From positions 992,001 through 1,056,000 of the forward strand of contig OZ250172.1 in NCBI GenBank assembly GCA_965237905.1: 64,000 nucleotides of DNA. The letters run 5' to 3'. Below, piece after piece: positions 1 to 64,000 of this stretch (the stretch's first letter is position 1; each line of letters begins with the position of its first letter). This stretch comes from Nitrospinaceae bacterium. GTDB taxonomy: Bacteria; Nitrospinota; Nitrospinia; Nitrospinales; Nitrospinaceae. Below the pieces are notes generated by a model that was not told where the DNA came from, did not search any database, and saw nothing but the letters and a program-made list of their open reading frames with translations. The translations under genes were made by a program, and so were the position numbers.

Positions 1-1047
1 GAAATTATCCATTGGTGGCCTGTCTGCTTTACCTCCGGCCAATCGGCTTAACTGATAACCCTTTCCAGCAAAGTAAGTGCTGGCAGATTGAGTTACTCCA
101 TTAACAACTTCAACAAAATCCAATGGAGCTTCAAACTCTTCATCCGAGGTGCTGGAGTCTCTATCCGTATCGCCCTCGAAATCACCGTCATTAAACGTCA
201 GTCTGTCAGGGGCTATAGAACCCAGGTAATATCCGTTCCATGTCCAACTATGGTCCGAACCAGAGTCCGGCAATTCCCCGCCAGGGCCAGCATCCAGCCA
301 TACGTTATAGGCTCCGGGAATGGGCCTACCCAAAGGATCAAAAACATCAGGTATTACGCTGCCGACTCGCTGTCCTCTGGTTTCATAATAAACATCGGCA
401 AAATTGACGTTATCCCAGATCGTTACCCCATACCCACCTTCAGTTCCAGCAGGGTCTTGCGGCAGGCCCAGGTCGAATTGTCTTGTAGCTGCATCAATGG
501 TGTCAGTAAACTCTTGCTCAAAGTCATGGGGATCCATGAAAGTGGCATGATCCACCTGAATGTCGTAAAAGGCTAGACGCTCGATAACCTCACTGTTAAC
601 CGCGGCTCCGAAACTGTGGGCGATAAAATGCAGAGGAACTGTATTTCCTTTTTTACCGGTAGTAGGATCGATGATACCGAAGTTAACCAGTTGACTGAAC
701 AAGGCATCAGCCGCGGTCTCTGCAAAACCTGGTGCTGCCTCATTAGACGCGCCAGCCCAGTCCCAAAGCAGAATCAGCTCACCCTTGGACGGGTCAGCCA
801 GTGTGGGCAATGCTGAATCCTCAGGATCAAACCAAGCAATCCCATCGTCGCCATCAGGTATATCGAGATCAATCAACCAGCTTTGCCCCGGCAGGCCGTG
901 GATGGCCTGAGCTATCGGAAGAAGCGAGTCCCCATCCGAGCCGAGCACTTGAAAGCCATGGGTGACAATCGTGACTCCGCTGAATTCGATCTTCAGTGCT
1001 TTGAGTAAAGTGCTTATATTAGGAAGCATCCAATTGCTCAACTGAAT
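1..1047 (-). CDS. Open frame running off the left edge; alpha/beta-hydrolase (lipase-like) domain, probably the frameshifted continuation of the giant repeat protein
   Basis: Hand translation shows no stop from 1047 to 1 (possible ATG at 1029). Reads GVTIVTHGF...LHFIAHSFGAAV...TFMDPHDF...SDHSW. Absent from the ORF track. Confidence 0.75.
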   Translation of the reverse strand, partial: MQLSNWMLPNISTLLKALKIEFSGVTIVTHGFQVLGSDGDSLLPIAQAIHGLPGQSWLIDLDIPDGDDGIAWFDPEDSALPTLADPSKGELILLWDWAGASNEAAPGFAETAADALFSQLVNFGIIDPTTGKKGNTVPLHFIAHSFGAAVNSEVIERLAFYDIQVDHATFMDPHDFEQEFTDTIDAATRQFDLGLPQDPAGTEGGYGVTIWDNVNFADVYYETRGQRVGSVIPDVFDPLGRPIPGAYNVWLDAGPGGELPDSGSDHSWTWNGYYLGSIAPDRLTFNDGDFEGDTDRDSSTSDEEFEAPLDFVEVVNGVTQSASTYFAGKGYQLSRLAGGKADRPPMDNF

Positions 1048-4000
1048 CTACGTCGAACCATGAGGGTGCGCTAGCCGCAACCACGCTGGGAAGTTCACCG
1101 GTAATCAAGGTGTCTGTGCCAAAACCACCATTGACGGTTAAGTTATTTATATCAAAAGTCGGATCAATACTTTCAATGACGATGGTGTCGTCCCCGAAGC
1201 CAGCATTAATGACTAAATTGTGGGTAGCAAATGTGATCTCTTCGAAGCTTTTAGTATCACTTCCAATGGTCATCATTCCCGGAGTTTCATGATTCAAAAG
1301 GCGGATATGATCATCCTTAATAAGGAGTTTTCCTGAAAATGTTATCGTATCGGTTGGAGTACCCGAAAGCGTAATGGGTTCCATTCCGGTGAATGTCAAA
1401 AGCATACCGTCAAGAAGCATGGTTCCGGAATCTGGCCCTAAAGCGTCGTAAGCAACCTCGCTATAACTTCCACTAAAAATAATACTGTCAAACCCTCCGT
1501 CACCGCCTGCCACGACTCCGCTGAGACTGCCTGTAGCGGTGAACGTGAACGTATCCTCATTGTCGGCCGCGCCGGTCAGGTTTTCGATGCCGCTGAAGAA
1601 CGTCACTCCGGCCACGTTCCCGGAGTCGGCGCCATCGATCGTCCAGTCGGTATCGGCCGCGGGACCGGACAACGTGTCACTGCCTGCGCCGCCAACAACC
1701 GTTTCAGCCTCTTTGACAGTAAGATCGATAAACACACCGGAAATTGTGGCGCTGTAATCCAACACATCCGATCCGGCGTTACCGAAAATTGTGCCCGCAA
1801 TATCCGCTCCCTCACTAAACGTGAAGCTGTCGGCATCGGCACCGCCCTGCAGATTCTCAATGCCGGAGAAACTGGTGCCGCCCATCGTACCGGAGTTGAG
1901 GCCCGTGATGTTCCAGCTATTCGCCGTATCGGCACCGGCTAACGTGTCACTGCCACCGCCACCTGTTACTGAGTCCACCGCACTACCGGTACTGAACGTA
2001 AAACTGTCGGCACCTGCGCCGCCACCCAGATTCTCGATGCTGGAGAAACTCACGCCACCCACGGTACCTGTGCTCACTCCCGTGATGTTCCAGGCATTCG
2101 CACCATCGGCACCGGTTAAGGTATCGTTACCGCTGCCACCGATCACGTTGACGATATTGGCTACCGTACCGGTCACACCCGTTGCTGTATTCGTATTCAG
2201 ATCGACGTTGATGCCGGTGGTGTTCGCTGAATGATCGAGCCGGGAGGTGCCCGCGCCGGTGATCGATCCGGTGACCGCCGCGCCGTCCGCAAACACGTAA
2301 GTGTTGGTCGTATTTCCGCCGACGAGGTGTTCAACACCGGTAAATATTTCGCTGTTAAGGGTCCCGGCATCCAGCCCGGTGATATTCCAGATATTGTCGA
2401 TGTCCTCCGCCAGTAGGGTATCGATACCCAGGCCGCCGATAATACTGTCCACACCTGCTTCGCCGATCAGCGTGTCGTCACCCCCGCCGCCGGAAAGCGC
2501 GTCATTGCTGGCCCCACCAATCAGCAGGTTGGCCCCGCCATCACCGGTCAAGATGTCCGCACCTGCGCTACCGGTCACGTCCTCGAAGCCACCAATCCCG
2601 CCCGTGCCGCTTGCGGTTCCAACAGACAGATCCACCGAAACACCCGTCAGCCAAGCACTGTAATCCAGCGTATCACTACCGAGCCCGGCAGAAATCACGC
2701 CACCGATACCCGCACCTTCGGCAAATGCAAAAAGATCGCTCAACACGCCGCCTGTAAGGTTTTCAATTTCACTGAATGCGATGCCTGCAAGATCACCTGC
2801 ATTCGCTCCGGTAATGCTCCAGGTATTTGCGCTGTCGGAACCGATCAGCGTGTCACTGCCTACACCGCCACCCGCCACCGAATCCACCGAACTCAGAGCA
2901 GCGAACGTAAAACTGTCGGCACCCGTGCCGCCTGCGAGATTCTCGATGTTGGAGAAACTAGTGCTGCCAACCGTACCCGTATTGACACCCGTGATGCTCC
3001 AGGCATTGGCACTGTCGGCACCGGTCAAGGTGTCGTTACCCGCACCACCGATGACGCTCACGACATTGGCTACCGTACCCGTCACACCGGTTGCCGTATT
3101 CGTATTGAGATTGACACTGATGCCGGTGGTGTTTGCAGAATGATCGAGCACGTTGCTGCCGCCGGTGATGTTACCGGCAATCGATGCGCCGTCTTCAAAG
3201 GTGTAGGTATTGGTTCCGGTACCACCCACAATGTTCTCGGAACCGGCGATGTTGCTCACCGTATCAACGCCGTCAGAAACACTCAGTGTCCCGTCAGCTT
3301 GCACCGTGATATTTAAGTTGGAGGTGATGTTGGAGAAGTCGAGTGTATCCGTGCCGGCGCCCGTGTCGAGCAACACTGCACTCAACGCACCGACGATCGT
3401 ATCGTTACCCGCTCCGGTAACGACATCCTCAATATCAGAGATCGTACCCGCATAACTCGCCGTGCCGGCACTGAGATTAACCGTCACACCCGTCGTGTCT
3501 GAGGATAGATCAAGCGTGTCACTACCATCGCCACCGGTTACTGAATCCACTGAACTTAAAGCAGCGAACGTAAAACTGTCGGCTCCCGTGCCGCCTGCGA
3601 GATTCTCGATACCACTGAAACTGACTCCACTCACACTGCCCGCATTGACGCCCGTGATGTTCCACGCATTGGCACTGTCGGCACCGGTTAACGTGTCGGA
3701 GCCTGTGCCGCCAATCACGTTGACGATATTGGAAACCGTACCGGTCACGCCCGTTGCCGTATTCGTATTGAGGTTGACACTGATACCGGTGGTGTTGGCG
3801 GAATAATCGAGCACATTACTGCCACCGGTGATATTACCGGTGATGGAGGCGCCGTCTTCGAAGATATACGTATTCGTCCCCGTACCACCGACGATGTTCT
3901 CAGCACCGGCGATGTTGTTGACGGTATCCACACCATCGGTCACGCTGGTCGTACCATCAACATGCACCGTGATATTTAAATTGGAAGCAACATTCGAGAA

Positions 4001-6040
4001 GTCGAGCGTATCCGTGCCGGCACCCGTATCCAACAACACCGCGCTCAACGTACCGATGATGGTATCGTTACCCGCACCGGTCACCACATTTTCGATATCA
4101 GAGATCGTACCCGCATAACTGGCCGTGCCGGTACTGAGATCCACCGTCACACCCGTCGTGTCTGAGGACAGATCGAGGGTGTCACTGCCACCGCCACCCG
4201 CTACGGAGTCCACCGAACTCAGGGCGGCGAACGTAAAACTATCACTGTCTGTGCCGCCTGCGAGATTTTCGATACCACTGAAACTGACTCCACTCACACT
4301 GCCCGCATTGACGCCCGTGATGTTCCAGGTATTCGCTGTATCCGCACCCGTCAGGGTGTCGTTGCCCGTGCCGCCGATGACGTTCACCACGCTGGAAGCA
4401 CCACCCGTGCCCGTCGCGGTATTGGTATTTAGATTGATGGAGACATTCGTCGTGTAGGCTGAGTAGTTCAGAATGTTACTGCCGCCGGTGATGTTACCGG
4501 CGATCGATGCGCCATCTTCGAAGGTGTAGGTGTTCGTACCGGTACCGCCGACGATGTTCTCGGCACCGGCGATGTTATTAACCGAATCCACGCCATCGGT
4601 CACGCTCAGCGTCCCACCCGCATGCACTGTGATATTTAAATTGGAAGCAACATTCGAGAAGTCGAGCGTATCCGTGCCGGCGCCCGTGTCGAGCAACACT
4701 GCACTCAACGCACCGACGATCGTATCGTTACCCGCACCGGTGACAACATCCTCGATACCCGAGATCGCACCGGCATAACTCGCCGTGCCGAGACTCAGAT
4801 CCACCGTCACACCGGCCGTGTCGGAGGACAGATCGAGGGTATCCGATCCGGCATTGCCCGCTACGGAATCCACCGAACTCAGGGCGGCGAACGTGAAACT
4901 GTCGGCATCGATACCACCCGCGAGATTCTCGATACCACTGAAACTGACTCCACTCACACTGCCCGCATTGACGCCCGTGATGTTCCAGGTATTCGCTGTA
5001 TCCGCACCCGTCAGGGTGTCGTTGCCCGCGCCGCCGATGACGTTGACGATATTGGACACCGTACCCGTTACGCCGGTTGTTGTATTCGTATTGAGATTGA
5101 CACTGATGCCGGTGGTGTTTGCAGAATGATCGAGCACATTACTGCCGCCCGTGATCGACCCATTCAGAACCGCACCGTCTTCAAAGGTATAGGTATTGGT
5201 ACCGGTACCGCCGACCACGTTCTCGGCACCGGCGATGTTACTCACCGTATCGACACCATCGGTCACGCTGGTCGTACCATCCGCAGGCACTGTGATATTT
5301 AAATTGGAGAGAACGTTCGAGAAGTCGAGCGTATCCGTGCCGGCGCCCGTGTCGAGCAACACTGCACTCAACGCACCGACGATCGTATCGTTACCCGCAC
5401 CGGTGACAACATCCTCGATACCCGAGATCGCACCGGCATAACTCGCCGTGCCGAGACTCAGATCCACCGTCACACCCGATGTGTCGGAAGACAAATCGAG
5501 GGTATCCGATCCGGCATTGCCCGCTACGGAATCCACCGAACTCAGGGCGGCGAACGTGAAACTGTCGGCGCCCGTGCCGCCGGCGAGATTCTCGATACCA
5601 GAGAAACTGGTGCTGCCCACCGTACCCGCATTGACACCCGTGATGCTCCAGGCATTCGCCGCATCGGCACCCGTCAACGTGTCATTGCCACTGCCGCCGA
5701 TCACGTTGACAACGCCAGAAGCACCGGAAGTTCCGGAAGTTCCGGTGGCTGCGCCAGTTTGCAGGTCCACATTCACCGCAGTGGTGTAGGCCGAGTAATC
5801 AAGTACATTACTGCCACCGGTGATGGTACCGGCGATCGATGCGCCATCTTCGAAGGTATACGTGTTCGTGCCTGTACCGCCGACGATGTTCTCGGCGCCG
5901 GCGATGTTATTAACCGAATCGACGCCATCGGTCACGCTGGTTGTACCGTCAGCGTGTACCGTAATATTTAAATTGGAGGTGACATTCGAGAAGTCCAGCG
6001 TATCCGTGCCGGCACCCGTGTCGAGTAGAACCGCACTCAA
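1019..6040 (-). CDS. Giant RTX-like/Ca-binding repeat surface protein, middle fragment (TTG start is probably an artefact of the upstream frameshift)
   Basis: 1673 aa of GGxGxDxL, LDYS, VTVDL and FSGIENL repeats continuing the same unit as 6037..10476. Confidence 0.8.
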   Translation of the reverse strand: MSAVLLDTGAGTDTLDFSNVTSNLNITVHADGTTSVTDGVDSVNNIAGAENIVGGTGTNTYTFEDGASIAGTITGGSNVLDYSAYTTAVNVDLQTGAATGTSGTSGASGVVNVIGGSGNDTLTGADAANAWSITGVNAGTVGSTSFSGIENLAGGTGADSFTFAALSSVDSVAGNAGSDTLDLSSDTSGVTVDLSLGTASYAGAISGIEDVVTGAGNDTIVGALSAVLLDTGAGTDTLDFSNVLSNLNITVPADGTTSVTDGVDTVSNIAGAENVVGGTGTNTYTFEDGAVLNGSITGGSNVLDHSANTTGISVNLNTNTTTGVTGTVSNIVNVIGGAGNDTLTGADTANTWNITGVNAGSVSGVSFSGIENLAGGIDADSFTFAALSSVDSVAGNAGSDTLDLSSDTAGVTVDLSLGTASYAGAISGIEDVVTGAGNDTIVGALSAVLLDTGAGTDTLDFSNVASNLNITVHAGGTLSVTDGVDSVNNIAGAENIVGGTGTNTYTFEDGASIAGNITGGSNILNYSAYTTNVSINLNTNTATGTGGASSVVNVIGGTGNDTLTGADTANTWNITGVNAGSVSGVSFSGIENLAGGTDSDSFTFAALSSVDSVAGGGGSDTLDLSSDTTGVTVDLSTGTASYAGTISDIENVVTGAGNDTIIGTLSAVLLDTGAGTDTLDFSNVASNLNITVHVDGTTSVTDGVDTVNNIAGAENIVGGTGTNTYIFEDGASITGNITGGSNVLDYSANTTGISVNLNTNTATGVTGTVSNIVNVIGGTGSDTLTGADSANAWNITGVNAGSVSGVSFSGIENLAGGTGADSFTFAALSSVDSVTGGDGSDTLDLSSDTTGVTVNLSAGTASYAGTISDIEDVVTGAGNDTIVGALSAVLLDTGAGTDTLDFSNITSNLNITVQADGTLSVSDGVDTVSNIAGSENIVGGTGTNTYTFEDGASIAGNITGGSNVLDHSANTTGISVNLNTNTATGVTGTVANVVSVIGGAGNDTLTGADSANAWSITGVNTGTVGSTSFSNIENLAGGTGADSFTFAALSSVDSVAGGGVGSDTLIGSDSANTWSITGANAGDLAGIAFSEIENLTGGVLSDLFAFAEGAGIGGVISAGLGSDTLDYSAWLTGVSVDLSVGTASGTGGIGGFEDVTGSAGADILTGDGGANLLIGGASNDALSGGGGDDTLIGEAGVDSIIGGLGIDTLLAEDIDNIWNITGLDAGTLNSEIFTGVEHLVGGNTTNTYVFADGAAVTGSITGAGTSRLDHSANTTGINVDLNTNTATGVTGTVANIVNVIGGSGNDTLTGADGANAWNITGVSTGTVGGVSFSSIENLGGGAGADSFTFSTGSAVDSVTGGGGSDTLAGADTANSWNITGLNSGTMGGTSFSGIENLQGGADADSFTFSEGADIAGTIFGNAGSDVLDYSATISGVFIDLTVKEAETVVGGAGSDTLSGPAADTDWTIDGADSGNVAGVTFFSGIENLTGAADNEDTFTFTATGSLSGVVAGGDGGFDSIIFSGSYSEVAYDALGPDSGTMLLDGMLLTFTGMEPITLSGTPTDTITFSGKLLIKDDHIRLLNHETPGMMTIGSDTKSFEEITFATHNLVINAGFGDDTIVIESIDPTFDINNLTVNGGFGTDTLITGELPSVVAASAPSWFDVDSVEQLDAS

Positions 6041-8060
6041 CGCTCCGATGATCGTGTCGTTACCGGAGAACCGGTGACGACATCCTCGATATCAGAGATC
6101 GCACCGGCATAACTCGCCGTGCCGGTACTGAGATCAACCGTCACACCCGTTGTATCAGAGGACAGGTTAAGCGTATCCGATCCGGCATTGCCCGCTACGG
6201 AATCCACCGAACTTAAAGCAGCGAACGTAAAGCTGTCGGCGCCGGTGCCGCCTGCGAGATTCTCGACACCACTGAAACTTGTGCCGCCCACGCTACCGGA
6301 GTTCAGTCCCGTAACGTTCCAGGTGTTCGCACTGTCGGCACCCGTCAACGTGTCGTTGCCTGCACCACCGATCACGTTGACGATATTGGACACCGTACCC
6401 GTTACGCCGGTTGTTGTATTCGTATTGAGATTGACACTGATGCCGGTGGTGTTCTGGGAATGATCCAGCACATTACTGCCACCGGTGATGTTACCGGCAA
6501 GCGATGCCCCATTCTCGAAGGTGTAGGTGTTGGTGCCTGTACCGCCGACCACGTTCTCGGCGCCGGCGATGTTATTAACCGAATCGACGCCATCGGTCAC
6601 GCTGGTCGTACTATCAGAATGAACCGTGATATCTAAATTGGAAGCAACATTCGAGAAGTCGAGCGTATCCGTGCCGGCACCCGTATCCAACAACACCGCG
6701 CTCAACGCACCGATGATGGTATCGTTACCCGCACCGGTGACTACATTCTCGATATCAGAAATCGTGCCCGCATAACTGGCCGTACCGGCACTGAGATCAA
6801 CCGTCACACCCGTCGTGTCTGAGGATAGATCAAGCGTGTCACTACCATCGCCACCGGTTACTGAATCCACCGAACTTAAAGCGGCGAACGTAAAACTGTC
6901 GGCACCCGTGCCACCCGCAAGATTCTCGATACCAGAGAAACTGGTGCTGCCCACCGTACCCGTATTGACACCCGTGATGCTCCAGGCATTGGCATTGTCC
7001 GCACCCGTCAAGGTGTCGTTACCTGTGCCGCCGATTACGTTCACCACGCTGGAAGCGCCACCCGTGCCCATCGCGGTATTGGTATTTAGATTGATGGAGA
7101 CATTCGTCGTGTAGGCTGAGTAGTTCAGAATGTTACTGCCGCCGGTGATGTTACCGGCGATCGATGCGCCATCTTCGAAGGTATACGTGTTCGTGCCTGT
7201 ACCGCCGATGATGTTCTCGGCACCGGCGATGTTGTTGACGGTATCCACACCATCGGTCACGCTGGTCGTACCATCAACATGCACCGTGATATTTAAATTG
7301 GAAGCAACATTCGAGAAGTCGAGGGTATCCGTGCCGGCACCCGTATCGAGCAGAACCGCACTCAACGCTCCGATGATCGTATCGTTACCCGCACCGGTAA
7401 CAACATCCTCGATACCCGAGATCGCACCGGCATAACTGGCCGTGCCGAGACTCAGATCCACCGTCACACCCGATGTGTCGGAAGACAAATCGAGGGTATC
7501 CGATCCGGCATTGCCCGCTACGGAATCCACCGAACTCAGGGCGGCGAACGTGAAACTGTCGGCGCCCGTGCCGCCTGCGAGATTTTCGACACCACTGAAA
7601 CTGGTGCCGCCCACACTGCCAGTGTTTGTTCCCGTGACGTTCCAGGTGTTCGCACTGTCGGCACCGGTTAACGTGTCGGAGCCTGCACCACCGATCACGT
7701 TCACCACGCTGGAAGCGCCACCCGTGCCCGTCGCGGTATTGGTATTTAGATTGATGGAGACATTCGTCGTGTACGCCGCGTAGCTCAGAACATTACTGCC
7801 GCCGGTAATGGTACCGGTGATGGACGCGCCATCTTCGAAGGTATAGGTATTGGTAGCGGTACCGCCGATGATGTTCTCGGCTCCGGCAATGTTATTAACC
7901 GAATCAACGCCATCGGTCACGCTCAGCGTCCCGGCGGCATGCACCGTGATATTTAAATTGGAGAGAACGTTCGAGAAGTCGAGCGTATCCGTGCCGGCAC
8001 CCGTGTCGAGCAGAACCGCGCTTAACGCACCGATGATCGTGTCGTTCCCGGCGGAACTGA
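2870..8060 (-). repeat. ~8 tandem intragenic repeats of 660-669 bp (~220 aa)
   Basis: Marker GTRATATYTAARTTGG (NLNITV) starts at 3306, 3969, 4629, 5292, 5961, 6626, 7286, 7946. Confidence 0.9.
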
Positions 8061-10476
8061 TCACATTCTCAATGCTGCTGATGCCACCGGTGCCGGTTGC
8101 GGTACCATTGGAAAGATCGATGGTGACACCGGCAGAGGTTTCACTGTAGTCGAGGGTGTCTGATCCTGCGCCGCCGGTGAGCGTGCCACTGATGGAACCC
8201 AGCGCTTCGAGGATGAAGTCGTCGGCATCACTGCCGCCCTCGATGTTCTCAATCCCGCTGAAGTCGCGGTCGTTCAGTTTGCCGCTGTTACTGCCCTTGA
8301 TGCGCCAGGTATTCTGTTGGTTGGCTCCCCGTACCCGGTCCAGTCCCGGACCGCCGGTAAAATGTCCCGAGATGAAGCCCGCGACCGCGAACAGAAACTC
8401 GTCTTCGTTCGTTCCCCCCACCAGACTTTCGATATCGTAAAACGGCAGAGCGTTCAATGTACCGCTGTCACCCGCGTCCACCGTCCACGTATTGAGTCCG
8501 TCCGCGCCAAACAGCTCATCGAACCCAAGACCGCCTGACAATGTTCCGGTCAAACCGCCGCCTACTTGCACCACAAACGTGTCGGCAACCGAACCGCCTT
8601 CCAGATTCTCAATGTCGCTAAAATCCGTGCTGCCCACCGAACCCGTATCGAGACCGGAGAGTGTCCATACATTCGAGGCATCCAAACCGCGCAGGGTGTC
8701 CGCACCCGAGCTGCCCGTCACCTTGTTGATACCGGTGAAGTTGCTCAGTCCCGTGGCTGAGCCGGTTTCCAGGTTGACCGCAACCCCCGCCACCTGCGAC
8801 GAGTAATCCAGGGTATTGATGCCGCCCGCGCCGTCGATGGTGCCGCTGATACTGCCGCCATTCAGGAAGCGGAACAGGTCATCTCCGGCACCGCCGGTGA
8901 GGTTTTCGATATCCACAAACACCAGCGTGTTCAGCGTTCCCTGATCGGCTCCGGTAATCTCCCACACATTGTCGCTGTCGGAGGCGATCAGCGTGTCATT
9001 GCCCGCACCGCCCGAGATCGATCCGGTCAATCCACCGGTCAGAGTCAGCTGGAAGGTGTCATCGAGGGCACCGCCTTCAAGGTGTTCCATTCCGGTGAAC
9101 GTCGTACCGCTCACATTACCGGCACCTGATCCGTCAATGATCCACGTGTTCGTGCTGTCCGCACCTGTCAGGGTATCCGTACCCAGACCACCGGTAACAC
9201 TCTCAATGCCACTAAATCCAGCCGTATCCGAGGCCGCAGCCGTTCCCAGGTTGACGTTCACACCCGTCGTTCTTGTGCTGTAGTCTAATGTGTCTGTGCC
9301 ACCGCCGCCGGTTACCGTACCAATCGACGCACCATCGGCTAACGCGAAGGTGTCATCAAGCGCACCGCCTTCCAGATTTTCCAAACCACTGAAAGAAACG
9401 CCACCGACCACACCGGTATGGGTTCCGGTGAGATTCCATATGTTCGCGTCATCCGCACCCGTCAGGGTATCCGTACCCAGTCCACCGGTAATACTTTCAA
9501 TATCCGCAAAGCCGCCGGTATCCGAAGCTGTAGCCGTTCCCAGGTTGACGTTCACGCCGGTCGTGCGCGTAGCGTAATCCAGTTCATCGGCCCCGCCGCC
9601 GCCGGTGACCGTACCGGTAATCCCCGCGCCATCGTCAAAACTGAAGATGTCCGCCGAGTTCCCCCCGATCAGGTTCTCCACTTCACTGAACGCGACGCCA
9701 TCGACATTCCCCTGATTGCCGGCTGAGATCCGCCAGGCGTTGGCCTTATCCGCACCCCGTACCGTGTCACTGCCCAAACCACCTGCCAGAGAATCCGTGC
9801 CACTGCCGCCGAACAACACATCGTGGCCTCCGCCACCGATGAGGACATCATCTCCCGAACCACCGATCAGTGTGTCATGGCCCCCGGCTCCCTCAAGCCT
9901 CACATTACCGCTGAACCCTGACGCATCCAGGATGTTATCCCCTGCACCACCGGTCAGACGCGCCGCATCGAATCCCGATACCGTATAACCCAGACCGTTC
10001 ACCGTCAGCTGGGTACTCGTCAGGTTCATATCGCTGTCCGATAACACCGACAGCGTATCCGTGCCCAATCCCGTAAAGTTGATGTTTTTGCCACCCAGCA
10101 GTGTCGCCCAATCCAGGCCCAGCGTGTCGTCTCCGGCACTGCCGTCGATATCAATCACACCATCGCCGCCATCGACGGTACCGGCCGTGATCTGACTGAC
10201 CACATTGCTGAGGTCGTCGATCAGTTGGTATTCGCTGGCAAGGGAATCATATTGCAGGGTGAGATCGGTCGCGGCGCCGAACGATAAATCCGCCGCCAAC
10301 AGAACGCGCGGTTCCAGAGTTTCCAATACATGTTGGTTGGCGGGAGGCTTGCGATAACCGCCGGTGGTCCCCTTGGAGGAACGGCGGATAAAAGGAAGTT
10401 TGCTTAAAAAAGAAGGAACGTAGCCTTCAGCGGCAGGTGGTGTGCGGGTGTCAAATTGCGCGAACGGATAGGCCAC
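6037..10476 (-). CDS. LEPR-XLL domain giant adhesin-like protein, N-terminal fragment
   Basis: N-terminal LETLEPRVLLAAD motif, RTX nonapeptides (GGSGDDVLIGGGGHDVLFGGSGTDSL), aberrant C-terminus SPVTTRSSER at a 2-bp insertion. Confidence 0.85.
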   Translation of the reverse strand: MAYPFAQFDTRTPPAAEGYVPSFLSKLPFIRRSSKGTTGGYRKPPANQHVLETLEPRVLLAADLSFGAATDLTLQYDSLASEYQLIDDLSNVVSQITAGTVDGGDGVIDIDGSAGDDTLGLDWATLLGGKNINFTGLGTDTLSVLSDSDMNLTSTQLTVNGLGYTVSGFDAARLTGGAGDNILDASGFSGNVRLEGAGGHDTLIGGSGDDVLIGGGGHDVLFGGSGTDSLAGGLGSDTVRGADKANAWRISAGNQGNVDGVAFSEVENLIGGNSADIFSFDDGAGITGTVTGGGGADELDYATRTTGVNVNLGTATASDTGGFADIESITGGLGTDTLTGADDANIWNLTGTHTGVVGGVSFSGLENLEGGALDDTFALADGASIGTVTGGGGTDTLDYSTRTTGVNVNLGTAAASDTAGFSGIESVTGGLGTDTLTGADSTNTWIIDGSGAGNVSGTTFTGMEHLEGGALDDTFQLTLTGGLTGSISGGAGNDTLIASDSDNVWEITGADQGTLNTLVFVDIENLTGGAGDDLFRFLNGGSISGTIDGAGGINTLDYSSQVAGVAVNLETGSATGLSNFTGINKVTGSSGADTLRGLDASNVWTLSGLDTGSVGSTDFSDIENLEGGSVADTFVVQVGGGLTGTLSGGLGFDELFGADGLNTWTVDAGDSGTLNALPFYDIESLVGGTNEDEFLFAVAGFISGHFTGGPGLDRVRGANQQNTWRIKGSNSGKLNDRDFSGIENIEGGSDADDFILEALGSISGTLTGGAGSDTLDYSETSAGVTIDLSNGTATGTGGISSIENVISSAGNDTIIGALSAVLLDTGAGTDTLDFSNVLSNLNITVHAAGTLSVTDGVDSVNNIAGAENIIGGTATNTYTFEDGASITGTITGGSNVLSYAAYTTNVSINLNTNTATGTGGASSVVNVIGGAGSDTLTGADSANTWNVTGTNTGSVGGTSFSGVENLAGGTGADSFTFAALSSVDSVAGNAGSDTLDLSSDTSGVTVDLSLGTASYAGAISGIEDVVTGAGNDTIIGALSAVLLDTGAGTDTLDFSNVASNLNITVHVDGTTSVTDGVDTVNNIAGAENIIGGTGTNTYTFEDGASIAGNITGGSNILNYSAYTTNVSINLNTNTAMGTGGASSVVNVIGGTGNDTLTGADNANAWSITGVNTGTVGSTSFSGIENLAGGTGADSFTFAALSSVDSVTGGDGSDTLDLSSDTTGVTVDLSAGTASYAGTISDIENVVTGAGNDTIIGALSAVLLDTGAGTDTLDFSNVASNLDITVHSDSTTSVTDGVDSVNNIAGAENVVGGTGTNTYTFENGASLAGNITGGSNVLDHSQNTTGISVNLNTNTTTGVTGTVSNIVNVIGGAGNDTLTGADSANTWNVTGLNSGSVGGTSFSGVENLAGGTGADSFTFAALSSVDSVAGNAGSDTLNLSSDTTGVTVDLSTGTASYAGAISDIEDVVTGSPVTTRSSER

Positions 10477-10638
10477 TTATTTCCCCCATGGATACAAGAT
10501 AGTTTTACAGCCTTTACTGTCTTGGCAACCGTAAAGAAAAAAATTTCAAATCATATTGGAGAAGTCATAATTATCGAGAATTAGTAATGATGAAAGTGAA
10601 TTTAGGCGTACGCACAAACTTTGTCAATATTTTAGGTA

Positions 10639-10809
10639 TACCCTCATTAGGCTATAAAAATGCATCGAAAATAAGTTTCGGAATAACTGATTGTTTAATT
10701 GACTACTAATTTTAAAGAGTTACACCCGATTAGACTCTAAAAATATAAATATATTTTTACTTTTTTTGGGCTAGGTGGAGATCAGTGAAAATATACCCAT
10801 TTCTGGCTA
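10639..10809. promoter_or_regulatory. Three 16-bp TAC-N8-GGCTA boxes upstream of the giant gene
   Basis: TACCCTCATTAGGCTA 10639-10654, TACTTTTTTTGGGCTA 10758-10773, TACCCATTTCTGGCTA 10794-10809. Confidence 0.4.
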
Positions 10810-10885
10810 ACCAAACTTTGTATTTCAAAAATTACATACTTTGACTTAGGCGGAGCATCAATGAACTAACCAAAAGAAACTAACC

Positions 10886-10912
10886 AAAAAAAATCCCCGC
10901 CGAAGCGGGGAT
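10886..10912 (-). terminator. Intrinsic terminator after the DUF3467-type gene
   Basis: Minus strand: ATCCCCGC-TTCG-GCGGGGAT followed by a T run. Confidence 0.8.
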
Positions 10913-10965
10913 GACAAAAAACCAATGTCCATCTTTTTTAAAAAAGATGGTTTCGACGGTTCAAT

Positions 10966-11325
10966 TTATTTGGTGTCGCCTTCCAGCTTCAAGGCTCCAA
11001 AACGGTTTTCATATTCCTTGATAATTCGGGATAACAACACCAGCAAACGTTTCGCTGCATAAGGATTCAATACCATGCGATCCGACAGCTGGATGGACAA
11101 TTGTTTATCTTCCGAAATATTCCACGACTGGTTGGTGCCAAAGAAAATGGAAACCTCTTCCCGGGTGCTCGACGCATTCACCACGTTAGCGTAAGTGGTC
11201 TGCATCTTCGAATCATCCCAGTTGAGTGTCAGGGACTTCAGAAGATCATTGGTTGCGTTATCTGCTTTTGTGGATTGCGTTTCAGTTTTTTGTGCTTCTG
11301 CGACTGGAGTCTTTTGCTCTGCCAT
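10966..11325 (-). CDS. DUF3467-like small protein
   Basis: WDDSKMQTTYANVVNASSTREEVSIFFG...LSDRMVLNPYAAKRL pattern; GGAGG RBS upstream. Confidence 0.75.
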   Translation of the reverse strand: MAEQKTPVAEAQKTETQSTKADNATNDLLKSLTLNWDDSKMQTTYANVVNASSTREEVSIFFGTNQSWNISEDKQLSIQLSDRMVLNPYAAKRLLVLLSRIIKEYENRFGALKLEGDTK

Positions 11326-11695
11326 TGGATACCCTCCTAAACTGCAAATTAATAATCACTCGATTACCCCAATACAAGCTCAATGCGGGTTTGTAGGAAT
11401 AGTCAGAATTTTTCAATTTCAATCCTGAAGACCTTGTTTTCAAAAACCCCGGATTACAGCCCAAGATGAATCGGCCGGGAAAGTATCCCAAAACCGTTGG
11501 CTTTAATTCACCGGACTACTCTCTCAATAATATTGGATTAATTTAAGGATCAAGCTAGCAAATAACCGTCCATAGTGTCAATTAATTTAGCCAAAAATAA
11601 ATTTTTTAAAAAATTACCCTAATTAAGGAGGTTAGTTGGAATATTCATCAGGGTGATGGCTGTTGAGAATCCTCACTTCCCCGTACCGCTTCATT

Positions 11696-12535
11696 TTATA
11701 CCTGGGTTTCATTCCCTGATTTCTCGCCGACTTCATAGTAAACGCTAAGAAAGTCCTTGCCTTCCCTGTTAATACCGCCGGCCAGGTGCCCGAATATTTC
11801 AGTGTTTACCCGGGAATAAAGACGACTGAATTCCTGAATAGGACTCGAGTAGTGCCGGCCCAGTTCAGACAACATCGGAGAAAGATCGCGTATTCTGAGG
11901 TTCGCGCTGTAGAAGTTAATATCGAACGATTTTCTCGGGCTATTTTCTTCGCCGGCCTCAAGATACCGAAATGAGGTGGGATCGGCTCGGCTGGCGGCAA
12001 GATGAATGATTTTCCTGGCTATCTCAATAGATGTCTTGTCCTCATGAGAATGATAGAGATCAGACAATCTTTCCAGAATGCGCTCGGCAGTAAGCTGAGG
12101 ATAATAGTCATATTTAGTAATCGCTGCCTTTGTATTGTCCAGGGCGTCCCACTTGAGTCCCAAACCTAGAATCCCTGGAACAGTTTTATCCGTCCTTTGG
12201 CGCATATCTTCGAGAAACTTGTCCCAGAACTCAAAGTAAATTTTGAAGATACAGTTTTCACGATTTTCTTCGAAGCCCAACATGATAAGATTTGCTTCGG
12301 CCAGATTATCCTGAAATTCGCGCAGAAAATTCCCCGGCATGTTCATTTCTCTGCAGATGACCTCAAGCTTTTCCTGGTCCAAGTCGGCTGTGCTGATACC
12401 CAGAATGTAACGGTTAGGTAATAATTGTTGATCCAACAGCTTAAAGGATTTTTCATAGCCGCATTTCAGATTGAATTTTTCAACCAGCTTAAAGGGCACA
12501 ATGTATTTGTCGAAAACCGTTTTCTCGTCAATCAT
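11696..12535 (-). CDS. Hypothetical protein (279 aa)
   Basis: Long ORF with protein-like composition; no motif recognised. Confidence 0.7.
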   Translation of the reverse strand: MIDEKTVFDKYIVPFKLVEKFNLKCGYEKSFKLLDQQLLPNRYILGISTADLDQEKLEVICREMNMPGNFLREFQDNLAEANLIMLGFEENRENCIFKIYFEFWDKFLEDMRQRTDKTVPGILGLGLKWDALDNTKAAITKYDYYPQLTAERILERLSDLYHSHEDKTSIEIARKIIHLAASRADPTSFRYLEAGEENSPRKSFDINFYSANLRIRDLSPMLSELGRHYSSPIQEFSRLYSRVNTEIFGHLAGGINREGKDFLSVYYEVGEKSGNETQV

Positions 12536-12737
12536 GGGTAGCTAGACCGATCGTGATGCTCCGGGAAGTTTTGTTCGAAACCTGCGAAGCCATAGTTATA
12601 CCACTTATTTTAAGTTCGGGATTCTACTTTCCTGGCAAAATAACCCAACGATTTCAACATCCCAAGCAATCCGTTTGAGCCAGGAAACAAAACCTGTTGT
12701 ATTTATTGATGAACCGTAAACGATAGGAGAAAACGTA

Positions 12738-13616
12738 ATGGATATCCTTTTTGATCAAATTAAATTCGCATGGAATCTACTCAGCACCCCGTTGTTTGAA
12801 TTGGGCAACAGCCAGATCTCTCTGGCTTCTCTTTTTGTTGTTTTATTGATTCTCAGTGGTTTTTTTATAATTTCAAGAATCATTGAACGAGGAGTGCAAA
12901 ATGCACTTAAAAATAAGGCCATCGACCCGGGAATCAAAGGATCGATTGGACGATTTTTAAGGTATTTGACGGTAACTGTAGGCGCATTCATTGCCCTGGA
13001 CACCATTGGAATAAGCCTTGCCTCCATAGCTGCTTTGGGTGCAATCCTGATGGTGGGCGTCGGTTTTGGATTGCAGAATCTAGCGCAAAACTTCATCTCG
13101 GGAATAATCATCCTTCTTGAACGGCCGATCAAACAAGGCGACATTGTTTTTGTGGGCGGGGTCTCAGGAAGAGTTCGCGATATTCGGGTTCGGTCAACGG
13201 TCATCGAAACAAGAGATGACGTGGCTATCATCATTCCCAACTCCCAATTCATCGCCGAGCAGGTCATAAACGATAGCTTTTCGGGGCACAATATTCGGAG
13301 AACTCTTAAAGTGGGTGTGGCTTACGGCTCCGATATTGAAAAGACAACGGGAATATTAATGAAAATTGCCAATGAACATGAACAGATTCTTAAAACCCCC
13401 GGCGCCAAGGTCTTGTTTATGGATTTCGGAAGTTCCTCGCTGGATTTTGAGTTGCGGTTTTGGGTAGCAGAACTTTGGACAACAGACATTATTCTTTCCG
13501 ATTTAAGATATGCCATCGATCGCGAGTTCAGAAATGAGGATATAAACATTCCCTTCCCGCAACGGGATCTTCATATCAAGACCTGCGAACCCCAATTCAG
13601 CCTCGCCCAGGAGTAG
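12738..13616 (+). CDS. Small-conductance mechanosensitive channel (MscS family)
   Basis: GVGFGLQNLAQNFISGIIILLERPIKQGD, IPNS, VGVAYGSD, IPFPQRDLH. Confidence 0.92.
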   Translation: MDILFDQIKFAWNLLSTPLFELGNSQISLASLFVVLLILSGFFIISRIIERGVQNALKNKAIDPGIKGSIGRFLRYLTVTVGAFIALDTIGISLASIAALGAILMVGVGFGLQNLAQNFISGIIILLERPIKQGDIVFVGGVSGRVRDIRVRSTVIETRDDVAIIIPNSQFIAEQVINDSFSGHNIRRTLKVGVAYGSDIEKTTGILMKIANEHEQILKTPGAKVLFMDFGSSSLDFELRFWVAELWTTDIILSDLRYAIDREFRNEDINIPFPQRDLHIKTCEPQFSLAQE

Positions 13617-13678
13617 CCAGACTCATGATCAAAAGTTAACGGAGGAGGAAACAACAGAAGAAACTTTCATGTCCAATT

Positions 13679-16600
13679 TTATACTTCACTGCCTTTAGGC
13701 GCGACGATTTTAGATTTGCTTCTCCAAGTTTCACTCTTACTGAAACAGGACCAGCCCCATCGCAGCCATTTCAACAAAGCAAAAGCCATCCAAAGAGCCC
13801 ATAGCAATATAGCCACCCGGTAGAACACAAGCGACACGGAAATAAACCCCGCGGTCGGCAAGGGCCCCGCTATCCGGTCCTGATTCCAATTCAGAAGATT
13901 TGCGGTCGACCCGTTGCCCACAATGTGCATGTCGGGGGACCCCAATAATCCTGCAGGAATGATAGAGAACAGACTGATGACGGCGGCAAGAGTGAGAGCG
14001 GTTAAAACGGTCTGGATCAAATTAAACTGCCATCGTCCGTAGCTTTTAGTATCCAATTTTTCTCTATTATTCAGGGCCAACAGCCACAAGACGACGATCA
14101 AGAAACCGACGACGGTGATCGTGCTCATCGCAAGCCCCAGGAGCACCCAATGAGAGGTTTTCAGCGGCGTCAGAGAAGTACGGCCCAAGGCGACCGCCAA
14201 GAGGAGGACGACAATCAATTCCCCCCAGAATAAAACCCCGGGCCCCAGGCTTGGACCGTGGACAAACCATATCCACCGGTCGCGGGGAACCTTGATTTTT
14301 AAATCAATATTTGAGGCTTCATGTCCCAAATCAATGTCCGGGGTCTGGAATCGAAAGGCCATGCCCACCGGGGTTTTAAATTTCAGTTGATATTCCTGAC
14401 TGCCGGGATGGATGGGTAGAGAAACCTGGTTTCCTTCCATACGGATAGGTTGTGTTTTTCCATTCAATAATACCGTCTCCAACTCCGTATCGTTTGGAAG
14501 AACAAGACGGTGCTGTCCACCCTGGCTGCTGCGCAATTTAAGTCTAAGTTCGGATTGGGTGACTCTGGCTCCCGGGGTTTGAGTCAATTCAACCCCATCG
14601 AAAGCCAAAGTACTTCCAGGCACCGCTTCAGGACGGGTGAAGTTTAATGTCAACGTTTCTCCCGGCCACGGGCGAAACTGCGGTTTCAATCGGTCTTGAT
14701 TCTGCTGAATGATGGATGGAAGGCCTGCAAAATCGACATGAAAAATTGGACTGGCGTCCACGATCCAGTGCTCTACCCAATGATTGCTGTTGGGCGCCTG
14801 CAAAGTCAACAGATCGGTTGGGTCCAAAGAAGAAACCCACCGAATTTCTTTTTGCCCCGATCCCAATGACAAAATCACATTACTGCCATTGAATTTAACT
14901 CGCTCGGAAAGAACCGATTCTCCCGGGATCAATGGGATCTCCAAATTAATGGGACCAGAATAAGGTGCGATTCGGGTCACTCGGGTTTGAACGCGCCAAT
15001 CCAGCCCCAACGCCAACGTTCGCTCAACTAAAGCGAAGGCGGGTGGAGCATCGGAACGCAAATCCTCTTTTTGGGTTTTACTGCGAACCCGGGTCAATTG
15101 CAGGCTATCGCTGAGAAGCTGTTTTTCTCTCAAGCCTCCGGCTTCCCATCCCTGCAATCGGGTCGTCACATGGCGGGGTTTTCCTGGAAAAAAGATTTGC
15201 ACTTGATCCTTTTCAGGCAACGGACCGGACAAAATAATTTGATGAATCCCAGGCCGCAAATGCACCCAGATGCCTGATTTTTCCGTTTTCCGCAACAATT
15301 CTTTTGCCGGCTTGCCATCGATCAGGACGCGAGTGGGCAACCACTGCTCCCTTGTCCCAGGCAAAGGAACCGCTAAGTTTTCTTCACTGTGAATTTCCAG
15401 CCGGAGGGTCAATACAGCCTTTTGGACACTGACAGCCACCCGCTGAACATCGAAACAGTCATTGCCGCATTCGGGCGGAGCCAGGAGCCGTTGCTCCAAT
15501 TGGTTTAACATCTCCGGGCTGGGGAAATCCGCCAAGGCGTCCTGGGTCGGCGCCATCCCACTTATGAGAAGAAACCAAAAAATCACCGGGGAGGCACGCG
15601 TCAGGGTCGGCAAAGAAAATCCCTTTCCAGGACGGAAACTAAAATTCAATATTCCAAACGTCAGAAAAAGGAGCAGAGCAATTCTGAGAAATCCGAGAAA
15701 GGAATTGAGCGTTGGCGGAATCAGGATGAGGCTGACTGTTTCATCCTGGCTGACCGGACCTCCCCAAGTGAGGTTGACCCGATTCCATCTCCATACCGGC
15801 AACCCCGGACCCGTTTGTACTTTTGCATCAGGATCAAAACGCCTGAACTTTTGCCGCTTTCCAGAACTATATTGGTCGAAATATGAGCCAGAAAAAGAAT
15901 CAAGGCCTGGCTCCGCCGGTGATTCGAATTGCAACGCGCCTTCCATTTCCATTTTTCTCATGGCCTTTGGTGGAGCGGCCCTCGATTTATACTGAACCAT
16001 CGGGTTGGAAAATGTTTGCCGGTGTTCGTGTTCTAGCTGAGGATGTATACTCTGCCGGGCTTGGTCGATCATAAAGGGAATGGAGATGATCAACAGCGCC
16101 GCAATACTAAAATTTCGATACCAGGAAACAACCGATCGGAATTTACCGTCTGGGATAACTTTCAGCAACGCCAGGCTGGCAAGGATGCTCAGCCAGACGT
16201 ATACCGGTGCATTGACCTCGTGATAAATGATCCCGATGGTGAAGAAAGCGAGAAGCCCCCACACGTTTCCCATTAAGTTTCTGACGGCCGCCATAATCAT
16301 CAGCAGAATAAAAAAGTCAAACAAAGACCATTGGCTGATCCAGGAAGAATAAGCGCGGTCCATTCCTGTCCCCGCCAAGAGATCATATCCCGGCGGCAGG
16401 TGAACGGTGGTTTTTAGAGAATGGAACCCGTGGTTCCAGCCAACAGAGTTGAACTTATGATCTTGACGCTCGATCCGGCTCACAGCGGCGATGTTTACTT
16501 TACCTTGACGGATTTCCACTCCAGGTGTTTTCCCGTCCCGGCCGTAAGTGATGAGCTGATCTTTATTGTTTATGGTCACCCGTCCCAACAACGTTTCCGG

Positions 16601-17815
16601 ATTGGCATCCAGTCGCCAGCCTTCATTCATCGTTCCGGTGATATGATCTTTTACGGTATAACCCTTGCCATCGAAATCCAGCCATATCTCACGCTGGATA
16701 TTTAAAACGTCTGCGGCGGGTTCGGAGTTTCCTCTTCGTTTTTCGCTTAAGGCGAGGGTGTCCCCCGGCCGAATCCGATACGCAGGCAATGTCCTCCATT
16801 CCTCAGGAACATCACTTTGCGTGGGGTCGACAGCCGGGACACCCGACGATTCGGTGAGTCTCAAATTCGTGTTTGCTTGAAAGCTCCATACCTCCTCAGC
16901 GGCCCAGGGACCTCCATCCGGATTCCATTTGATTTCTGACAATGGCCCCGCGTGCCGGCTCAACAAATTGATCACCCAATGTCCGGGTTTCACCTGCAGC
17001 CTCAACCGACCGTCGGCTTCGAGTCGCCCTGGGATGGGACTGCTCAAATTCATCGGAATGGTACCCTCCAGCAAAACCCGCCCCAGCAAGGTTTCGCGAC
17101 CAGGTCCCGATACATCCAGGAGAATTCGTGTTTCAATGGTCGCCGGAATTTCGTCACGGATCTTCCTGTACACTTTAATCTGAAGACTTTCTTTGGCAGG
17201 CTGATCTCCTTCAACCTGTTTCAACCCCAGCCCGATTTTGTTTTTATTAAATCGAGGAAAGAGGATGGATCTCCCATTTAAGGAAAGACGGACCAATCCT
17301 GTGCCCGATGGAGTCGTCAGCCATTTCGGCAGGGCGTTCCATTGAAATTTTCCCTTGACCGAGTATTTTCCCTTTTTCAAAAACAGTGCGGGCAATCCTC
17401 TCTGGGATAAAACGGGATGCAAACGATTATTCACTGTTACCCCGAGCGGCCAATATTGGGAATCACCTGGCAACGGAACGAACCCGTCATCATAAAGAGT
17501 CCAGTGTTGCTCAAACTTGGCCCCTCTTGTCGTCACATCCAGCTCAAGAGGAGAAGACCAGGCACAAATTCTACTGGGGGAAAGGTTTTTCTGGCCGGGA
17601 ATTGAGGCACGCATCTCACCTGCCAGGAAAGGACAGTCAGGATCCGGTTTCCCTTCAAGAACCCAATTTTTCCAAGGTTCCAATGGTTTCGGAACATAGG
17701 CGGGGTCGGAGGAATAAGCGGCTCCCGGAATAATTTGAAGCAGTCCCAATAGAACTAACAATAAAATATTTTTTAGAACGATTGGTCGATTATAAATGGT
17801 CATAGCTTTTTCCAA
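13679..17815 (-). CDS. Large hypothetical membrane protein with internal duplication
   Basis: 1378 aa; signal-peptide-like N-terminus; two beta-rich soluble regions each followed by a TM cluster. Confidence 0.8.
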   Translation of the reverse strand: MEKAMTIYNRPIVLKNILLLVLLGLLQIIPGAAYSSDPAYVPKPLEPWKNWVLEGKPDPDCPFLAGEMRASIPGQKNLSPSRICAWSSPLELDVTTRGAKFEQHWTLYDDGFVPLPGDSQYWPLGVTVNNRLHPVLSQRGLPALFLKKGKYSVKGKFQWNALPKWLTTPSGTGLVRLSLNGRSILFPRFNKNKIGLGLKQVEGDQPAKESLQIKVYRKIRDEIPATIETRILLDVSGPGRETLLGRVLLEGTIPMNLSSPIPGRLEADGRLRLQVKPGHWVINLLSRHAGPLSEIKWNPDGGPWAAEEVWSFQANTNLRLTESSGVPAVDPTQSDVPEEWRTLPAYRIRPGDTLALSEKRRGNSEPAADVLNIQREIWLDFDGKGYTVKDHITGTMNEGWRLDANPETLLGRVTINNKDQLITYGRDGKTPGVEIRQGKVNIAAVSRIERQDHKFNSVGWNHGFHSLKTTVHLPPGYDLLAGTGMDRAYSSWISQWSLFDFFILLMIMAAVRNLMGNVWGLLAFFTIGIIYHEVNAPVYVWLSILASLALLKVIPDGKFRSVVSWYRNFSIAALLIISIPFMIDQARQSIHPQLEHEHRQTFSNPMVQYKSRAAPPKAMRKMEMEGALQFESPAEPGLDSFSGSYFDQYSSGKRQKFRRFDPDAKVQTGPGLPVWRWNRVNLTWGGPVSQDETVSLILIPPTLNSFLGFLRIALLLFLTFGILNFSFRPGKGFSLPTLTRASPVIFWFLLISGMAPTQDALADFPSPEMLNQLEQRLLAPPECGNDCFDVQRVAVSVQKAVLTLRLEIHSEENLAVPLPGTREQWLPTRVLIDGKPAKELLRKTEKSGIWVHLRPGIHQIILSGPLPEKDQVQIFFPGKPRHVTTRLQGWEAGGLREKQLLSDSLQLTRVRSKTQKEDLRSDAPPAFALVERTLALGLDWRVQTRVTRIAPYSGPINLEIPLIPGESVLSERVKFNGSNVILSLGSGQKEIRWVSSLDPTDLLTLQAPNSNHWVEHWIVDASPIFHVDFAGLPSIIQQNQDRLKPQFRPWPGETLTLNFTRPEAVPGSTLAFDGVELTQTPGARVTQSELRLKLRSSQGGQHRLVLPNDTELETVLLNGKTQPIRMEGNQVSLPIHPGSQEYQLKFKTPVGMAFRFQTPDIDLGHEASNIDLKIKVPRDRWIWFVHGPSLGPGVLFWGELIVVLLLAVALGRTSLTPLKTSHWVLLGLAMSTITVVGFLIVVLWLLALNNREKLDTKSYGRWQFNLIQTVLTALTLAAVISLFSIIPAGLLGSPDMHIVGNGSTANLLNWNQDRIAGPLPTAGFISVSLVFYRVAILLWALWMAFALLKWLRWGWSCFSKSETWRSKSKIVAPKGSEV

Positions 17816-17924
17816 TCCCTGATGAACCGCGAATCAAAGGCGTTTATAGGATAGGGCTATAGTGGGGCAAAATCACATAAAAATAAAAATGGCCCACACC
17901 ATAAAAGCGTAAGCCATTGTATAA

Positions 17925-17972
17925 ATTGGTGGGCCGTCACGGGATCGAACCGTGGACCTACTGATTAAGAGT
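17925..17972 (-). repeat. att site: displaced 3' portion of tRNA-Lys
   Basis: ATTGGTGGGCCGTCACGGGATCGAACCGTGGACCTACTGATTAAGAGT identical to 33848-33895. Confidence 0.95.
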
Positions 17973-18006
17973 TAGCGGTTATTCATTTTTAAGCACTTTG
18001 AATCCT

Positions 18007-18121
18007 GCCTATTATTTTTTAAAAATCCTTGAGTTTCATACTATATAAGAGTATTCTATATACAAGGAATCAGAACGCCTTCTAAAGAGTTCTAAATGCC
18101 CTGCCTATTACATGCCTATTA
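18007..18121 (+). promoter_or_regulatory. Putative integrase arm-type sites (GCCTATTA)
   Basis: GCCTATTA at 18007, 18103, 18114; the same 11-bp-period pair recurs at 33786 and 33797. Confidence 0.7.
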
Positions 18122-18142
18122 ATTTTGAAAGTTAGCGATTTC

Positions 18143-19351
18143 ATGGAAAATATCAAAATCACCAAAACTACGGTAGACAAGCTCCCCTACCCCGCCACAG
18201 GGCAGGTTTTTTACAGGGATAAGAACTTACAGGGCTTTGGTCTCTATGCGGGGGCAAAATCTAAAACTTACTATGCAGAGAAACGGGTCAACGGCAGAAC
18301 GGTACGCCAAAAACTGGGAAAGCACGGAGATATTACCGCCGAAACTGCCAGAAATCTCGCAAAAGTCGCCATTGGGGACATGGCTAAGGGTATCAACCCC
18401 AATGAAAGTAAACAGGCCCTGAAGGCCAAGAGCGTTACACTCAAAAAAGCTTATTCAGATTACAAGGCAGAGAAGAAAAACCTCAAACCTAAGACTTTGT
18501 ACGATTATGACCGGATTATGGAGGTGGTGTTCAAGGACTGGCATAGCAAGCACCTCACCCAAATCTCTAAGGAGATGGTAGCCAAAAAATATAAAAAATT
18601 GGGTGAGGAAAATGGTAAGGCTTATGCCAATCTGTCAATGCGTTTGTTAAGAGCCATCTTTAATTTCGCAAAATGGCAATATGATGATGGTAAAGGTGCC
18701 CCCTTTATCAGTGAAAACCCTGTCAATCGTATTTCCCAAGCAGGGGGATGGTATAAAATTAAACGTAGGGAAACGGTGATTCAACCTGAAGAATTATCGG
18801 ATTGGTATCAGGCCGTTTTACAGCTTCCAAACGAAATTTTCAAAACTTATCTGATTTTTCTTCTATTCACAGGCATGAGGCGGGAGGAAGTTGGAAAATT
18901 AAAATGGGACCAAATCAACACCAAAGCCAGAACGGTTACCCTCCACGATACCAAAAATAATCAGACTCTAACCCTACCTCTCTCAGATTTCCTTTGGAAA
19001 CTCTTGTCAGGGCGCAAGAAAGCCGCTATTAATAAATTCGTATTTCCCGGTCCGGGGGCCAATGGCCATATAGTTGACCCGAGATCAGCTATTAAGTTAG
19101 TTTCAGAACAATCCGAAATTAAATTCAGCATTCATGATTTACGCAGAACATACATTTCGATAGCCTCTGGATTAATCACGGCATATGAATTGAAGATGCT
19201 GGTAAACCATAAAATGGATGCAGATATCACAGGTAGTTATATAGTTCCAAACTTAAATCAACTAAGGAAATGTACCAATAAAATAACTAATTATTTACTT
19301 GGTATTGTTGGGGAAACGAAGCCGGGGGAAATTATTCAGTTCCAAAAATAG
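18143..19351 (+). CDS. int: Tyrosine recombinase/integrase with N-terminal arm-binding domain
   Basis: TGMRREE, DTKN, IHDLRRT, VNH, ITGSY catalytic motifs; N-terminal FYRDKNLQGFGLY. Confidence 0.93.
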   Translation: MENIKITKTTVDKLPYPATGQVFYRDKNLQGFGLYAGAKSKTYYAEKRVNGRTVRQKLGKHGDITAETARNLAKVAIGDMAKGINPNESKQALKAKSVTLKKAYSDYKAEKKNLKPKTLYDYDRIMEVVFKDWHSKHLTQISKEMVAKKYKKLGEENGKAYANLSMRLLRAIFNFAKWQYDDGKGAPFISENPVNRISQAGGWYKIKRRETVIQPEELSDWYQAVLQLPNEIFKTYLIFLLFTGMRREEVGKLKWDQINTKARTVTLHDTKNNQTLTLPLSDFLWKLLSGRKKAAINKFVFPGPGANGHIVDPRSAIKLVSEQSEIKFSIHDLRRTYISIASGLITAYELKMLVNHKMDADITGSYIVPNLNQLRKCTNKITNYLLGIVGETKPGEIIQFQK

Positions 19352-19623
19352 TATTTAGAATAATTTCAAAGGTTTTAGAATACCTATAATCACAAAATCT
19401 ATTTTTTTGAATATTTTTATGATATTTTTTACTAGTTGCTTTGAATTTTATAGTCACATCTGATATTATGACTCTCTAGTATTAAATTGAAGTATTAGCA
19501 CACCCAAGGCTCCGCCCACCGGAGCGACTTTAATCGCATGGATGCATTGTGGCTTCTCCAGCCACTCATTGGCCGGACTTCTCTACTTTAGTCCGGTAAA
19601 AACTTTTTCTATGCGAGTAAAAA

Positions 19624-19869
19624 ATGAATACCAATGGTAATACGGATTATTGCAACCCCACAGAAATACCCAAACTTTTGAATCAACAGCAGGTCGCAGA
19701 AATGCTGGGCCTGTCAGTCAAGTGGTGTGAACGCAAACGCTGGAGTGGAGGGGGACCGCCATATCGAAAGATAGGTGGCTCAGTACGCTATGAGCTTTCT
19801 GATGTTTTGGAATATATCAATTCTCACCAAAAACAATGCAATACGAATGATGGAGGTGAGAAATGCTAG
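19624..19869 (+). CDS. AlpA/excisionase-like HTH protein
   Basis: LLNQQQVAEMLGLS...GGGPPYRKIGGSVRY. Confidence 0.85.
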   Translation: MNTNGNTDYCNPTEIPKLLNQQQVAEMLGLSVKWCERKRWSGGGPPYRKIGGSVRYELSDVLEYINSHQKQCNTNDGGEKC

Positions 19870-21026
19870 TAGAAAAGAAAATCTTTTTACCATCAAAGAG
19901 TGCTGAAGTTCCATTTAAGCTTACAAGCAAATTTTTCATTTTAACGCCTCCAGAATGCCCTGCGTATTTTGGAGGTACTTCCCTTTTGGAGCTACCCTAT
20001 TTTGAGAAATCCGCCATTGCTTCTAATAAGCCAGCAGAAGGGGGAATTACTCCTAATGAGCATGAAGAGATAAAACCATTAGAAGTACTCCCTATTGTCG
20101 TGGATAAGGTTTCCCTAGTTATGGATATTAGACCAGAAGACAGGGAAGGTGTTAAGAGCCTCTTCACAAACATCCGAGCTGAAGATCAACAGAATGGGAG
20201 CCTACATACATCGTATGCCCCCAAGGGTATGTATGATTTTGCTTTTAATTACAGGCTTGGTCCTCTTCCGATTAAGGGTAAAGGAGGTAAGGATACTTCT
20301 AATCTCCTGATCCAGTTAGACCCTAAGTCTCCTAAACGTCCTTTCCTCAGGTTTGAGTTCAATCCCAATGCTGTCGGTATAAGTGGAGTTGAAAAAGCCC
20401 GGAAATTCCTTGAGGAGGCTCTCGATTTCATAAACACGCATGGGGACTACCCGGATGTCAATGAAAGGATATCTATAACCAGACTCGATCTGGCAGTGGA
20501 TGTCAGTGGAGCCTCGATGGAGGATTTACTGTTTTATAAGCCGGGACTTCACCAATGGGAGGTTTACAGGCTTAATGGTAAGGGTTTCATCCAAACTCAA
20601 TACCTCGGTTCCTCTAAAAGCAATACGAATTTTTGTGTGTACGATAAAAAGGCTCAGCAAAAGAAAAATGGAAAAGGGGAATTATTAAAGGAATGTACTC
20701 GAATTGAATGCCGAATTTCAAAAAAATCGACCCCATTAGTTTCCATTCTTGAAATAAAAAATCCATTTAAAAATTTAAAAGTTCTGGATGCCCGGCTTGT
20801 GGAGGAAGGAAATCGTTTTAATGAGAAATATTCATTATTCATTGACTCGGTTTATAGAAGAGGAGTGGCGGGGGCCTTGAAATTAATCAAAGATAAAAAA
20901 ACCCGTTCAAGTTATCTGAAAATCCTTGAGGATAACGCAAAGGTTGATTGGTGGCAGCCGGACAAGATTTTTGCGGGCCTGCCTGAGGCATTGGTAAAAG
21001 CGGGCCTTTCACCTTTTAATTCGTAG
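19863..21026 (+). CDS. Replication initiation factor (Rep_trans-like)
   Basis: LRFEFNP, ITRLDLAVD, TQYLGS, FCVYDKK, TRIECR motifs. Confidence 0.7.
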   Translation: MLVEKKIFLPSKSAEVPFKLTSKFFILTPPECPAYFGGTSLLELPYFEKSAIASNKPAEGGITPNEHEEIKPLEVLPIVVDKVSLVMDIRPEDREGVKSLFTNIRAEDQQNGSLHTSYAPKGMYDFAFNYRLGPLPIKGKGGKDTSNLLIQLDPKSPKRPFLRFEFNPNAVGISGVEKARKFLEEALDFINTHGDYPDVNERISITRLDLAVDVSGASMEDLLFYKPGLHQWEVYRLNGKGFIQTQYLGSSKSNTNFCVYDKKAQQKKNGKGELLKECTRIECRISKKSTPLVSILEIKNPFKNLKVLDARLVEEGNRFNEKYSLFIDSVYRRGVAGALKLIKDKKTRSSYLKILEDNAKVDWWQPDKIFAGLPEALVKAGLSPFNS

Positions 21027-21079
21027 TGCCATTAATTTCAATTTTAAACTAATATTTTTAATGATTAAGGTTTTTGATT

Positions 21080-21556
21080 ATGAAAAATTCACAAAATGTG
21101 AAGAAATCTAAAGGATTATCGCCATCGCAAGTCAAGGCGGCCACCCTTTTAGTATCGGGTATGTCTGCCACAGATGTAGCGAAGGAGATCGGGATTCATC
21201 CTTCCACAATTTCGGTTTGGAAGACTGATCCCCAATTTGAATCAACCATGAATGTCCTTCTGAGAGAACAGAGGGATGCTTGTAAGGAAAAATTACGCGC
21301 TTTAGGGCATGATGCTTTATCCGCCATTGAGGAGATTATGAAAAACGGCAAAACTCCTGCTAAGGAGAGATTAACCGCCGCTTTGAAGATAGTGGAGATG
21401 CTGGGTATTGAAAATCACTCAAAAACTAGAATAGGTAAGTTGGATATAGATTACGCTAATTTCGATGTTCTCGATAATACAGACCATGAAAAGCTACTGG
21501 AACTAAAAGACCTTGAGGCATATTTAGGAAATGATTTTGAAGAAGTTGAACAATAA
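21080..21556 (+). CDS. HTH protein (phBC6A51/small-terminase-N-like)
   Basis: LSPSQVKAATLLVSGMSATDVAKEIGIHPSTISVWK followed by helical region with RLTAALKIVE. Confidence 0.65.
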   Translation: MKNSQNVKKSKGLSPSQVKAATLLVSGMSATDVAKEIGIHPSTISVWKTDPQFESTMNVLLREQRDACKEKLRALGHDALSAIEEIMKNGKTPAKERLTAALKIVEMLGIENHSKTRIGKLDIDYANFDVLDNTDHEKLLELKDLEAYLGNDFEEVEQ

Positions 21557-22152
21557 TCATGGTTGATTTTAATACCTGTATTGATTTAATTAATATTTAA
21601 ATTAAGAAGAATTAAGGAGAAAATTTGCAACTAATTGCAAAATCTGGATATGGAAAAAATTAATAACAAAATTAGGAAGGAGAATTAATTGTATGTATGT
21701 ACAGTGATGGTACTCGCCAAACAGGGGCCGCTGTCAGGTGAATACCATCACAGATCAATATAAACTTCGATTTGCGAAAAATCCTTATCATTCTCAAAAC
21801 TTAACGGATGAACAAAAAATGGCGCGGGCAGAGAAATTAAAAAAACCCATTCACATCCAGAACTACTGGGGGAAAGTGGCTTGAATTTGCCGCATTTCCT
21901 CTATCCCCGCCTCCAAGGTCGGAAAATCAAAGAAGCCATATTTTTTGCGAATATTTCCATGCCCAATCCAAATGGGGGTAAACTCTATTAAGCCTCTACC
22001 CTGCTGAAATTCCCCACCTTGCAGGCAATCTCCTGAATCCCCTAAATATGGAAATTTTCCCCCTATTTGCACAGAACCCCCTCCTGTAAATCTGAAGAAG
22101 AAAGATTACCCACTTAAATTTGACATACTAAAATCCAGAAGTTAGCCTATAA

Positions 22153-22187
22153 ATGCTATCTATAGTCTGTCGATTAATAGGGTTCAT
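22153..22187 (+). promoter_or_regulatory. C-box-like operator upstream of the controller-like gene
   Basis: ATGCTATCTATAGTCTGTCGATTAATAGGGTTCAT, a 35-bp site with TATAGTC-nGT core, ~20 bp before the ATG at 22207. Confidence 0.5.
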
Positions 22188-22206
22188 GAAAGCTATCTTA
22201 GCTTGC

Positions 22207-22431
22207 ATGAAACGACAGACTTCAAATGTAAAATTAGGGCTGGCAATCCGCAAGGAAAGAAATAAACTCGGACTCTCTCAAGAAAAATTTGCCGAGAAAG
22301 CGGGTCTCCACCGTACCTATATCGGACATATTGAAAGAGGAGAGAAAAACATAACTGTTGGGGGACTCTTGAAAATAGTTAAAGCATTAGGAATCTCCGC
22401 CTCACAGCTTCTCGCTAAGGCAGGTCTTTAA
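22207..22431 (+). CDS. XRE-family HTH, R-M controller (C) protein-like
   Basis: IRKERNKLGLSQEKFAEKAGLHRTYIGHIERGEKNIT. Confidence 0.85.
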   Translation: MKRQTSNVKLGLAIRKERNKLGLSQEKFAEKAGLHRTYIGHIERGEKNITVGGLLKIVKALGISASQLLAKAGL

Positions 22432-22446
22432 TGAAAGTTTTTTCTT

Positions 22447-23130
22447 ATGAAAAATCATCTCAAGATTTCCACTGTATATCTATATCTCCTGCTAATTATT
22501 GTCCCTTTGCTTGGAGTTCAATGTAAAGGCAATACAGAAAAGTTTAATGAAGGGTTGGCTGCATATGAAGCAGGCTATTACCAGAAGGCTCTTAATATAA
22601 TTAAACCTCTTGCTGAGCAAGGATACCCTGATGCTCAATTCAGTTTGGGGAAGATGTATGGCAGCGGTAAGGGAGTCCCAAAAAATAACACCAAGGCTTT
22701 AAAGTGGTTCCGCAAAGCGGCAGAGCAAGGACATACTCTAGCCCAGACCATACTTGGAGCCATTTATCTCTGGGAAGGTGGAGGAACACCCAAAGATTGC
22801 GCGGAGGCGGTGAGGTGGTACCGCAGGGCAGCAGAACAGGGATACTCCAATGCCCAATTTTCTTTAGGAATCATGCATCAAATGGGTTGGGGAATACCAC
22901 AGGATTACGTTCAGGCTTACAAATGGTTTAGCCTAGCTGCTTCTCACTCTCAAAATGGTCCAGATCATGCTCGAATGGTTGCTGCGGGATTGGCTGGAAA
23001 ACATAAACCTGAAGATTCTGTTAATAAGCGAGAAGAAATAGAAACAGAATTGACCCTAGATCAAATTGCAGAGGCTAAAAAACTGGTAAGTGAGTGGAAA
23101 CCAAAATCTTTGGAAGAGTTGTCATTGTAA
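22447..23130 (+). CDS. Sel1-like repeat exported protein
   Basis: Repeated AEQGxxxAQxxLGxMY...G.G..KD...A..W..KAA; hydrophobic N-terminus ending in Cys. Confidence 0.9.
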   Translation: MKNHLKISTVYLYLLLIIVPLLGVQCKGNTEKFNEGLAAYEAGYYQKALNIIKPLAEQGYPDAQFSLGKMYGSGKGVPKNNTKALKWFRKAAEQGHTLAQTILGAIYLWEGGGTPKDCAEAVRWYRRAAEQGYSNAQFSLGIMHQMGWGIPQDYVQAYKWFSLAASHSQNGPDHARMVAAGLAGKHKPEDSVNKREEIETELTLDQIAEAKKLVSEWKPKSLEELSL

Positions 23131-23184
23131 AATAGGAAATAATCGTTTACGTAATTTGCATGAAATCGCGTAAGAAAAGTATTT

Positions 23185-24105
23185 TCATGAGTTCTCTTCA
23201 GGCTTTCTTTTAAAAGGTTTTAATATTAGATTGTCACCCTCCTCTTGAATATAATATTCCTCAGTAAAATTAATACTTCCCAGCGATATCGGATTCCGAG
23301 CTAAATAATTGTGGATAAATATAAAATCCCTTTCTGGCGGCACGGTTGTCCAATGGCCGGGTGCTTTATGGGAAAATAAAACTCCAGAAATACCCGTATA
23401 GTCATCCTTGCCTTCTTTCATAAAAACCGAAGTTTCTATTCCCCTTTCATTCTTTTTAAAAATAACCTCCCTAAAACTATAAGAGGTTTCTGTTTCCGTC
23501 TGGTTTTTAGAAAAAGTAACGGTTAAATCCCCCACAGGGTAAAGTGCTTTTACGATCAATGGAATATTATTAGGAGGCGGGGTATCTTTCAAGTAATGGC
23601 TGTGAATGGCAATAATATACGGATCGGATTCTTTAATGGTGCCATTTTCTAATCTTTCTTGATATTGGTTATTTTTAACGTCAACAGCATTGGTATACCT
23701 GAGGATGATTTGTTCGTTTGGCGCCAATTGCGCCATTCCTTGTGTCGCTCTGCGTTCTGGAACCTGATCAGCCCCCTCCCCGCGTTGAGGCATAGTAGCC
23801 TCAACCCAAATTAGACTTTCTCCGCTCTCAACACAAATATCTGGTTGATCTATTTCTGTCTTTCTTAAATTAAATCCATTTTGTAAAAAGATTATCCCAA
23901 GAAACATTTCCCACCAAAATGGAAAAAATTGCTTTTGGGCATCTTCTCTAAACTGAGGATTAGCATAAGGATGGAAAATCTTCCAAAGTTCCTCTGCATG
24001 TTCTCTCCATTCAAGATCACCGTCATTGTCGCCATTTCTGACAATTGTATAGTTGCCATCCTCTTCTTCATTTTGAGGAAGGAAAAATGAATCGTTTTGA
24101 GCCAT
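23185..24105 (-). CDS. Hypothetical protein, possible PD-(D/E)xK-like fold
   Basis: 306-aa ORF with WEMFLG...QPDICV...IWVEAT. Confidence 0.65.
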   Translation of the reverse strand: MAQNDSFFLPQNEEEDGNYTIVRNGDNDGDLEWREHAEELWKIFHPYANPQFREDAQKQFFPFWWEMFLGIIFLQNGFNLRKTEIDQPDICVESGESLIWVEATMPQRGEGADQVPERRATQGMAQLAPNEQIILRYTNAVDVKNNQYQERLENGTIKESDPYIIAIHSHYLKDTPPPNNIPLIVKALYPVGDLTVTFSKNQTETETSYSFREVIFKKNERGIETSVFMKEGKDDYTGISGVLFSHKAPGHWTTVPPERDFIFIHNYLARNPISLGSINFTEEYYIQEEGDNLILKPFKRKPEENS

Positions 24106-24395
24106 AAATCACCTATTAATGGAAAAATCCCAAAACGAATATTAACTTATGGCCGCCAAAACGACAATGGGGCTCTTGGTGTGTGATGGAGGGAAAAGGG
24201 TAAACTTCAAAACCATGTCCCGTCCTCCCTCTTCTCTAGACTGGGCTAATCGCGGAAAATGACCTCCTGCAATTAAGTGCAATCCTGAAAGAATGACCTG
24301 CCCTCTCCACACTTTCCCCAAAACGGCAATTTCCTTGATCCGACCCCCGAAAACCCATAGAATACGGCCACTCTATTCCACTTAAAAGACTGGTT

Positions 24396-25994
24396 ATGGC
24401 CCGAAAAAAGGCTAAAAAAGCCTCTAAAACAAAAGCTTCCACTCCCAATGGCAAGCTGGAGATCAAGGAACTCGAAAGCTGGCTATGGGAAGCGGCCTGT
24501 GGTATTCGTGGTGCCCTCGATGCCCCCAAATACAAGGACTACATCCTCCCCCTGATTTTCCTGAAACGCCTGTCTGATGTCTTCGATGATGAAATTGACC
24601 GCATGGCGGAGGACTTTGGCGATCCGGAAACCGCCCTCGAAATGGCCAAAGAGGATAGAGACCTCATCCGTTTTTGGGTCCCAAAGGTTTCCCGGTGGAC
24701 CAAAATCCGAAAACTGACCAATAAGATCGGGGAGAAATTGACCGATGCCATCCGGGCCATCGCCAAGGAAAACCCTCGCCTCCGAGGGGTAATCGATAAT
24801 GTGGATTTTAACGCCGCGATTGCCGGAGAACGGATCATAGGAGAGGACAAACTTTCCGCCCTGATCGAAACCATCAACCGCATCCGCCTTGGACTCAAAG
24901 ATGTTCAACCTGACATTTTAGGCCGCGCCTATGAATACCTGCTCCGTAAATTTGCCGAGGGACAGGGACAAAGTGCGGGAGAGTTTTTTACGCCTCCAGA
25001 GGTGGCTTGGGTCATGGCTTACTCAGTGGCTCCCAAAGAAGGGGAAAGCGTCTATGACCCCTGCTGTGGATCGGGAGGACTTCTCGTAAAATGCGAACTC
25101 TTGGTTGATGAGAAAGCCGGTGGAAGCCGAAAGGTCAAGAAACCTCTGAAGCTTTATGGTCAGGAAGAAAATAATACCACCTTTGCCATGGCCAAAATGA
25201 ATACCATTGTTCACGACATGGATGCGGAAATTAAAATTGGGGATACCTTGCGGGCACCAAAATTTCTGGAGAGCACCAGTTTGCAAAGGTTCGATATGTT
25301 GGTGGCCAACCCCATGTGGAATCAGGACGGGTACACGGAAGCCTTTTACGATGCCGATCCCTACGAACGATTCAAATTTGGTTTTCCTACCGCTGGTTCG
25401 GCGGATTGGGGCTGGGCGCAACATATGACCGCTAGCCTTACCGACAAGGGCCGGGCCGCCATTGTATTGGATACGGGAGCGGTCTCCCGTGGTTCCGGGC
25501 AAAAAGGCACCAACCGGGAAAAAGAAATCCGCAAAGCCTTTGTGGAAAAGGATTGGATTGAAGCCGTGCTTCTTTTGCCCGACAACCTGTTTTACAACAC
25601 CTCCGCTCCGGGGATTGTATTGTTTCTCAAAAAGGCCAAATCCAAAAAGAAACGGAAAAATATTTTATTGGTGAATGCCTCTCAGGAATTTGAAAAAGGC
25701 CGCCCAAAAAACTTCATTACTCCAGATGGTATCCAACGAATATCAAAAACCATCGGAAAATGGAAGGAAGAAGAGAAATTCAGTCAAATCGTATCAATCG
25801 AAGAGGTTCAGAAGAACGATTACAACCTTTCTCCTTCCCGATATATAGAGGTGGTGGAAGCGGAAACCCACCGTCCCAATGAACATATTTTATATGATCT
25901 GGAACAGGCCGAAAAAGAGGCCAAAAGTGTGGACAAGGAACTTACGAACATCCTGAAAAAGATGGGTCTCAAAGCGGAGGCTTATGATGCCTGA
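24396..25994 (+). CDS. hsdM: Type I R-M methyltransferase subunit M
   Basis: YKDYILPLIFLKRLSD, GEFFTP, YDPCCGSGG, ANPMW. Confidence 0.95.
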   Translation: MARKKAKKASKTKASTPNGKLEIKELESWLWEAACGIRGALDAPKYKDYILPLIFLKRLSDVFDDEIDRMAEDFGDPETALEMAKEDRDLIRFWVPKVSRWTKIRKLTNKIGEKLTDAIRAIAKENPRLRGVIDNVDFNAAIAGERIIGEDKLSALIETINRIRLGLKDVQPDILGRAYEYLLRKFAEGQGQSAGEFFTPPEVAWVMAYSVAPKEGESVYDPCCGSGGLLVKCELLVDEKAGGSRKVKKPLKLYGQEENNTTFAMAKMNTIVHDMDAEIKIGDTLRAPKFLESTSLQRFDMLVANPMWNQDGYTEAFYDADPYERFKFGFPTAGSADWGWAQHMTASLTDKGRAAIVLDTGAVSRGSGQKGTNREKEIRKAFVEKDWIEAVLLLPDNLFYNTSAPGIVLFLKKAKSKKKRKNILLVNASQEFEKGRPKNFITPDGIQRISKTIGKWKEEEKFSQIVSIEEVQKNDYNLSPSRYIEVVEAETHRPNEHILYDLEQAEKEAKSVDKELTNILKKMGLKAEAYDA

Positions 25995-27278
25995 TAATTC
26001 TGGGTTTTTGAAGAAGTTTACTTTAAGGACGGGTGAAGCTTTCCCTAAAGATTGGAAAGTTGATGACGTTGAAGATTGCTTTGATTTGCAACAGGGAAAG
26101 GCTTTATCCCGTAAAAATAATAAAGGAGTCTCTCCTAAACCATTTCTTAGAACTGCAAACGTCTTTTGGAATCAAATCGACTCAACCCTTTTAGATGAAA
26201 TGGATTTCAATGAAAATGAGATCAAGAAATTAGCGTTGCAATATAATGACGTTCTTGTTTGTGAAGGAGGTGATGTAGGAAGAACAGCCGTCTGGAAGGC
26301 TAAGGGTTTTCTTTGTTTCCATCAGAATCACGTTCATCGCTTACGTTATAAAAATGGAAAAATAGAGCCCAATTTTTTTGGGTTTTGGATGGAAGCGGCC
26401 TTCAAGCTATTTTCTTTTTATAGTGGGTCAAGCAACAAAACAACGATAGCGAACTTGTCAGGAGCAAGATTAAAGGCCTTTCAATTTCCAAGGCCCTCTC
26501 TCCCGGAACAAAGAGCGATAGCAAAGGTATTATCCACCATCCAACAGGCCATTGCTGCTCAGGATAAGATTATTGAGCATACCCACGAACTCAAAAATGC
26601 CCTTATGCTCAAACTCTTCACCGAGGGATTGAATGGCGAACCTCAAAAACAAACAGAAATTGGCCCTATTCCAAAAAGCTGGAAAGTTGTACCTATCGAT
26701 GAAGTTCTTACATGTGGTCAATATGGACTTTCGGTTAGAGGGGAAACTGAGGGTGAAATTCCTATATTGCGAATGAATTGCCAAATAGATGGCAGAGTTT
26801 ATTTTAGTGACCTGCAATACGTCAATTTGACTTCAGAAATATTAAATAAGTTCCTACTTAAAAAGGGGGATGTGCTTTTTAATCGTACAAATAGTTATGA
26901 GCTAGTTGGGAGAACCTCAATTTTTGATTCTGGCCAAAATGTGTTTTTGCCTCTTATTTGATTCGGCTACAATTCAAAAAAGACAAAATGCTTCCCGAAT
27001 TATTTAATTATTATTTTAATATGGACGAAACACAAGTGCGTTTAAAAAGGATTGCAACACGAGGGGTAAGTCAATCAAATATCAGCGCTAGCAAACTAAA
27101 GGGATTCCAGATTCCATTACCACCTATTAAAGACCAAATCAAAATAACTCAAATATTAAATCCAATTTCCCAAAAGATAGATACGAATGTATCGAAAAAA
27201 TTTATTTTAAAAGATTTATTTAATTCCATTTTAAGTAAATTAATGACCGGTCAAATCAGGGCTACCAACTTGATCTAA
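25984..27278 (+). pseudogene. hsdS: Type I R-M specificity subunit S, split by a 1-nt frameshift at ~26936-26948
   Basis: ORFs 25984..26961 and 26958..27278 join into PSLPEQRAIA...IGPIPKSW...FASYLIR...PLPPIKDQ...LMTGQIR with one added base. Confidence 0.85.
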
Positions 27279-27295
27279 AATTAGGGGAATGAAAA

Positions 27296-28327
27296 ATGGC
27301 ATTATGGATGGTAAGGGCGGGAAGGCAGGGACTGCATGAAAATCTAGCTTTGGAAAAGGGACAGATAATCATCGGATGGGATGAGTTGCCGGACGTTTCT
27401 TCAATCCAAACCCCTGAAGAAATGAAAAATTTATGTGAAGAGAAATACCCAAACTCCTCCAAAGCCCAACTCGGTATGTCCACCGGACAAATCTGGAAGT
27501 TCAAAGACCGGATCAAGGTGGGCGATTTGGTGGTGCTTCCCCTTAAAAGCCAGTCAGCCATTGCTCTGGGCAAAGTAACCGGTCCCTACAAATATCTTTC
27601 CAATAACCCCTATGGGGCCAAGCATACCCATGCGGTGAAGTGGGTCCGAACCGATGTTTCGAGGAATGATTTCGGGCAGGACCTGCTTTCTTCCATGGGA
27701 GCTATCATGACAGTTTGCCAGATTAGGCGGAACGAAGCGGAGGAAAGAATCAAATCAATGCTGGATGGACAAAAGGATCCGCATCTTGGAGCCAAGCTCC
27801 CATCCATCGGGGAGGGGGAAGATGATGGAGGAGAGGAGGGAATTCCTTATAATCTTGAAGAATATTCTCAGGATCAGATTCGCAAACATATTGAAGCCCA
27901 TTTTAAAGAGCATGAATTAACCCGGTTGGTTTCTGCCATCCTTAAAGCTCAGGGTTACCAGACCTATATGGCCCCTCCCGGTCCGGATGGGGGAGTGGAC
28001 ATCATAGCGGGTCAGGGTCCCATGGGGTTTGATCCCCCAAAATTATGCGTTCAGGTGAAATCCGGATCTTCCCCCATGGGTGTGACCACGCTCCGGGAAC
28101 TTCAGGGAGTCATGAAAAACTTTGGAGCCCATCAGGGATTGTTTGTATCTTGGGGAGGGTTCAAGGATACCGTCCGCAAGGAAGCAAGGACCCTGTTTTT
28201 TGAAATGCGTTTGTGGGATTCAGGGGATTTGGTCAAAAGTCTTCTGCAAAATTATGAAAAATTGTCGGATGAAATCCAAGCAGAATTACCCCTGAAAAGA
28301 ATCTGGACTTTGGTTCAGGAAGATTAA
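27296..28327 (+). CDS. Mrr-like (type IV) restriction endonuclease with N-terminal sensor-like domain
   Basis: GPDGGVDIIA...CVQVKS catalytic motif, GLFVSWGGF; N-terminal LWMVRAG...GDLVVLP. Confidence 0.85.
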   Translation: MALWMVRAGRQGLHENLALEKGQIIIGWDELPDVSSIQTPEEMKNLCEEKYPNSSKAQLGMSTGQIWKFKDRIKVGDLVVLPLKSQSAIALGKVTGPYKYLSNNPYGAKHTHAVKWVRTDVSRNDFGQDLLSSMGAIMTVCQIRRNEAEERIKSMLDGQKDPHLGAKLPSIGEGEDDGGEEGIPYNLEEYSQDQIRKHIEAHFKEHELTRLVSAILKAQGYQTYMAPPGPDGGVDIIAGQGPMGFDPPKLCVQVKSGSSPMGVTTLRELQGVMKNFGAHQGLFVSWGGFKDTVRKEARTLFFEMRLWDSGDLVKSLLQNYEKLSDEIQAELPLKRIWTLVQED

Positions 28328-28347
28328 CCCTAATCCATCACCCTAAT

Positions 28348-31245
28348 ATGGCGCCCGGATTTGGAGCCGAAGCTCCTTCAGTTCAAAATCCCATTCTTGG
28401 TTATGTTTCCGAGCAGACCGATGGTCTGAAATGGGACTATGTGGAACGGGAACAGGCGGAGGATCGGCGGGGTGGAATGGCCGGGGTCTTTTTCTACGAT
28501 TCCCTTCACCAAAAACTCCTTGAGCTGAATGACTGGATGGATGATTCCCTCGCCAAGGAAGTCATCAAGCGCATAGCGAATGTCCGCCCAACGATTGACG
28601 GCAATCAGGAACTCCTCTCATGGTTGCGGGGCCGACAATCCATTCACCACGACCAAGAAAAACGGGAGCGCAACGTAACCCTCATCGATTTCGACCATCC
28701 CGAAAACAATAGTTTTGAAGTAACCGAAGAGTGGCAATACACCAATGGCCGGTTTACCAACCGGGCAGATATTGTTTTTCTCATCAACGGGGTTCCCGTA
28801 GTTTTGGTGGAAGCCAAGGCCGCCCACAAGGAGGAAGGAGTTGCCGAGGGAGTGGAGCAAATACGCCGTTACCATGAGGAAACCCCCGAGATGGTCACCA
28901 TCAACCAGATATTTGACGTGCCCAACCTGCTCGATTGGTATTACGGAGTCACTTGGAATACCAACCGCAAGAATCTGTTCAACTGGCGGGATGAACAACC
29001 GGGAAACTATGAGCAAAAGGTAAAAGCCTTCTTTCAAAGGGATCGCATTCTTAAATTCATTCAGGATTATATTCTATTTATTAAAAGTGATGATGAACTT
29101 CAGAAATACATCCTCAGACAGCATCAGACACGGGCTATAGAAAAAGGAGTTCTACGAAGTTTGGAGGAGGAGAAGAGGACAGGATTATTCTGGCACACTC
29201 AGGGGTCCGGCAAAACCTTCACCATGATCGTTACCGCTAAAAAACTGCTGGATCAACCTGAACTGGAGAAGCCCACGGTTTTGATGTTGGTGGACCGGAA
29301 TGAACTGGAGTCTCAACTGTTTCAGAATCTGGAAGGGTATGGTTTTGGTGATGTCAAAATTATAGAAAGTAAGGCAGATTTAAAGGACACATTAAGGCAT
29401 GACCGGCGGGGTTTGATCGTCAGTATGATCCATAAATTTGAAGGTATTCCTGAAAATATCTGCACTCGGGACAATGTATTTGTACTGGTCGATGAGGCAC
29501 ATCGATCCACGGGAGGTGACTTTGGGAATTACCTCATGGCGGCCTTGCCCAATGCCACTTACTTTGGTTTCACGGGAACGCCTATCGACCAAACCGCCTA
29601 CGGGAAAGGCACTTTTAAAACCTTCGGGCGGGATGATGCCCCCAAGGGATATTTGGACAAATATAGCATGGCGGAGTCTATTGAGGATGGCACCACTCTG
29701 CCCCTCCATTACACCCTTGCCCCAAACGATATGCTGGTAAATCAGGAAACCTTGAGCAAGGAATTTCTCGATCTGGCGGAATCTCAGGGGGTCAGTGACG
29801 TGGAAGAGTTGAACCGCATTCTGGAGCGGGCCGTTACCCTGAAAACGCAAATGAAGGCTCATGATCGGATAGAAAAGGTAGCGGGATTCGTGGCCAAGCA
29901 TTTTCGGGAAAATGTGGAACCCATGGGCTACAAGGCATTTTTGGTTGGGGTGGACCGGGAAGCCTGTGCTTTATATAAAAAGGCTCTTGACCAGCATCTA
30001 CCAGCGGAATACAGCCGCGTGGTTTACTCTCCCAGTCATAATGACAGAGCTTTACTGAAGGAATTTCATCTAAGCATTCAGGAGGAAAAGGATATTCGCA
30101 AGGCATTCAAGCGAAAGTCTGACCTTCCAAAAATTTTAATCATAACGGATAAGCTGTTGACCGGCTTTAACGCACCCCTTCTGTACTGCATGTACCTTGA
30201 CAAACCCATGAGGGATCATGTTTTATTGCAATGCATCGCACGGGTCAACCGACCCTATGAGGACTCGGATGGATTAAAAAAACCAGTGGGATTTATTCTG
30301 GATTTTGTGGGCATTTTTGAAAAGCTGGATAAAGCACTGGCCTTTGATTCAGATGAAGTTTCGAGCGTGATTCAGGACATTGATCTAATCAGAAATGAAT
30401 TTGAAAAACTGATGAAAGACCGGGCCGGTGAATATTTAAAGTTGGTGAAAGGAAAATCAACGGACAAAGATTTTGAAGAGGCGGTTGAGTTTTTCGCTCA
30501 GAAAGAAAAGCGGGATGAGTTTTTCAAACTCTTCAAGACCATTGAATCCTTCTATGAAATCCTTTCGCCGGATGCGTTTTTAGGACCTTTCATTGAAGAC
30601 TACAATAATCTGGCCCGGCTTTATTTTTCCATCCGCAACGCCTATAAGAAGCGAATATATGTTGACCGGGAACTCATGGCCAAAACCAAGGAATTGGTTC
30701 GCCAAAACGTATCCGCCGAAGGGTTCACAGGAGCCCTCCCCATTCAGACTATCGATGAGAATACACTGACCGCCTTAAAGCAATCGAAGAGCACCAATCA
30801 CGTCAAAGTGATTAATCTCATCAAAACAATTCGTATTACGATTGATGATGAAGGCGGAGATAATCCCTTTTTGATCTCCATAGGAGAAAGAGCGGATGCC
30901 ATTGCCGAAATGTACGAGGACCGGCAATTGAACACAGAAAAAGCCCTTCGCAAACTGGAAGTATTAATCCGGGAATATAATGAAGCCCTGCAAGAATGGA
31001 AGAAAAAGGGGCTAGATATAGATACCTTTTCCATTTACTGGTTGTTGCAGAAATCAGGATTAAAAAAAGCTGAAAAACTGGCTGTGGAGGTCAACGCTGT
31101 ATTTAACTCCAATCCTAATTGGAAGGTGAACGGCAATGAGTTTCGTATTCTTAAAAGGGGATTGTATAAGGTTTTGATGAAGCCGGTGGGAAAGGACAGA
31201 ATCAAGCAAGTGACGGATCAGCTTTTGCGGGTTAGAAAAGGATGA
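28348..31245 (+). CDS. hsdR: Type I R-M restriction subunit R
   Basis: RADIVFLINGVPVVLVEAK, WHTQGSGKT, DEAHRS, FTGTP, LLTGFNAP, IARVNR. Confidence 0.95.
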   Translation: MAPGFGAEAPSVQNPILGYVSEQTDGLKWDYVEREQAEDRRGGMAGVFFYDSLHQKLLELNDWMDDSLAKEVIKRIANVRPTIDGNQELLSWLRGRQSIHHDQEKRERNVTLIDFDHPENNSFEVTEEWQYTNGRFTNRADIVFLINGVPVVLVEAKAAHKEEGVAEGVEQIRRYHEETPEMVTINQIFDVPNLLDWYYGVTWNTNRKNLFNWRDEQPGNYEQKVKAFFQRDRILKFIQDYILFIKSDDELQKYILRQHQTRAIEKGVLRSLEEEKRTGLFWHTQGSGKTFTMIVTAKKLLDQPELEKPTVLMLVDRNELESQLFQNLEGYGFGDVKIIESKADLKDTLRHDRRGLIVSMIHKFEGIPENICTRDNVFVLVDEAHRSTGGDFGNYLMAALPNATYFGFTGTPIDQTAYGKGTFKTFGRDDAPKGYLDKYSMAESIEDGTTLPLHYTLAPNDMLVNQETLSKEFLDLAESQGVSDVEELNRILERAVTLKTQMKAHDRIEKVAGFVAKHFRENVEPMGYKAFLVGVDREACALYKKALDQHLPAEYSRVVYSPSHNDRALLKEFHLSIQEEKDIRKAFKRKSDLPKILIITDKLLTGFNAPLLYCMYLDKPMRDHVLLQCIARVNRPYEDSDGLKKPVGFILDFVGIFEKLDKALAFDSDEVSSVIQDIDLIRNEFEKLMKDRAGEYLKLVKGKSTDKDFEEAVEFFAQKEKRDEFFKLFKTIESFYEILSPDAFLGPFIEDYNNLARLYFSIRNAYKKRIYVDRELMAKTKELVRQNVSAEGFTGALPIQTIDENTLTALKQSKSTNHVKVINLIKTIRITIDDEGGDNPFLISIGERADAIAEMYEDRQLNTEKALRKLEVLIREYNEALQEWKKKGLDIDTFSIYWLLQKSGLKKAEKLAVEVNAVFNSNPNWKVNGNEFRILKRGLYKVLMKPVGKDRIKQVTDQLLRVRKG

Positions 31246-31589
31246 AAGTGGCTATCAACAAGGAATCGATCAAGAAAAAAGCCAAAGCGGCTAAACCGTG
31301 GACCGACAAGGCGGGATTAAAATCTCGTGTCCGGGAGTGGGAAAAGAAAATTAAGGTTGATGTTAGGGAGGTCCATATTCGGGATATGCGGAATAAGTGG
31401 GCTTCCATAACCACCGATGGGGGCCGGTTGACATTGAATAGGGAGTTGCTCAGGCATCCCTCTGATTTTGCCGATTACGTGATTGTGCATGAGTTGATTC
31501 ATTTAAAGGTCCCTAATCACGGAAAACTCTTCAAAAGCCTAATGACCATCCACCTTCCAAAATGGGGAAATTATTCAAATACTAAATAA
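31242..31589 (+). CDS. M48/YgjP-like zinc metallopeptidase-domain protein
   Basis: DYVIVHELIHLKVPNHG (HExxH); usual position after hsdR. Confidence 0.85.
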   Translation: MKVAINKESIKKKAKAAKPWTDKAGLKSRVREWEKKIKVDVREVHIRDMRNKWASITTDGGRLTLNRELLRHPSDFADYVIVHELIHLKVPNHGKLFKSLMTIHLPKWGNYSNTK

Positions 31590-31610
31590 TTAACTTTAAA
31601 GGAATTATTT

Positions 31611-32300
31611 ATGGGGTCTCATGATTTAGAAAACATAAAAAGCATTATTAATAAAGAGGGGTATCAAATTGAGGATGAGAAAAGGCTAGGGAATAATACA
31701 GGCTCTCAATTGCGATTAAAAAGTGGTGAAATCATCAATATTTATGATAAAGGCACAATACAATTTCAAGGAACCCAAAATGGTGCTCTGGAGGCCCTTA
31801 TTAAAGGAGAAGGAAGGTCTTCTGGACCAAAGCATTTACCAAAAGAAAATCGAAAGGTTTTTATTGTTTACGGCCATGATGAAAATGCTAAATGCGAATT
31901 GGAAGCGATGCTGAGAAGGTGGGAAATCAATCCTATATTTTTGGATCAATTGCCATCAGAAGGCCAGACTATAATTGAAAAATTGGGAAAATACAGAGCT
32001 GAGGTTTCATTTGCTGTGGTATTGGCAACCCCAGATGACGAGGGCTTTAAGGTGGGTCACAGCGATGAAAAGGCTTTTCGGGCTAGGCAAAATGTTGTGC
32101 TGGAGACAGGCATGATGCTAGCTCTTTTAGGTCGGGCAAAGGTAGCAATCCTTTTAAAGGATCAAGAGAAGATGGAACGCCCCTCAGATATACAGGGATT
32201 AATATATATACCTTTTAAGGATCGTGTGGAAGACGGCAAATTGCTTTTGGCAAAAGAGTTAAATGCTCAAGGAATAAATATCGATGTAGATAAAATTTAA
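31611..32300 (+). CDS. TIR-like domain protein (Cap12/Pycsar TIR-like family) with small N-terminal domain
   Basis: KVFIVYGHDE, FAVVLATPDD, RARQNVVLETG, PSDIQG. Confidence 0.85.
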   Translation: MGSHDLENIKSIINKEGYQIEDEKRLGNNTGSQLRLKSGEIINIYDKGTIQFQGTQNGALEALIKGEGRSSGPKHLPKENRKVFIVYGHDENAKCELEAMLRRWEINPIFLDQLPSEGQTIIEKLGKYRAEVSFAVVLATPDDEGFKVGHSDEKAFRARQNVVLETGMMLALLGRAKVAILLKDQEKMERPSDIQGLIYIPFKDRVEDGKLLLAKELNAQGINIDVDKI

Positions 32301-32370
32301 TCCCCTTAATTGGTATATGGTCATTTCACAAGTTTAAAGCTTATCTACTGATTAACCTCTAGCATAAAAT

Positions 32371-33144
32371 ATGAACAATTCAGGTATCATAGATGTCAAC
32401 TCGTTTCATTTTCAATTTAAGCCAAGCCAAATAGAATTAATTACAAATCCAAATGCTAAAGATGAAGAATTCAAATTTAGAACAGCGGTTGAACTGTGCC
32501 AACATATTGTCAGTAATTGGGATAATGAAAATACCCGTTTTCAGAGAGAGATTGATGCATTCCTAACAAACGATCCGACATATCAAGTTTGGAATAAAAC
32601 CAAAACTCTATTAAAAGATGCACCGGCATATAAAGTTTATCGTGGGGATAGCAAAAGATTACATGAGGCAACCAATACTCTTATCAATGGAAACCAATTA
32701 TCTCCCTCAGACTATGAGTTAATTGAGTCCCTTCAGAAAGAAATATATTCGTCAAAGGTCTGTTTGAAAAAAGGTCAGACTGTTTTTCATGGGATGGGCA
32801 TTTCTAAAACGTCTAAATGGAAATCGAATTTAACCATACCCGAATTTCTCTCGACCACCCTAAACCCCATAGTGGCGTTTTCTCATGCAACTCGAAAATC
32901 TGGAAATTTTGGTGAGGTGGGATTTGATTTACAACCAACGATATTAATTATTAAAATGAAAATCGATTCATCAACGATTTTGGGTATGGGTAAGTATAAA
33001 CATGAGCAAGAGCTATTATTAAATTGCGGTGCTCAAATTTCTGTTTGTCAGACCCAAAATTTTCAGGTGGTAAATAAATCTTGGGGTTTTGATATTTACG
33101 AAATTGAGCTAACAGGTTTTGCTGAAATTTTCAATTCTGATTAA
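32371..33144 (+). CDS. Putative ADP-ribosyltransferase-fold protein (VIP2/C3-like motifs)
   Basis: TVFHG...EFLSTTLN...HEQELLL in ART order. Confidence 0.55.
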   Translation: MNNSGIIDVNSFHFQFKPSQIELITNPNAKDEEFKFRTAVELCQHIVSNWDNENTRFQREIDAFLTNDPTYQVWNKTKTLLKDAPAYKVYRGDSKRLHEATNTLINGNQLSPSDYELIESLQKEIYSSKVCLKKGQTVFHGMGISKTSKWKSNLTIPEFLSTTLNPIVAFSHATRKSGNFGEVGFDLQPTILIIKMKIDSSTILGMGKYKHEQELLLNCGAQISVCQTQNFQVVNKSWGFDIYEIELTGFAEIFNSD

Positions 33145-33162
33145 ATAAACTTATCCTCAAGC

Positions 33163-33666
33163 ATGAACCATATCCACAGTTTTCCTCCAATTTCCGATAA
33201 GGATTCACGGGTACTTATTCTGGGGAGTATGCCGGGTAAAGAGTCGTTAGTGAATAACGAATATTATGCCCACTCCAGAAATTCATTCTGGCGAATTATG
33301 GGGGAAATATTAGAAATTCCTGAGGGAATATCCTATGTGGATAAAACCAAGGCCTTGCTGAATGGGGAAATAGCCTTGTGGGACGTTCTTAAAGCTTGTA
33401 CTCGGGAATCAAGTTTGGACTCTGATATCGTTGAATCTTCTATTATCTGCAATGACTTTAATAAGTTTTATGAATCCCACCACTACGTATCCAAGGTCTT
33501 TTTTAATGGAGCAAAGGCGGAAGCCCTGTATATGAAATACGTTCATCCTGATCTGCCTGATGAATCCAGAGACATCCAATATGTCAGACTACCATCAACA
33601 AGCCCGGCAAATGCCAGACAGACACTGAACGCAAAAATTGACGCATGGCGAGTAATAGTAGGTTGA
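33163..33666 (+). CDS. DNA-deoxyinosine (hypoxanthine) glycosylase, UDG superfamily
   Basis: LILGSMPG..SL...YYAH.RN.FW, IALWDV, SSLDSDI, LPSTSPAN. Confidence 0.9.
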   Translation: MNHIHSFPPISDKDSRVLILGSMPGKESLVNNEYYAHSRNSFWRIMGEILEIPEGISYVDKTKALLNGEIALWDVLKACTRESSLDSDIVESSIICNDFNKFYESHHYVSKVFFNGAKAEALYMKYVHPDLPDESRDIQYVRLPSTSPANARQTLNAKIDAWRVIVG

Positions 33667-33849
33667 TTGATCTGATTATCTAAAAAGAGTTTTGTGGGGC
33701 ACTCTTGGGGCACTAGGGAGCAAAATAAGACGGTTTCCCACCAAAAGAGACATATTAATTAATTCAATTAATCCTCCCTCCTACCGCCTATTATACGCCT
33801 ATTAATAGAAAGTGGGCTACGGGACTAGGCCCGTAATCTATTGTTTTAT

Positions 33850-33925
33850 TGGTGGGCCGTCACGGGATCGAACCGTGGACCTACTGATTAAGAGTCAGTT
33901 GCTCTACCAGTTGAGCTAACGGCCC
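33850..33925 (-). tRNA. tRNA-Lys (CTT)
   Basis: GGGCCGTTAGCTCAACTGGTAGAGCAACTGACTCTTAATCAGTAGGTCCACGGTTCGATCCCGTGACGGCCCACCA; 76 nt with encoded CCA. Confidence 0.97.
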
Positions 33926-33956
33926 ACCTTTAATTGTTCCTTATTATATGGAGCAT

Positions 33957-33985
33957 AAATTAGCATGCTCCCAAGGGGGAGTCAA
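33957..33985 (-). promoter_or_regulatory. Putative sigma70 promoter of the tRNA
   Basis: TTGACT-N17-TAATTT with extended TG on the minus strand. Confidence 0.5.
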
Positions 33986-34141
33986 TATGGCCTCCTCCTG
34001 CGTTCCACCGTCGGCTCTCTCTCCTACCCCCCTCCTATAATGTGCGTCCCTTGCATTCCGAATAAGGTAGAAAATGTATTCATTATATATAAACAGACTG
34101 CGCGCTCCCGACACAATCACCCGCTACCGGGAACTCTTACC

Positions 34142-34483
34142 CTATAAAAAATTTAACAGCTTCATCTGCCCCATGGCGATCAGGTTGCACAAACCTCCCA
34201 GGACCAACGAAGCAAATAAATAAAGGAACGCCTTGCTTCGGTCAATCCGTATTTGCACAATATCTGCCAACAGCCCCAGCCCCATCAGGCCGAAAAAGAG
34301 TACCTGCTGGATCTTCAATAAAATATCCTCACCTTCCAGCGGCTCCCCTTCCCGTATCCCGGGAAAGCGGTATTCATTGTAGAAACAGGCCGCATACAGC
34401 CCGACCAGGAAGAAAACCCATATCTTTTTCAATAAGATAAGGGTTTCTTCCACCCGGGGTTCTTTGATTGGATCATTTTCCAT
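34142..34483 (-). CDS. Small hypothetical membrane protein
   Basis: 113 aa with three hydrophobic segments. Confidence 0.6.
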   Translation of the reverse strand: MENDPIKEPRVEETLILLKKIWVFFLVGLYAACFYNEYRFPGIREGEPLEGEDILLKIQQVLFFGLMGLGLLADIVQIRIDRSKAFLYLFASLVLGGLCNLIAMGQMKLLNFL

Positions 34484-34745
34484 GGCTACGGCCAGCGGGC
34501 TCCGTCAATTTTTAAAATCTTCCTCTTTACTGTGGCATCTAATTTGGTATAACTTACATAAAATCAGATTTAAAGCTGAGATATGACGCGGAGGGTCCTG
34601 GACTCAGGGGGGACCGGCATTCCCCGTTTTTGTTTTTATGAAAGTTGCCCCCCTTATTCAGACCACTAGTTCAAAAACACAGGCTTCCATTCAAGATTCT
34701 ACACTATTTTTCAGTGTTAACATTCAGGAGAAAGGATCAAGCATC

Positions 34746-35381
34746 ATGGCTATCAGACTAGGAGACGAAGCACCCAATTTTACCGCCGACACCACTGAAG
34801 GGAAAATTGATTTCCATCAATGGCTGGGCGACGGCTGGGGAGTGTTATTTTCCCATCCCAAAGATTACACCCCGGTTTGCACTACCGAACTGGGCCGTGT
34901 GGCTAATTTGAAACAGGAATTCGAAAAAAGAAAGGTGAAAGTTCTCGCCCTCAGCGTGGATTCTGTCGACGACCACAAAGGATGGATCAAGGATATTAAC
35001 GAAACCCAGAGTTGTACCGTTAATTATCCGATCATTGCCGATCCCGACAAAAAAGTGGCGAAGTTGTACGATATGATCCACCCCAACGCGCTGAATAACC
35101 TGACCGTGCGTTCGGTTTTCGTCATCGGTCCGGATAAACAGGTAAAACTCACCCTGACCTATCCGGCCTCCACCGGCCGCAATTTTGACGAGCTGTTACG
35201 GGTGATCGATTCCCTGCAGTTGACCGCCAATTATCAGGTGGCCACCCCGGTGGACTGGAAACACGGTGAGGATTGCGTGGTGGTTCCCGCAATCAAAACG
35301 GAAGATATTCCGGCGAAGTTCCCGAAGGGGCATAAGGTCATCAAGCCCTATCTGCGGACCACGCCGCAACCGAATCTCTAA
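34746..35381 (+). CDS. 1-Cys peroxiredoxin (Prx6)
   Basis: FSHPKDYTPVCTTE, YPASTGRNFDE; RBS-like AGGAG/AAGGA before ATG 34746. Confidence 0.95.
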   Translation: MAIRLGDEAPNFTADTTEGKIDFHQWLGDGWGVLFSHPKDYTPVCTTELGRVANLKQEFEKRKVKVLALSVDSVDDHKGWIKDINETQSCTVNYPIIADPDKKVAKLYDMIHPNALNNLTVRSVFVIGPDKQVKLTLTYPASTGRNFDELLRVIDSLQLTANYQVATPVDWKHGEDCVVVPAIKTEDIPAKFPKGHKVIKPYLRTTPQPNL

Positions 35382-35492
35382 AATGTTCCAAGGTTTGGAG
35401 GGCGGGTTGCCCTCCAAACTTTTCTTTTCCCCTGCTCCGTGCTATTCTGGCCTCGAATTTAATTCCCATCTTAAATTAAGATTTAGCCCATC

Positions 35493-36344
35493 ATGAACCC
35501 AAACGCACAGCCTCCTGAAATTTCATCTCTGATTCGCCTGCTGGACGACCGCGACCCGTATGTGACCGACCAGGTTGGCAACCGTTTGGTGGAATTGGGA
35601 ATCGAAGCGGTGCCTTTTTTGGAGATGGCCAGCCGTGGAGAAAACCTGACCCTTAAAACCCGAGCACTGGGAATTTTGGAAAGGATTGCTCCCCGGCAAC
35701 TGGCAGATACCTTTCGCAGTCTTTCACGGACCCCGGACGATATTGATCTGGAAAAGGGTGTTCTCCTGCTCATGCAGTTTGGCCATCCGTCCGCCGACCC
35801 GGAACAGATTCATCAACAACTGGATCAACTGGCGGAAGGTCTGGCTCCGAAGATCAAACTGGAAGAACCCGCCACCCAGATTCTTGGACAATTGACGAAT
35901 TATCTGTTTCGTCAACACGGGATTCATGGCAATCAGGACAACTATATCGATCCGGACAACAGCTATTTCGACACGGTGCTTAAAAATAAAACCGGCCTTC
36001 CTATCGCCCTCTCCGTATTGTGCATTTTAATTGGACAGCGCTTGCAAATTCCGATCGTCGGCATCGGCCTGCCCTATCATTTTATCGCCAAGTACAATTC
36101 GGCGGCCGATCCGATCTTCTTTGATCCCTTTCACCGGGGCCGCGTTCTGACTCCCGAAAAATGCTCGGAAATGGTTCAGGGATTCGGCGTCCAGTTTGAA
36201 GATCACTACCTGTTTCCGGTCACCCACCGGGAAATTCTGACACGCATGATCCAAAACCTCGTCAATATCTACCAGAAATTGGACGAGCCGGCAAAGGTGA
36301 TCTCCCTCAAAGAGTATTCACAAATTTTGATGGGTCAAAAATAA
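35493..36344 (+). CDS. SirB1/transglutaminase-like protein
   Basis: GNQDNYIDPDNSY, GLPIALS, GIGLPYHF, FDPFHRG. Confidence 0.8.
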   Translation: MNPNAQPPEISSLIRLLDDRDPYVTDQVGNRLVELGIEAVPFLEMASRGENLTLKTRALGILERIAPRQLADTFRSLSRTPDDIDLEKGVLLLMQFGHPSADPEQIHQQLDQLAEGLAPKIKLEEPATQILGQLTNYLFRQHGIHGNQDNYIDPDNSYFDTVLKNKTGLPIALSVLCILIGQRLQIPIVGIGLPYHFIAKYNSAADPIFFDPFHRGRVLTPEKCSEMVQGFGVQFEDHYLFPVTHREILTRMIQNLVNIYQKLDEPAKVISLKEYSQILMGQK

Positions 36345-36366
36345 AAGGGTTGCTGACCGGCTCCGG

Positions 36367-37527
36367 TCAGGAAATTCCGATCCCGTTGCTGGATTGGGAT
36401 TGTCGCTCAAGCTGCTTGGTGAGAATGATCTCCCGCAGGCGTTCCAGAATGAAATCCGCCAGATCTGCCACGGTACGAATCACCTTGGGTTGGCTGAAAA
36501 TCTTTTTCGCTTCGGAAGTAAACTCATTGTCCACAACCGAGTTGACCAATTCATTCACGTTACGAATGTTTTCAGGATTCACCGCCGCGTTTTCTTGTGC
36601 AAACAAGTCGCTGGACGGAGCGGGTCCCGGCTGCGGTCCCGATGCGGGTTGTGGGTTGGATGAACCGGACGCCAACTGACGACTCGTCCCTTCAGGTGGA
36701 GCAATGGCCCCCTCTGGATTAACGGTTTGGGCCTGGAGCCCTTCCTGTCCCTGATTGTTTGGAGATACGGCATCAGGCTGACTGACCGGAGTTTCCACAC
36801 GGGCGTGTTCACCTGCTTGTGCGTTCTGCAGTGCCGGACTGGCGGCGGTCACCGTAAAATCTCTATTCGAAGTTTCAGGCGGCTCTGCCACTGTCACCGG
36901 GTTGTCCACATTCGTATGCTCACGCGCTTGCGCGTTCTGCAATGCCGGACTCGCGGTAATCACCGGATTATTAGGCTCGGCTCCATTCGTGATTCTTTCT
37001 ACTGAAATGAGATTTTCTGAGGCGGGAACCCCTCCAACCAAATCTTCATTCGGTAGGGACACATTAGCGATCACCCCATCCTCTATCCCTGGAAGGCTGA
37101 GTGTTTCCACCACAGCCTGCTCCACGCTGGAGGTCAAATCCCGAATCGCTTCAGGATTCGATGCCACCACGGTCGCGGCATTCTCAGCTTGCTCCAAACC
37201 GGGTTGGCTCAAGAAGTCAGATACCGCTGTCCGGACCTTTCCTGCCAGATCCTGAATCGCGCCCAACTCATCAGAGTTCAATCCATCCCCGACCACCGCT
37301 GAATAGGCAGAAGCCGCCCGTGCCACTGATGAGATTTCCGGAGTGACCGGGTCTTGGCTCTGCTCCGGTGAATCCTCCAACGGAGGAGGCGCAGGATTTC
37401 CCGGTGCAGGCACAGGGTTCCCTTTCAATGCCTTAAGCTGAGCATTGGCAGAAACCGAAGCTCTCACTTGGGAAAGTGAGGCTTGCCGGACCGGGTTCGC
37501 AATTTCGTTTAAAACTTGAATATCCAT
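36367..37527 (-). CDS. Hypothetical low-complexity protein under a sigma28-type promoter
   Basis: 386 aa, P/S/A/N-rich; internal repeat ASPALQNAQAxEH twice. Confidence 0.7.
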   Translation of the reverse strand: MDIQVLNEIANPVRQASLSQVRASVSANAQLKALKGNPVPAPGNPAPPPLEDSPEQSQDPVTPEISSVARAASAYSAVVGDGLNSDELGAIQDLAGKVRTAVSDFLSQPGLEQAENAATVVASNPEAIRDLTSSVEQAVVETLSLPGIEDGVIANVSLPNEDLVGGVPASENLISVERITNGAEPNNPVITASPALQNAQAREHTNVDNPVTVAEPPETSNRDFTVTAASPALQNAQAGEHARVETPVSQPDAVSPNNQGQEGLQAQTVNPEGAIAPPEGTSRQLASGSSNPQPASGPQPGPAPSSDLFAQENAAVNPENIRNVNELVNSVVDNEFTSEAKKIFSQPKVIRTVADLADFILERLREIILTKQLERQSQSSNGIGIS

Positions 37528-37585
37528 TGATTCCTAAGCCTTTTAATTAACAGAACAAGGCGGATTTGGGTTTTTCCTGATATCT

Positions 37586-37612
37586 TTATCGGCAGAATTA
37601 CCCGAAACCTGA
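37586..37612 (-). promoter_or_regulatory. sigma28 (FliA) promoter
   Basis: TCAGGTTT-N11-GCCGATAA on the minus strand. Confidence 0.75.
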
Positions 37613-37746
37613 GCCGGTTTATTGAAAAAACCCAAAGACCAACCCTTTATTTTATGGGAATTTAGGAGTAAATCAGGACAAGCCGTTGATTTATCGGCAT
37701 GTTGAACCGCCTAACAAAAATGATCCGGATAACCCATGGTTTGAAT

Positions 37747-38292
37747 TTAATTTGAATCGGGGAGCACAGCCTTTTCAAAGGTAGGATTATTTTGGTCCTT
37801 TTCCGAAAGAACGGGGTCTTCGATCGGCCATTCGATTCCCACCTTGGGATCGTTCCAGATCAGGCCGCCTTCATCCTCCGGGTAATAAAAATCGGAGCAC
37901 TTGTACATGAAGTCCGCAGTGTCGCTGGTCACACAATAGCCGTGGGCAAAGCCGGTGGGCACGAACAACTGATGCTTGTTTTTTGAGGAAAGAGCGTATC
38001 CGTCCCACTGCCCAAACGTGGGAGAATTTTTACGAAGGTCGACCACCACATCGAACACCTCGCCCTCAGGCACCCAGACCAGCTTGGCCTGACCGTGCTT
38101 GATCTGGTAATGCATACCCCTTAAAATACCGCGGGTGGAGCGGGCATAATTGTCCTGAACAAGTTCCACGTCAATCCCATGATCCCTGTACCGGTCCCGG
38201 TTATAGGTCTCGAGAAAAAAACCGCGCGGGTCTTCAAAAACCCGGGGTTTGATGAGATAGACTCCTTGCAAACGCGATTCGGTCACTTTCAT
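37747..38292 (-). CDS. rfbC: dTDP-4-dehydrorhamnose 3,5-epimerase
   Basis: DPRGFFLE, LRGMHYQ, FDVVVDLR, GFAHGY, YKC. Confidence 0.95.
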   Translation of the reverse strand: MKVTESRLQGVYLIKPRVFEDPRGFFLETYNRDRYRDHGIDVELVQDNYARSTRGILRGMHYQIKHGQAKLVWVPEGEVFDVVVDLRKNSPTFGQWDGYALSSKNKHQLFVPTGFAHGYCVTSDTADFMYKCSDFYYPEDEGGLIWNDPKVGIEWPIEDPVLSEKDQNNPTFEKAVLPDSN

Positions 38293-38382
38293 AAACCGTC
38301 CTATTCTCTTTCAGGGCCCAAAGTTGGATGATTCTAACCTAAAAAGCCGCGGATTGGCATCCGGTTTTTATTTCAGGAGTCA

Positions 38383-38412
38383 TTGACACCCCCCTCCAGC
38401 CCCCCTTATAAT
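38383..38412 (+). promoter_or_regulatory. sigma70 promoter of hisAF
   Basis: TTGACA-N18-TATAAT. Confidence 0.75.
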
Positions 38413-38460
38413 TCTCCGGCTTATCACATACAATGAAGTTTCAAAGGAAGGACCGGTAGA

Positions 38461-39195
38461 GTGAAAATTATTCCCGCAGTGGATATCAAAGGCGGCCAAT
38501 GCGTCCGCCTGACCCAGGGCAAAGAGGATCAGGAAACCGTTTATTCAGACGATCCCCAGGCCATGGCCCAACATTGGGATGAGCAGGGCGCCCAACTCAT
38601 TCATGTGGTGGATCTGGACGGCGCCTTCCAGGGTCTGCCAAAAAACGCCAGCATCATCAAAGACATCATATACAGCAGTACTGTGGATATCCAAGTGGGG
38701 GGAGGCATTCGTTCCATTGAAGCGATTGCTTCCTATATAAACGCCGGTGCCTACCGGGTCATTCTGGGCACCATCGCTCACGAGGAACCGGCCTTTGTGG
38801 CAGAGGCCTGCAAACAATTCCCGGGGAAAATCATGATCGGCATCGATGCCCAAGACGGAAAAGTCGCCGTCAAAGGCTGGACGGAGGTTTCGGAGCAAAA
38901 AGCCGCCGACCTCGCCAAAACCATGGAACCGTTGGGTGTCGCGGGTTTTATTTTCACAGACATCAGCCGGGACGGTATGTTGCAGGGACCCAACCTCGAC
39001 AGCATCCGGCAATTTGCCCAGGCCACTTCCCTGCCCATCATCGCGTCCGGCGGCATCAGCGGAATACAGGATGTGGTCAGCCTTCTCTCTCTCCAATCCG
39101 AAGGCATCGAAGGCATGATCACTGGAAAAGCCCTGTACGACAAGAGGCTCGATTTCAAAGAAGCCTTGAAACAGGTGCGTGACCATGCTGGCTAA
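38461..39195 (+). CDS. hisA: ProFAR isomerase
   Basis: [32 protein letters not shown]. Confidence 0.96.
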
Positions 39196-40021
39196 ACGAA
39201 TCATTCCCTGCCTGGATGTCAAAGACGGCCGCGTGGTCAAAGGTGTGCAGTTCGTCAACCTGCGGGATGCGGGCGACCCGGTGGAATGCGCCGCCGCTTA
39301 CGAAGCGGAAGGCGCCGACGAATTGACCTTTCTCGACATCACCGCCTCGCACGAAAAACGTGACATCCTTCTCGACGTGGTGGCACGGACTGCCGAAAAA
39401 GTGTTTATGCCGCTCACCGTTGGCGGTGGCGTGCGCACACTGGAGGACATCCGCAATCTTTTGAAAGCAGGAGCCGATAAGGTGGCCATCAACACCGCCG
39501 CCGTCCACAACCCTGAGTTTGTGCAACAAGCCGCGCAACGGTTCGGAAGTCAATGCATCGTGGTGGCCATCGACGCCAAGCAGGTGGAAACCGCAAGCCC
39601 AGCCATTGATCCGCCGGTCGATTGGAAAGACCATCATCCCGATCTGTTCCAACGCCCTGCCCCGCCCACTCCCACATGGGAAGTGTTCACGCACGGCGGC
39701 CGCAACCCGACCGGGATTCAAGTGATCCGCTGGGCCCAACTCATGGAACAATACGGCGCCGGCGAAATCCTGCTGACCAGCATGGACCGCGACGGCACCA
39801 AACAGGGTTACGACGTGGCGCTCAATTGCGCGGTGTCGGAAGCCACCACCATCCCGGTGATTGCCTCGGGGGGTGCGGGAACGCTGGAACATATGTACGA
39901 GGGAATTGTTGAAGGCAAAGCCGACGCCGTGCTCGCCGCCTCGATTTTCCATTTCAAGGAAATCACCATCCCCGAAACCAAACGCTACCTGGCGGACAAA
40001 GGTATTCCCATCCGGCTTTAA
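39185..40021 (+). CDS. hisF: Imidazole glycerol phosphate synthase cyclase subunit
   Basis: [28 protein letters not shown]. Confidence 0.96.
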
Positions 40022-40170
40022 TCCTCCCTTTTTCAGGGGATTTACCTTTTCAGATATTTTGTAACCTCCCAATTTTAATCAATTAACCTTGACTGCCTGC
40101 TGAGAATTGGTTACAAATTTCTTTCTCCAAAAATTGAGTGGCACTTCTGAATATTTTTGAGGACATCCAA

Positions 40171-41196
40171 ATGACTCTTTCGAGAACGCTTATAAAAACA
40201 GTAACTCTTAATATATTTCTCGCGTTGGTGATCGGGATGGGGTTCACTCCCGCCTTCGCTGACAAACTTGAATTCGGTGACGGCAATATTCTGCAGGGCA
40301 CCGTTTCTACCCTTGAAAAAGGGACGCTGATATTTTCTACAGCGTATGCCGAGAAAATTAAAATCCCAGTCGGCCAAATTAAAACCATTTCGACGGATAA
40401 AGCGGTCACCTTAAAAATGACCAACGACTCGATCCTGACGGGCAAACTGATCACGCTGGAAGACGGACGGGTGGCGATCCTCTTGGAACCGGTGGGGGAA
40501 ACCGTTCCCTTCGAGTGGGCCCAGGTTAAGAACATCAACGAACCGCCGGGAAGCTGGACGGGCAGTTTTGCCGCAGGAGGCACGGTTCAAACCGGCAACG
40601 TGGAACGAGCCAGCATCAGTGTCGGATTTGACGCCAGACGAGACTGGGAACACGACCGGTTCCAATTCCGCTTTCTCCACAACTATGCGGAAGACACCGG
40701 CAGTATCACTTCCCGCAATACTTTCGGAGCCATGAAGTTCGACCATTTTTTCACGCAAGATTTTTTCACTAGCCTCAGCTTGGAATTATTGAAAGACGAA
40801 TTCAAGGATCTCAACCTGCGGGCCATCATCGGTCTGGGATTGGGCTACCGGATTTGGAACGATGACGTAAAAACCCTCGAGTTGGAAGGGGGCGTAACAT
40901 TTTTCTCTGAGGATGTGGACTTGGGAACGGACGATCAATTTATCTCTGGCCGGATCGGAGTGACCTATTCCTATAAAATCCTTGAGAACCTGTTGTTCAA
41001 GGACTACATGCTGTACTATCCAAATTTTGAAAAACCCAAGCAGTACCGTCTCCGTAACGAAGCCGCCCTGATTTCACAACTGGGCCAGGGCTGGTCGCTG
41101 AAACTATCCCATATCTTCGACCAAAATTCCAATCCGGCGCCCGGCATTGAGGATAAGGATCAGCAATTTATTTTTGCCCTTCAGTATTCGTTTTAG
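40171..41196 (+). CDS. DUF481-like outer-membrane beta-barrel protein
   Basis: Signal peptide, GNILQG N-domain, DEFKDLNLR, alternating strands, C-terminal YSF. Confidence 0.8.
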   Translation: MTLSRTLIKTVTLNIFLALVIGMGFTPAFADKLEFGDGNILQGTVSTLEKGTLIFSTAYAEKIKIPVGQIKTISTDKAVTLKMTNDSILTGKLITLEDGRVAILLEPVGETVPFEWAQVKNINEPPGSWTGSFAAGGTVQTGNVERASISVGFDARRDWEHDRFQFRFLHNYAEDTGSITSRNTFGAMKFDHFFTQDFFTSLSLELLKDEFKDLNLRAIIGLGLGYRIWNDDVKTLELEGGVTFFSEDVDLGTDDQFISGRIGVTYSYKILENLLFKDYMLYYPNFEKPKQYRLRNEAALISQLGQGWSLKLSHIFDQNSNPAPGIEDKDQQFIFALQYSF

Positions 41197-41294
41197 AAAA
41201 AGCCCTGGGTGGGAATTACAGCAATCAGGGAGTGGCAAAAACAGTGGAGCCAACGTGAGGATCAAGGCCGTCTTCAGAATATTTAAAGCGGGGA

Positions 41295-42248
41295 TCAGCT
41301 CACACCGTTGTTTTTTAAACGGAGCGACTTGGAGGCGGTATCGAGGGTCGCCTCCACCCCCAAGGGAAGGGTCCACATTTCATTGCCATGCCCCACCGGG
41401 CAATGGGTAAGAATAGGGATGGAACTTTTCGGCAATATATCCTGGAAAAGATTATCCAGCCGTTCGCTTTGTCCCTCCCCAAACCGGCAATTGATCATTT
41501 CCCCAAACACAATGCCCTTCACACCGCGGAACTTGCCAGCGCCTTTCAACTGCCACAACATACCGTCGATCCGGTAGGCGGGTTCGTTGACGTCTTCAAT
41601 CAGCAAAATACCGTCACGGCTTTGGATTTCGTAAGGAGTTTTCAGGGAACGGCACAGCAGGGTCAGGCACCCGCCGACGAGTTTGCCCCGAGCGGTTCCT
41701 TCCTGCAGGACGCGGGCCTGGGGTGCCTCCAAATGACCGCCTTCTTTAGCCCCGGTCAGGACCTTGCGGAACTGGGTTTTGGAAATCTTCATGGGCTTGC
41801 ATCCGAAACTGCCCGATACCATCGGCCCGTGGAACGCAACCAGTCCGCATTTCTGAAGCAGGTAGATCAACAGCAGGGTAATGTCGCTGGAGCCCACCAC
41901 CACCTTGGGATTCTTGCGAATAATTTTGGAATCAAGCAAGGGCAGAATGCGGTTGACCCCATAGCCACCGCGGGCGCAGAAGATGGCTTTGATCTCCGGA
42001 TTCTGGAACATCACCATCAGGTCATCCGCCCGGTCTTCATCTTCTCCGGCCAGAAATTGTTTGCGATCATTCACGAATCTTCCAAGAACCGGTTGAAACC
42101 CCATCCCGCGGATTACCGTTAAACCTTCTTCCAAATGTGCCGGGTCGACCGGACCCGCCGGGGCCACCACTCCCACCATATCTCCCTGTTTCAGCTTTTT
42201 AGGGCGTATCAATCGCAGATTTGAGGTTGCCACGGGTTCTCCAGGCAC
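41295..42248 (-). CDS. LD-carboxypeptidase (S66 family)
   Basis: VVAPAG, ARGGYG, GSSDIT, EDVNE, PVGH. Confidence 0.9.
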   Translation of the reverse strand: MPGEPVATSNLRLIRPKKLKQGDMVGVVAPAGPVDPAHLEEGLTVIRGMGFQPVLGRFVNDRKQFLAGEDEDRADDLMVMFQNPEIKAIFCARGGYGVNRILPLLDSKIIRKNPKVVVGSSDITLLLIYLLQKCGLVAFHGPMVSGSFGCKPMKISKTQFRKVLTGAKEGGHLEAPQARVLQEGTARGKLVGGCLTLLCRSLKTPYEIQSRDGILLIEDVNEPAYRIDGMLWQLKGAGKFRGVKGIVFGEMINCRFGEGQSERLDNLFQDILPKSSIPILTHCPVGHGNEMWTLPLGVEATLDTASKSLRLKNNGVS

Positions 42249-42385
42249 AAAAGTTTCAGAATATTACCTTACCATTATAACCCCATAACTGATTGATTTT
42301 TTTAGATATTAAGAAGTGCTGGCAGGAAGGAGCCCGGTTTGAATTGAGAAAATGTTCTTCCGGAGATTTTTTTTCTACAAAGCGC

Positions 42386-42412
42386 TAAAGTTATCAATAT
42401 TTCATCCGATAA
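42386..42412 (+). promoter_or_regulatory. sigma28 promoter of flagellin 1
   Basis: TAAAGTTA-N11-TCCGATAA. Confidence 0.75.
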
Positions 42413-42535
42413 CTCACCTGAGGCTAATAATGCGCTGAGAAGGTAGGGACCGGGCAGTTCCGGCCTTTCCGTATGTACTTTAGCGGCACGGCCTACAACA
42501 TAACTTAAGTATTCTTTTTAAACGGTGACACAATC

Positions 42536-43393
42536 ATGACGATTCGAATTTTTACCAACCTGACCTCCTTGAACGCTCAGCGGATTCTGGGCATTAACAA
42601 TGACCGTCTGGCGCAGTCGATTGAGCGGGTGTCCTCCGGGCTCCGCATCAACCGGGCCAGCGACGATCCCGGCGGACTGGCGATCGCGGAATCCCTGCGG
42701 TCGGATATCCGGGTGCTCCGTCAGGGTTTGAGGAATCTGAACGACGGGATTTCCCTCGTCAACGTGGCGGAAGCCGGACTGAACGCGCAATCCGATATAC
42801 TGATCCGCATGCGCGAGTTGGCGGCGCAATCGGCTTCGGGAACCCTCACCGACCCGGAGCGGGCCACCCTGCAATTGGAATTCGTTCAACTGAGGAACGA
42901 AATCGACCGTATCTCCAACGCGACCGAATTCAACGGGCAGACCCTTTTGGACGGGTCACTGACTAGTGGAGCGGCAAGCCCCATCGTCATTCAATTTGGT
43001 CTGGACGCCACCGCCAACAGCCAACTCAACCTCAATACCGAGGCCGATGTGGCTGACGTCGATTCCACCTTTTTAGGCATCGCCGCCTCGGACATCTCCA
43101 CCCAGGCCGGGGCCACGACTGCTTTAACCACTCTGGATACAGCCCTGGATCTCTTGTCCGGCGAACGCGCCAGCCTGGCGGCGGTACAAAACCGTCTCAC
43201 GCGAATCCTTCCCGGTCAGGCCATCCTGGTGGAAAACCTGACGGCCGCCGAATCCCAGATCCGCGACGCCGACATCGCTGAAGAAGTGGCCCTGCTGGCG
43301 CGCAACCAGATACTCGTGGAAGCCGCCACCGCCATGGTCGCCCAAGCCAATATCATCCCCGAACAGGTATTGAAACTGCTTCCTTCGAATTAG
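42536..43393 (+). CDS. fliC: Flagellin (short, 285 aa)
   Basis: SSGLRINRASDD, FNGQTLLDG, AESQIRDADIAEE. Confidence 0.93.
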   Translation: MTIRIFTNLTSLNAQRILGINNDRLAQSIERVSSGLRINRASDDPGGLAIAESLRSDIRVLRQGLRNLNDGISLVNVAEAGLNAQSDILIRMRELAAQSASGTLTDPERATLQLEFVQLRNEIDRISNATEFNGQTLLDGSLTSGAASPIVIQFGLDATANSQLNLNTEADVADVDSTFLGIAASDISTQAGATTALTTLDTALDLLSGERASLAAVQNRLTRILPGQAILVENLTAAESQIRDADIAEEVALLARNQILVEAATAMVAQANIIPEQVLKLLPSN

Positions 43394-43638
43394 GGAAATT
43401 TAACCACCGATGAACACAGATAAACACAGATAAAACCGGGAGCCTTTCCTTTTGGTTTTCCGTGTTTCCTGTTTCTTGCTCCCTTCTCCAGGTCTTTCTG
43501 AATTTATCCTGTTATTCGGTCCTCCAGGATGTTGATGGTTATCACCAATTTGGGAGGGCCTGTCAAAGGTTTCAATAGTGTAAGCCACTGATATTCAACC
43601 CGTTAAAATCCAACCCCCGAAACACCTCCAAAAAAGCA

Positions 43639-43665
43639 TCAAGGAATTCCTCAAATACCCGATAT
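43639..43665 (+). promoter_or_regulatory. sigma28 promoter of flagellin 2
   Basis: TCAAGGAA-N11-CCCGATAT. Confidence 0.55.
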
Positions 43666-43794
43666 GAAAGACAAGTGACAGTTGGAGGAAGCAAAGGCTT
43701 CCCCTCACGCAAGAATACAACATCGCTTAACGAGGTTCCGGCATGGAGGCTGGAAAAAACACAGAGCAGTAATCATAATCAAGGAGGATTTATC

Positions 43795-44991
43795 ATGGCA
43801 GTACGAATCTTTAACAACATTCCTTCACTCAACGCGCAGAGGCATTTGGGAATCAACAATCAGCGCCTGGCCCAGTCCATCGAACGGATCTCATCGGGAC
43901 TTCGGATCAACAAGGCCTCCGACGACGTCGCGGGCCTGGCCATTTCTGAAAAATTGCGGTCCGATATCCGCGTGCTTCAGCAGGGTTTGCGGAACCTGAA
44001 TGACGGCCTTTCAGTGGTCAATGTCATGGAAGCCGGGTTGAACGAGCAGACGGATATGATCATCCGTATGCGTGAGTTGGCAGCCCAGGCCGCATCGGCA
44101 ACCGTAGGCTCAACCGAACGAGGCTTGCTCCAGTTGGAAGTTAACGCATTGGTCGCGGAGATCAACCGCTTCTCCACAGCCACGGAATTCAACGGTCAGA
44201 AGCTCTTGGACGGATCATTTACCTCCCTGATCGTGCATTTCGGTGTGGACGCCAGCGCCAGCAGCCAGCTTGATATTGCCGCTGCCACCGGCATTACTTC
44301 CACTGCGGTGGATATGCCTTTTATCTTATCAGGTACCGCCACCCCCTTTGCTGTCGGACAAACAGCTAACTTTGACGGGAGTATTAGTGCCGGTACCGAT
44401 TTAGTCGGGGCCGCTGACGGAACCTATACAGCAAACATAGATGTTGACGGGGTGGCCAATGCAATTTCCGTGGATCTTTTACTGGCAACCTCAGATTTTA
44501 ATTTCTTGGTAGCTGAGATCAATGCCGATTTGACGGGTGCAACCGCATCGATAGTAGACGGAAATATTGTAATTACGCATGATGCCCCAGTAACGACGTC
44601 TTCCATAACCATAACGGATGGTGCGGCTCCCACGGGCTTGTTTGCTAATGCGGCTGGATTCGCAAATTTGAATCCATCATTTTTCGGTCTCGATATCAGT
44701 ACTTCCGCCACAGTGGCCCAGACCGCGGTGGCCTCGCTGGATACGGCCACGGATGCTATTATTACCGTACGCGCCGGGGTTGCCGCCACGCAAAACCGGA
44801 TGACCCGCATCATCAATACCCAGGCCACAGTGATAGAGAATATCCAGGCCGCCGAATCCCAGATTCGGGATGCGGACATCGCGGAGGAAATCGCTCTGCT
44901 CACGCGGAACCAGATTCTGGTGGAATCTGCCACGGCGATGGTGGGGCAGGCCAACCTGATCCCGCAGTCGGTCTTGCAGTTGTTAGGTTAA
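43795..44991 (+). CDS. fliC: Flagellin (398 aa)
   Basis: Conserved N/C termini with larger variable region; AAGGAGG RBS before ATG 43795. Confidence 0.95.
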   Translation: MAVRIFNNIPSLNAQRHLGINNQRLAQSIERISSGLRINKASDDVAGLAISEKLRSDIRVLQQGLRNLNDGLSVVNVMEAGLNEQTDMIIRMRELAAQAASATVGSTERGLLQLEVNALVAEINRFSTATEFNGQKLLDGSFTSLIVHFGVDASASSQLDIAAATGITSTAVDMPFILSGTATPFAVGQTANFDGSISAGTDLVGAADGTYTANIDVDGVANAISVDLLLATSDFNFLVAEINADLTGATASIVDGNIVITHDAPVTTSSITITDGAAPTGLFANAAGFANLNPSFFGLDISTSATVAQTAVASLDTATDAIITVRAGVAATQNRMTRIINTQATVIENIQAAESQIRDADIAEEIALLTRNQILVESATAMVGQANLIPQSVLQLLG

Positions 44992-45021
44992 ACTCAACGG
45001 ATTTTTTTCCGTTCATTATTG

Positions 45022-45060
45022 AAGGCGCCCTTGAGAGTTTCTCAAGGGCGCTTTTTGTTT
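45022..45060 (+). terminator. Intrinsic terminator after flagellin 2
   Basis: GCGCCCTTGAGA-gtt-TCTCAAGGGCGC followed by TTTTTGTTT. Confidence 0.9.
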
Positions 45061-45124
45061 AGACGTTCTCTCCATCCCCTCTCTCCCCTTATGCTATACT
45101 GGTTCAGACCTGCCGGGATCCTTC

Positions 45125-45865
45125 GTGACCCGCAATGATCGTTATTCTTGTTTCCACATTCAACCCTTCCCTCCCCTGGTAACACTATTGGACCCCGAAT
45201 CGAAAACTCCAACACGCAATGCCTTTGAACGGTCGGGTTCGCTGGTTTTGGTGGGCATGGTGGTGATCCTGTTAAGCACGGGTCTCAAAGTCATCTGGAA
45301 TGCTTATGATGAATGGAATCATGCTGAAGCGCTGGCCGCAACGAAACCGGAGCGAGCCTTGGACCACTACGAACGCGTCATTCACTGGCACGTTCCGTTT
45401 CTGTCGCTGAGCGACGACGCGGCTGAGAAAATGTGGGCCTACGCTCTGAACTATGAAAAACAAGGAAACGTTGAAAAGGCCCTGAACACGTATCGGGTTC
45501 TCCGGGGCGCCTTTTACGCGGCGCGTAGTCTGTACACACCCGGTAAGGATTGGATACTCCGGTGCAACGAAAAAATCGCGGGCCTGATGGCTTCCAAACC
45601 GGCTTACTCCGAAGCCGAACGGAAAAAGTCTTATGACGAAAGAAAGGTGGAGTACCTGAAACTCCTGTCACGCGAAAAATCGCCGCACCCGGAGTGGGCC
45701 TTAATGACCGAGGTGGGATTTTTTGGATGGGTGACCTGTGCTTTCATTTTTATATTTAAAGGATTCACTGCCACCGGGGCGTTCCAGGCCCGCCCGGCTT
45801 TGCGCTGGGCTGGCGGCTGGCTGGTGTGTTACGGCCTCTGGATTTGGGGCCTGTTTCGAGTGTGA
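45125..45865 (+). CDS. Hypothetical membrane protein with TPR-like helices (start uncertain)
   Basis: N- and C-terminal TM segments around a helical repeat-like core. Confidence 0.65.
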   Translation: MTRNDRYSCFHIQPFPPLVTLLDPESKTPTRNAFERSGSLVLVGMVVILLSTGLKVIWNAYDEWNHAEALAATKPERALDHYERVIHWHVPFLSLSDDAAEKMWAYALNYEKQGNVEKALNTYRVLRGAFYAARSLYTPGKDWILRCNEKIAGLMASKPAYSEAERKKSYDERKVEYLKLLSREKSPHPEWALMTEVGFFGWVTCAFIFIFKGFTATGAFQARPALRWAGGWLVCYGLWIWGLFRV

Positions 45866-46015
45866 TGTTCCTAAACCACCGATAATTAACACCGATTAAA
45901 ATTTTTTAATGGAAACGCGTTCCCCCCTATGATAATTTTTACAAAGTTGAGCATCTATTGATAACCTTTAACTCCATAGCATTATTATCCTGCCGAGAAT
46001 TTCCAGAGGAAGTCC

Positions 46016-46960
46016 ATGATTGAGGTTGAGCACCTGACCAAGCATTATGGTCCCCGGCCCGCCGTTAAAGACCTCTCCTTCCAAATCAACCAGGGAGAGG
46101 TGGTTGGGTTTTTGGGACCCAACGGTGCCGGTAAATCCACCACCATGAATATTCTGGCGTGCATCCTTCCCGCCACGGAAGGCAAGGCGCGGGTGTGCGG
46201 GTTTGACACATTCGACCAATCGCTGGAAATCCGCAAGATCATCGGCTACCTTCCCGAAACACCTCCCCTGTACCAGGATATGGTGGTTTCCAAATTCCTT
46301 GAGTTTTCGGCAGGCCTGCGCAACGTTCCCAAAAAGAAGATCGCCACCGCGACGGACCGCGTTCTGGAACAATGCGGACTGGGGGAGGTACGCCACCGCA
46401 TCATCGGACGCTTGTCCAAGGGCTATCAACAACGGGTGGGGCTGGCCCAGGCCATGATCCACGATCCGAAAATTCTTATTCTGGACGAGCCGACCATAGG
46501 GCTCGATCCCATTCAGATCATTGAAATCCGAAAATTGATTCAGGAGTTGGGCACCACGCACACCATTCTGCTCAGCTCGCATATCCTGCCGGAGGTCACG
46601 CAGATTTGCCAGCGCATCATCATCATCAATGAGGGAGAAATTGTCGCCATGGATACTCTGGCCGGATTCAACGCATCCATGGGCCATGACCACCGACTGG
46701 AACTCAAGGTGCGCAACCCGGTCGACGGCATACAAAATAAATTAGAGGCATTGGACAAGGTCACCTCCGTTCAAACGCGCGGCCGGGACTTTTTCGTGAT
46801 TGAAAGCGAACCGGATGCGCATTTGCAGGATGCAGTGGCCCGGCTCGCTCTGGACCAGCTATGGGGCATTGAAGAATTGAAACCCATGACCCTGACGCTG
46901 GAGGATATTTTCCTGAAACTGACAATGGGAGAAAAGGAAATTAAAGAGGCTCAAGTATGA
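46016..46960 (+). CDS. ABC transporter ATP-binding protein (GldA-like)
   Basis: GPNGAGKST, LSKGYQQR, LILDEP. Confidence 0.93.
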   Translation: MIEVEHLTKHYGPRPAVKDLSFQINQGEVVGFLGPNGAGKSTTMNILACILPATEGKARVCGFDTFDQSLEIRKIIGYLPETPPLYQDMVVSKFLEFSAGLRNVPKKKIATATDRVLEQCGLGEVRHRIIGRLSKGYQQRVGLAQAMIHDPKILILDEPTIGLDPIQIIEIRKLIQELGTTHTILLSSHILPEVTQICQRIIIINEGEIVAMDTLAGFNASMGHDHRLELKVRNPVDGIQNKLEALDKVTSVQTRGRDFFVIESEPDAHLQDAVARLALDQLWGIEELKPMTLTLEDIFLKLTMGEKEIKEAQV

Positions 46961-47736
46961 AGTCTGTTTTCTGGATCGCCCGGCGCGAAATAGGATCGTT
47001 CTTTTATTCGCCGATTTTTTACGTGGTGACCACGGTTTTTCTCGTTCTGTACAGCTTCCTGTTTTTTGCCATCTTTTTCGACTACAGCCAAGGCAGCATA
47101 CAGGCCGCCGCCCAGGCGGAAGCATATCAGAAGGCAGGTATCTCGATCAACGCCAATGAAATGGTCATCGTGCCTTCACTGGGAAACATGGGCGTGATTT
47201 TGCTGTTTATCATTCCCCTCATCACCATGCGCAGTTTCGCCGAAGAGAGAAAAAATAAAACTTTCGCTCTGCTCCTATCTTCCCCCGTCTATCTAAGAGA
47301 AATTGTCGCCGGAAAATTCCTGGCCTGCCTGGCGGTGGTATCCTTTATGATTCTGTTGTCTTCCTATTCCATCGGATTCATCGTGCTGATGGGACAACCG
47401 GAACTGGGATCAATTCTTTCCGGCTACCTGGGTGTCCTCCTCCTGACCGGATGCTATATCGCCATGGGAGTGTTTGCCTCTTCATTGACGGACAACCAGA
47501 TCGTCGCGGCAGTCATCGGCTTCGGAATGGCTCTACTAATGTGGCTACTGGATCTTTCGACCCAGAACGCCGATACCGGTATCGGAATGATTCTGGAATA
47601 TATCTCTCTGAGAAGCCATCTGGAATCTTTTCTAAAAGGAGTTCTCGACTCCAGCGACATCGTTTATTACCTCTCCTTCATGGCGTTCATCTTGTTTATC
47701 ACTCACCAGGTGCTCGATTCCCGGAGATGGAGATGA
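46957..47736 (+). CDS. ABC-2 permease (GldF-like)
   Basis: PLITMRSFAEE, SSLTDNQIVA, six TM segments. Confidence 0.88.
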   Translation: MKSVFWIARREIGSFFYSPIFYVVTTVFLVLYSFLFFAIFFDYSQGSIQAAAQAEAYQKAGISINANEMVIVPSLGNMGVILLFIIPLITMRSFAEERKNKTFALLLSSPVYLREIVAGKFLACLAVVSFMILLSSYSIGFIVLMGQPELGSILSGYLGVLLLTGCYIAMGVFASSLTDNQIVAAVIGFGMALLMWLLDLSTQNADTGIGMILEYISLRSHLESFLKGVLDSSDIVYYLSFMAFILFITHQVLDSRRWR

Positions 47737-47740
47737 CACA

Positions 47741-49315
47741 ATGAAGCAACTCTCTCCATTCGCAGGTTGGACGGCTTTGATCCTCGGCGTCACGGCATTG
47801 GTCATTTTCCTGTTCCTGCCGGAATACTCTCTGGTAACCCTGACTATTGCCTCTGTCGCAGGGATCAACGCGATTTTCTTTTTGGTAATCGATCGCAAGG
47901 AAGTGCTTCACGCGCTAAAGACCCGAACGGCCCTGTATGGTATGAATGCCACGGTGGTGATTTTTGTATTTCTGGGTATCCTGATTGCTATCAACGTCCT
48001 GACATTCCATCATAAATTCCTCTGGGACCTCACGGAATCATCCGTCTACACGCTGTCCCCGCAAACCCAAAAGATTGCGCAGAACTTACCGAGAAAAGTC
48101 AAAATAACGGCCTTCTTCCAGATCGGCAATCCCGGTCGCGAGGAGTTTGAACGGCTGGTTGACGGATATAAAGAACTGACCGACCAAATTGAAGTGGAGT
48201 TGGTCGACCCGGTTCGCCAACCCGCCGTCGCCAAACAATATGGAGTCACCAACCCCGGCACGGTGGTCTTTAAAAGCGGAAAACAGGAAACCAAGGTCAA
48301 GCAGTCCACGGAAGAAAATTTGACCAACGCTTTGTTACAGGTCACCCGGGATCAACAAAAGAAAATTTATTTTTTGAGCGGCCATAAGGAAAAAAATGTC
48401 GAGGGCAAAGAAAGAAGTGGATACTCCCAGGCCAAACAAGCGCTGGAACAGGATCATTATAAGGTCGAGCCATTACTCCTCCTGCAAACTGGTCATGTAC
48501 CGGACGATGCCAACGCTTTGATCATCAACGGACCAGAAAAGGCGTTGCAGGAATCGGAAATAACGGCAATCGACGCGTATCTCAACCAGGGCGGCGCGGT
48601 CTTGTTGTTATTGGATCCACAACAGGATGCCGGACTCACGACGTTTCTGGAGCGATGGGGAATCCATATTCGGGACGATCTCGTGGTCGATCCACTCGCC
48701 AAACTGTATAAATCAGATTTCACCACGCCCATTATCAGTCAGATTTCCGACCATCCGATCACACGCAACATGAGAGATGCAACTATCTATCCCATGCTCC
48801 GCTCCGTATCAGCCATCACCACCGAAGGCCTTGTGACCCAGGAGATCCTGTTTTCCGGACCCAGGAGTTGGGCGGAGAAGGATTATAAGTCTGGGAAGGT
48901 CCAGTTTGATCCCGGAATTGATCTCCAGGGGCCCGTTCCGATAGCTGTCGTATCTTCTAAAGAAATCAATTCCGTCAACAATATTGAACAAAAGCCCGGT
49001 GCCTCTCCGGAAGCTAAAACGTCCGAATCCTCCGCATCGGCGAAGAAAGCGTATCTGGTCGTGGTAGGCGACTCGGATTTTGCCAGCAATCAAAAATTCA
49101 AGTTGTACGGTAACGGCGACTTTTTTCTGAATACGGCTTCCTGGCTGGCAAAAGAAGAAAACCTCATCTCCATCCGGCCCCGCACAAGAAAATGGAGTCC
49201 GATCACCCTCACCGAAACGCAGGGAAACCTCACCTTTATGCTTGGCGTCCTCGTGTTCCCCGGTATAGTGATCCTGACGGGCCTCCGGGTTTGGTGGAAA
49301 AGACGATCCTTATGA
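47741..49315 (+). CDS. GldG-family ABC auxiliary protein
   Basis: WDLT...YTLS..T, KIYFLSGH.E, VVGDSDFASN, C-terminal TM + WWKRR. Confidence 0.88.
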   Translation: MKQLSPFAGWTALILGVTALVIFLFLPEYSLVTLTIASVAGINAIFFLVIDRKEVLHALKTRTALYGMNATVVIFVFLGILIAINVLTFHHKFLWDLTESSVYTLSPQTQKIAQNLPRKVKITAFFQIGNPGREEFERLVDGYKELTDQIEVELVDPVRQPAVAKQYGVTNPGTVVFKSGKQETKVKQSTEENLTNALLQVTRDQQKKIYFLSGHKEKNVEGKERSGYSQAKQALEQDHYKVEPLLLLQTGHVPDDANALIINGPEKALQESEITAIDAYLNQGGAVLLLLDPQQDAGLTTFLERWGIHIRDDLVVDPLAKLYKSDFTTPIISQISDHPITRNMRDATIYPMLRSVSAITTEGLVTQEILFSGPRSWAEKDYKSGKVQFDPGIDLQGPVPIAVVSSKEINSVNNIEQKPGASPEAKTSESSASAKKAYLVVVGDSDFASNQKFKLYGNGDFFLNTASWLAKEENLISIRPRTRKWSPITLTETQGNLTFMLGVLVFPGIVILTGLRVWWKRRSL

Positions 49316-51090
49316 AGTTCCGTGGCACCCTTTGGAATACCCTTTGGCTGATCCTTATTCTTATTGGGCTCTTCCTGTACTTGGCGTTGATCGAAACACC
49401 CACCCTGAAGAAGAAGGACGAAGCAGAATCCCGTTCCAAGCAGGCGCTTCATTTCAAAGTGGAAGAGGTTGAGGCGTTCGATCTCATCAAGCCCTCCGGA
49501 ACGATCAAGATTCAACGTGATCCTAAGAACTCCCGCTGGAATATCACCGAACCCCTGGCCGTCCCGGGAGAAGACGGAGTCATCAATCAACTGCTAATCA
49601 TATTGGAAGAAGCCCGAATCACTCGCGTGGTGGATGAGGAACCGGAGAACCTGGCGGATTTTGGATTGCAGGACCCGCCGATTCAAATTGCTCTACGCTT
49701 CAAAACCGGGGAACCCAAAATGCTATTGGTAGGAGACGCCAGCCCCATCGGCCATGACATCTACATTAAATTAAAAAACGAGAAACGCGTCCTCCTTTCC
49801 TTTCTGGACAAAAACCAACTCAATGCATCGCTGAACGATTTGCGCAACAAAACCCTGCTCGATTTCGTGACACGCGATGTCACCGCGGTGGACCTCAAAT
49901 TTGGGAAGGAAACCCAGCGTTTCGTGAAAGCAGGAGAGGATTGGAAGCTGACCGCGCCAGTCAGCGCTCAGGGAGACGCCGATGAAATCTCCAACTTTCT
50001 GAATAATATCCGAACCGAACGCATTGAAACTTTCATCTCCGAAACGCCGGAGGATTTGGCTCCCCTGGGGCTTGATTCACCACGCATCGTTCTTAATATC
50101 CAGGCGGAAAAAGCCAAGCAGTCGTGGACTCTTAAAATCGGCAAGCCGTACGACGAGCATTCCTATTATGCGCAACGCGGCCAACCCGAAAACGTCGTTA
50201 CCATTTCGGACAGCCTGGTGGAAACTCTTTCCAAAAATCCCCTCAGTTTTATGGAGAGATCCCTCATGACCTTCAAAGAGGAGGATGTGACTGCCATCGA
50301 GAGCCGGGACGGAAAGGAAACCGCGCGCGTGGTTCGCGATGCCAATAAGATGGGACAATGGAAATTCGAAAATCCGGAGAACGGTACAGTCGATTCGGCC
50401 ACCGTCAACACATTATTACTGGACCTCCAAGAAGCGCGTATCCAGCAATTCGCACCGAGTAAAAAACTGAAGCTGTTTGGGTTGGATGTGCCTCAAAAAG
50501 AACTGACCGTTTTCAAAAAAGATGGGGCGAAAATAACTCTCCAATTGGGAAACACCGATAAGAACAAACAGCATTCATTTGTCACCCGAAGCGTGGACCA
50601 ATCGATCTTCGAGCTGGATACCGACACGGTGAGAAAAATTTTCCGCTCGCGCGACGATTTCAAGGATAAAAGACTGCTGAAGTTCGACCCGGAGCAGGTC
50701 GCCCGCATCAAGATCGAATATCCGGACAAAACCTTTGAACTGGATAAACAGGATAACCAATGGGTGCTGGTCCAACCGGAGGAGATGGACGACCTCAAAC
50801 CGTTTGTCGGTAAGGATATTTTGTGGACTCTGAACAACCTGGAATATGAAACGAAATTAAGTTCCAAAAAGGTTGCGGAAGAAACAGGATTGAAGAAACC
50901 CCGCCTGATACTCACCCTGCGCGACCGCAGCAATAATGCTCTGGGCCAACTTAAAATCGGCCAATCAGTGAAGGGCCAACCCCTTCTTTACAGTCAGCTG
51001 GCCGGCGACCCGAGCCTGTACCATATCAAGGACCGCACCCTGAGCGAAATCCCCGACACCCTCGACCGTTTCCGGAAAAATGAGAACTGA
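49312..51090 (+). CDS. DUF4340-like multi-repeat protein
   Basis: N-terminal TM, repeated W...P / L..FGL..P units; ATG overlaps the upstream stop. Confidence 0.8.
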   Translation: MKFRGTLWNTLWLILILIGLFLYLALIETPTLKKKDEAESRSKQALHFKVEEVEAFDLIKPSGTIKIQRDPKNSRWNITEPLAVPGEDGVINQLLIILEEARITRVVDEEPENLADFGLQDPPIQIALRFKTGEPKMLLVGDASPIGHDIYIKLKNEKRVLLSFLDKNQLNASLNDLRNKTLLDFVTRDVTAVDLKFGKETQRFVKAGEDWKLTAPVSAQGDADEISNFLNNIRTERIETFISETPEDLAPLGLDSPRIVLNIQAEKAKQSWTLKIGKPYDEHSYYAQRGQPENVVTISDSLVETLSKNPLSFMERSLMTFKEEDVTAIESRDGKETARVVRDANKMGQWKFENPENGTVDSATVNTLLLDLQEARIQQFAPSKKLKLFGLDVPQKELTVFKKDGAKITLQLGNTDKNKQHSFVTRSVDQSIFELDTDTVRKIFRSRDDFKDKRLLKFDPEQVARIKIEYPDKTFELDKQDNQWVLVQPEEMDDLKPFVGKDILWTLNNLEYETKLSSKKVAEETGLKKPRLILTLRDRSNNALGQLKIGQSVKGQPLLYSQLAGDPSLYHIKDRTLSEIPDTLDRFRKNEN

Positions 51091-51389
51091 TTCCATCTGC
51101 TTATTTGGGCTAACTTTAGTAAATATTGACGAGAATTTGCTGCGCTTTTAAAATCAAATGGTTAATTCTAATTTGTAGTTTTTTAGCCTATTCAGGAACT
51201 ATTTTTAGCATCAAGCCCCCAAAGAAGCATTCCTCCCTTAATGCCCCATCATATAGGCGAATGGAAGCTTTTCTCCCCCCATATCTTGTGGTTATTATTT
51301 ATTGTTAATGAAACCTAAACTCATTGCCATCGTAAATCATTGATTTATTGTAAGTTATATAGAAATCCCTGAATTTTTAATTTATCCGC

Positions 51390-51444
51390 TTGACACACTA
51401 CAATATATGGTGGTACTTTCTCACAGTCACACAATATAAAGGAT
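51390..51444 (+). promoter_or_regulatory. sigma70 promoter overlapped by tandem NrdR-like boxes
   Basis: TTGACA 51390, TGnTACTTT 51411-51419; CTACAATATATGGTGG 51398-51413 and ACACAATATAAAGGAT 51429-51444, 31 bp apart. Confidence 0.65.
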
Positions 51445-51549
51445 TTTAGACTGTAACCGTACTTCTGTACTTGTTCGATCAACCTCAGATCATTTGGAAC
51501 CGAATGACCAGACTTACGAATCAAAATACAGATTTTCCCTGCCCCCCCC

Positions 51550-51937
51550 GGCGGGTTACTTTAAAAGCGGCTTCCTTTTCCCCCATGTATCTTTTAAACC
51601 TTTCGGGGTTTGAGATGCAGGTAATGCCCCTTCCTAAATCCTCAAATGTATTGAGCGCCGGCCGAGACCTGCATACACAATCGGCAAACAAGCTCATTCC
51701 AAGCGGCGTTAGGTGGAAGCGTTTTTTATGGTCACCGTTCGTTCCTAACGGAACGGGCCAAGGCCGAAGAGTAACCCGCCACCCTTTCGTACTATCGCCC
51801 CGTCGGCAGTGTAAGGGTTACCATGCTTTCTCTCTTCCATTGCAATCCTGTTTTCTGCCAGGGACAGGACGGTCGTTTGATCTTAAGGGGTTTGACCAGC
51901 CCACGCATCAACATTCCCTTGCGTCTTCCGACGGGGC
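51550..51937 (+). ncRNA. Candidate large structured leader RNA upstream of dut (unassigned)
   Basis: Two long-range 10-bp closing stems plus several internal hairpins. Confidence 0.5.
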
Positions 51938-51951
51938 TTCTTCATATTAAA

Positions 51952-52383
51952 ATGGCTATACTCGACGAATCGAAAACCGTTTGCCGGGTGGCAGGAGGGT
52001 TCACCCCCTCCTACGCCTACCCCGGTGACGCGGGAGCGGATTTGTGTGCCTCCGACGATACTGTCATCCCTGCCCGCGGCAAAATGCTGGTGTCTACCGG
52101 CATCCGCCTCGCATTGCCGGAAGGCCACGTCGGCCTCATCTGGCCGCGCAGTGGCATGGCCGTCAAACACGGTATCGATTGTGGCGCCGGGGTGATCGAC
52201 TCCCAATACCGCGGCGAAGTCAAAGTCCTCCTGTTCAATCACTCCGACGGTGAGCATTTCATCAAAAAAGGCGACCGCATCGCACAACTCCTCGTGCAGA
52301 AGGTCGAAACCGTGGAATTTCTGCCCGTCGACGACCTCGACGCCACTGACCGATCAGGCTCCGGTTTCGGCTCCACCGGCTAA
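51952..52383 (+). CDS. dut: dUTPase (trimeric)
   Basis: AGADL, PRSG, GVIDSQYRGE, GDRIAQ, RSGSGFGSTG. Confidence 0.95.
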   Translation: MAILDESKTVCRVAGGFTPSYAYPGDAGADLCASDDTVIPARGKMLVSTGIRLALPEGHVGLIWPRSGMAVKHGIDCGAGVIDSQYRGEVKVLLFNHSDGEHFIKKGDRIAQLLVQKVETVEFLPVDDLDATDRSGSGFGSTG

Positions 52384-52385
52384 CT

Positions 52386-52580
52386 CCTCTGGCGAGGAGA
52401 AGCAACTAGCTGACGTTTAACGGCTTGCTATAATCCTTGGGCGCACTTCGGTGAGTTAAAACTATCTGCGGCGATTCGCCGCCCTCTGGCGAGGAGAGGC
52501 AACTGGTTGATCGTTGATTGCAAGCGATGACCACCGGGCGCAGTTCAAGGTTTTAAATGACCACCGGCTGATTTCCCCCC
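52386..52580 (+). repeat. Diverged tandem repeat, two units with 97-bp period
   Basis: CCTCTGGCGAGGAGARGCAACTRG at 52386 and 52483; GGGCGCASTTC at 52439 and 52536. Confidence 0.75.
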
Positions 52581-52626
52581 GCCCCGGATTTAAATTAAAT
52601 CCACAATTATTTTTTATTTTTTCGTT

Positions 52627-53151
52627 ATGAAACTACAGGTCCATCAATCTGAAATCGAATTGATCCAGGGCGACATCACCGAAAGCGACACCGACGCCAT
52701 CGTCAACGCCGCCAATGCGCAATTGATTCTGGGCGCGGGGGTGGCGGGTGCCATCCGCACCAAGGGAGGTCCGTCCATTCAGGAGGAATGCAATGCCATC
52801 GGCCATTGCCCGGTAGGCGGGGCGGTCATCACCGGTGGGGGAAATTTAAAAGCGCGGCATGTGATTCATGCAGTCGGACCCCGCCAGGGCGAAGGCGATG
52901 AGGAAGAAAAATTAAAAAACGCCACTCTCAACAGTTTGAAAGTGGCGGATGAAAATCATTTGAAGTCGATCACCTTCCCGGCGATCAGTACCGGCATCTA
53001 CGGATTCCCCCTCGATGCCTGCGCCCGCATCATGCTCACCACCGCGAAGAGATACCTCAGCGGCACCACAAAAATCGAGCACGTCGTCTTCGCGTTATTC
53101 GACGATAAAAGTTTCAATGCCTTCGAAGATCAATTAAAGACGTTGTTATAA
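52627..53151 (+). CDS. Macrodomain protein (YmdB/MacroD-like)
   Basis: GDIT, AIVNAAN, GAGVAGAI, VIHAVGP, PAISTGIYGFP. Confidence 0.93.
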   Translation: MKLQVHQSEIELIQGDITESDTDAIVNAANAQLILGAGVAGAIRTKGGPSIQEECNAIGHCPVGGAVITGGGNLKARHVIHAVGPRQGEGDEEEKLKNATLNSLKVADENHLKSITFPAISTGIYGFPLDACARIMLTTAKRYLSGTTKIEHVVFALFDDKSFNAFEDQLKTLL

Positions 53152-54387
53152 AAAATAATCTTCTTCTTCGGGTGTATGGGGGATGAGGGCGTCGAGTTTT
53201 TCGGGGTTCTTGATGAGGTCTTCGAACCACCAGTTGACGTGGTTGTACAGGCAGGTCACGTTTTCGCATTCCTTGGTGGCGTTGAAATCGTGGATCATGC
53301 TGGTGCAGGTGTCGCGCACCCCGGCGTAGCCTTTGGCGTCGGCATAGCCATCCTTCTCGCCGATTTTGCCGTGCGGCTGGTTGCGGTACACGGGGCAGTT
53401 GTAGGTGCCGAGAGAACTCAATATCTGCCGGAAAAACTGCATGTGGCATCTCTGCGGCTGGCCGATGTTGTCGGCCGATTTTTCCCCGCTCAACAGCATC
53501 TTGAGATTGGTGGCGCGGTGGACTTTGAAATTACCGTCCTCCAGTGCGGAGGCTTTCTCCAGTTGTCCGCCGATGACCTTGACGATTTGCTTGTACCGTT
53601 TGTCCGACGCTTCGAGGTCGATCACTTCCGCATTGTTGATCTCCGCACGGGTCAGAAACGGTTTGAAGGCGATGTAATCAAACTGGTTGCGCTTGGCCAG
53701 CTCTGCCGCCTCGGCCATCTCGTGCATATTCTCGACGATGTCCTCATCGAAGATGTGGGCGCCCTTCCACGTCACGATGTACGAAAATCCGACTTTGAAC
53801 CTGGAATTGACCGCTTTGATGTCGGGAATGTGCGCACAGATTTCTTCCAGCGTGATTTTGATTTTCGGCAGGTGCATGGCCTGAAACGTAGGATCAGTTC
53901 CCGAATCGAGCGACAGCCGCACCCAGTCGCCTTCGTCCAGGCAATCAGCGATGGTGAGGATTCTTTTATTACCGGCACCGTTGGAAACGATGGATACTTG
54001 CAGACCCAGCTCTTTCATGAAGCGAATGGTCTCCTCGAACTTCGGATAAGTAGTCGGCTCGCCGCCGCCGATGACGATGATGGACTTGAGGCCCTTCTCA
54101 GCCATCAACTTCAACGAATCGAGCAGGCGCTGGTGATCGTACCGGATATTCAGATTTAGAATTTCCTTATCGACGCAATGATCGCAGGCGTAGTTGCACG
54201 CGGTGGTGAGGTCGAGGTTGATAGAGACCGGCGCGAAGTCGGGCATGGCTTCCGGATTGCGGTTTTCGCCGCTGGCCAGCCATTTCACGTATTCCTTGAC
54301 GCGTGGCAGGGTGTCCGGCTGGCGGAGCTTGGCGGCGAAATCGTGAATGGAAGACAGCGCAACTTTCTGTTTTTCAGCAGTATTCAT
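53146..54387 (-). CDS. Radical SAM protein with C-terminal Cys-rich (SPASM/twitch-like) region
   Basis: CNYACDHC, GGGEP; C-terminal RCH...YNCP...ECENVTC. Confidence 0.9.
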   Translation of the reverse strand: MNTAEKQKVALSSIHDFAAKLRQPDTLPRVKEYVKWLASGENRNPEAMPDFAPVSINLDLTTACNYACDHCVDKEILNLNIRYDHQRLLDSLKLMAEKGLKSIIVIGGGEPTTYPKFEETIRFMKELGLQVSIVSNGAGNKRILTIADCLDEGDWVRLSLDSGTDPTFQAMHLPKIKITLEEICAHIPDIKAVNSRFKVGFSYIVTWKGAHIFDEDIVENMHEMAEAAELAKRNQFDYIAFKPFLTRAEINNAEVIDLEASDKRYKQIVKVIGGQLEKASALEDGNFKVHRATNLKMLLSGEKSADNIGQPQRCHMQFFRQILSSLGTYNCPVYRNQPHGKIGEKDGYADAKGYAGVRDTCTSMIHDFNATKECENVTCLYNHVNWWFEDLIKNPEKLDALIPHTPEEEDYFL

Positions 54388-55325
54388 ATTTGGAGATTCT
54401 CCACCAGGTCCTTTAAATCGATCATGGACGCGATCAGTTGTTTTTTGTCGGTTGGCTGTCCGCTTTCAAGATCAGCCAGGGTGTGCCGGACTCGTTTCTT
54501 CAGCGGATCTGCCACCGCGACCTGCTTCCCCGACTCGCCGGTAAACATCATTTGATATTCGGGAAGTTGGATGGACCGCCGCACGGCATGGCCGTTGATG
54601 GCGTATCCCGCCGGACGCGGACTCTCTGGAGTTTGAACCAGATCCACCGCCACTTCCAGACAACCTGTTGCATGCCGGTATTCAAATGAAACCGTCAGGT
54701 GTTCGGGATTTTTAGTAGCCGCCCGTGGATTCTGAACCTCACCGAGACCCGTTAAACAGTGTACCATGCTCAGCACATGAGGCAATGAGTCGATCACCAT
54801 ATTTATACCGGAGGCCGCCGGTCCCAGCAACATCTCGAACCGTTCGACCGGCTGATCCTTCACTTCCGGATACAGCGAGTAATACTCGTCGAGGGTCTCC
54901 GGCCATTGGGTCACCAGTTGCAGCAGTTGTCCCTCGCCGCAAAAACCTTCGACCAGGCGTTCCACTTCCTCCGGTTCGCAGGTTTTACCATCCTCCCAGA
55001 ATAACGGCTTTTCGCACAAACAGGAAACGCCGAATGCCGCCACCGTCTCCAAATGTTGGCGATGCACGCCTGTGGGGGACGCGATGACCACCACCGTTGG
55101 ATTCGCCTGCTCGAGTGCGGATTTTAAATCCGTATAACCCCGTGTGGAAATTCCATAGTGTTGTTGCAGATGACGCGCGGTGTCTTCCACCGAGTGGGAC
55201 GAGGTACCAACGATCCCGCAGATCTCCGCGCCCTGCTCGTGAAAATATTGGGCGATGAACTCACCGAGTCCCTGTTTACGCCGTCTGGCTCCGACTATCA
55301 GTACCCGATGACTGCTCACCGGCAC
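54384..55325 (-). CDS. Gfo/Idh/MocA-family oxidoreductase
   Basis: VLIVGA...GLG, IASPT..H, CLCEKPL. Confidence 0.8.
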   Translation of the reverse strand: MPVSSHRVLIVGARRRKQGLGEFIAQYFHEQGAEICGIVGTSSHSVEDTARHLQQHYGISTRGYTDLKSALEQANPTVVVIASPTGVHRQHLETVAAFGVSCLCEKPLFWEDGKTCEPEEVERLVEGFCGEGQLLQLVTQWPETLDEYYSLYPEVKDQPVERFEMLLGPAASGINMVIDSLPHVLSMVHCLTGLGEVQNPRAATKNPEHLTVSFEYRHATGCLEVAVDLVQTPESPRPAGYAINGHAVRRSIQLPEYQMMFTGESGKQVAVADPLKKRVRHTLADLESGQPTDKKQLIASMIDLKDLVENLQI

Positions 55326-56358
55326 CTCCTTGATTCATGATCTGTTGAACGGCGTGGAACACCTTGTCCGGCGTCATCTCGATCATGCAGGGATGATCGA
55401 TGGGACACACTTTCTTGTGGCACGGCACGCAGGGCAAATCCTCGCGCAGGATCACCGTCTGATCCAGATGACAGTTGGTGTGGCGCGGATCGGTCGGACC
55501 CATCAGCACCACCACCGGTTTGCCGAACGCCACCGCGTAATGGCGCGGTCCGGTATCGTTGGTCACCAACAAGTTACTGCGCCGCATCAATGCCTTCAGC
55601 ACGCCAAGGTCAACTTTATCCGGGCCGGTGTTGATGATTTCCGCTTTCGAATTTTGAACGATTTCATCGGCGATGGCGTCTTCGCCGGGTCCCACCAGCA
55701 ACAGCAGTTTGCTTTTATATTGGTTCTGAATCTGTTCTGCCAGCTCGGCGAAGTATTTCGGCGGCCAGCATTTGGACGACCCGAACTGCGCACCAGGGTT
55801 GAGCGCGACCACACGGTCCCCCGCCGCGATTCCATAATTTTGCAATAGCTCTTCGCCCCGCGCGGATTCCTCATCGGTCAGGTACAGTTGCGGCGTCACC
55901 GGCACTTCGATCTTCAATCCCATCCAACTCAGGAGGGCCAGATAGTAATCGGTCATCGGCACCGGTTGGTAGCGTCCGTTTTCCATGGGCGGGTTGGGTC
56001 CCTGGACAAAAAACTTCCGGAAGCCCCGGCGGTACCCGATGATATTTTTCACTCCGCCCCATCGCACGGATAAAAACGAACGGAAGGAATTGGGCAGGAG
56101 TATCGCCAGGTCCGGCGACTCGTCGCGAATCGCTGACGCCAGTTGTTGCATTCCGCTAAAACCTTTGTCGTGGCAGGGAATCAAACGGTCGATGCCGGGA
56201 TGCCCCACCAGAATTTTGGCGGCGTACCGGCGAACCGCGACAGCAATGCGCGCCTCCGGGTAATTGCTTTTGAGGATGTGGATAACCGGCTCGGCCATGA
56301 CCACATCGCCTACCCAGTTGGGGAAACGAATTAGAATCCTCTCGACGGGATCGCTCAT
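55276..56358 (-). CDS. waaF: LPS heptosyltransferase II (GT9)
   Basis: PNWVGDVVM, LLPNSFRS, NPGAQFGSSKCWP, TNDTGPRH. Confidence 0.85.
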   Translation of the reverse strand: MSDPVERILIRFPNWVGDVVMAEPVIHILKSNYPEARIAVAVRRYAAKILVGHPGIDRLIPCHDKGFSGMQQLASAIRDESPDLAILLPNSFRSFLSVRWGGVKNIIGYRRGFRKFFVQGPNPPMENGRYQPVPMTDYYLALLSWMGLKIEVPVTPQLYLTDEESARGEELLQNYGIAAGDRVVALNPGAQFGSSKCWPPKYFAELAEQIQNQYKSKLLLLVGPGEDAIADEIVQNSKAEIINTGPDKVDLGVLKALMRRSNLLVTNDTGPRHYAVAFGKPVVVLMGPTDPRHTNCHLDQTVILREDLPCVPCHKKVCPIDHPCMIEMTPDKVFHAVQQIMNQGGAGEQSSGTDSRSQTA

Positions 56359-56359
56359 A

Positions 56360-56863
56360 TTATTTTTTTAGTTTGGCCAGGATTTCGGTGGTGCTGTGGT
56401 CTTTGGCATCGCCCACGGTCACCACCTCGCCGCCGTAAGCTTTGACGATGGGATATTCCGGCATCTGTTCCAGACGGTCGGCGTAGTCGCTCCCTTTGGT
56501 GTGGACGTCGGGTTTCAGCAGGCCGCACAACGGACCGGGATGATTGTCCTCCAACGGCACCACGTAATCGACCGCCTCGATGGCGGAGATGATTTCCATC
56601 CGTTCGTAATCCGGGTTGACGGGATTACGGTCCGGCTTGATGCGCTTGACCGATGCGTCGGTATTGATGGCGACTATCAGGATGTCCCCCAGCGCCTTGG
56701 CACCGAACAGGTAACGCAGGTGCCCGACGTGGAGAATCTCGAAACAGCCGTTGGCGAACACCACTTTGCGGCCAGCCTTGCGGTGCGCCTCCAACACAGG
56801 AACCAGATCGGCCGGATTGGGGTAAACTTTTTTATGATGGACGGGAATGACCGGATCGCTCAC
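56360..56863 (-). CDS. rfaE2: D-glycero-beta-D-manno-heptose 1-phosphate adenylyltransferase-like
   Basis: FANGCFEILHVGH, AINTDASV, KGSDY, HSTT. Confidence 0.85.
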   Translation of the reverse strand: MSDPVIPVHHKKVYPNPADLVPVLEAHRKAGRKVVFANGCFEILHVGHLRYLFGAKALGDILIVAINTDASVKRIKPDRNPVNPDYERMEIISAIEAVDYVVPLEDNHPGPLCGLLKPDVHTKGSDYADRLEQMPEYPIVKAYGGEVVTVGDAKDHSTTEILAKLKK

Positions 56864-57193
56864 ACGGACTCCTAAGGCGAGTTCACTTTAAAAATCTATT
56901 TTAAAGGAATTTTTGCCCGGGGCCTACACCTAAAGTGGGGTCCGGTTTGCCTTTTTGCCATTTTTTTCAAACGCTTAACACCAGAAAAACCCCTAAAACC
57001 CGTAGTCAAGGAGCCGGCAAATTCTACGCCTAACTATTTTACTTATGTAATTTTTGGGCGTATTCGAATGATATTCTTTGATATACCAAATATAATAACG
57101 GCGGACCCTGAGGCCTCGGGCTTTTATTCCTCGCCTGGATCATTGGTATTTTTAAAATTCCCAACGAATCCCACAAAAAAGGGGGACACTAAA

Positions 57194-57811
57194 ATGGAAT
57201 GGCTGGATCAAGATAAGGATACCCTGGACTTTTTAGTCCGACAAAGACGTAACTTGATGATCGCGAGCATAATGCTTTTTCTCGTAAAAGGTCATGGGCT
57301 TCATCCTATAGCGAGCGGGGATCCTGAGATGACTATATTAGGATATAAGTTTAGTTTCGCAACCTCCATTGATGTGCCTAATATCCTGACCTTAGCTGTC
57401 CTCTACTTTATTATTCGTTTTGCCCAGTATTTCCAAACATTAAAAGGAGGTTATATAAAAAAAACGCTCAGAGAACAGAGCGCTGATTATGTCAAAAATT
57501 TAGCAAAAAAATCTTTCGTTAGTTCAAAAATTCAAAAGGGGGCTTTGAAGGTCGAAGTCAGAGATTCGGAAATTACTCGCGTTGATCCGTATGAAATCAA
57601 AATTAGTTCTTGGATCGAAAAGAAACCTAACCAACACCACGGTGAGGAAAGGGTGGTTACATTAAATAAATGGGAGCGATTTCGCGTTTCTTTTTATGCT
57701 TGGCGGCAAGTCATCAACTATACTCCTATTTTTACTGAGTTTATTCTTCCTGTTTTCTTTGGGTTAGGCGCTTCCGGTTATTATTTTTCTAAAATGACGA
57801 TTATATTTTAA
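57194..57811 (+). CDS. AT-rich hypothetical membrane protein
   Basis: GGGGG RBS-like before ATG 57194; three hydrophobic segments; AT-richer than flanks. Confidence 0.65.
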   Translation: MEWLDQDKDTLDFLVRQRRNLMIASIMLFLVKGHGLHPIASGDPEMTILGYKFSFATSIDVPNILTLAVLYFIIRFAQYFQTLKGGYIKKTLREQSADYVKNLAKKSFVSSKIQKGALKVEVRDSEITRVDPYEIKISSWIEKKPNQHHGEERVVTLNKWERFRVSFYAWRQVINYTPIFTEFILPVFFGLGASGYYFSKMTIIF

Positions 57812-57967
57812 AGTAAGAGAGTTTTATGGAAGAACTGAAAAAGAAGCTCACTTCCGAAATACTCCCCGAATTCACCAAAGGCGGAGATTCCGGGCGATCC
57901 TCCGCCTGGTCCGGGACCAGATTCTCTCTTGGCAGAATCAACACACCAAATACAGGTGAGAAATCGG

Positions 57968-58402
57968 TTGACAGTGCTCTATATAGTGCTATCTTGAGGC
58001 TGTCCTAATTATGGGGCCCTCAACAAAAGGAGTTTTATGCGGTTCTTGAAGCTCATATTGAGGCCTCCCTTGCTCGCTCGGTAGTTGGTGCTACCGATAG
58101 TTGAACCACGAGGGACGGACATCGAAGCACCCAAAAGATTGGCAATCCTCAAGGACACCTCACGATTTTATAGGATTATGAGAACTTTGAGGACCCTGCG
58201 CCAAGTGGTGCACCAACACCATCGGGTCCAATATAAAACCCGGTTATAATAGTTTTCCCCGTTACGGGACGGCTTGGATATGGTGAGAGGGTTCGTAGGT
58301 TGAGCCGGTTTGCTTTGTGGCAAGTGGTGATAGCTTGGTTGCTACACCAGCAGGCCATGTTGCTGAATCGAAGTGAGTGCGACCCTCAGCTTCACTTTTT
58401 TT
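57968..58402 (+). ncRNA. Candidate promoter-driven structured RNA with a 15-codon ORF (unassigned)
   Basis: TTGACA-N16-TATCTT, many hairpins, final stem followed by T7. Confidence 0.4.
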
Positions 58403-58437
58403 AAACCCCAAGGAGACTAGCGGTCCGAGAGGAGGTT

Positions 58438-59061
58438 TCACGCTCCATTGAGTCCCGGTCCGTCGAGGGTGTTCAGGCGCACCACATCCTCCACCGGATG
58501 ACGGTACGCCCTTGGCCGCGGGGCACCCTTCTGATGACCCAGCACGACAATCATTACGGGAATGAGGTTGGGGGTCAGCTTTAGAATCTTTGAAACTGCT
58601 TCCGGATCGAACCCGATCATCGGGCCCGTCACCCATCCGCGATTGACGGCGCCATACATCAACGTCATCGCCGCGAGCGAGGCACTGCGAATCGCTTCGT
58701 CGCGTTGCGCCTGAGGTTTGCCTTCGTAGAAATTTTGAATCATGGGCACCATTTCCCCCCGAATTTCTTCCGGGGCCTCCTGATAAATTTTTGAAGCGTC
58801 TTTGTAGGCGTCCAGCTTGCCGCACACCAGAATCGCCACTGAGCTTTCCTCCACCTGCGGTTGACCCCACGCCGCTTCCCTGAATTTCTTCTTCATGGCG
58901 GAATCTTTGACCGCTATAAAAATCCAGTGCTGAAGATTGAACGAACTGGGGCTCAAGACCACTTCATCGAACAGCTCCTTGAGCTCCGCATCGCTGATGG
59001 TTTTTTCAGTTTCGTAGGATTTAACACTGCGACGTTGCTGAACAATCTCCAAAAATTCCAT
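58438..59061 (-). CDS. Nitroreductase family protein
   Basis: RRSVKSY, SPSSFNLQHW, PMIGFD. Confidence 0.92.
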   Translation of the reverse strand: MEFLEIVQQRRSVKSYETEKTISDAELKELFDEVVLSPSSFNLQHWIFIAVKDSAMKKKFREAAWGQPQVEESSVAILVCGKLDAYKDASKIYQEAPEEIRGEMVPMIQNFYEGKPQAQRDEAIRSASLAAMTLMYGAVNRGWVTGPMIGFDPEAVSKILKLTPNLIPVMIVVLGHQKGAPRPRAYRHPVEDVVRLNTLDGPGLNGA

Positions 59062-59099
59062 GATCCATTCCTTTCTACTGTAACCATTTCACACTTGGT

Positions 59100-59969
59100 T
59101 TATTTAAGGACACTCCAATCCTGTTGTTTCGCCCAATCGTTGAAATTTTGCCATGGCACTTCCGGAAATTCCTTATGCAAATTCTTGATGTCCGCCGAAT
59201 AGCCGACCTTATTGAACCACGAGAACATTTCGGCGAAATCGGCATTTTCGGCCCGCATGAATTCCGGATCGAAGCCTTCGTATCCGATGGTACGCCCACT
59301 GGCTTTGGAGATCGCTGCGACCGTCTCTTTCCCGGTCAACTCATCCCCGGCGATATCGAACCGCTTACCGAAAACTTTGTCCCGGCGCTCAATCATGGCT
59401 GCCGAAAAGGCCCCGATGTCATGGACCGATACCTGTTGCAGAGGGCGATCCGCCGGCATCGCAAATTTCAGCGTTCCTTCCTGGATGGAAGGCAAAAACC
59501 ACGGCGCGAACCAGTTGTCCATAAAAAATACCGGCGCAACGATGGTGTAAGGAATCTTGATCGACGCGATATGCTGTTCCACTTTGTACTTGCTGTCGAA
59601 GTGGGGAATGTTCGTGTTGCGGTCGCCACTGCCCACCGAGTTAAAAACCAGATGTCCCACCCCGGCCTGTTTCACGGCATCGACCAGATCGATTCCCTGT
59701 TTCGCTTCCGCATCCACGCCGGCTTCATAGGGAGTGGTCATGGCAAGCACCGTGTCCATTCCTTTGGCCGCCTTGACTAGGGAAGCCGAGTTGGTAAAAT
59801 CACCTTTAACGACTTCCACTCCCTGTTCGGCAAGCTGTTTCGCTTTTGGAGAATCCGGGTCGCGCGTCAACGTACGAATACGATGACCTTTCGGTAAAAG
59901 ATTCTGAACCACGGCACCGCCCTGGTTCCCGGTGGCTCCCATCACCAATACTGATAATTTTTTAGACAT
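59100..59969 (-). CDS. NmrA/HSCARG-family protein
   Basis: GATGNQGGAV, IPHFDSK..VE, VFFMDN. Confidence 0.9.
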   Translation of the reverse strand: MSKKLSVLVMGATGNQGGAVVQNLLPKGHRIRTLTRDPDSPKAKQLAEQGVEVVKGDFTNSASLVKAAKGMDTVLAMTTPYEAGVDAEAKQGIDLVDAVKQAGVGHLVFNSVGSGDRNTNIPHFDSKYKVEQHIASIKIPYTIVAPVFFMDNWFAPWFLPSIQEGTLKFAMPADRPLQQVSVHDIGAFSAAMIERRDKVFGKRFDIAGDELTGKETVAAISKASGRTIGYEGFDPEFMRAENADFAEMFSWFNKVGYSADIKNLHKEFPEVPWQNFNDWAKQQDWSVLK

Positions 59970-60027
59970 GATAAACCTCCTGTTTTTACGATTTATAATT
60001 TTGAAATCCCCTTTAGATCAAAGAGGG

Positions 60028-60624
60028 TTATTCGATAGCTGCATACAGTTCGCCGAGTACCGGCATGATCTTGGGTCCCGCGTCTTCCGCCCAGTTATCC
60101 ACCATCTCGGACAAAATCTGAACTGTGGAGACCACACCGATACCGGCCTGTCTCATCCGATCCAAGGCAAATCCATCGGAAGCTTTAGTAGCGGAACCGG
60201 AAGCGTCGGCCACTACCTGCACTTCATAGCCTTCATTGGCGGCGTTGAGCGCCGGATACACGACGCAGACTTCCGTCAACAGACCCGCCATGATCAGCTT
60301 CTTGCGACCGGTGGCCTTCACGGCCTTGGCGAAGTTGGGATCGTCGAAGGCGTCAACAATACCCGCCCGTTTGACGCGTGCGGCATATTCCTCCGGCAGG
60401 ATGTCTTTCAGCTCCGGAAACAGTGGACCCTGCGCCTGATCCTCCATACTGCTGGTCAGAACCACTTTCATGCCGGCGGCCTTGGCGGCTTTAGCCAATG
60501 CCAACGTGTTGCGCTTCACTTCTTCATGAGGTGCGGAATGCATCCATCCGATCGTGCCGACCTGATGGTCGATGAGCAGCATCGCCGCATTGTTTGCGTT
60601 GAATCGTTCGTAAGCCATTTTCAA
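60028..60624 (-). CDS. Isochorismatase-family (YcaC-like) hydrolase
   Basis: LLIDHQVG, GPLFPEL, AGLLTEVCV. Confidence 0.88.
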   Translation of the reverse strand: MKMAYERFNANNAAMLLIDHQVGTIGWMHSAPHEEVKRNTLALAKAAKAAGMKVVLTSSMEDQAQGPLFPELKDILPEEYAARVKRAGIVDAFDDPNFAKAVKATGRKKLIMAGLLTEVCVVYPALNAANEGYEVQVVADASGSATKASDGFALDRMRQAGIGVVSTVQILSEMVDNWAEDAGPKIMPVLGELYAAIE

Positions 60625-60630
60625 TCCCCC

Positions 60631-61428
60631 CTATATTCCGTCTTTATATAATGGATAATCCACCTTGGCCGGAACTTCGACCACGGCGATGCGCAGCGGA
60701 CTGTCCGCTTCCGCCTGAATGGAAACCGCTCCCGGCTCCCCGGCATGGACCACTGCAAAGTATCGTGGCTCCAGGTAATGCTTGCCTAACGTGGTTTCAT
60801 CCACCAGCAATCCTTTGCCGTCGATCACCACCATCGCCAATGTCCGATTTGCAGGAAGTTCACGGTCGTAGCGATGACCCGGCTGAATGAGAATGTCCTG
60901 CATGGCCGCTTCCGCCTCGATCGTGACCGGAGCGCCTTCGCCGATGACCTGCTTGATGACCACGCCATCGCGGGCTTCGGTCGGAAAATCTTCGTGGGCG
61001 AATTCCCGGTAAGTCGGAGGTTTGGTGATCGCCTCCCGCAGATTCGGCTCGAACCAGATCTGGAAAAATTCATTATGATCCGCCACTGTTTCTTCTTCAT
61101 GGGAAACGCCCGAACCGGTTTGCATGACCTGGGCACCGCCGGCTTTCACCCGGCTTTTGGTTCCCAGCGTGTCGTAATGGCCAATTTCCCCTTCCAGCGC
61201 ATAACTCATGATTTCGAACGCCTGGTGCGGATGGAGCGCGATCTTGCCGTAACCCTTCGCCGTCGCCCACGCCCAGTAAAACAACGGGCCGGTGTTTTTG
61301 ACATTCGGACCGTCCTGGGGAAAACCGATGGGCTTGATTTCGGTGATGCGCCCGCCGTCAAACTGTCCCACGGCCTGCGCTTCCGGCGGGTAAATTTTGA
61401 TGTCCAGTTCATTCTTGATGGTATTCAT
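60631..61428 (-). CDS. Pirin-family protein
   Basis: HPHQAFEIMSY, HYDTLG, MQTGSGVSHEE, QIW. Confidence 0.85.
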   Translation of the reverse strand: MNTIKNELDIKIYPPEAQAVGQFDGGRITEIKPIGFPQDGPNVKNTGPLFYWAWATAKGYGKIALHPHQAFEIMSYALEGEIGHYDTLGTKSRVKAGGAQVMQTGSGVSHEEETVADHNEFFQIWFEPNLREAITKPPTYREFAHEDFPTEARDGVVIKQVIGEGAPVTIEAEAAMQDILIQPGHRYDRELPANRTLAMVVIDGKGLLVDETTLGKHYLEPRYFAVVHAGEPGAVSIQAEADSPLRIAVVEVPAKVDYPLYKDGI

Positions 61429-61470
61429 GCTCGTGTCCTCAAATGATGTCGTTACTGCAATGATTTTCCG

Positions 61471-61905
61471 TTAGTCCACAATTTTAATTTCCAACTGATG
61501 GCCGTCCGGGTCGAAGAAGTACACCGAATGATTGCGCGGCTCGCCGTCCATTTTCACGCCACTGTCTTTCAACGTTTGGATGATCTCGTCCACCCGATCG
61601 GCGGGGGCGGAGTACGCATAATGCAGATACCCGTCATCGGTCATGATCTTCTGTCCCGCTTCCAAATCGAGGTCCGGTGATTCAAACAAAGCGATCGCCA
61701 CATTACCGGCGTCCACTTCCACATGCTTCAATCCGCCCTGGGTTTCAGTCCGCATGATCACCGGAAATCCCAGGATACCGGTGTAAAAGGCCTCCGCCCG
61801 GTCCATATTACGGACGTTGAGGGCGAAATGATTGATGCCGTCGAGTTTGATGGGTGTTCCCTTTGTTTTGGTGTTTGAGTTTTTTTTCATGGTGTCGCCT
61901 CTCAT
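61471..61905 (-). CDS. VOC/glyoxalase-family protein
   Basis: INHFALNV, FYTGILG, YFFDPDGHQLE. Confidence 0.88.
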   Translation of the reverse strand: MRGDTMKKNSNTKTKGTPIKLDGINHFALNVRNMDRAEAFYTGILGFPVIMRTETQGGLKHVEVDAGNVAIALFESPDLDLEAGQKIMTDDGYLHYAYSAPADRVDEIIQTLKDSGVKMDGEPRNHSVYFFDPDGHQLEIKIVD

Positions 61906-61940
61906 TTAAATTCTGATTGATGCTTCCTGTCCCAATATAA

Positions 61941-61956
61941 TGCACTGACCGTGCCA
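61941..61956 (-). promoter_or_regulatory. sigma54 -24/-12 promoter
   Basis: TGGCACGGTCAGTGCA on the minus strand, divergent from a GAFTGA activator. Confidence 0.8.
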
Positions 61957-62104
61957 AACTCTGCTATTTTATTAGTCCTTTATTTTTAATAGTTTAATGA
62001 TGCGAAAGGACTTCTTTACTTACTACTCATTTGCGTATTTAATGAAATTGAGTAGTACTATTACGATTATGCGTATACAATAAAGGCCTTATCAGGAGTG
62101 TGAG

Positions 62105-63553
62105 ATGGCGAAGAAACCAATAATCGAAAATGATCCGGGACTGGCCCAGTTCACCATTGAGCGGGCGGACGACGCCATACTCTGGCACGACTGTGACGCG
62201 CGCATTCAACACGCCAATCCGGCCGCCTGTGATCTGCTGGGCTACCCGCGGGAAGAGCTGGTGCAGTTGACCATCCAGGATATTAATCCCAGCTCCACCC
62301 CAAAGACCTGGGCGAAATTCTGGAAAGAGTTGCAGAAGAAGAAAGTCCTCGTGTTTGAAGACGATCATCGCACCCGCGACGGCCGAATCATTCCGTTTGA
62401 AACCAAAGTGAATTTTATCGAGTACAAAGGCCGGGAGTATGCCGTGGCGTTCAGCCGGAATATCTCCGAGCGCAAAAGGAATGAAGAGGAAAAAGCCCTG
62501 GCCTACAAGGAAATCTGCCGCCTGCGCAATCAGCTGGAATTGGAAAATGAGTATCTGCAGGAAGAGGTTTTGGAACTGCGGACGTTTGGCGATTTTGTCG
62601 GGCAAAGTCCTGCCTTGCAGAATATTTTAAGGCAGATCGAAATGGTCGCCCCGACCGATGCCAGCGTTCTCATTACCGGTGAATCGGGAACCGGCAAGGA
62701 ACTCATCGCCCATGCCATGCATACCCGAAGCGACCGCAACGCGCGGCGCATGATTCGGGTGAATTGCGCCTCGATTCCCAGGGAACTGTATGAAAGCGAA
62801 TTTTTCGGTCACGTCAAAGGCGCCTTTACCGGGGCGGTGAAAGACCGCGCCGGGCGGTTCGAACTGGCCCACGAGGGAACCCTGTTTCTGGATGAAGTCG
62901 GCGAAATCCCTCTCGAACTCCAAAGCAAATTATTGCGTGTTCTGCAGGAGGGAACGTTTGAGAGGGTCGGTGACGAGAAAACCCGCAATACCGATGTGCG
63001 AATCATTGCCGCCACCAATCGCGACCTCAAACGGGAAGTGGAGGAAGGACGGTTTCGCGAAGATCTGTATTACCGGCTGAATGTGTTTCCCATTGAAGTA
63101 CCTCCCCTCCGCAAACGCACAGAGGATATTCCGCTGTTGGCCGCCCATTTTCTGGAACTCAACGCCCGAAAGCTCAATCTCCCCAAACCGAAACTCAGCC
63201 AGGCCAACATGAACCAACTGCAAACGTATGACTGGCCGGGAAACGTCCGGGAACTGCAAAACGTGATCGAGCGGGCGATCATCACTTCACAGTCCGGTAA
63301 ACTCCATTTCGACCTGCCTGCCGGCAAAACGCCCCAAGGGGCTCCGGCCTCTGGTCGCAGGGAAAAGGCGGCAGGCGAGAAATCCCGGATTCTTACCTTT
63401 GAAGAAATCAAGCAACTGGACCGGGACAACCTCCTCGCCGCCCTGGAACAAACCGGAGGCAAAGTGTTTGGAACAGGCGGCGCCGCCGAGCTTCTCGATA
63501 CCCGCCCCACCACGCTGGCCTCCCGCATCAAACGGCTGGGACTGAAAAAGTGA
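62105..63553 (+). CDS. PAS-domain sigma54-dependent enhancer-binding protein
   Basis: N-terminal [33 protein letters not shown]-terminal HTH. Confidence 0.95.
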
Positions 63554-63698
63554 CCCATATAGGGGAAAACCATTGATTTTAAAGATCAAAAGCCCAAGTC
63601 CGACAACCGGAGGCAAACAGCGCACTATAATTTCACGGAAAATCCAAGTATAATAGATGCTGGAGTAATCTCCTGAACCTGCACACAAGGACCCCATC

Positions 63699-64000
63699 GT
63701 GATCAAAGGATTCAAGGTCATGACATTTCATCACACGCCGAACCCGGAGGCGGCCCAGTTCATCATGAGCGGGGATGTGATGAAAAAAGGTACCAAAACC
63801 TTTTCCTCTCCGGAATTGTCCAAGGGGGATCTTTTGGCCGAAGCTTTGTTCAAAATCTACGGCGTGGAAAATGTGTTCATCAAGGAAAACTTCGTCACCA
63901 TCACCAAATCACCGGTAGTGGCGTGGACCACAGTGATGGAACCGATTCAAAATGCGCTGGAACAGCACACGACCTTTTATGAAACCTGCGATGAAGACGC
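63699..64000 (+). CDS. Nfu/NifU N-terminal-domain protein, truncated by the window edge
   Basis: Hand translation: TFHHTPNPEAAQF...LAEALFKIYGVENVFIKENFVTITK...W; not in the ORF track. Confidence 0.75.
   Translation, partial: MIKGFKVMTFHHTPNPEAAQFIMSGDVMKKGTKTFSSPELSKGDLLAEALFKIYGVENVFIKENFVTITKSPVVAWTTVMEPIQNALEQHTTFYETCDED

Follow-up and report, generated by a model that had tools for sequence, protein, structure and literature searches.

What kind of RNA stands in front of dut in this Nitrospinaceae genome, and does it work for that gene or for something else? The window (the whole 64,000-nt stretch of DNA analysed) contains, downstream of a DUF4340 gene, a large region with folding potential, which an initial annotation took for a new nucleotide-metabolism riboswitch or a large non-coding RNA. 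On its other side, this region is flanked by dut, the gene for dUTP diphosphatase (51952-52383; TIGR00576 at 151 bits, cut-off 102.55), and by a macro-domain protein gene (52627-53151; PRK00431-type hits, under their cut-offs), both on the + strand, as are the promoter, the two RNA domains, and the upstream reading frame described below. Between these two genes are found two similar copies of about 35 nt (52386-52420 and 52484-52517), about 97 nt apart. A relative's contig skips the interval between the copies, and a 34-nt piece at 52525-58 also occurs on a separate contig, which gives this intergenic DNA a REP-like appearance.

The region is made of two domains, and domain 1 (51550-51780) is the universal RNA, as indicated by covariation, by the count of G-U versus A-C pairs, and by its occurrence in most genomes of the order (90 of 102). 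Its length varies from 203 to 261 nt across homologs. It is closed by helix P1 (51550-62/51768-80), next to the long, covarying helix P2 (51563-75/51715-26), and its core is formed by the near-invariant helices P4 (51655-60/51704-09) and P5 (51661-65/51681-85). The hairpins P3 (51586-619) and P6 (51730-65, absent from groups g7 and g9) are variable. Two strands are conserved in the alignments and unpaired in the consensus fold: J3/4 (51627-51654), which is C-rich and of nearly fixed length, and J5/4 (51686-51703), which ends with an invariant CCAA. A pyrimidine tail 3' of P1 (51781-51789) is a candidate 3' end for a released RNA; a C/U-rich run comes after P1 in dut-linked homologs, and after a separate hairpin in g9. 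Both domain-closing stems, the UUCG hairpin, and the dut ATG (51952, 14 nt past domain 2) are located where the initial annotation had placed them. Nevertheless, its proposed extension of P1 by CGGCTT/AGGCCG fails, as CGGCTT (51568-73) is part of P2 and AGGCCG (51761-66) is part of P6, and its inventory, correct for the helices, omitted the tandem NrdR-type boxes, the invariant P4/P5 core with its C-rich strands, and a 148-codon frame, all described below.

Three of the checks suggested for this RNA, namely folding against shuffled sequences, covariation among homologs, and a search of Rfam, came out in favor of a new structure. On the + strand, positions 51540-51950 (411 nt) fold with an energy of -145 kcal/mol (z -3.95, matched by 0 of 100 shuffles), compared with a z of only -1.12 on the - strand. 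In an alignment of 27 distinct sequences, 94.3% of the domain 1 cells are paired (88.9% when shuffled) and 18 pairs show two-sided changes (8.7 when shuffled), both values being equaled by none of 500 shuffles, although the covariation counts are inflated by the kinship of the sequences, according to the tool's own warning. Control pairings slid along the same alignment give 36-50% of paired cells. P4 and P5 hardly covary (one pair with two-sided change, versus 1.1 shuffled), because these helices scarcely vary. A folding z of -2 or less is reached by P3 in 16 of 26 lineages and by P6 in 19 of 24, with sequences that are unrelated between lineages; the leader reaches it in just 3 of 26. The non-Watson-Crick cells of P1, P4, and P5 in 64 homologs consist of 45 G-U, 7 A-C, and 2 G-A, and the + strand folds better than the - strand in 19 of the 24 compared. 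The excess of G-U over A-C points to domain 1 acting as an RNA structure of the + strand.

Domain 2 (51797-51937) comprises a long closing stem, whose sequence differs from lineage to lineage and which encloses a conserved 12-nt hairpin motif, TGYCARGGRCRG (51856-67). The motif is found in 56 of 64 homologs, and the domain is absent in g9, g7, g11, and g15. Within the genus, 96.3% of its cells are paired, and for 16 of 26 lineages its folding z does not exceed -2. From these alignments, domain 2 is a second module, conserved less than domain 1. Several other readings of the motif were rejected: a -35 box of the - strand (the -10 is not conserved), a CsrA site (GGA reads GGG in 11 of 57), and a coding 'CQGQ', which is in the dut frame in 12 of 13 g1/g4 sequences, while elsewhere the frames vary and the start is often missing. 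In 12 of the 13 g1/g4 sequences (L001-L009 and L012-L014), an upstream extension of the dut frame is open through domain 2 (51775-51951), and there are, therefore, two overlapping open frames there.

The distribution of the RNA was established with a covariance model of the 90-position core. Of 102 Nitrospinales genomes, 90 contain a strong match (E < 1e-10), one per genome, and none of 18 genomes from elsewhere in the phylum has one; the training sequences match this model by construction, while the g9 hits (56-59 bits) came from outside the training set. Among the 12 genomes of the order without the RNA, 11 are less than 90% complete and 11 are also without a dut match, so this absence fits assembly gaps. 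A DNA search of 41 related genomes also showed, for several families, that the sequence 5' of dut contains a conserved block. A pattern scan of GTDB species yielded 51 hits, of which 43 are real (helices present, one being cut by a contig end) and 8 are chance matches without P1/P4; this pattern misses g9 and g7, and more distant relatives could escape it. The real hits are titled Nitrospina, Nitrospinaceae, Nitrospinales, or Nitrospinota, save two (L040 and L070) titled Nitrospirota/Nitrospirae. These two carry the RNA and dut as Nitrospinales do, and L040 is identical here to genus member L002, so that their titles may be mislabels. In metagenomes, 99 real loci were counted among the 120 listed (about 150 in all), and all are Nitrospinales-like in sequence. 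Viral contigs gave 0 hits for the specific pattern, and for a loose pattern, with about 2000 loci of which 120 were listed, the core model run on 80 of those listed recovered no RNA (best score 11.9 bits).

None of the known RNA families searched accounts for this locus. In the window, Rfam 15 returned only a tRNA; over the region, at E ≤ 10, there were two chance hits (24 and 14.5 bits), and on 13 + 5 homologous loci (18 in total), there was no match on the RNA. The genome carries its 6S, RNase P, and SRP RNAs elsewhere, above Rfam cut-offs, and its tmRNA was also located elsewhere by ARAGORN, in agreement with the initial annotation, which had matched the region to none of the four. A cobalamin riboswitch was rejected, the GAGACC-like stretch being specific to this genus, as was a T-box (no Rfam score). 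Candidates for a retron or reverse transcriptase-associated RNA and for a Y RNA were dismissed because PF00078 has no match in this 96% complete genome, and Ro60/TROVE PF05731 has none in the genome either. In the literature searched, no description of this RNA was found, and the terms Nitrospina, NrdR, and dUTP are absent from the main text of PMC5737381. Judging from sequence comparison, the Nitrospinales RNA represents a new family of structured RNAs, whose regulator is unusual and over which a reading frame is laid.

The regulator is suggested by the promoter. A sigma70-type promoter (-35 at 51390-95, -10 at 51414-19) can be read from the sequence, a simple promoter scan having not listed it, and transcription would start near 51426. 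Tandem NrdR-type boxes (51397-51412 and approximately 51429-51444), with a 31-nt period, lie over this promoter and start site. NrdR is an established repressor of the genes for ribonucleotide reductase. The consensus used for searching was assumed to be that of the NrdR box, and the assignment rests on a check against nrdJ promoters: the same boxed arrangement is present 5' of nrdJ (class II ribonucleotide reductase) in this genome and in relatives. A box is found 118-180 nt 5' of P1 in all 64 homologs, box 2 is at 31-32 nt from box 1 in 61, and TTGAC is directly 5' of box 1 in 62. The nrdR gene itself is present in this genome and in four of five family-f3 genomes. According to passages of the published work, NrdR-repressed ribonucleotide reductase promoters are overlapped by two boxes at a distance of about three helical turns (PMC12051234, PMC9110341), paired boxes have a spacer of 15-16 bp (PMC12051234), and NrdR loaded with dATP/ATP is the repressing form (PMC9110341). 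Paired boxes with this spacing over the promoter are found in 61 of the 64 homologs. The RNA promoter thus likely belongs to a putative NrdR regulon, as the boxes are those seen at nrdJ, and the nucleotide link of the RNA appears to come via these boxes in the DNA. Unlike in the repressed reductase promoters, a structured RNA is transcribed first here, in g9 apparently alone; no description of a structured RNA first behind NrdR boxes was found in the parts of the literature searched.

Other boxes were observed in the course of these searches. A single NrdR-type box is found about 140 nt 5' of smc in five genomes (this one and four of five others; L086, L379, L381, L399, and L400), and another is 5' of an ssb-like gene in one genome (L397). 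The NrdR regulon may, from these occurrences, take in segregation and replication genes. In the nrdJ leader of this genome (L085, about 395-454), a perfect hairpin (28 bp, with a loop of 4 nt) is located downstream of the NrdR boxes and upstream of the nrdJ start; it does not stand out on visual inspection of the other nrdJ leaders compared.

The second unusual feature is a 148-codon upstream open reading frame (51504-51950), which runs across both domains and whose stop ends 1 nt before the dut ATG. All nine genus members share the positions of its ATG and of its stop, without any indel. Among these nine, the pN/pS is 1.0, compared with 0.12 for dut, and the variable columns are spread over the three codon positions as 57/50/50, compared with 30/11/97 in dut; the test for amino-acid purifying selection found none, with no codon-position bias. 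Permuting the changes among the 157 variable columns, the frame is stop-free at P = 0.002. Counted over 26 lineages (clusters below 80% identity, without L053), whose shared ancestry makes the frame P values overstated, a frame stays open across the whole of domain 1 in 19, versus 1.7 expected (18 of 24 versus 3.0 with dinucleotide shuffles), and the core is under an ATG-started frame of 38-168 codons in 23, versus 10.2 expected. Stop triplets are distributed between the three frames as 30/37/14 in P3 and P6 (P = 0.001, overstated in the same way) and as 31/32/13 upstream; downstream, they are unbiased (15/11/19). Selection acting on the passage of ribosomes, and not on a peptide, would account for this pattern.

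The frame is nonetheless not fixed across the order: its start, its stop, and sometimes its phase shift between lineages, g20 and g22 reading the core in another frame. No ATG-started frame covers the core in the three distinct g9 sequences, or in L016, L127, and L128, which are dut-linked. In g9 (L118-L121), g7, and L016, an ATG three codons 5' of P1 opens a short frame ending before the core. The C-rich strand is shortened by 1 nt in L130, L131, and L134-L137; this deletion creates a stop in the ancestral frame, and another frame is open instead; the domain lengths of these sequences remain a multiple of three. A -1 frameshift at a CCCAAAU heptamer before P4 was rejected, this heptamer being absent in this genome and variable elsewhere. 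The pairing energy of the dut initiation region with the anti-SD is -5.0 kcal/mol, for a genome median of -4.2.

Whether the RNA depends on dut can be examined in genus g9. The dut gene is directly downstream in 83 of the 90 RNA-bearing genomes, hidden by contig ends in 3, and detached in 4, all from g9. In the latter, the RNA and its boxes are flanked by a GGDEF gene on one side and by a convergent ParB_N gene on the other, with a hairpin after the RNA, while dut is on other contigs, without a box, and still paired with the macro-domain gene, which stays with it. Among the four g9 species, identity reaches 97.4% in the RNA and 94% in the promoter, compared with 63% at the wobble positions of the neighboring gene and 62% in the upstream DNA. 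It is thus the RNA, and not dut, that the boxes and the selection accompany, and, by this comparison, the detached RNA is under purifying selection. Since it stands alone in one genus, the RNA probably serves a function of its own while DNA is replicated. This independence from dut rests on one genus, that is, on a single evolutionary event, and, of all the forms, that of g9 departs the most from the others (changed core, no P6, no domain 2, and a hairpin competing with P1), so it may work differently from the other homologs.

The preferred reading, judged to be about evenly poised between right and wrong, is that of an NrdR-controlled folded RNA, free and probably protein-bound, which is not a riboswitch of dut and through which translation allows dut expression. 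At low dATP, NrdR would release the promoter, and the RNA would be switched on together with nrdJ. Two fates could follow. With a ribosome on the overlapping frame, P1-P5 would be unfolded and the C-rich strands covered, and transcription would continue into dut; in this genus, the ribosome would then be handed to the SD-poor dut start, one base past the stop of the upstream frame. Rho is present in the genome and might conceivably be involved in this read-through. Without a ribosome, P1 would close both ends ahead of the pyrimidine tail, and an RNA of approximately 230 nt would be released; a protein involved in replication or in the control of dNTPs would bind to its C-rich strands and to its invariant core of P1, P4, and P5. 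The g9 detachment and the sequence invariance within helices are the reasons for proposing such protein binding via the core. L016, L127, and L128, dut-linked and without an ATG-started frame over the core, are not predicted by such a read-through. In a run guessed to be RNA, relatives' short contigs extend over 51565-52214, and a control stretch gave RNase P-like contigs of mixed origin; neither was counted as evidence for transcription, for transcript ends, or for expression level.

The main rival is a cis-acting leader, either a riboswitch or a protein- or ribosome-dependent attenuator, tuning dut on top of NrdR repression; it is considered rather unlikely. In such a leader, domain 1 would be the sensor, and P1 with the tail and domain 2 would constitute the output. 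The position of the RNA directly 5' of dut in 83 of the 87 genomes with judgeable linkage speaks for such a leader, as does the fact that, of the metagenome hits whose downstream sequence exceeds 600 nt, just one, the g9-type L264, is without dut. Two modules with an upstream frame are also typical of leaders, and invariant helices with conserved junctions resemble an aptamer. On the other hand, the 97% identity is kept in g9 without any co-oriented downstream gene: a riboswitch would always be expected 5' of such a gene, and the RNA faces a convergent gene in the four g9 genomes and in L264. Aptamer cores are usually purine-rich, and the conserved unpaired bases are here mostly C. The two 'alternative' pairings of the initial annotation, which would provide a switch, reach at least 6 bp in only 6/64 and 3/64 homologs, and are, therefore, not conserved. 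What stands of that annotation is a new large structured RNA tied to nucleotide metabolism; its riboswitch for dut is not the preferred interpretation, given the selected, detached RNA in g9 and these unconserved pairings.

The C-rich strands suggest another function, in trans. Small RNAs such as RsaE, RoxS, or LhrC pair through C-rich strands with G-rich ribosome-binding sites, and several unpaired CCU/UCC motifs, an anti-SD-like tail, and the 3' end of the genome's own 16S rRNA, which reads CACCTCCTTT, are compatible with this RNA acting likewise. However, the best duplexes (-25.9, -22.0, and -18.5 kcal/mol, in 2553 crudely defined initiation regions) are within the range of 15 shuffled queries each, and pairing with nrdJ is not enriched in seven genomes (z -1.3 to +1.4). 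As no mRNA target above chance was found in the initiation regions of one genome, or for nrdJ in these seven, a base-pairing small RNA is deemed quite improbable.

A small protein gene, with an incidentally structured mRNA, is still harder to defend and has very little probability left. The open frame with its fixed ATG in the genus, and products forming 38 database protein clusters (mostly 144-161 aa, at best named hypothetical) with a recurring PLPKxPNVLSAxR translation, would favor it, but there is no Pfam match to the product, its pN/pS of 1.0 and even codon positions are those of an unconstrained sequence, start, stop, and frame move between lineages (g20/g22 using another frame), and g9 is without the frame. 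A MITE, another mobile or repeated element, or a DNA-level inverted repeat, for which P1 could serve as a near-invariant terminal inverted repeat, is refuted as far as tested and deserves hardly any credence, as there is one copy per genome (the multi-copy condition set by the initial annotation for a MITE), the synteny is fixed, P1 shows G-U and compensatory changes, and none was found in viral contigs (specific pattern, and core model on 80 loose hits).

The NrdR-controlled RNA of the preferred reading shares features with several known systems. Like the 6S, SRP, tmRNA, RNase P, and Y RNAs, it has a length of about 200-270 nt, ends paired in a GC-rich stem, a single copy, and an order-wide distribution; unlike in 6S and the other end-paired stable RNAs, the fold is branched, with an asymmetric C-rich junction. 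In translated leaders, of which those of mgtL/tnaC type are examples, and in attenuators, an upstream frame likewise lies over a structured leader. The frame is here long, in contrast; neither a peptide nor control codons are conserved in it, and conservation is far higher in the RNA core than in the frame. The nrdJ RNA motif and nucleotide-sensing riboswitches offer a further comparison: as with the ykkC subtypes, the cobalamin riboswitch, and the nrdJ motif, a multi-helix fold is found 5' of a nucleotide-metabolism gene, but there is no Rfam score at gathering or E-value thresholds, and the RNA is detached from dut in g9. An attenuator-derived RNA, rnTrpL, is reported to act in trans. As far as sequence comparison can tell, the RNA has, in its mode of action, something of both a translated leader and an end-paired stable RNA, and it fails the tests run for each named RNA family.

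This RNA is kept by nearly all well-assembled genomes of a major group of marine nitrite oxidizers. If it is indeed a core member of the NrdR regulon, a non-coding RNA would add an RNA layer to dNTP control. A more ambitious version, tentative and leaning towards the unlikely side, is that of a replication-timed ribonucleoprotein RNA, released at low dATP, whose own translation would decide between dut mRNA and folded RNA; if true, the bacterial control of dNTPs and of replication would have an RNA branch without a described counterpart. The open yet unconstrained frame offers a direct test of whether ribosome passage chooses between the mRNA and the functional RNA fates. With the alignment, the natural detached variant in g9, and cultured Nitrospina strains, these proposals are testable, and the family is fit for submission to Rfam.
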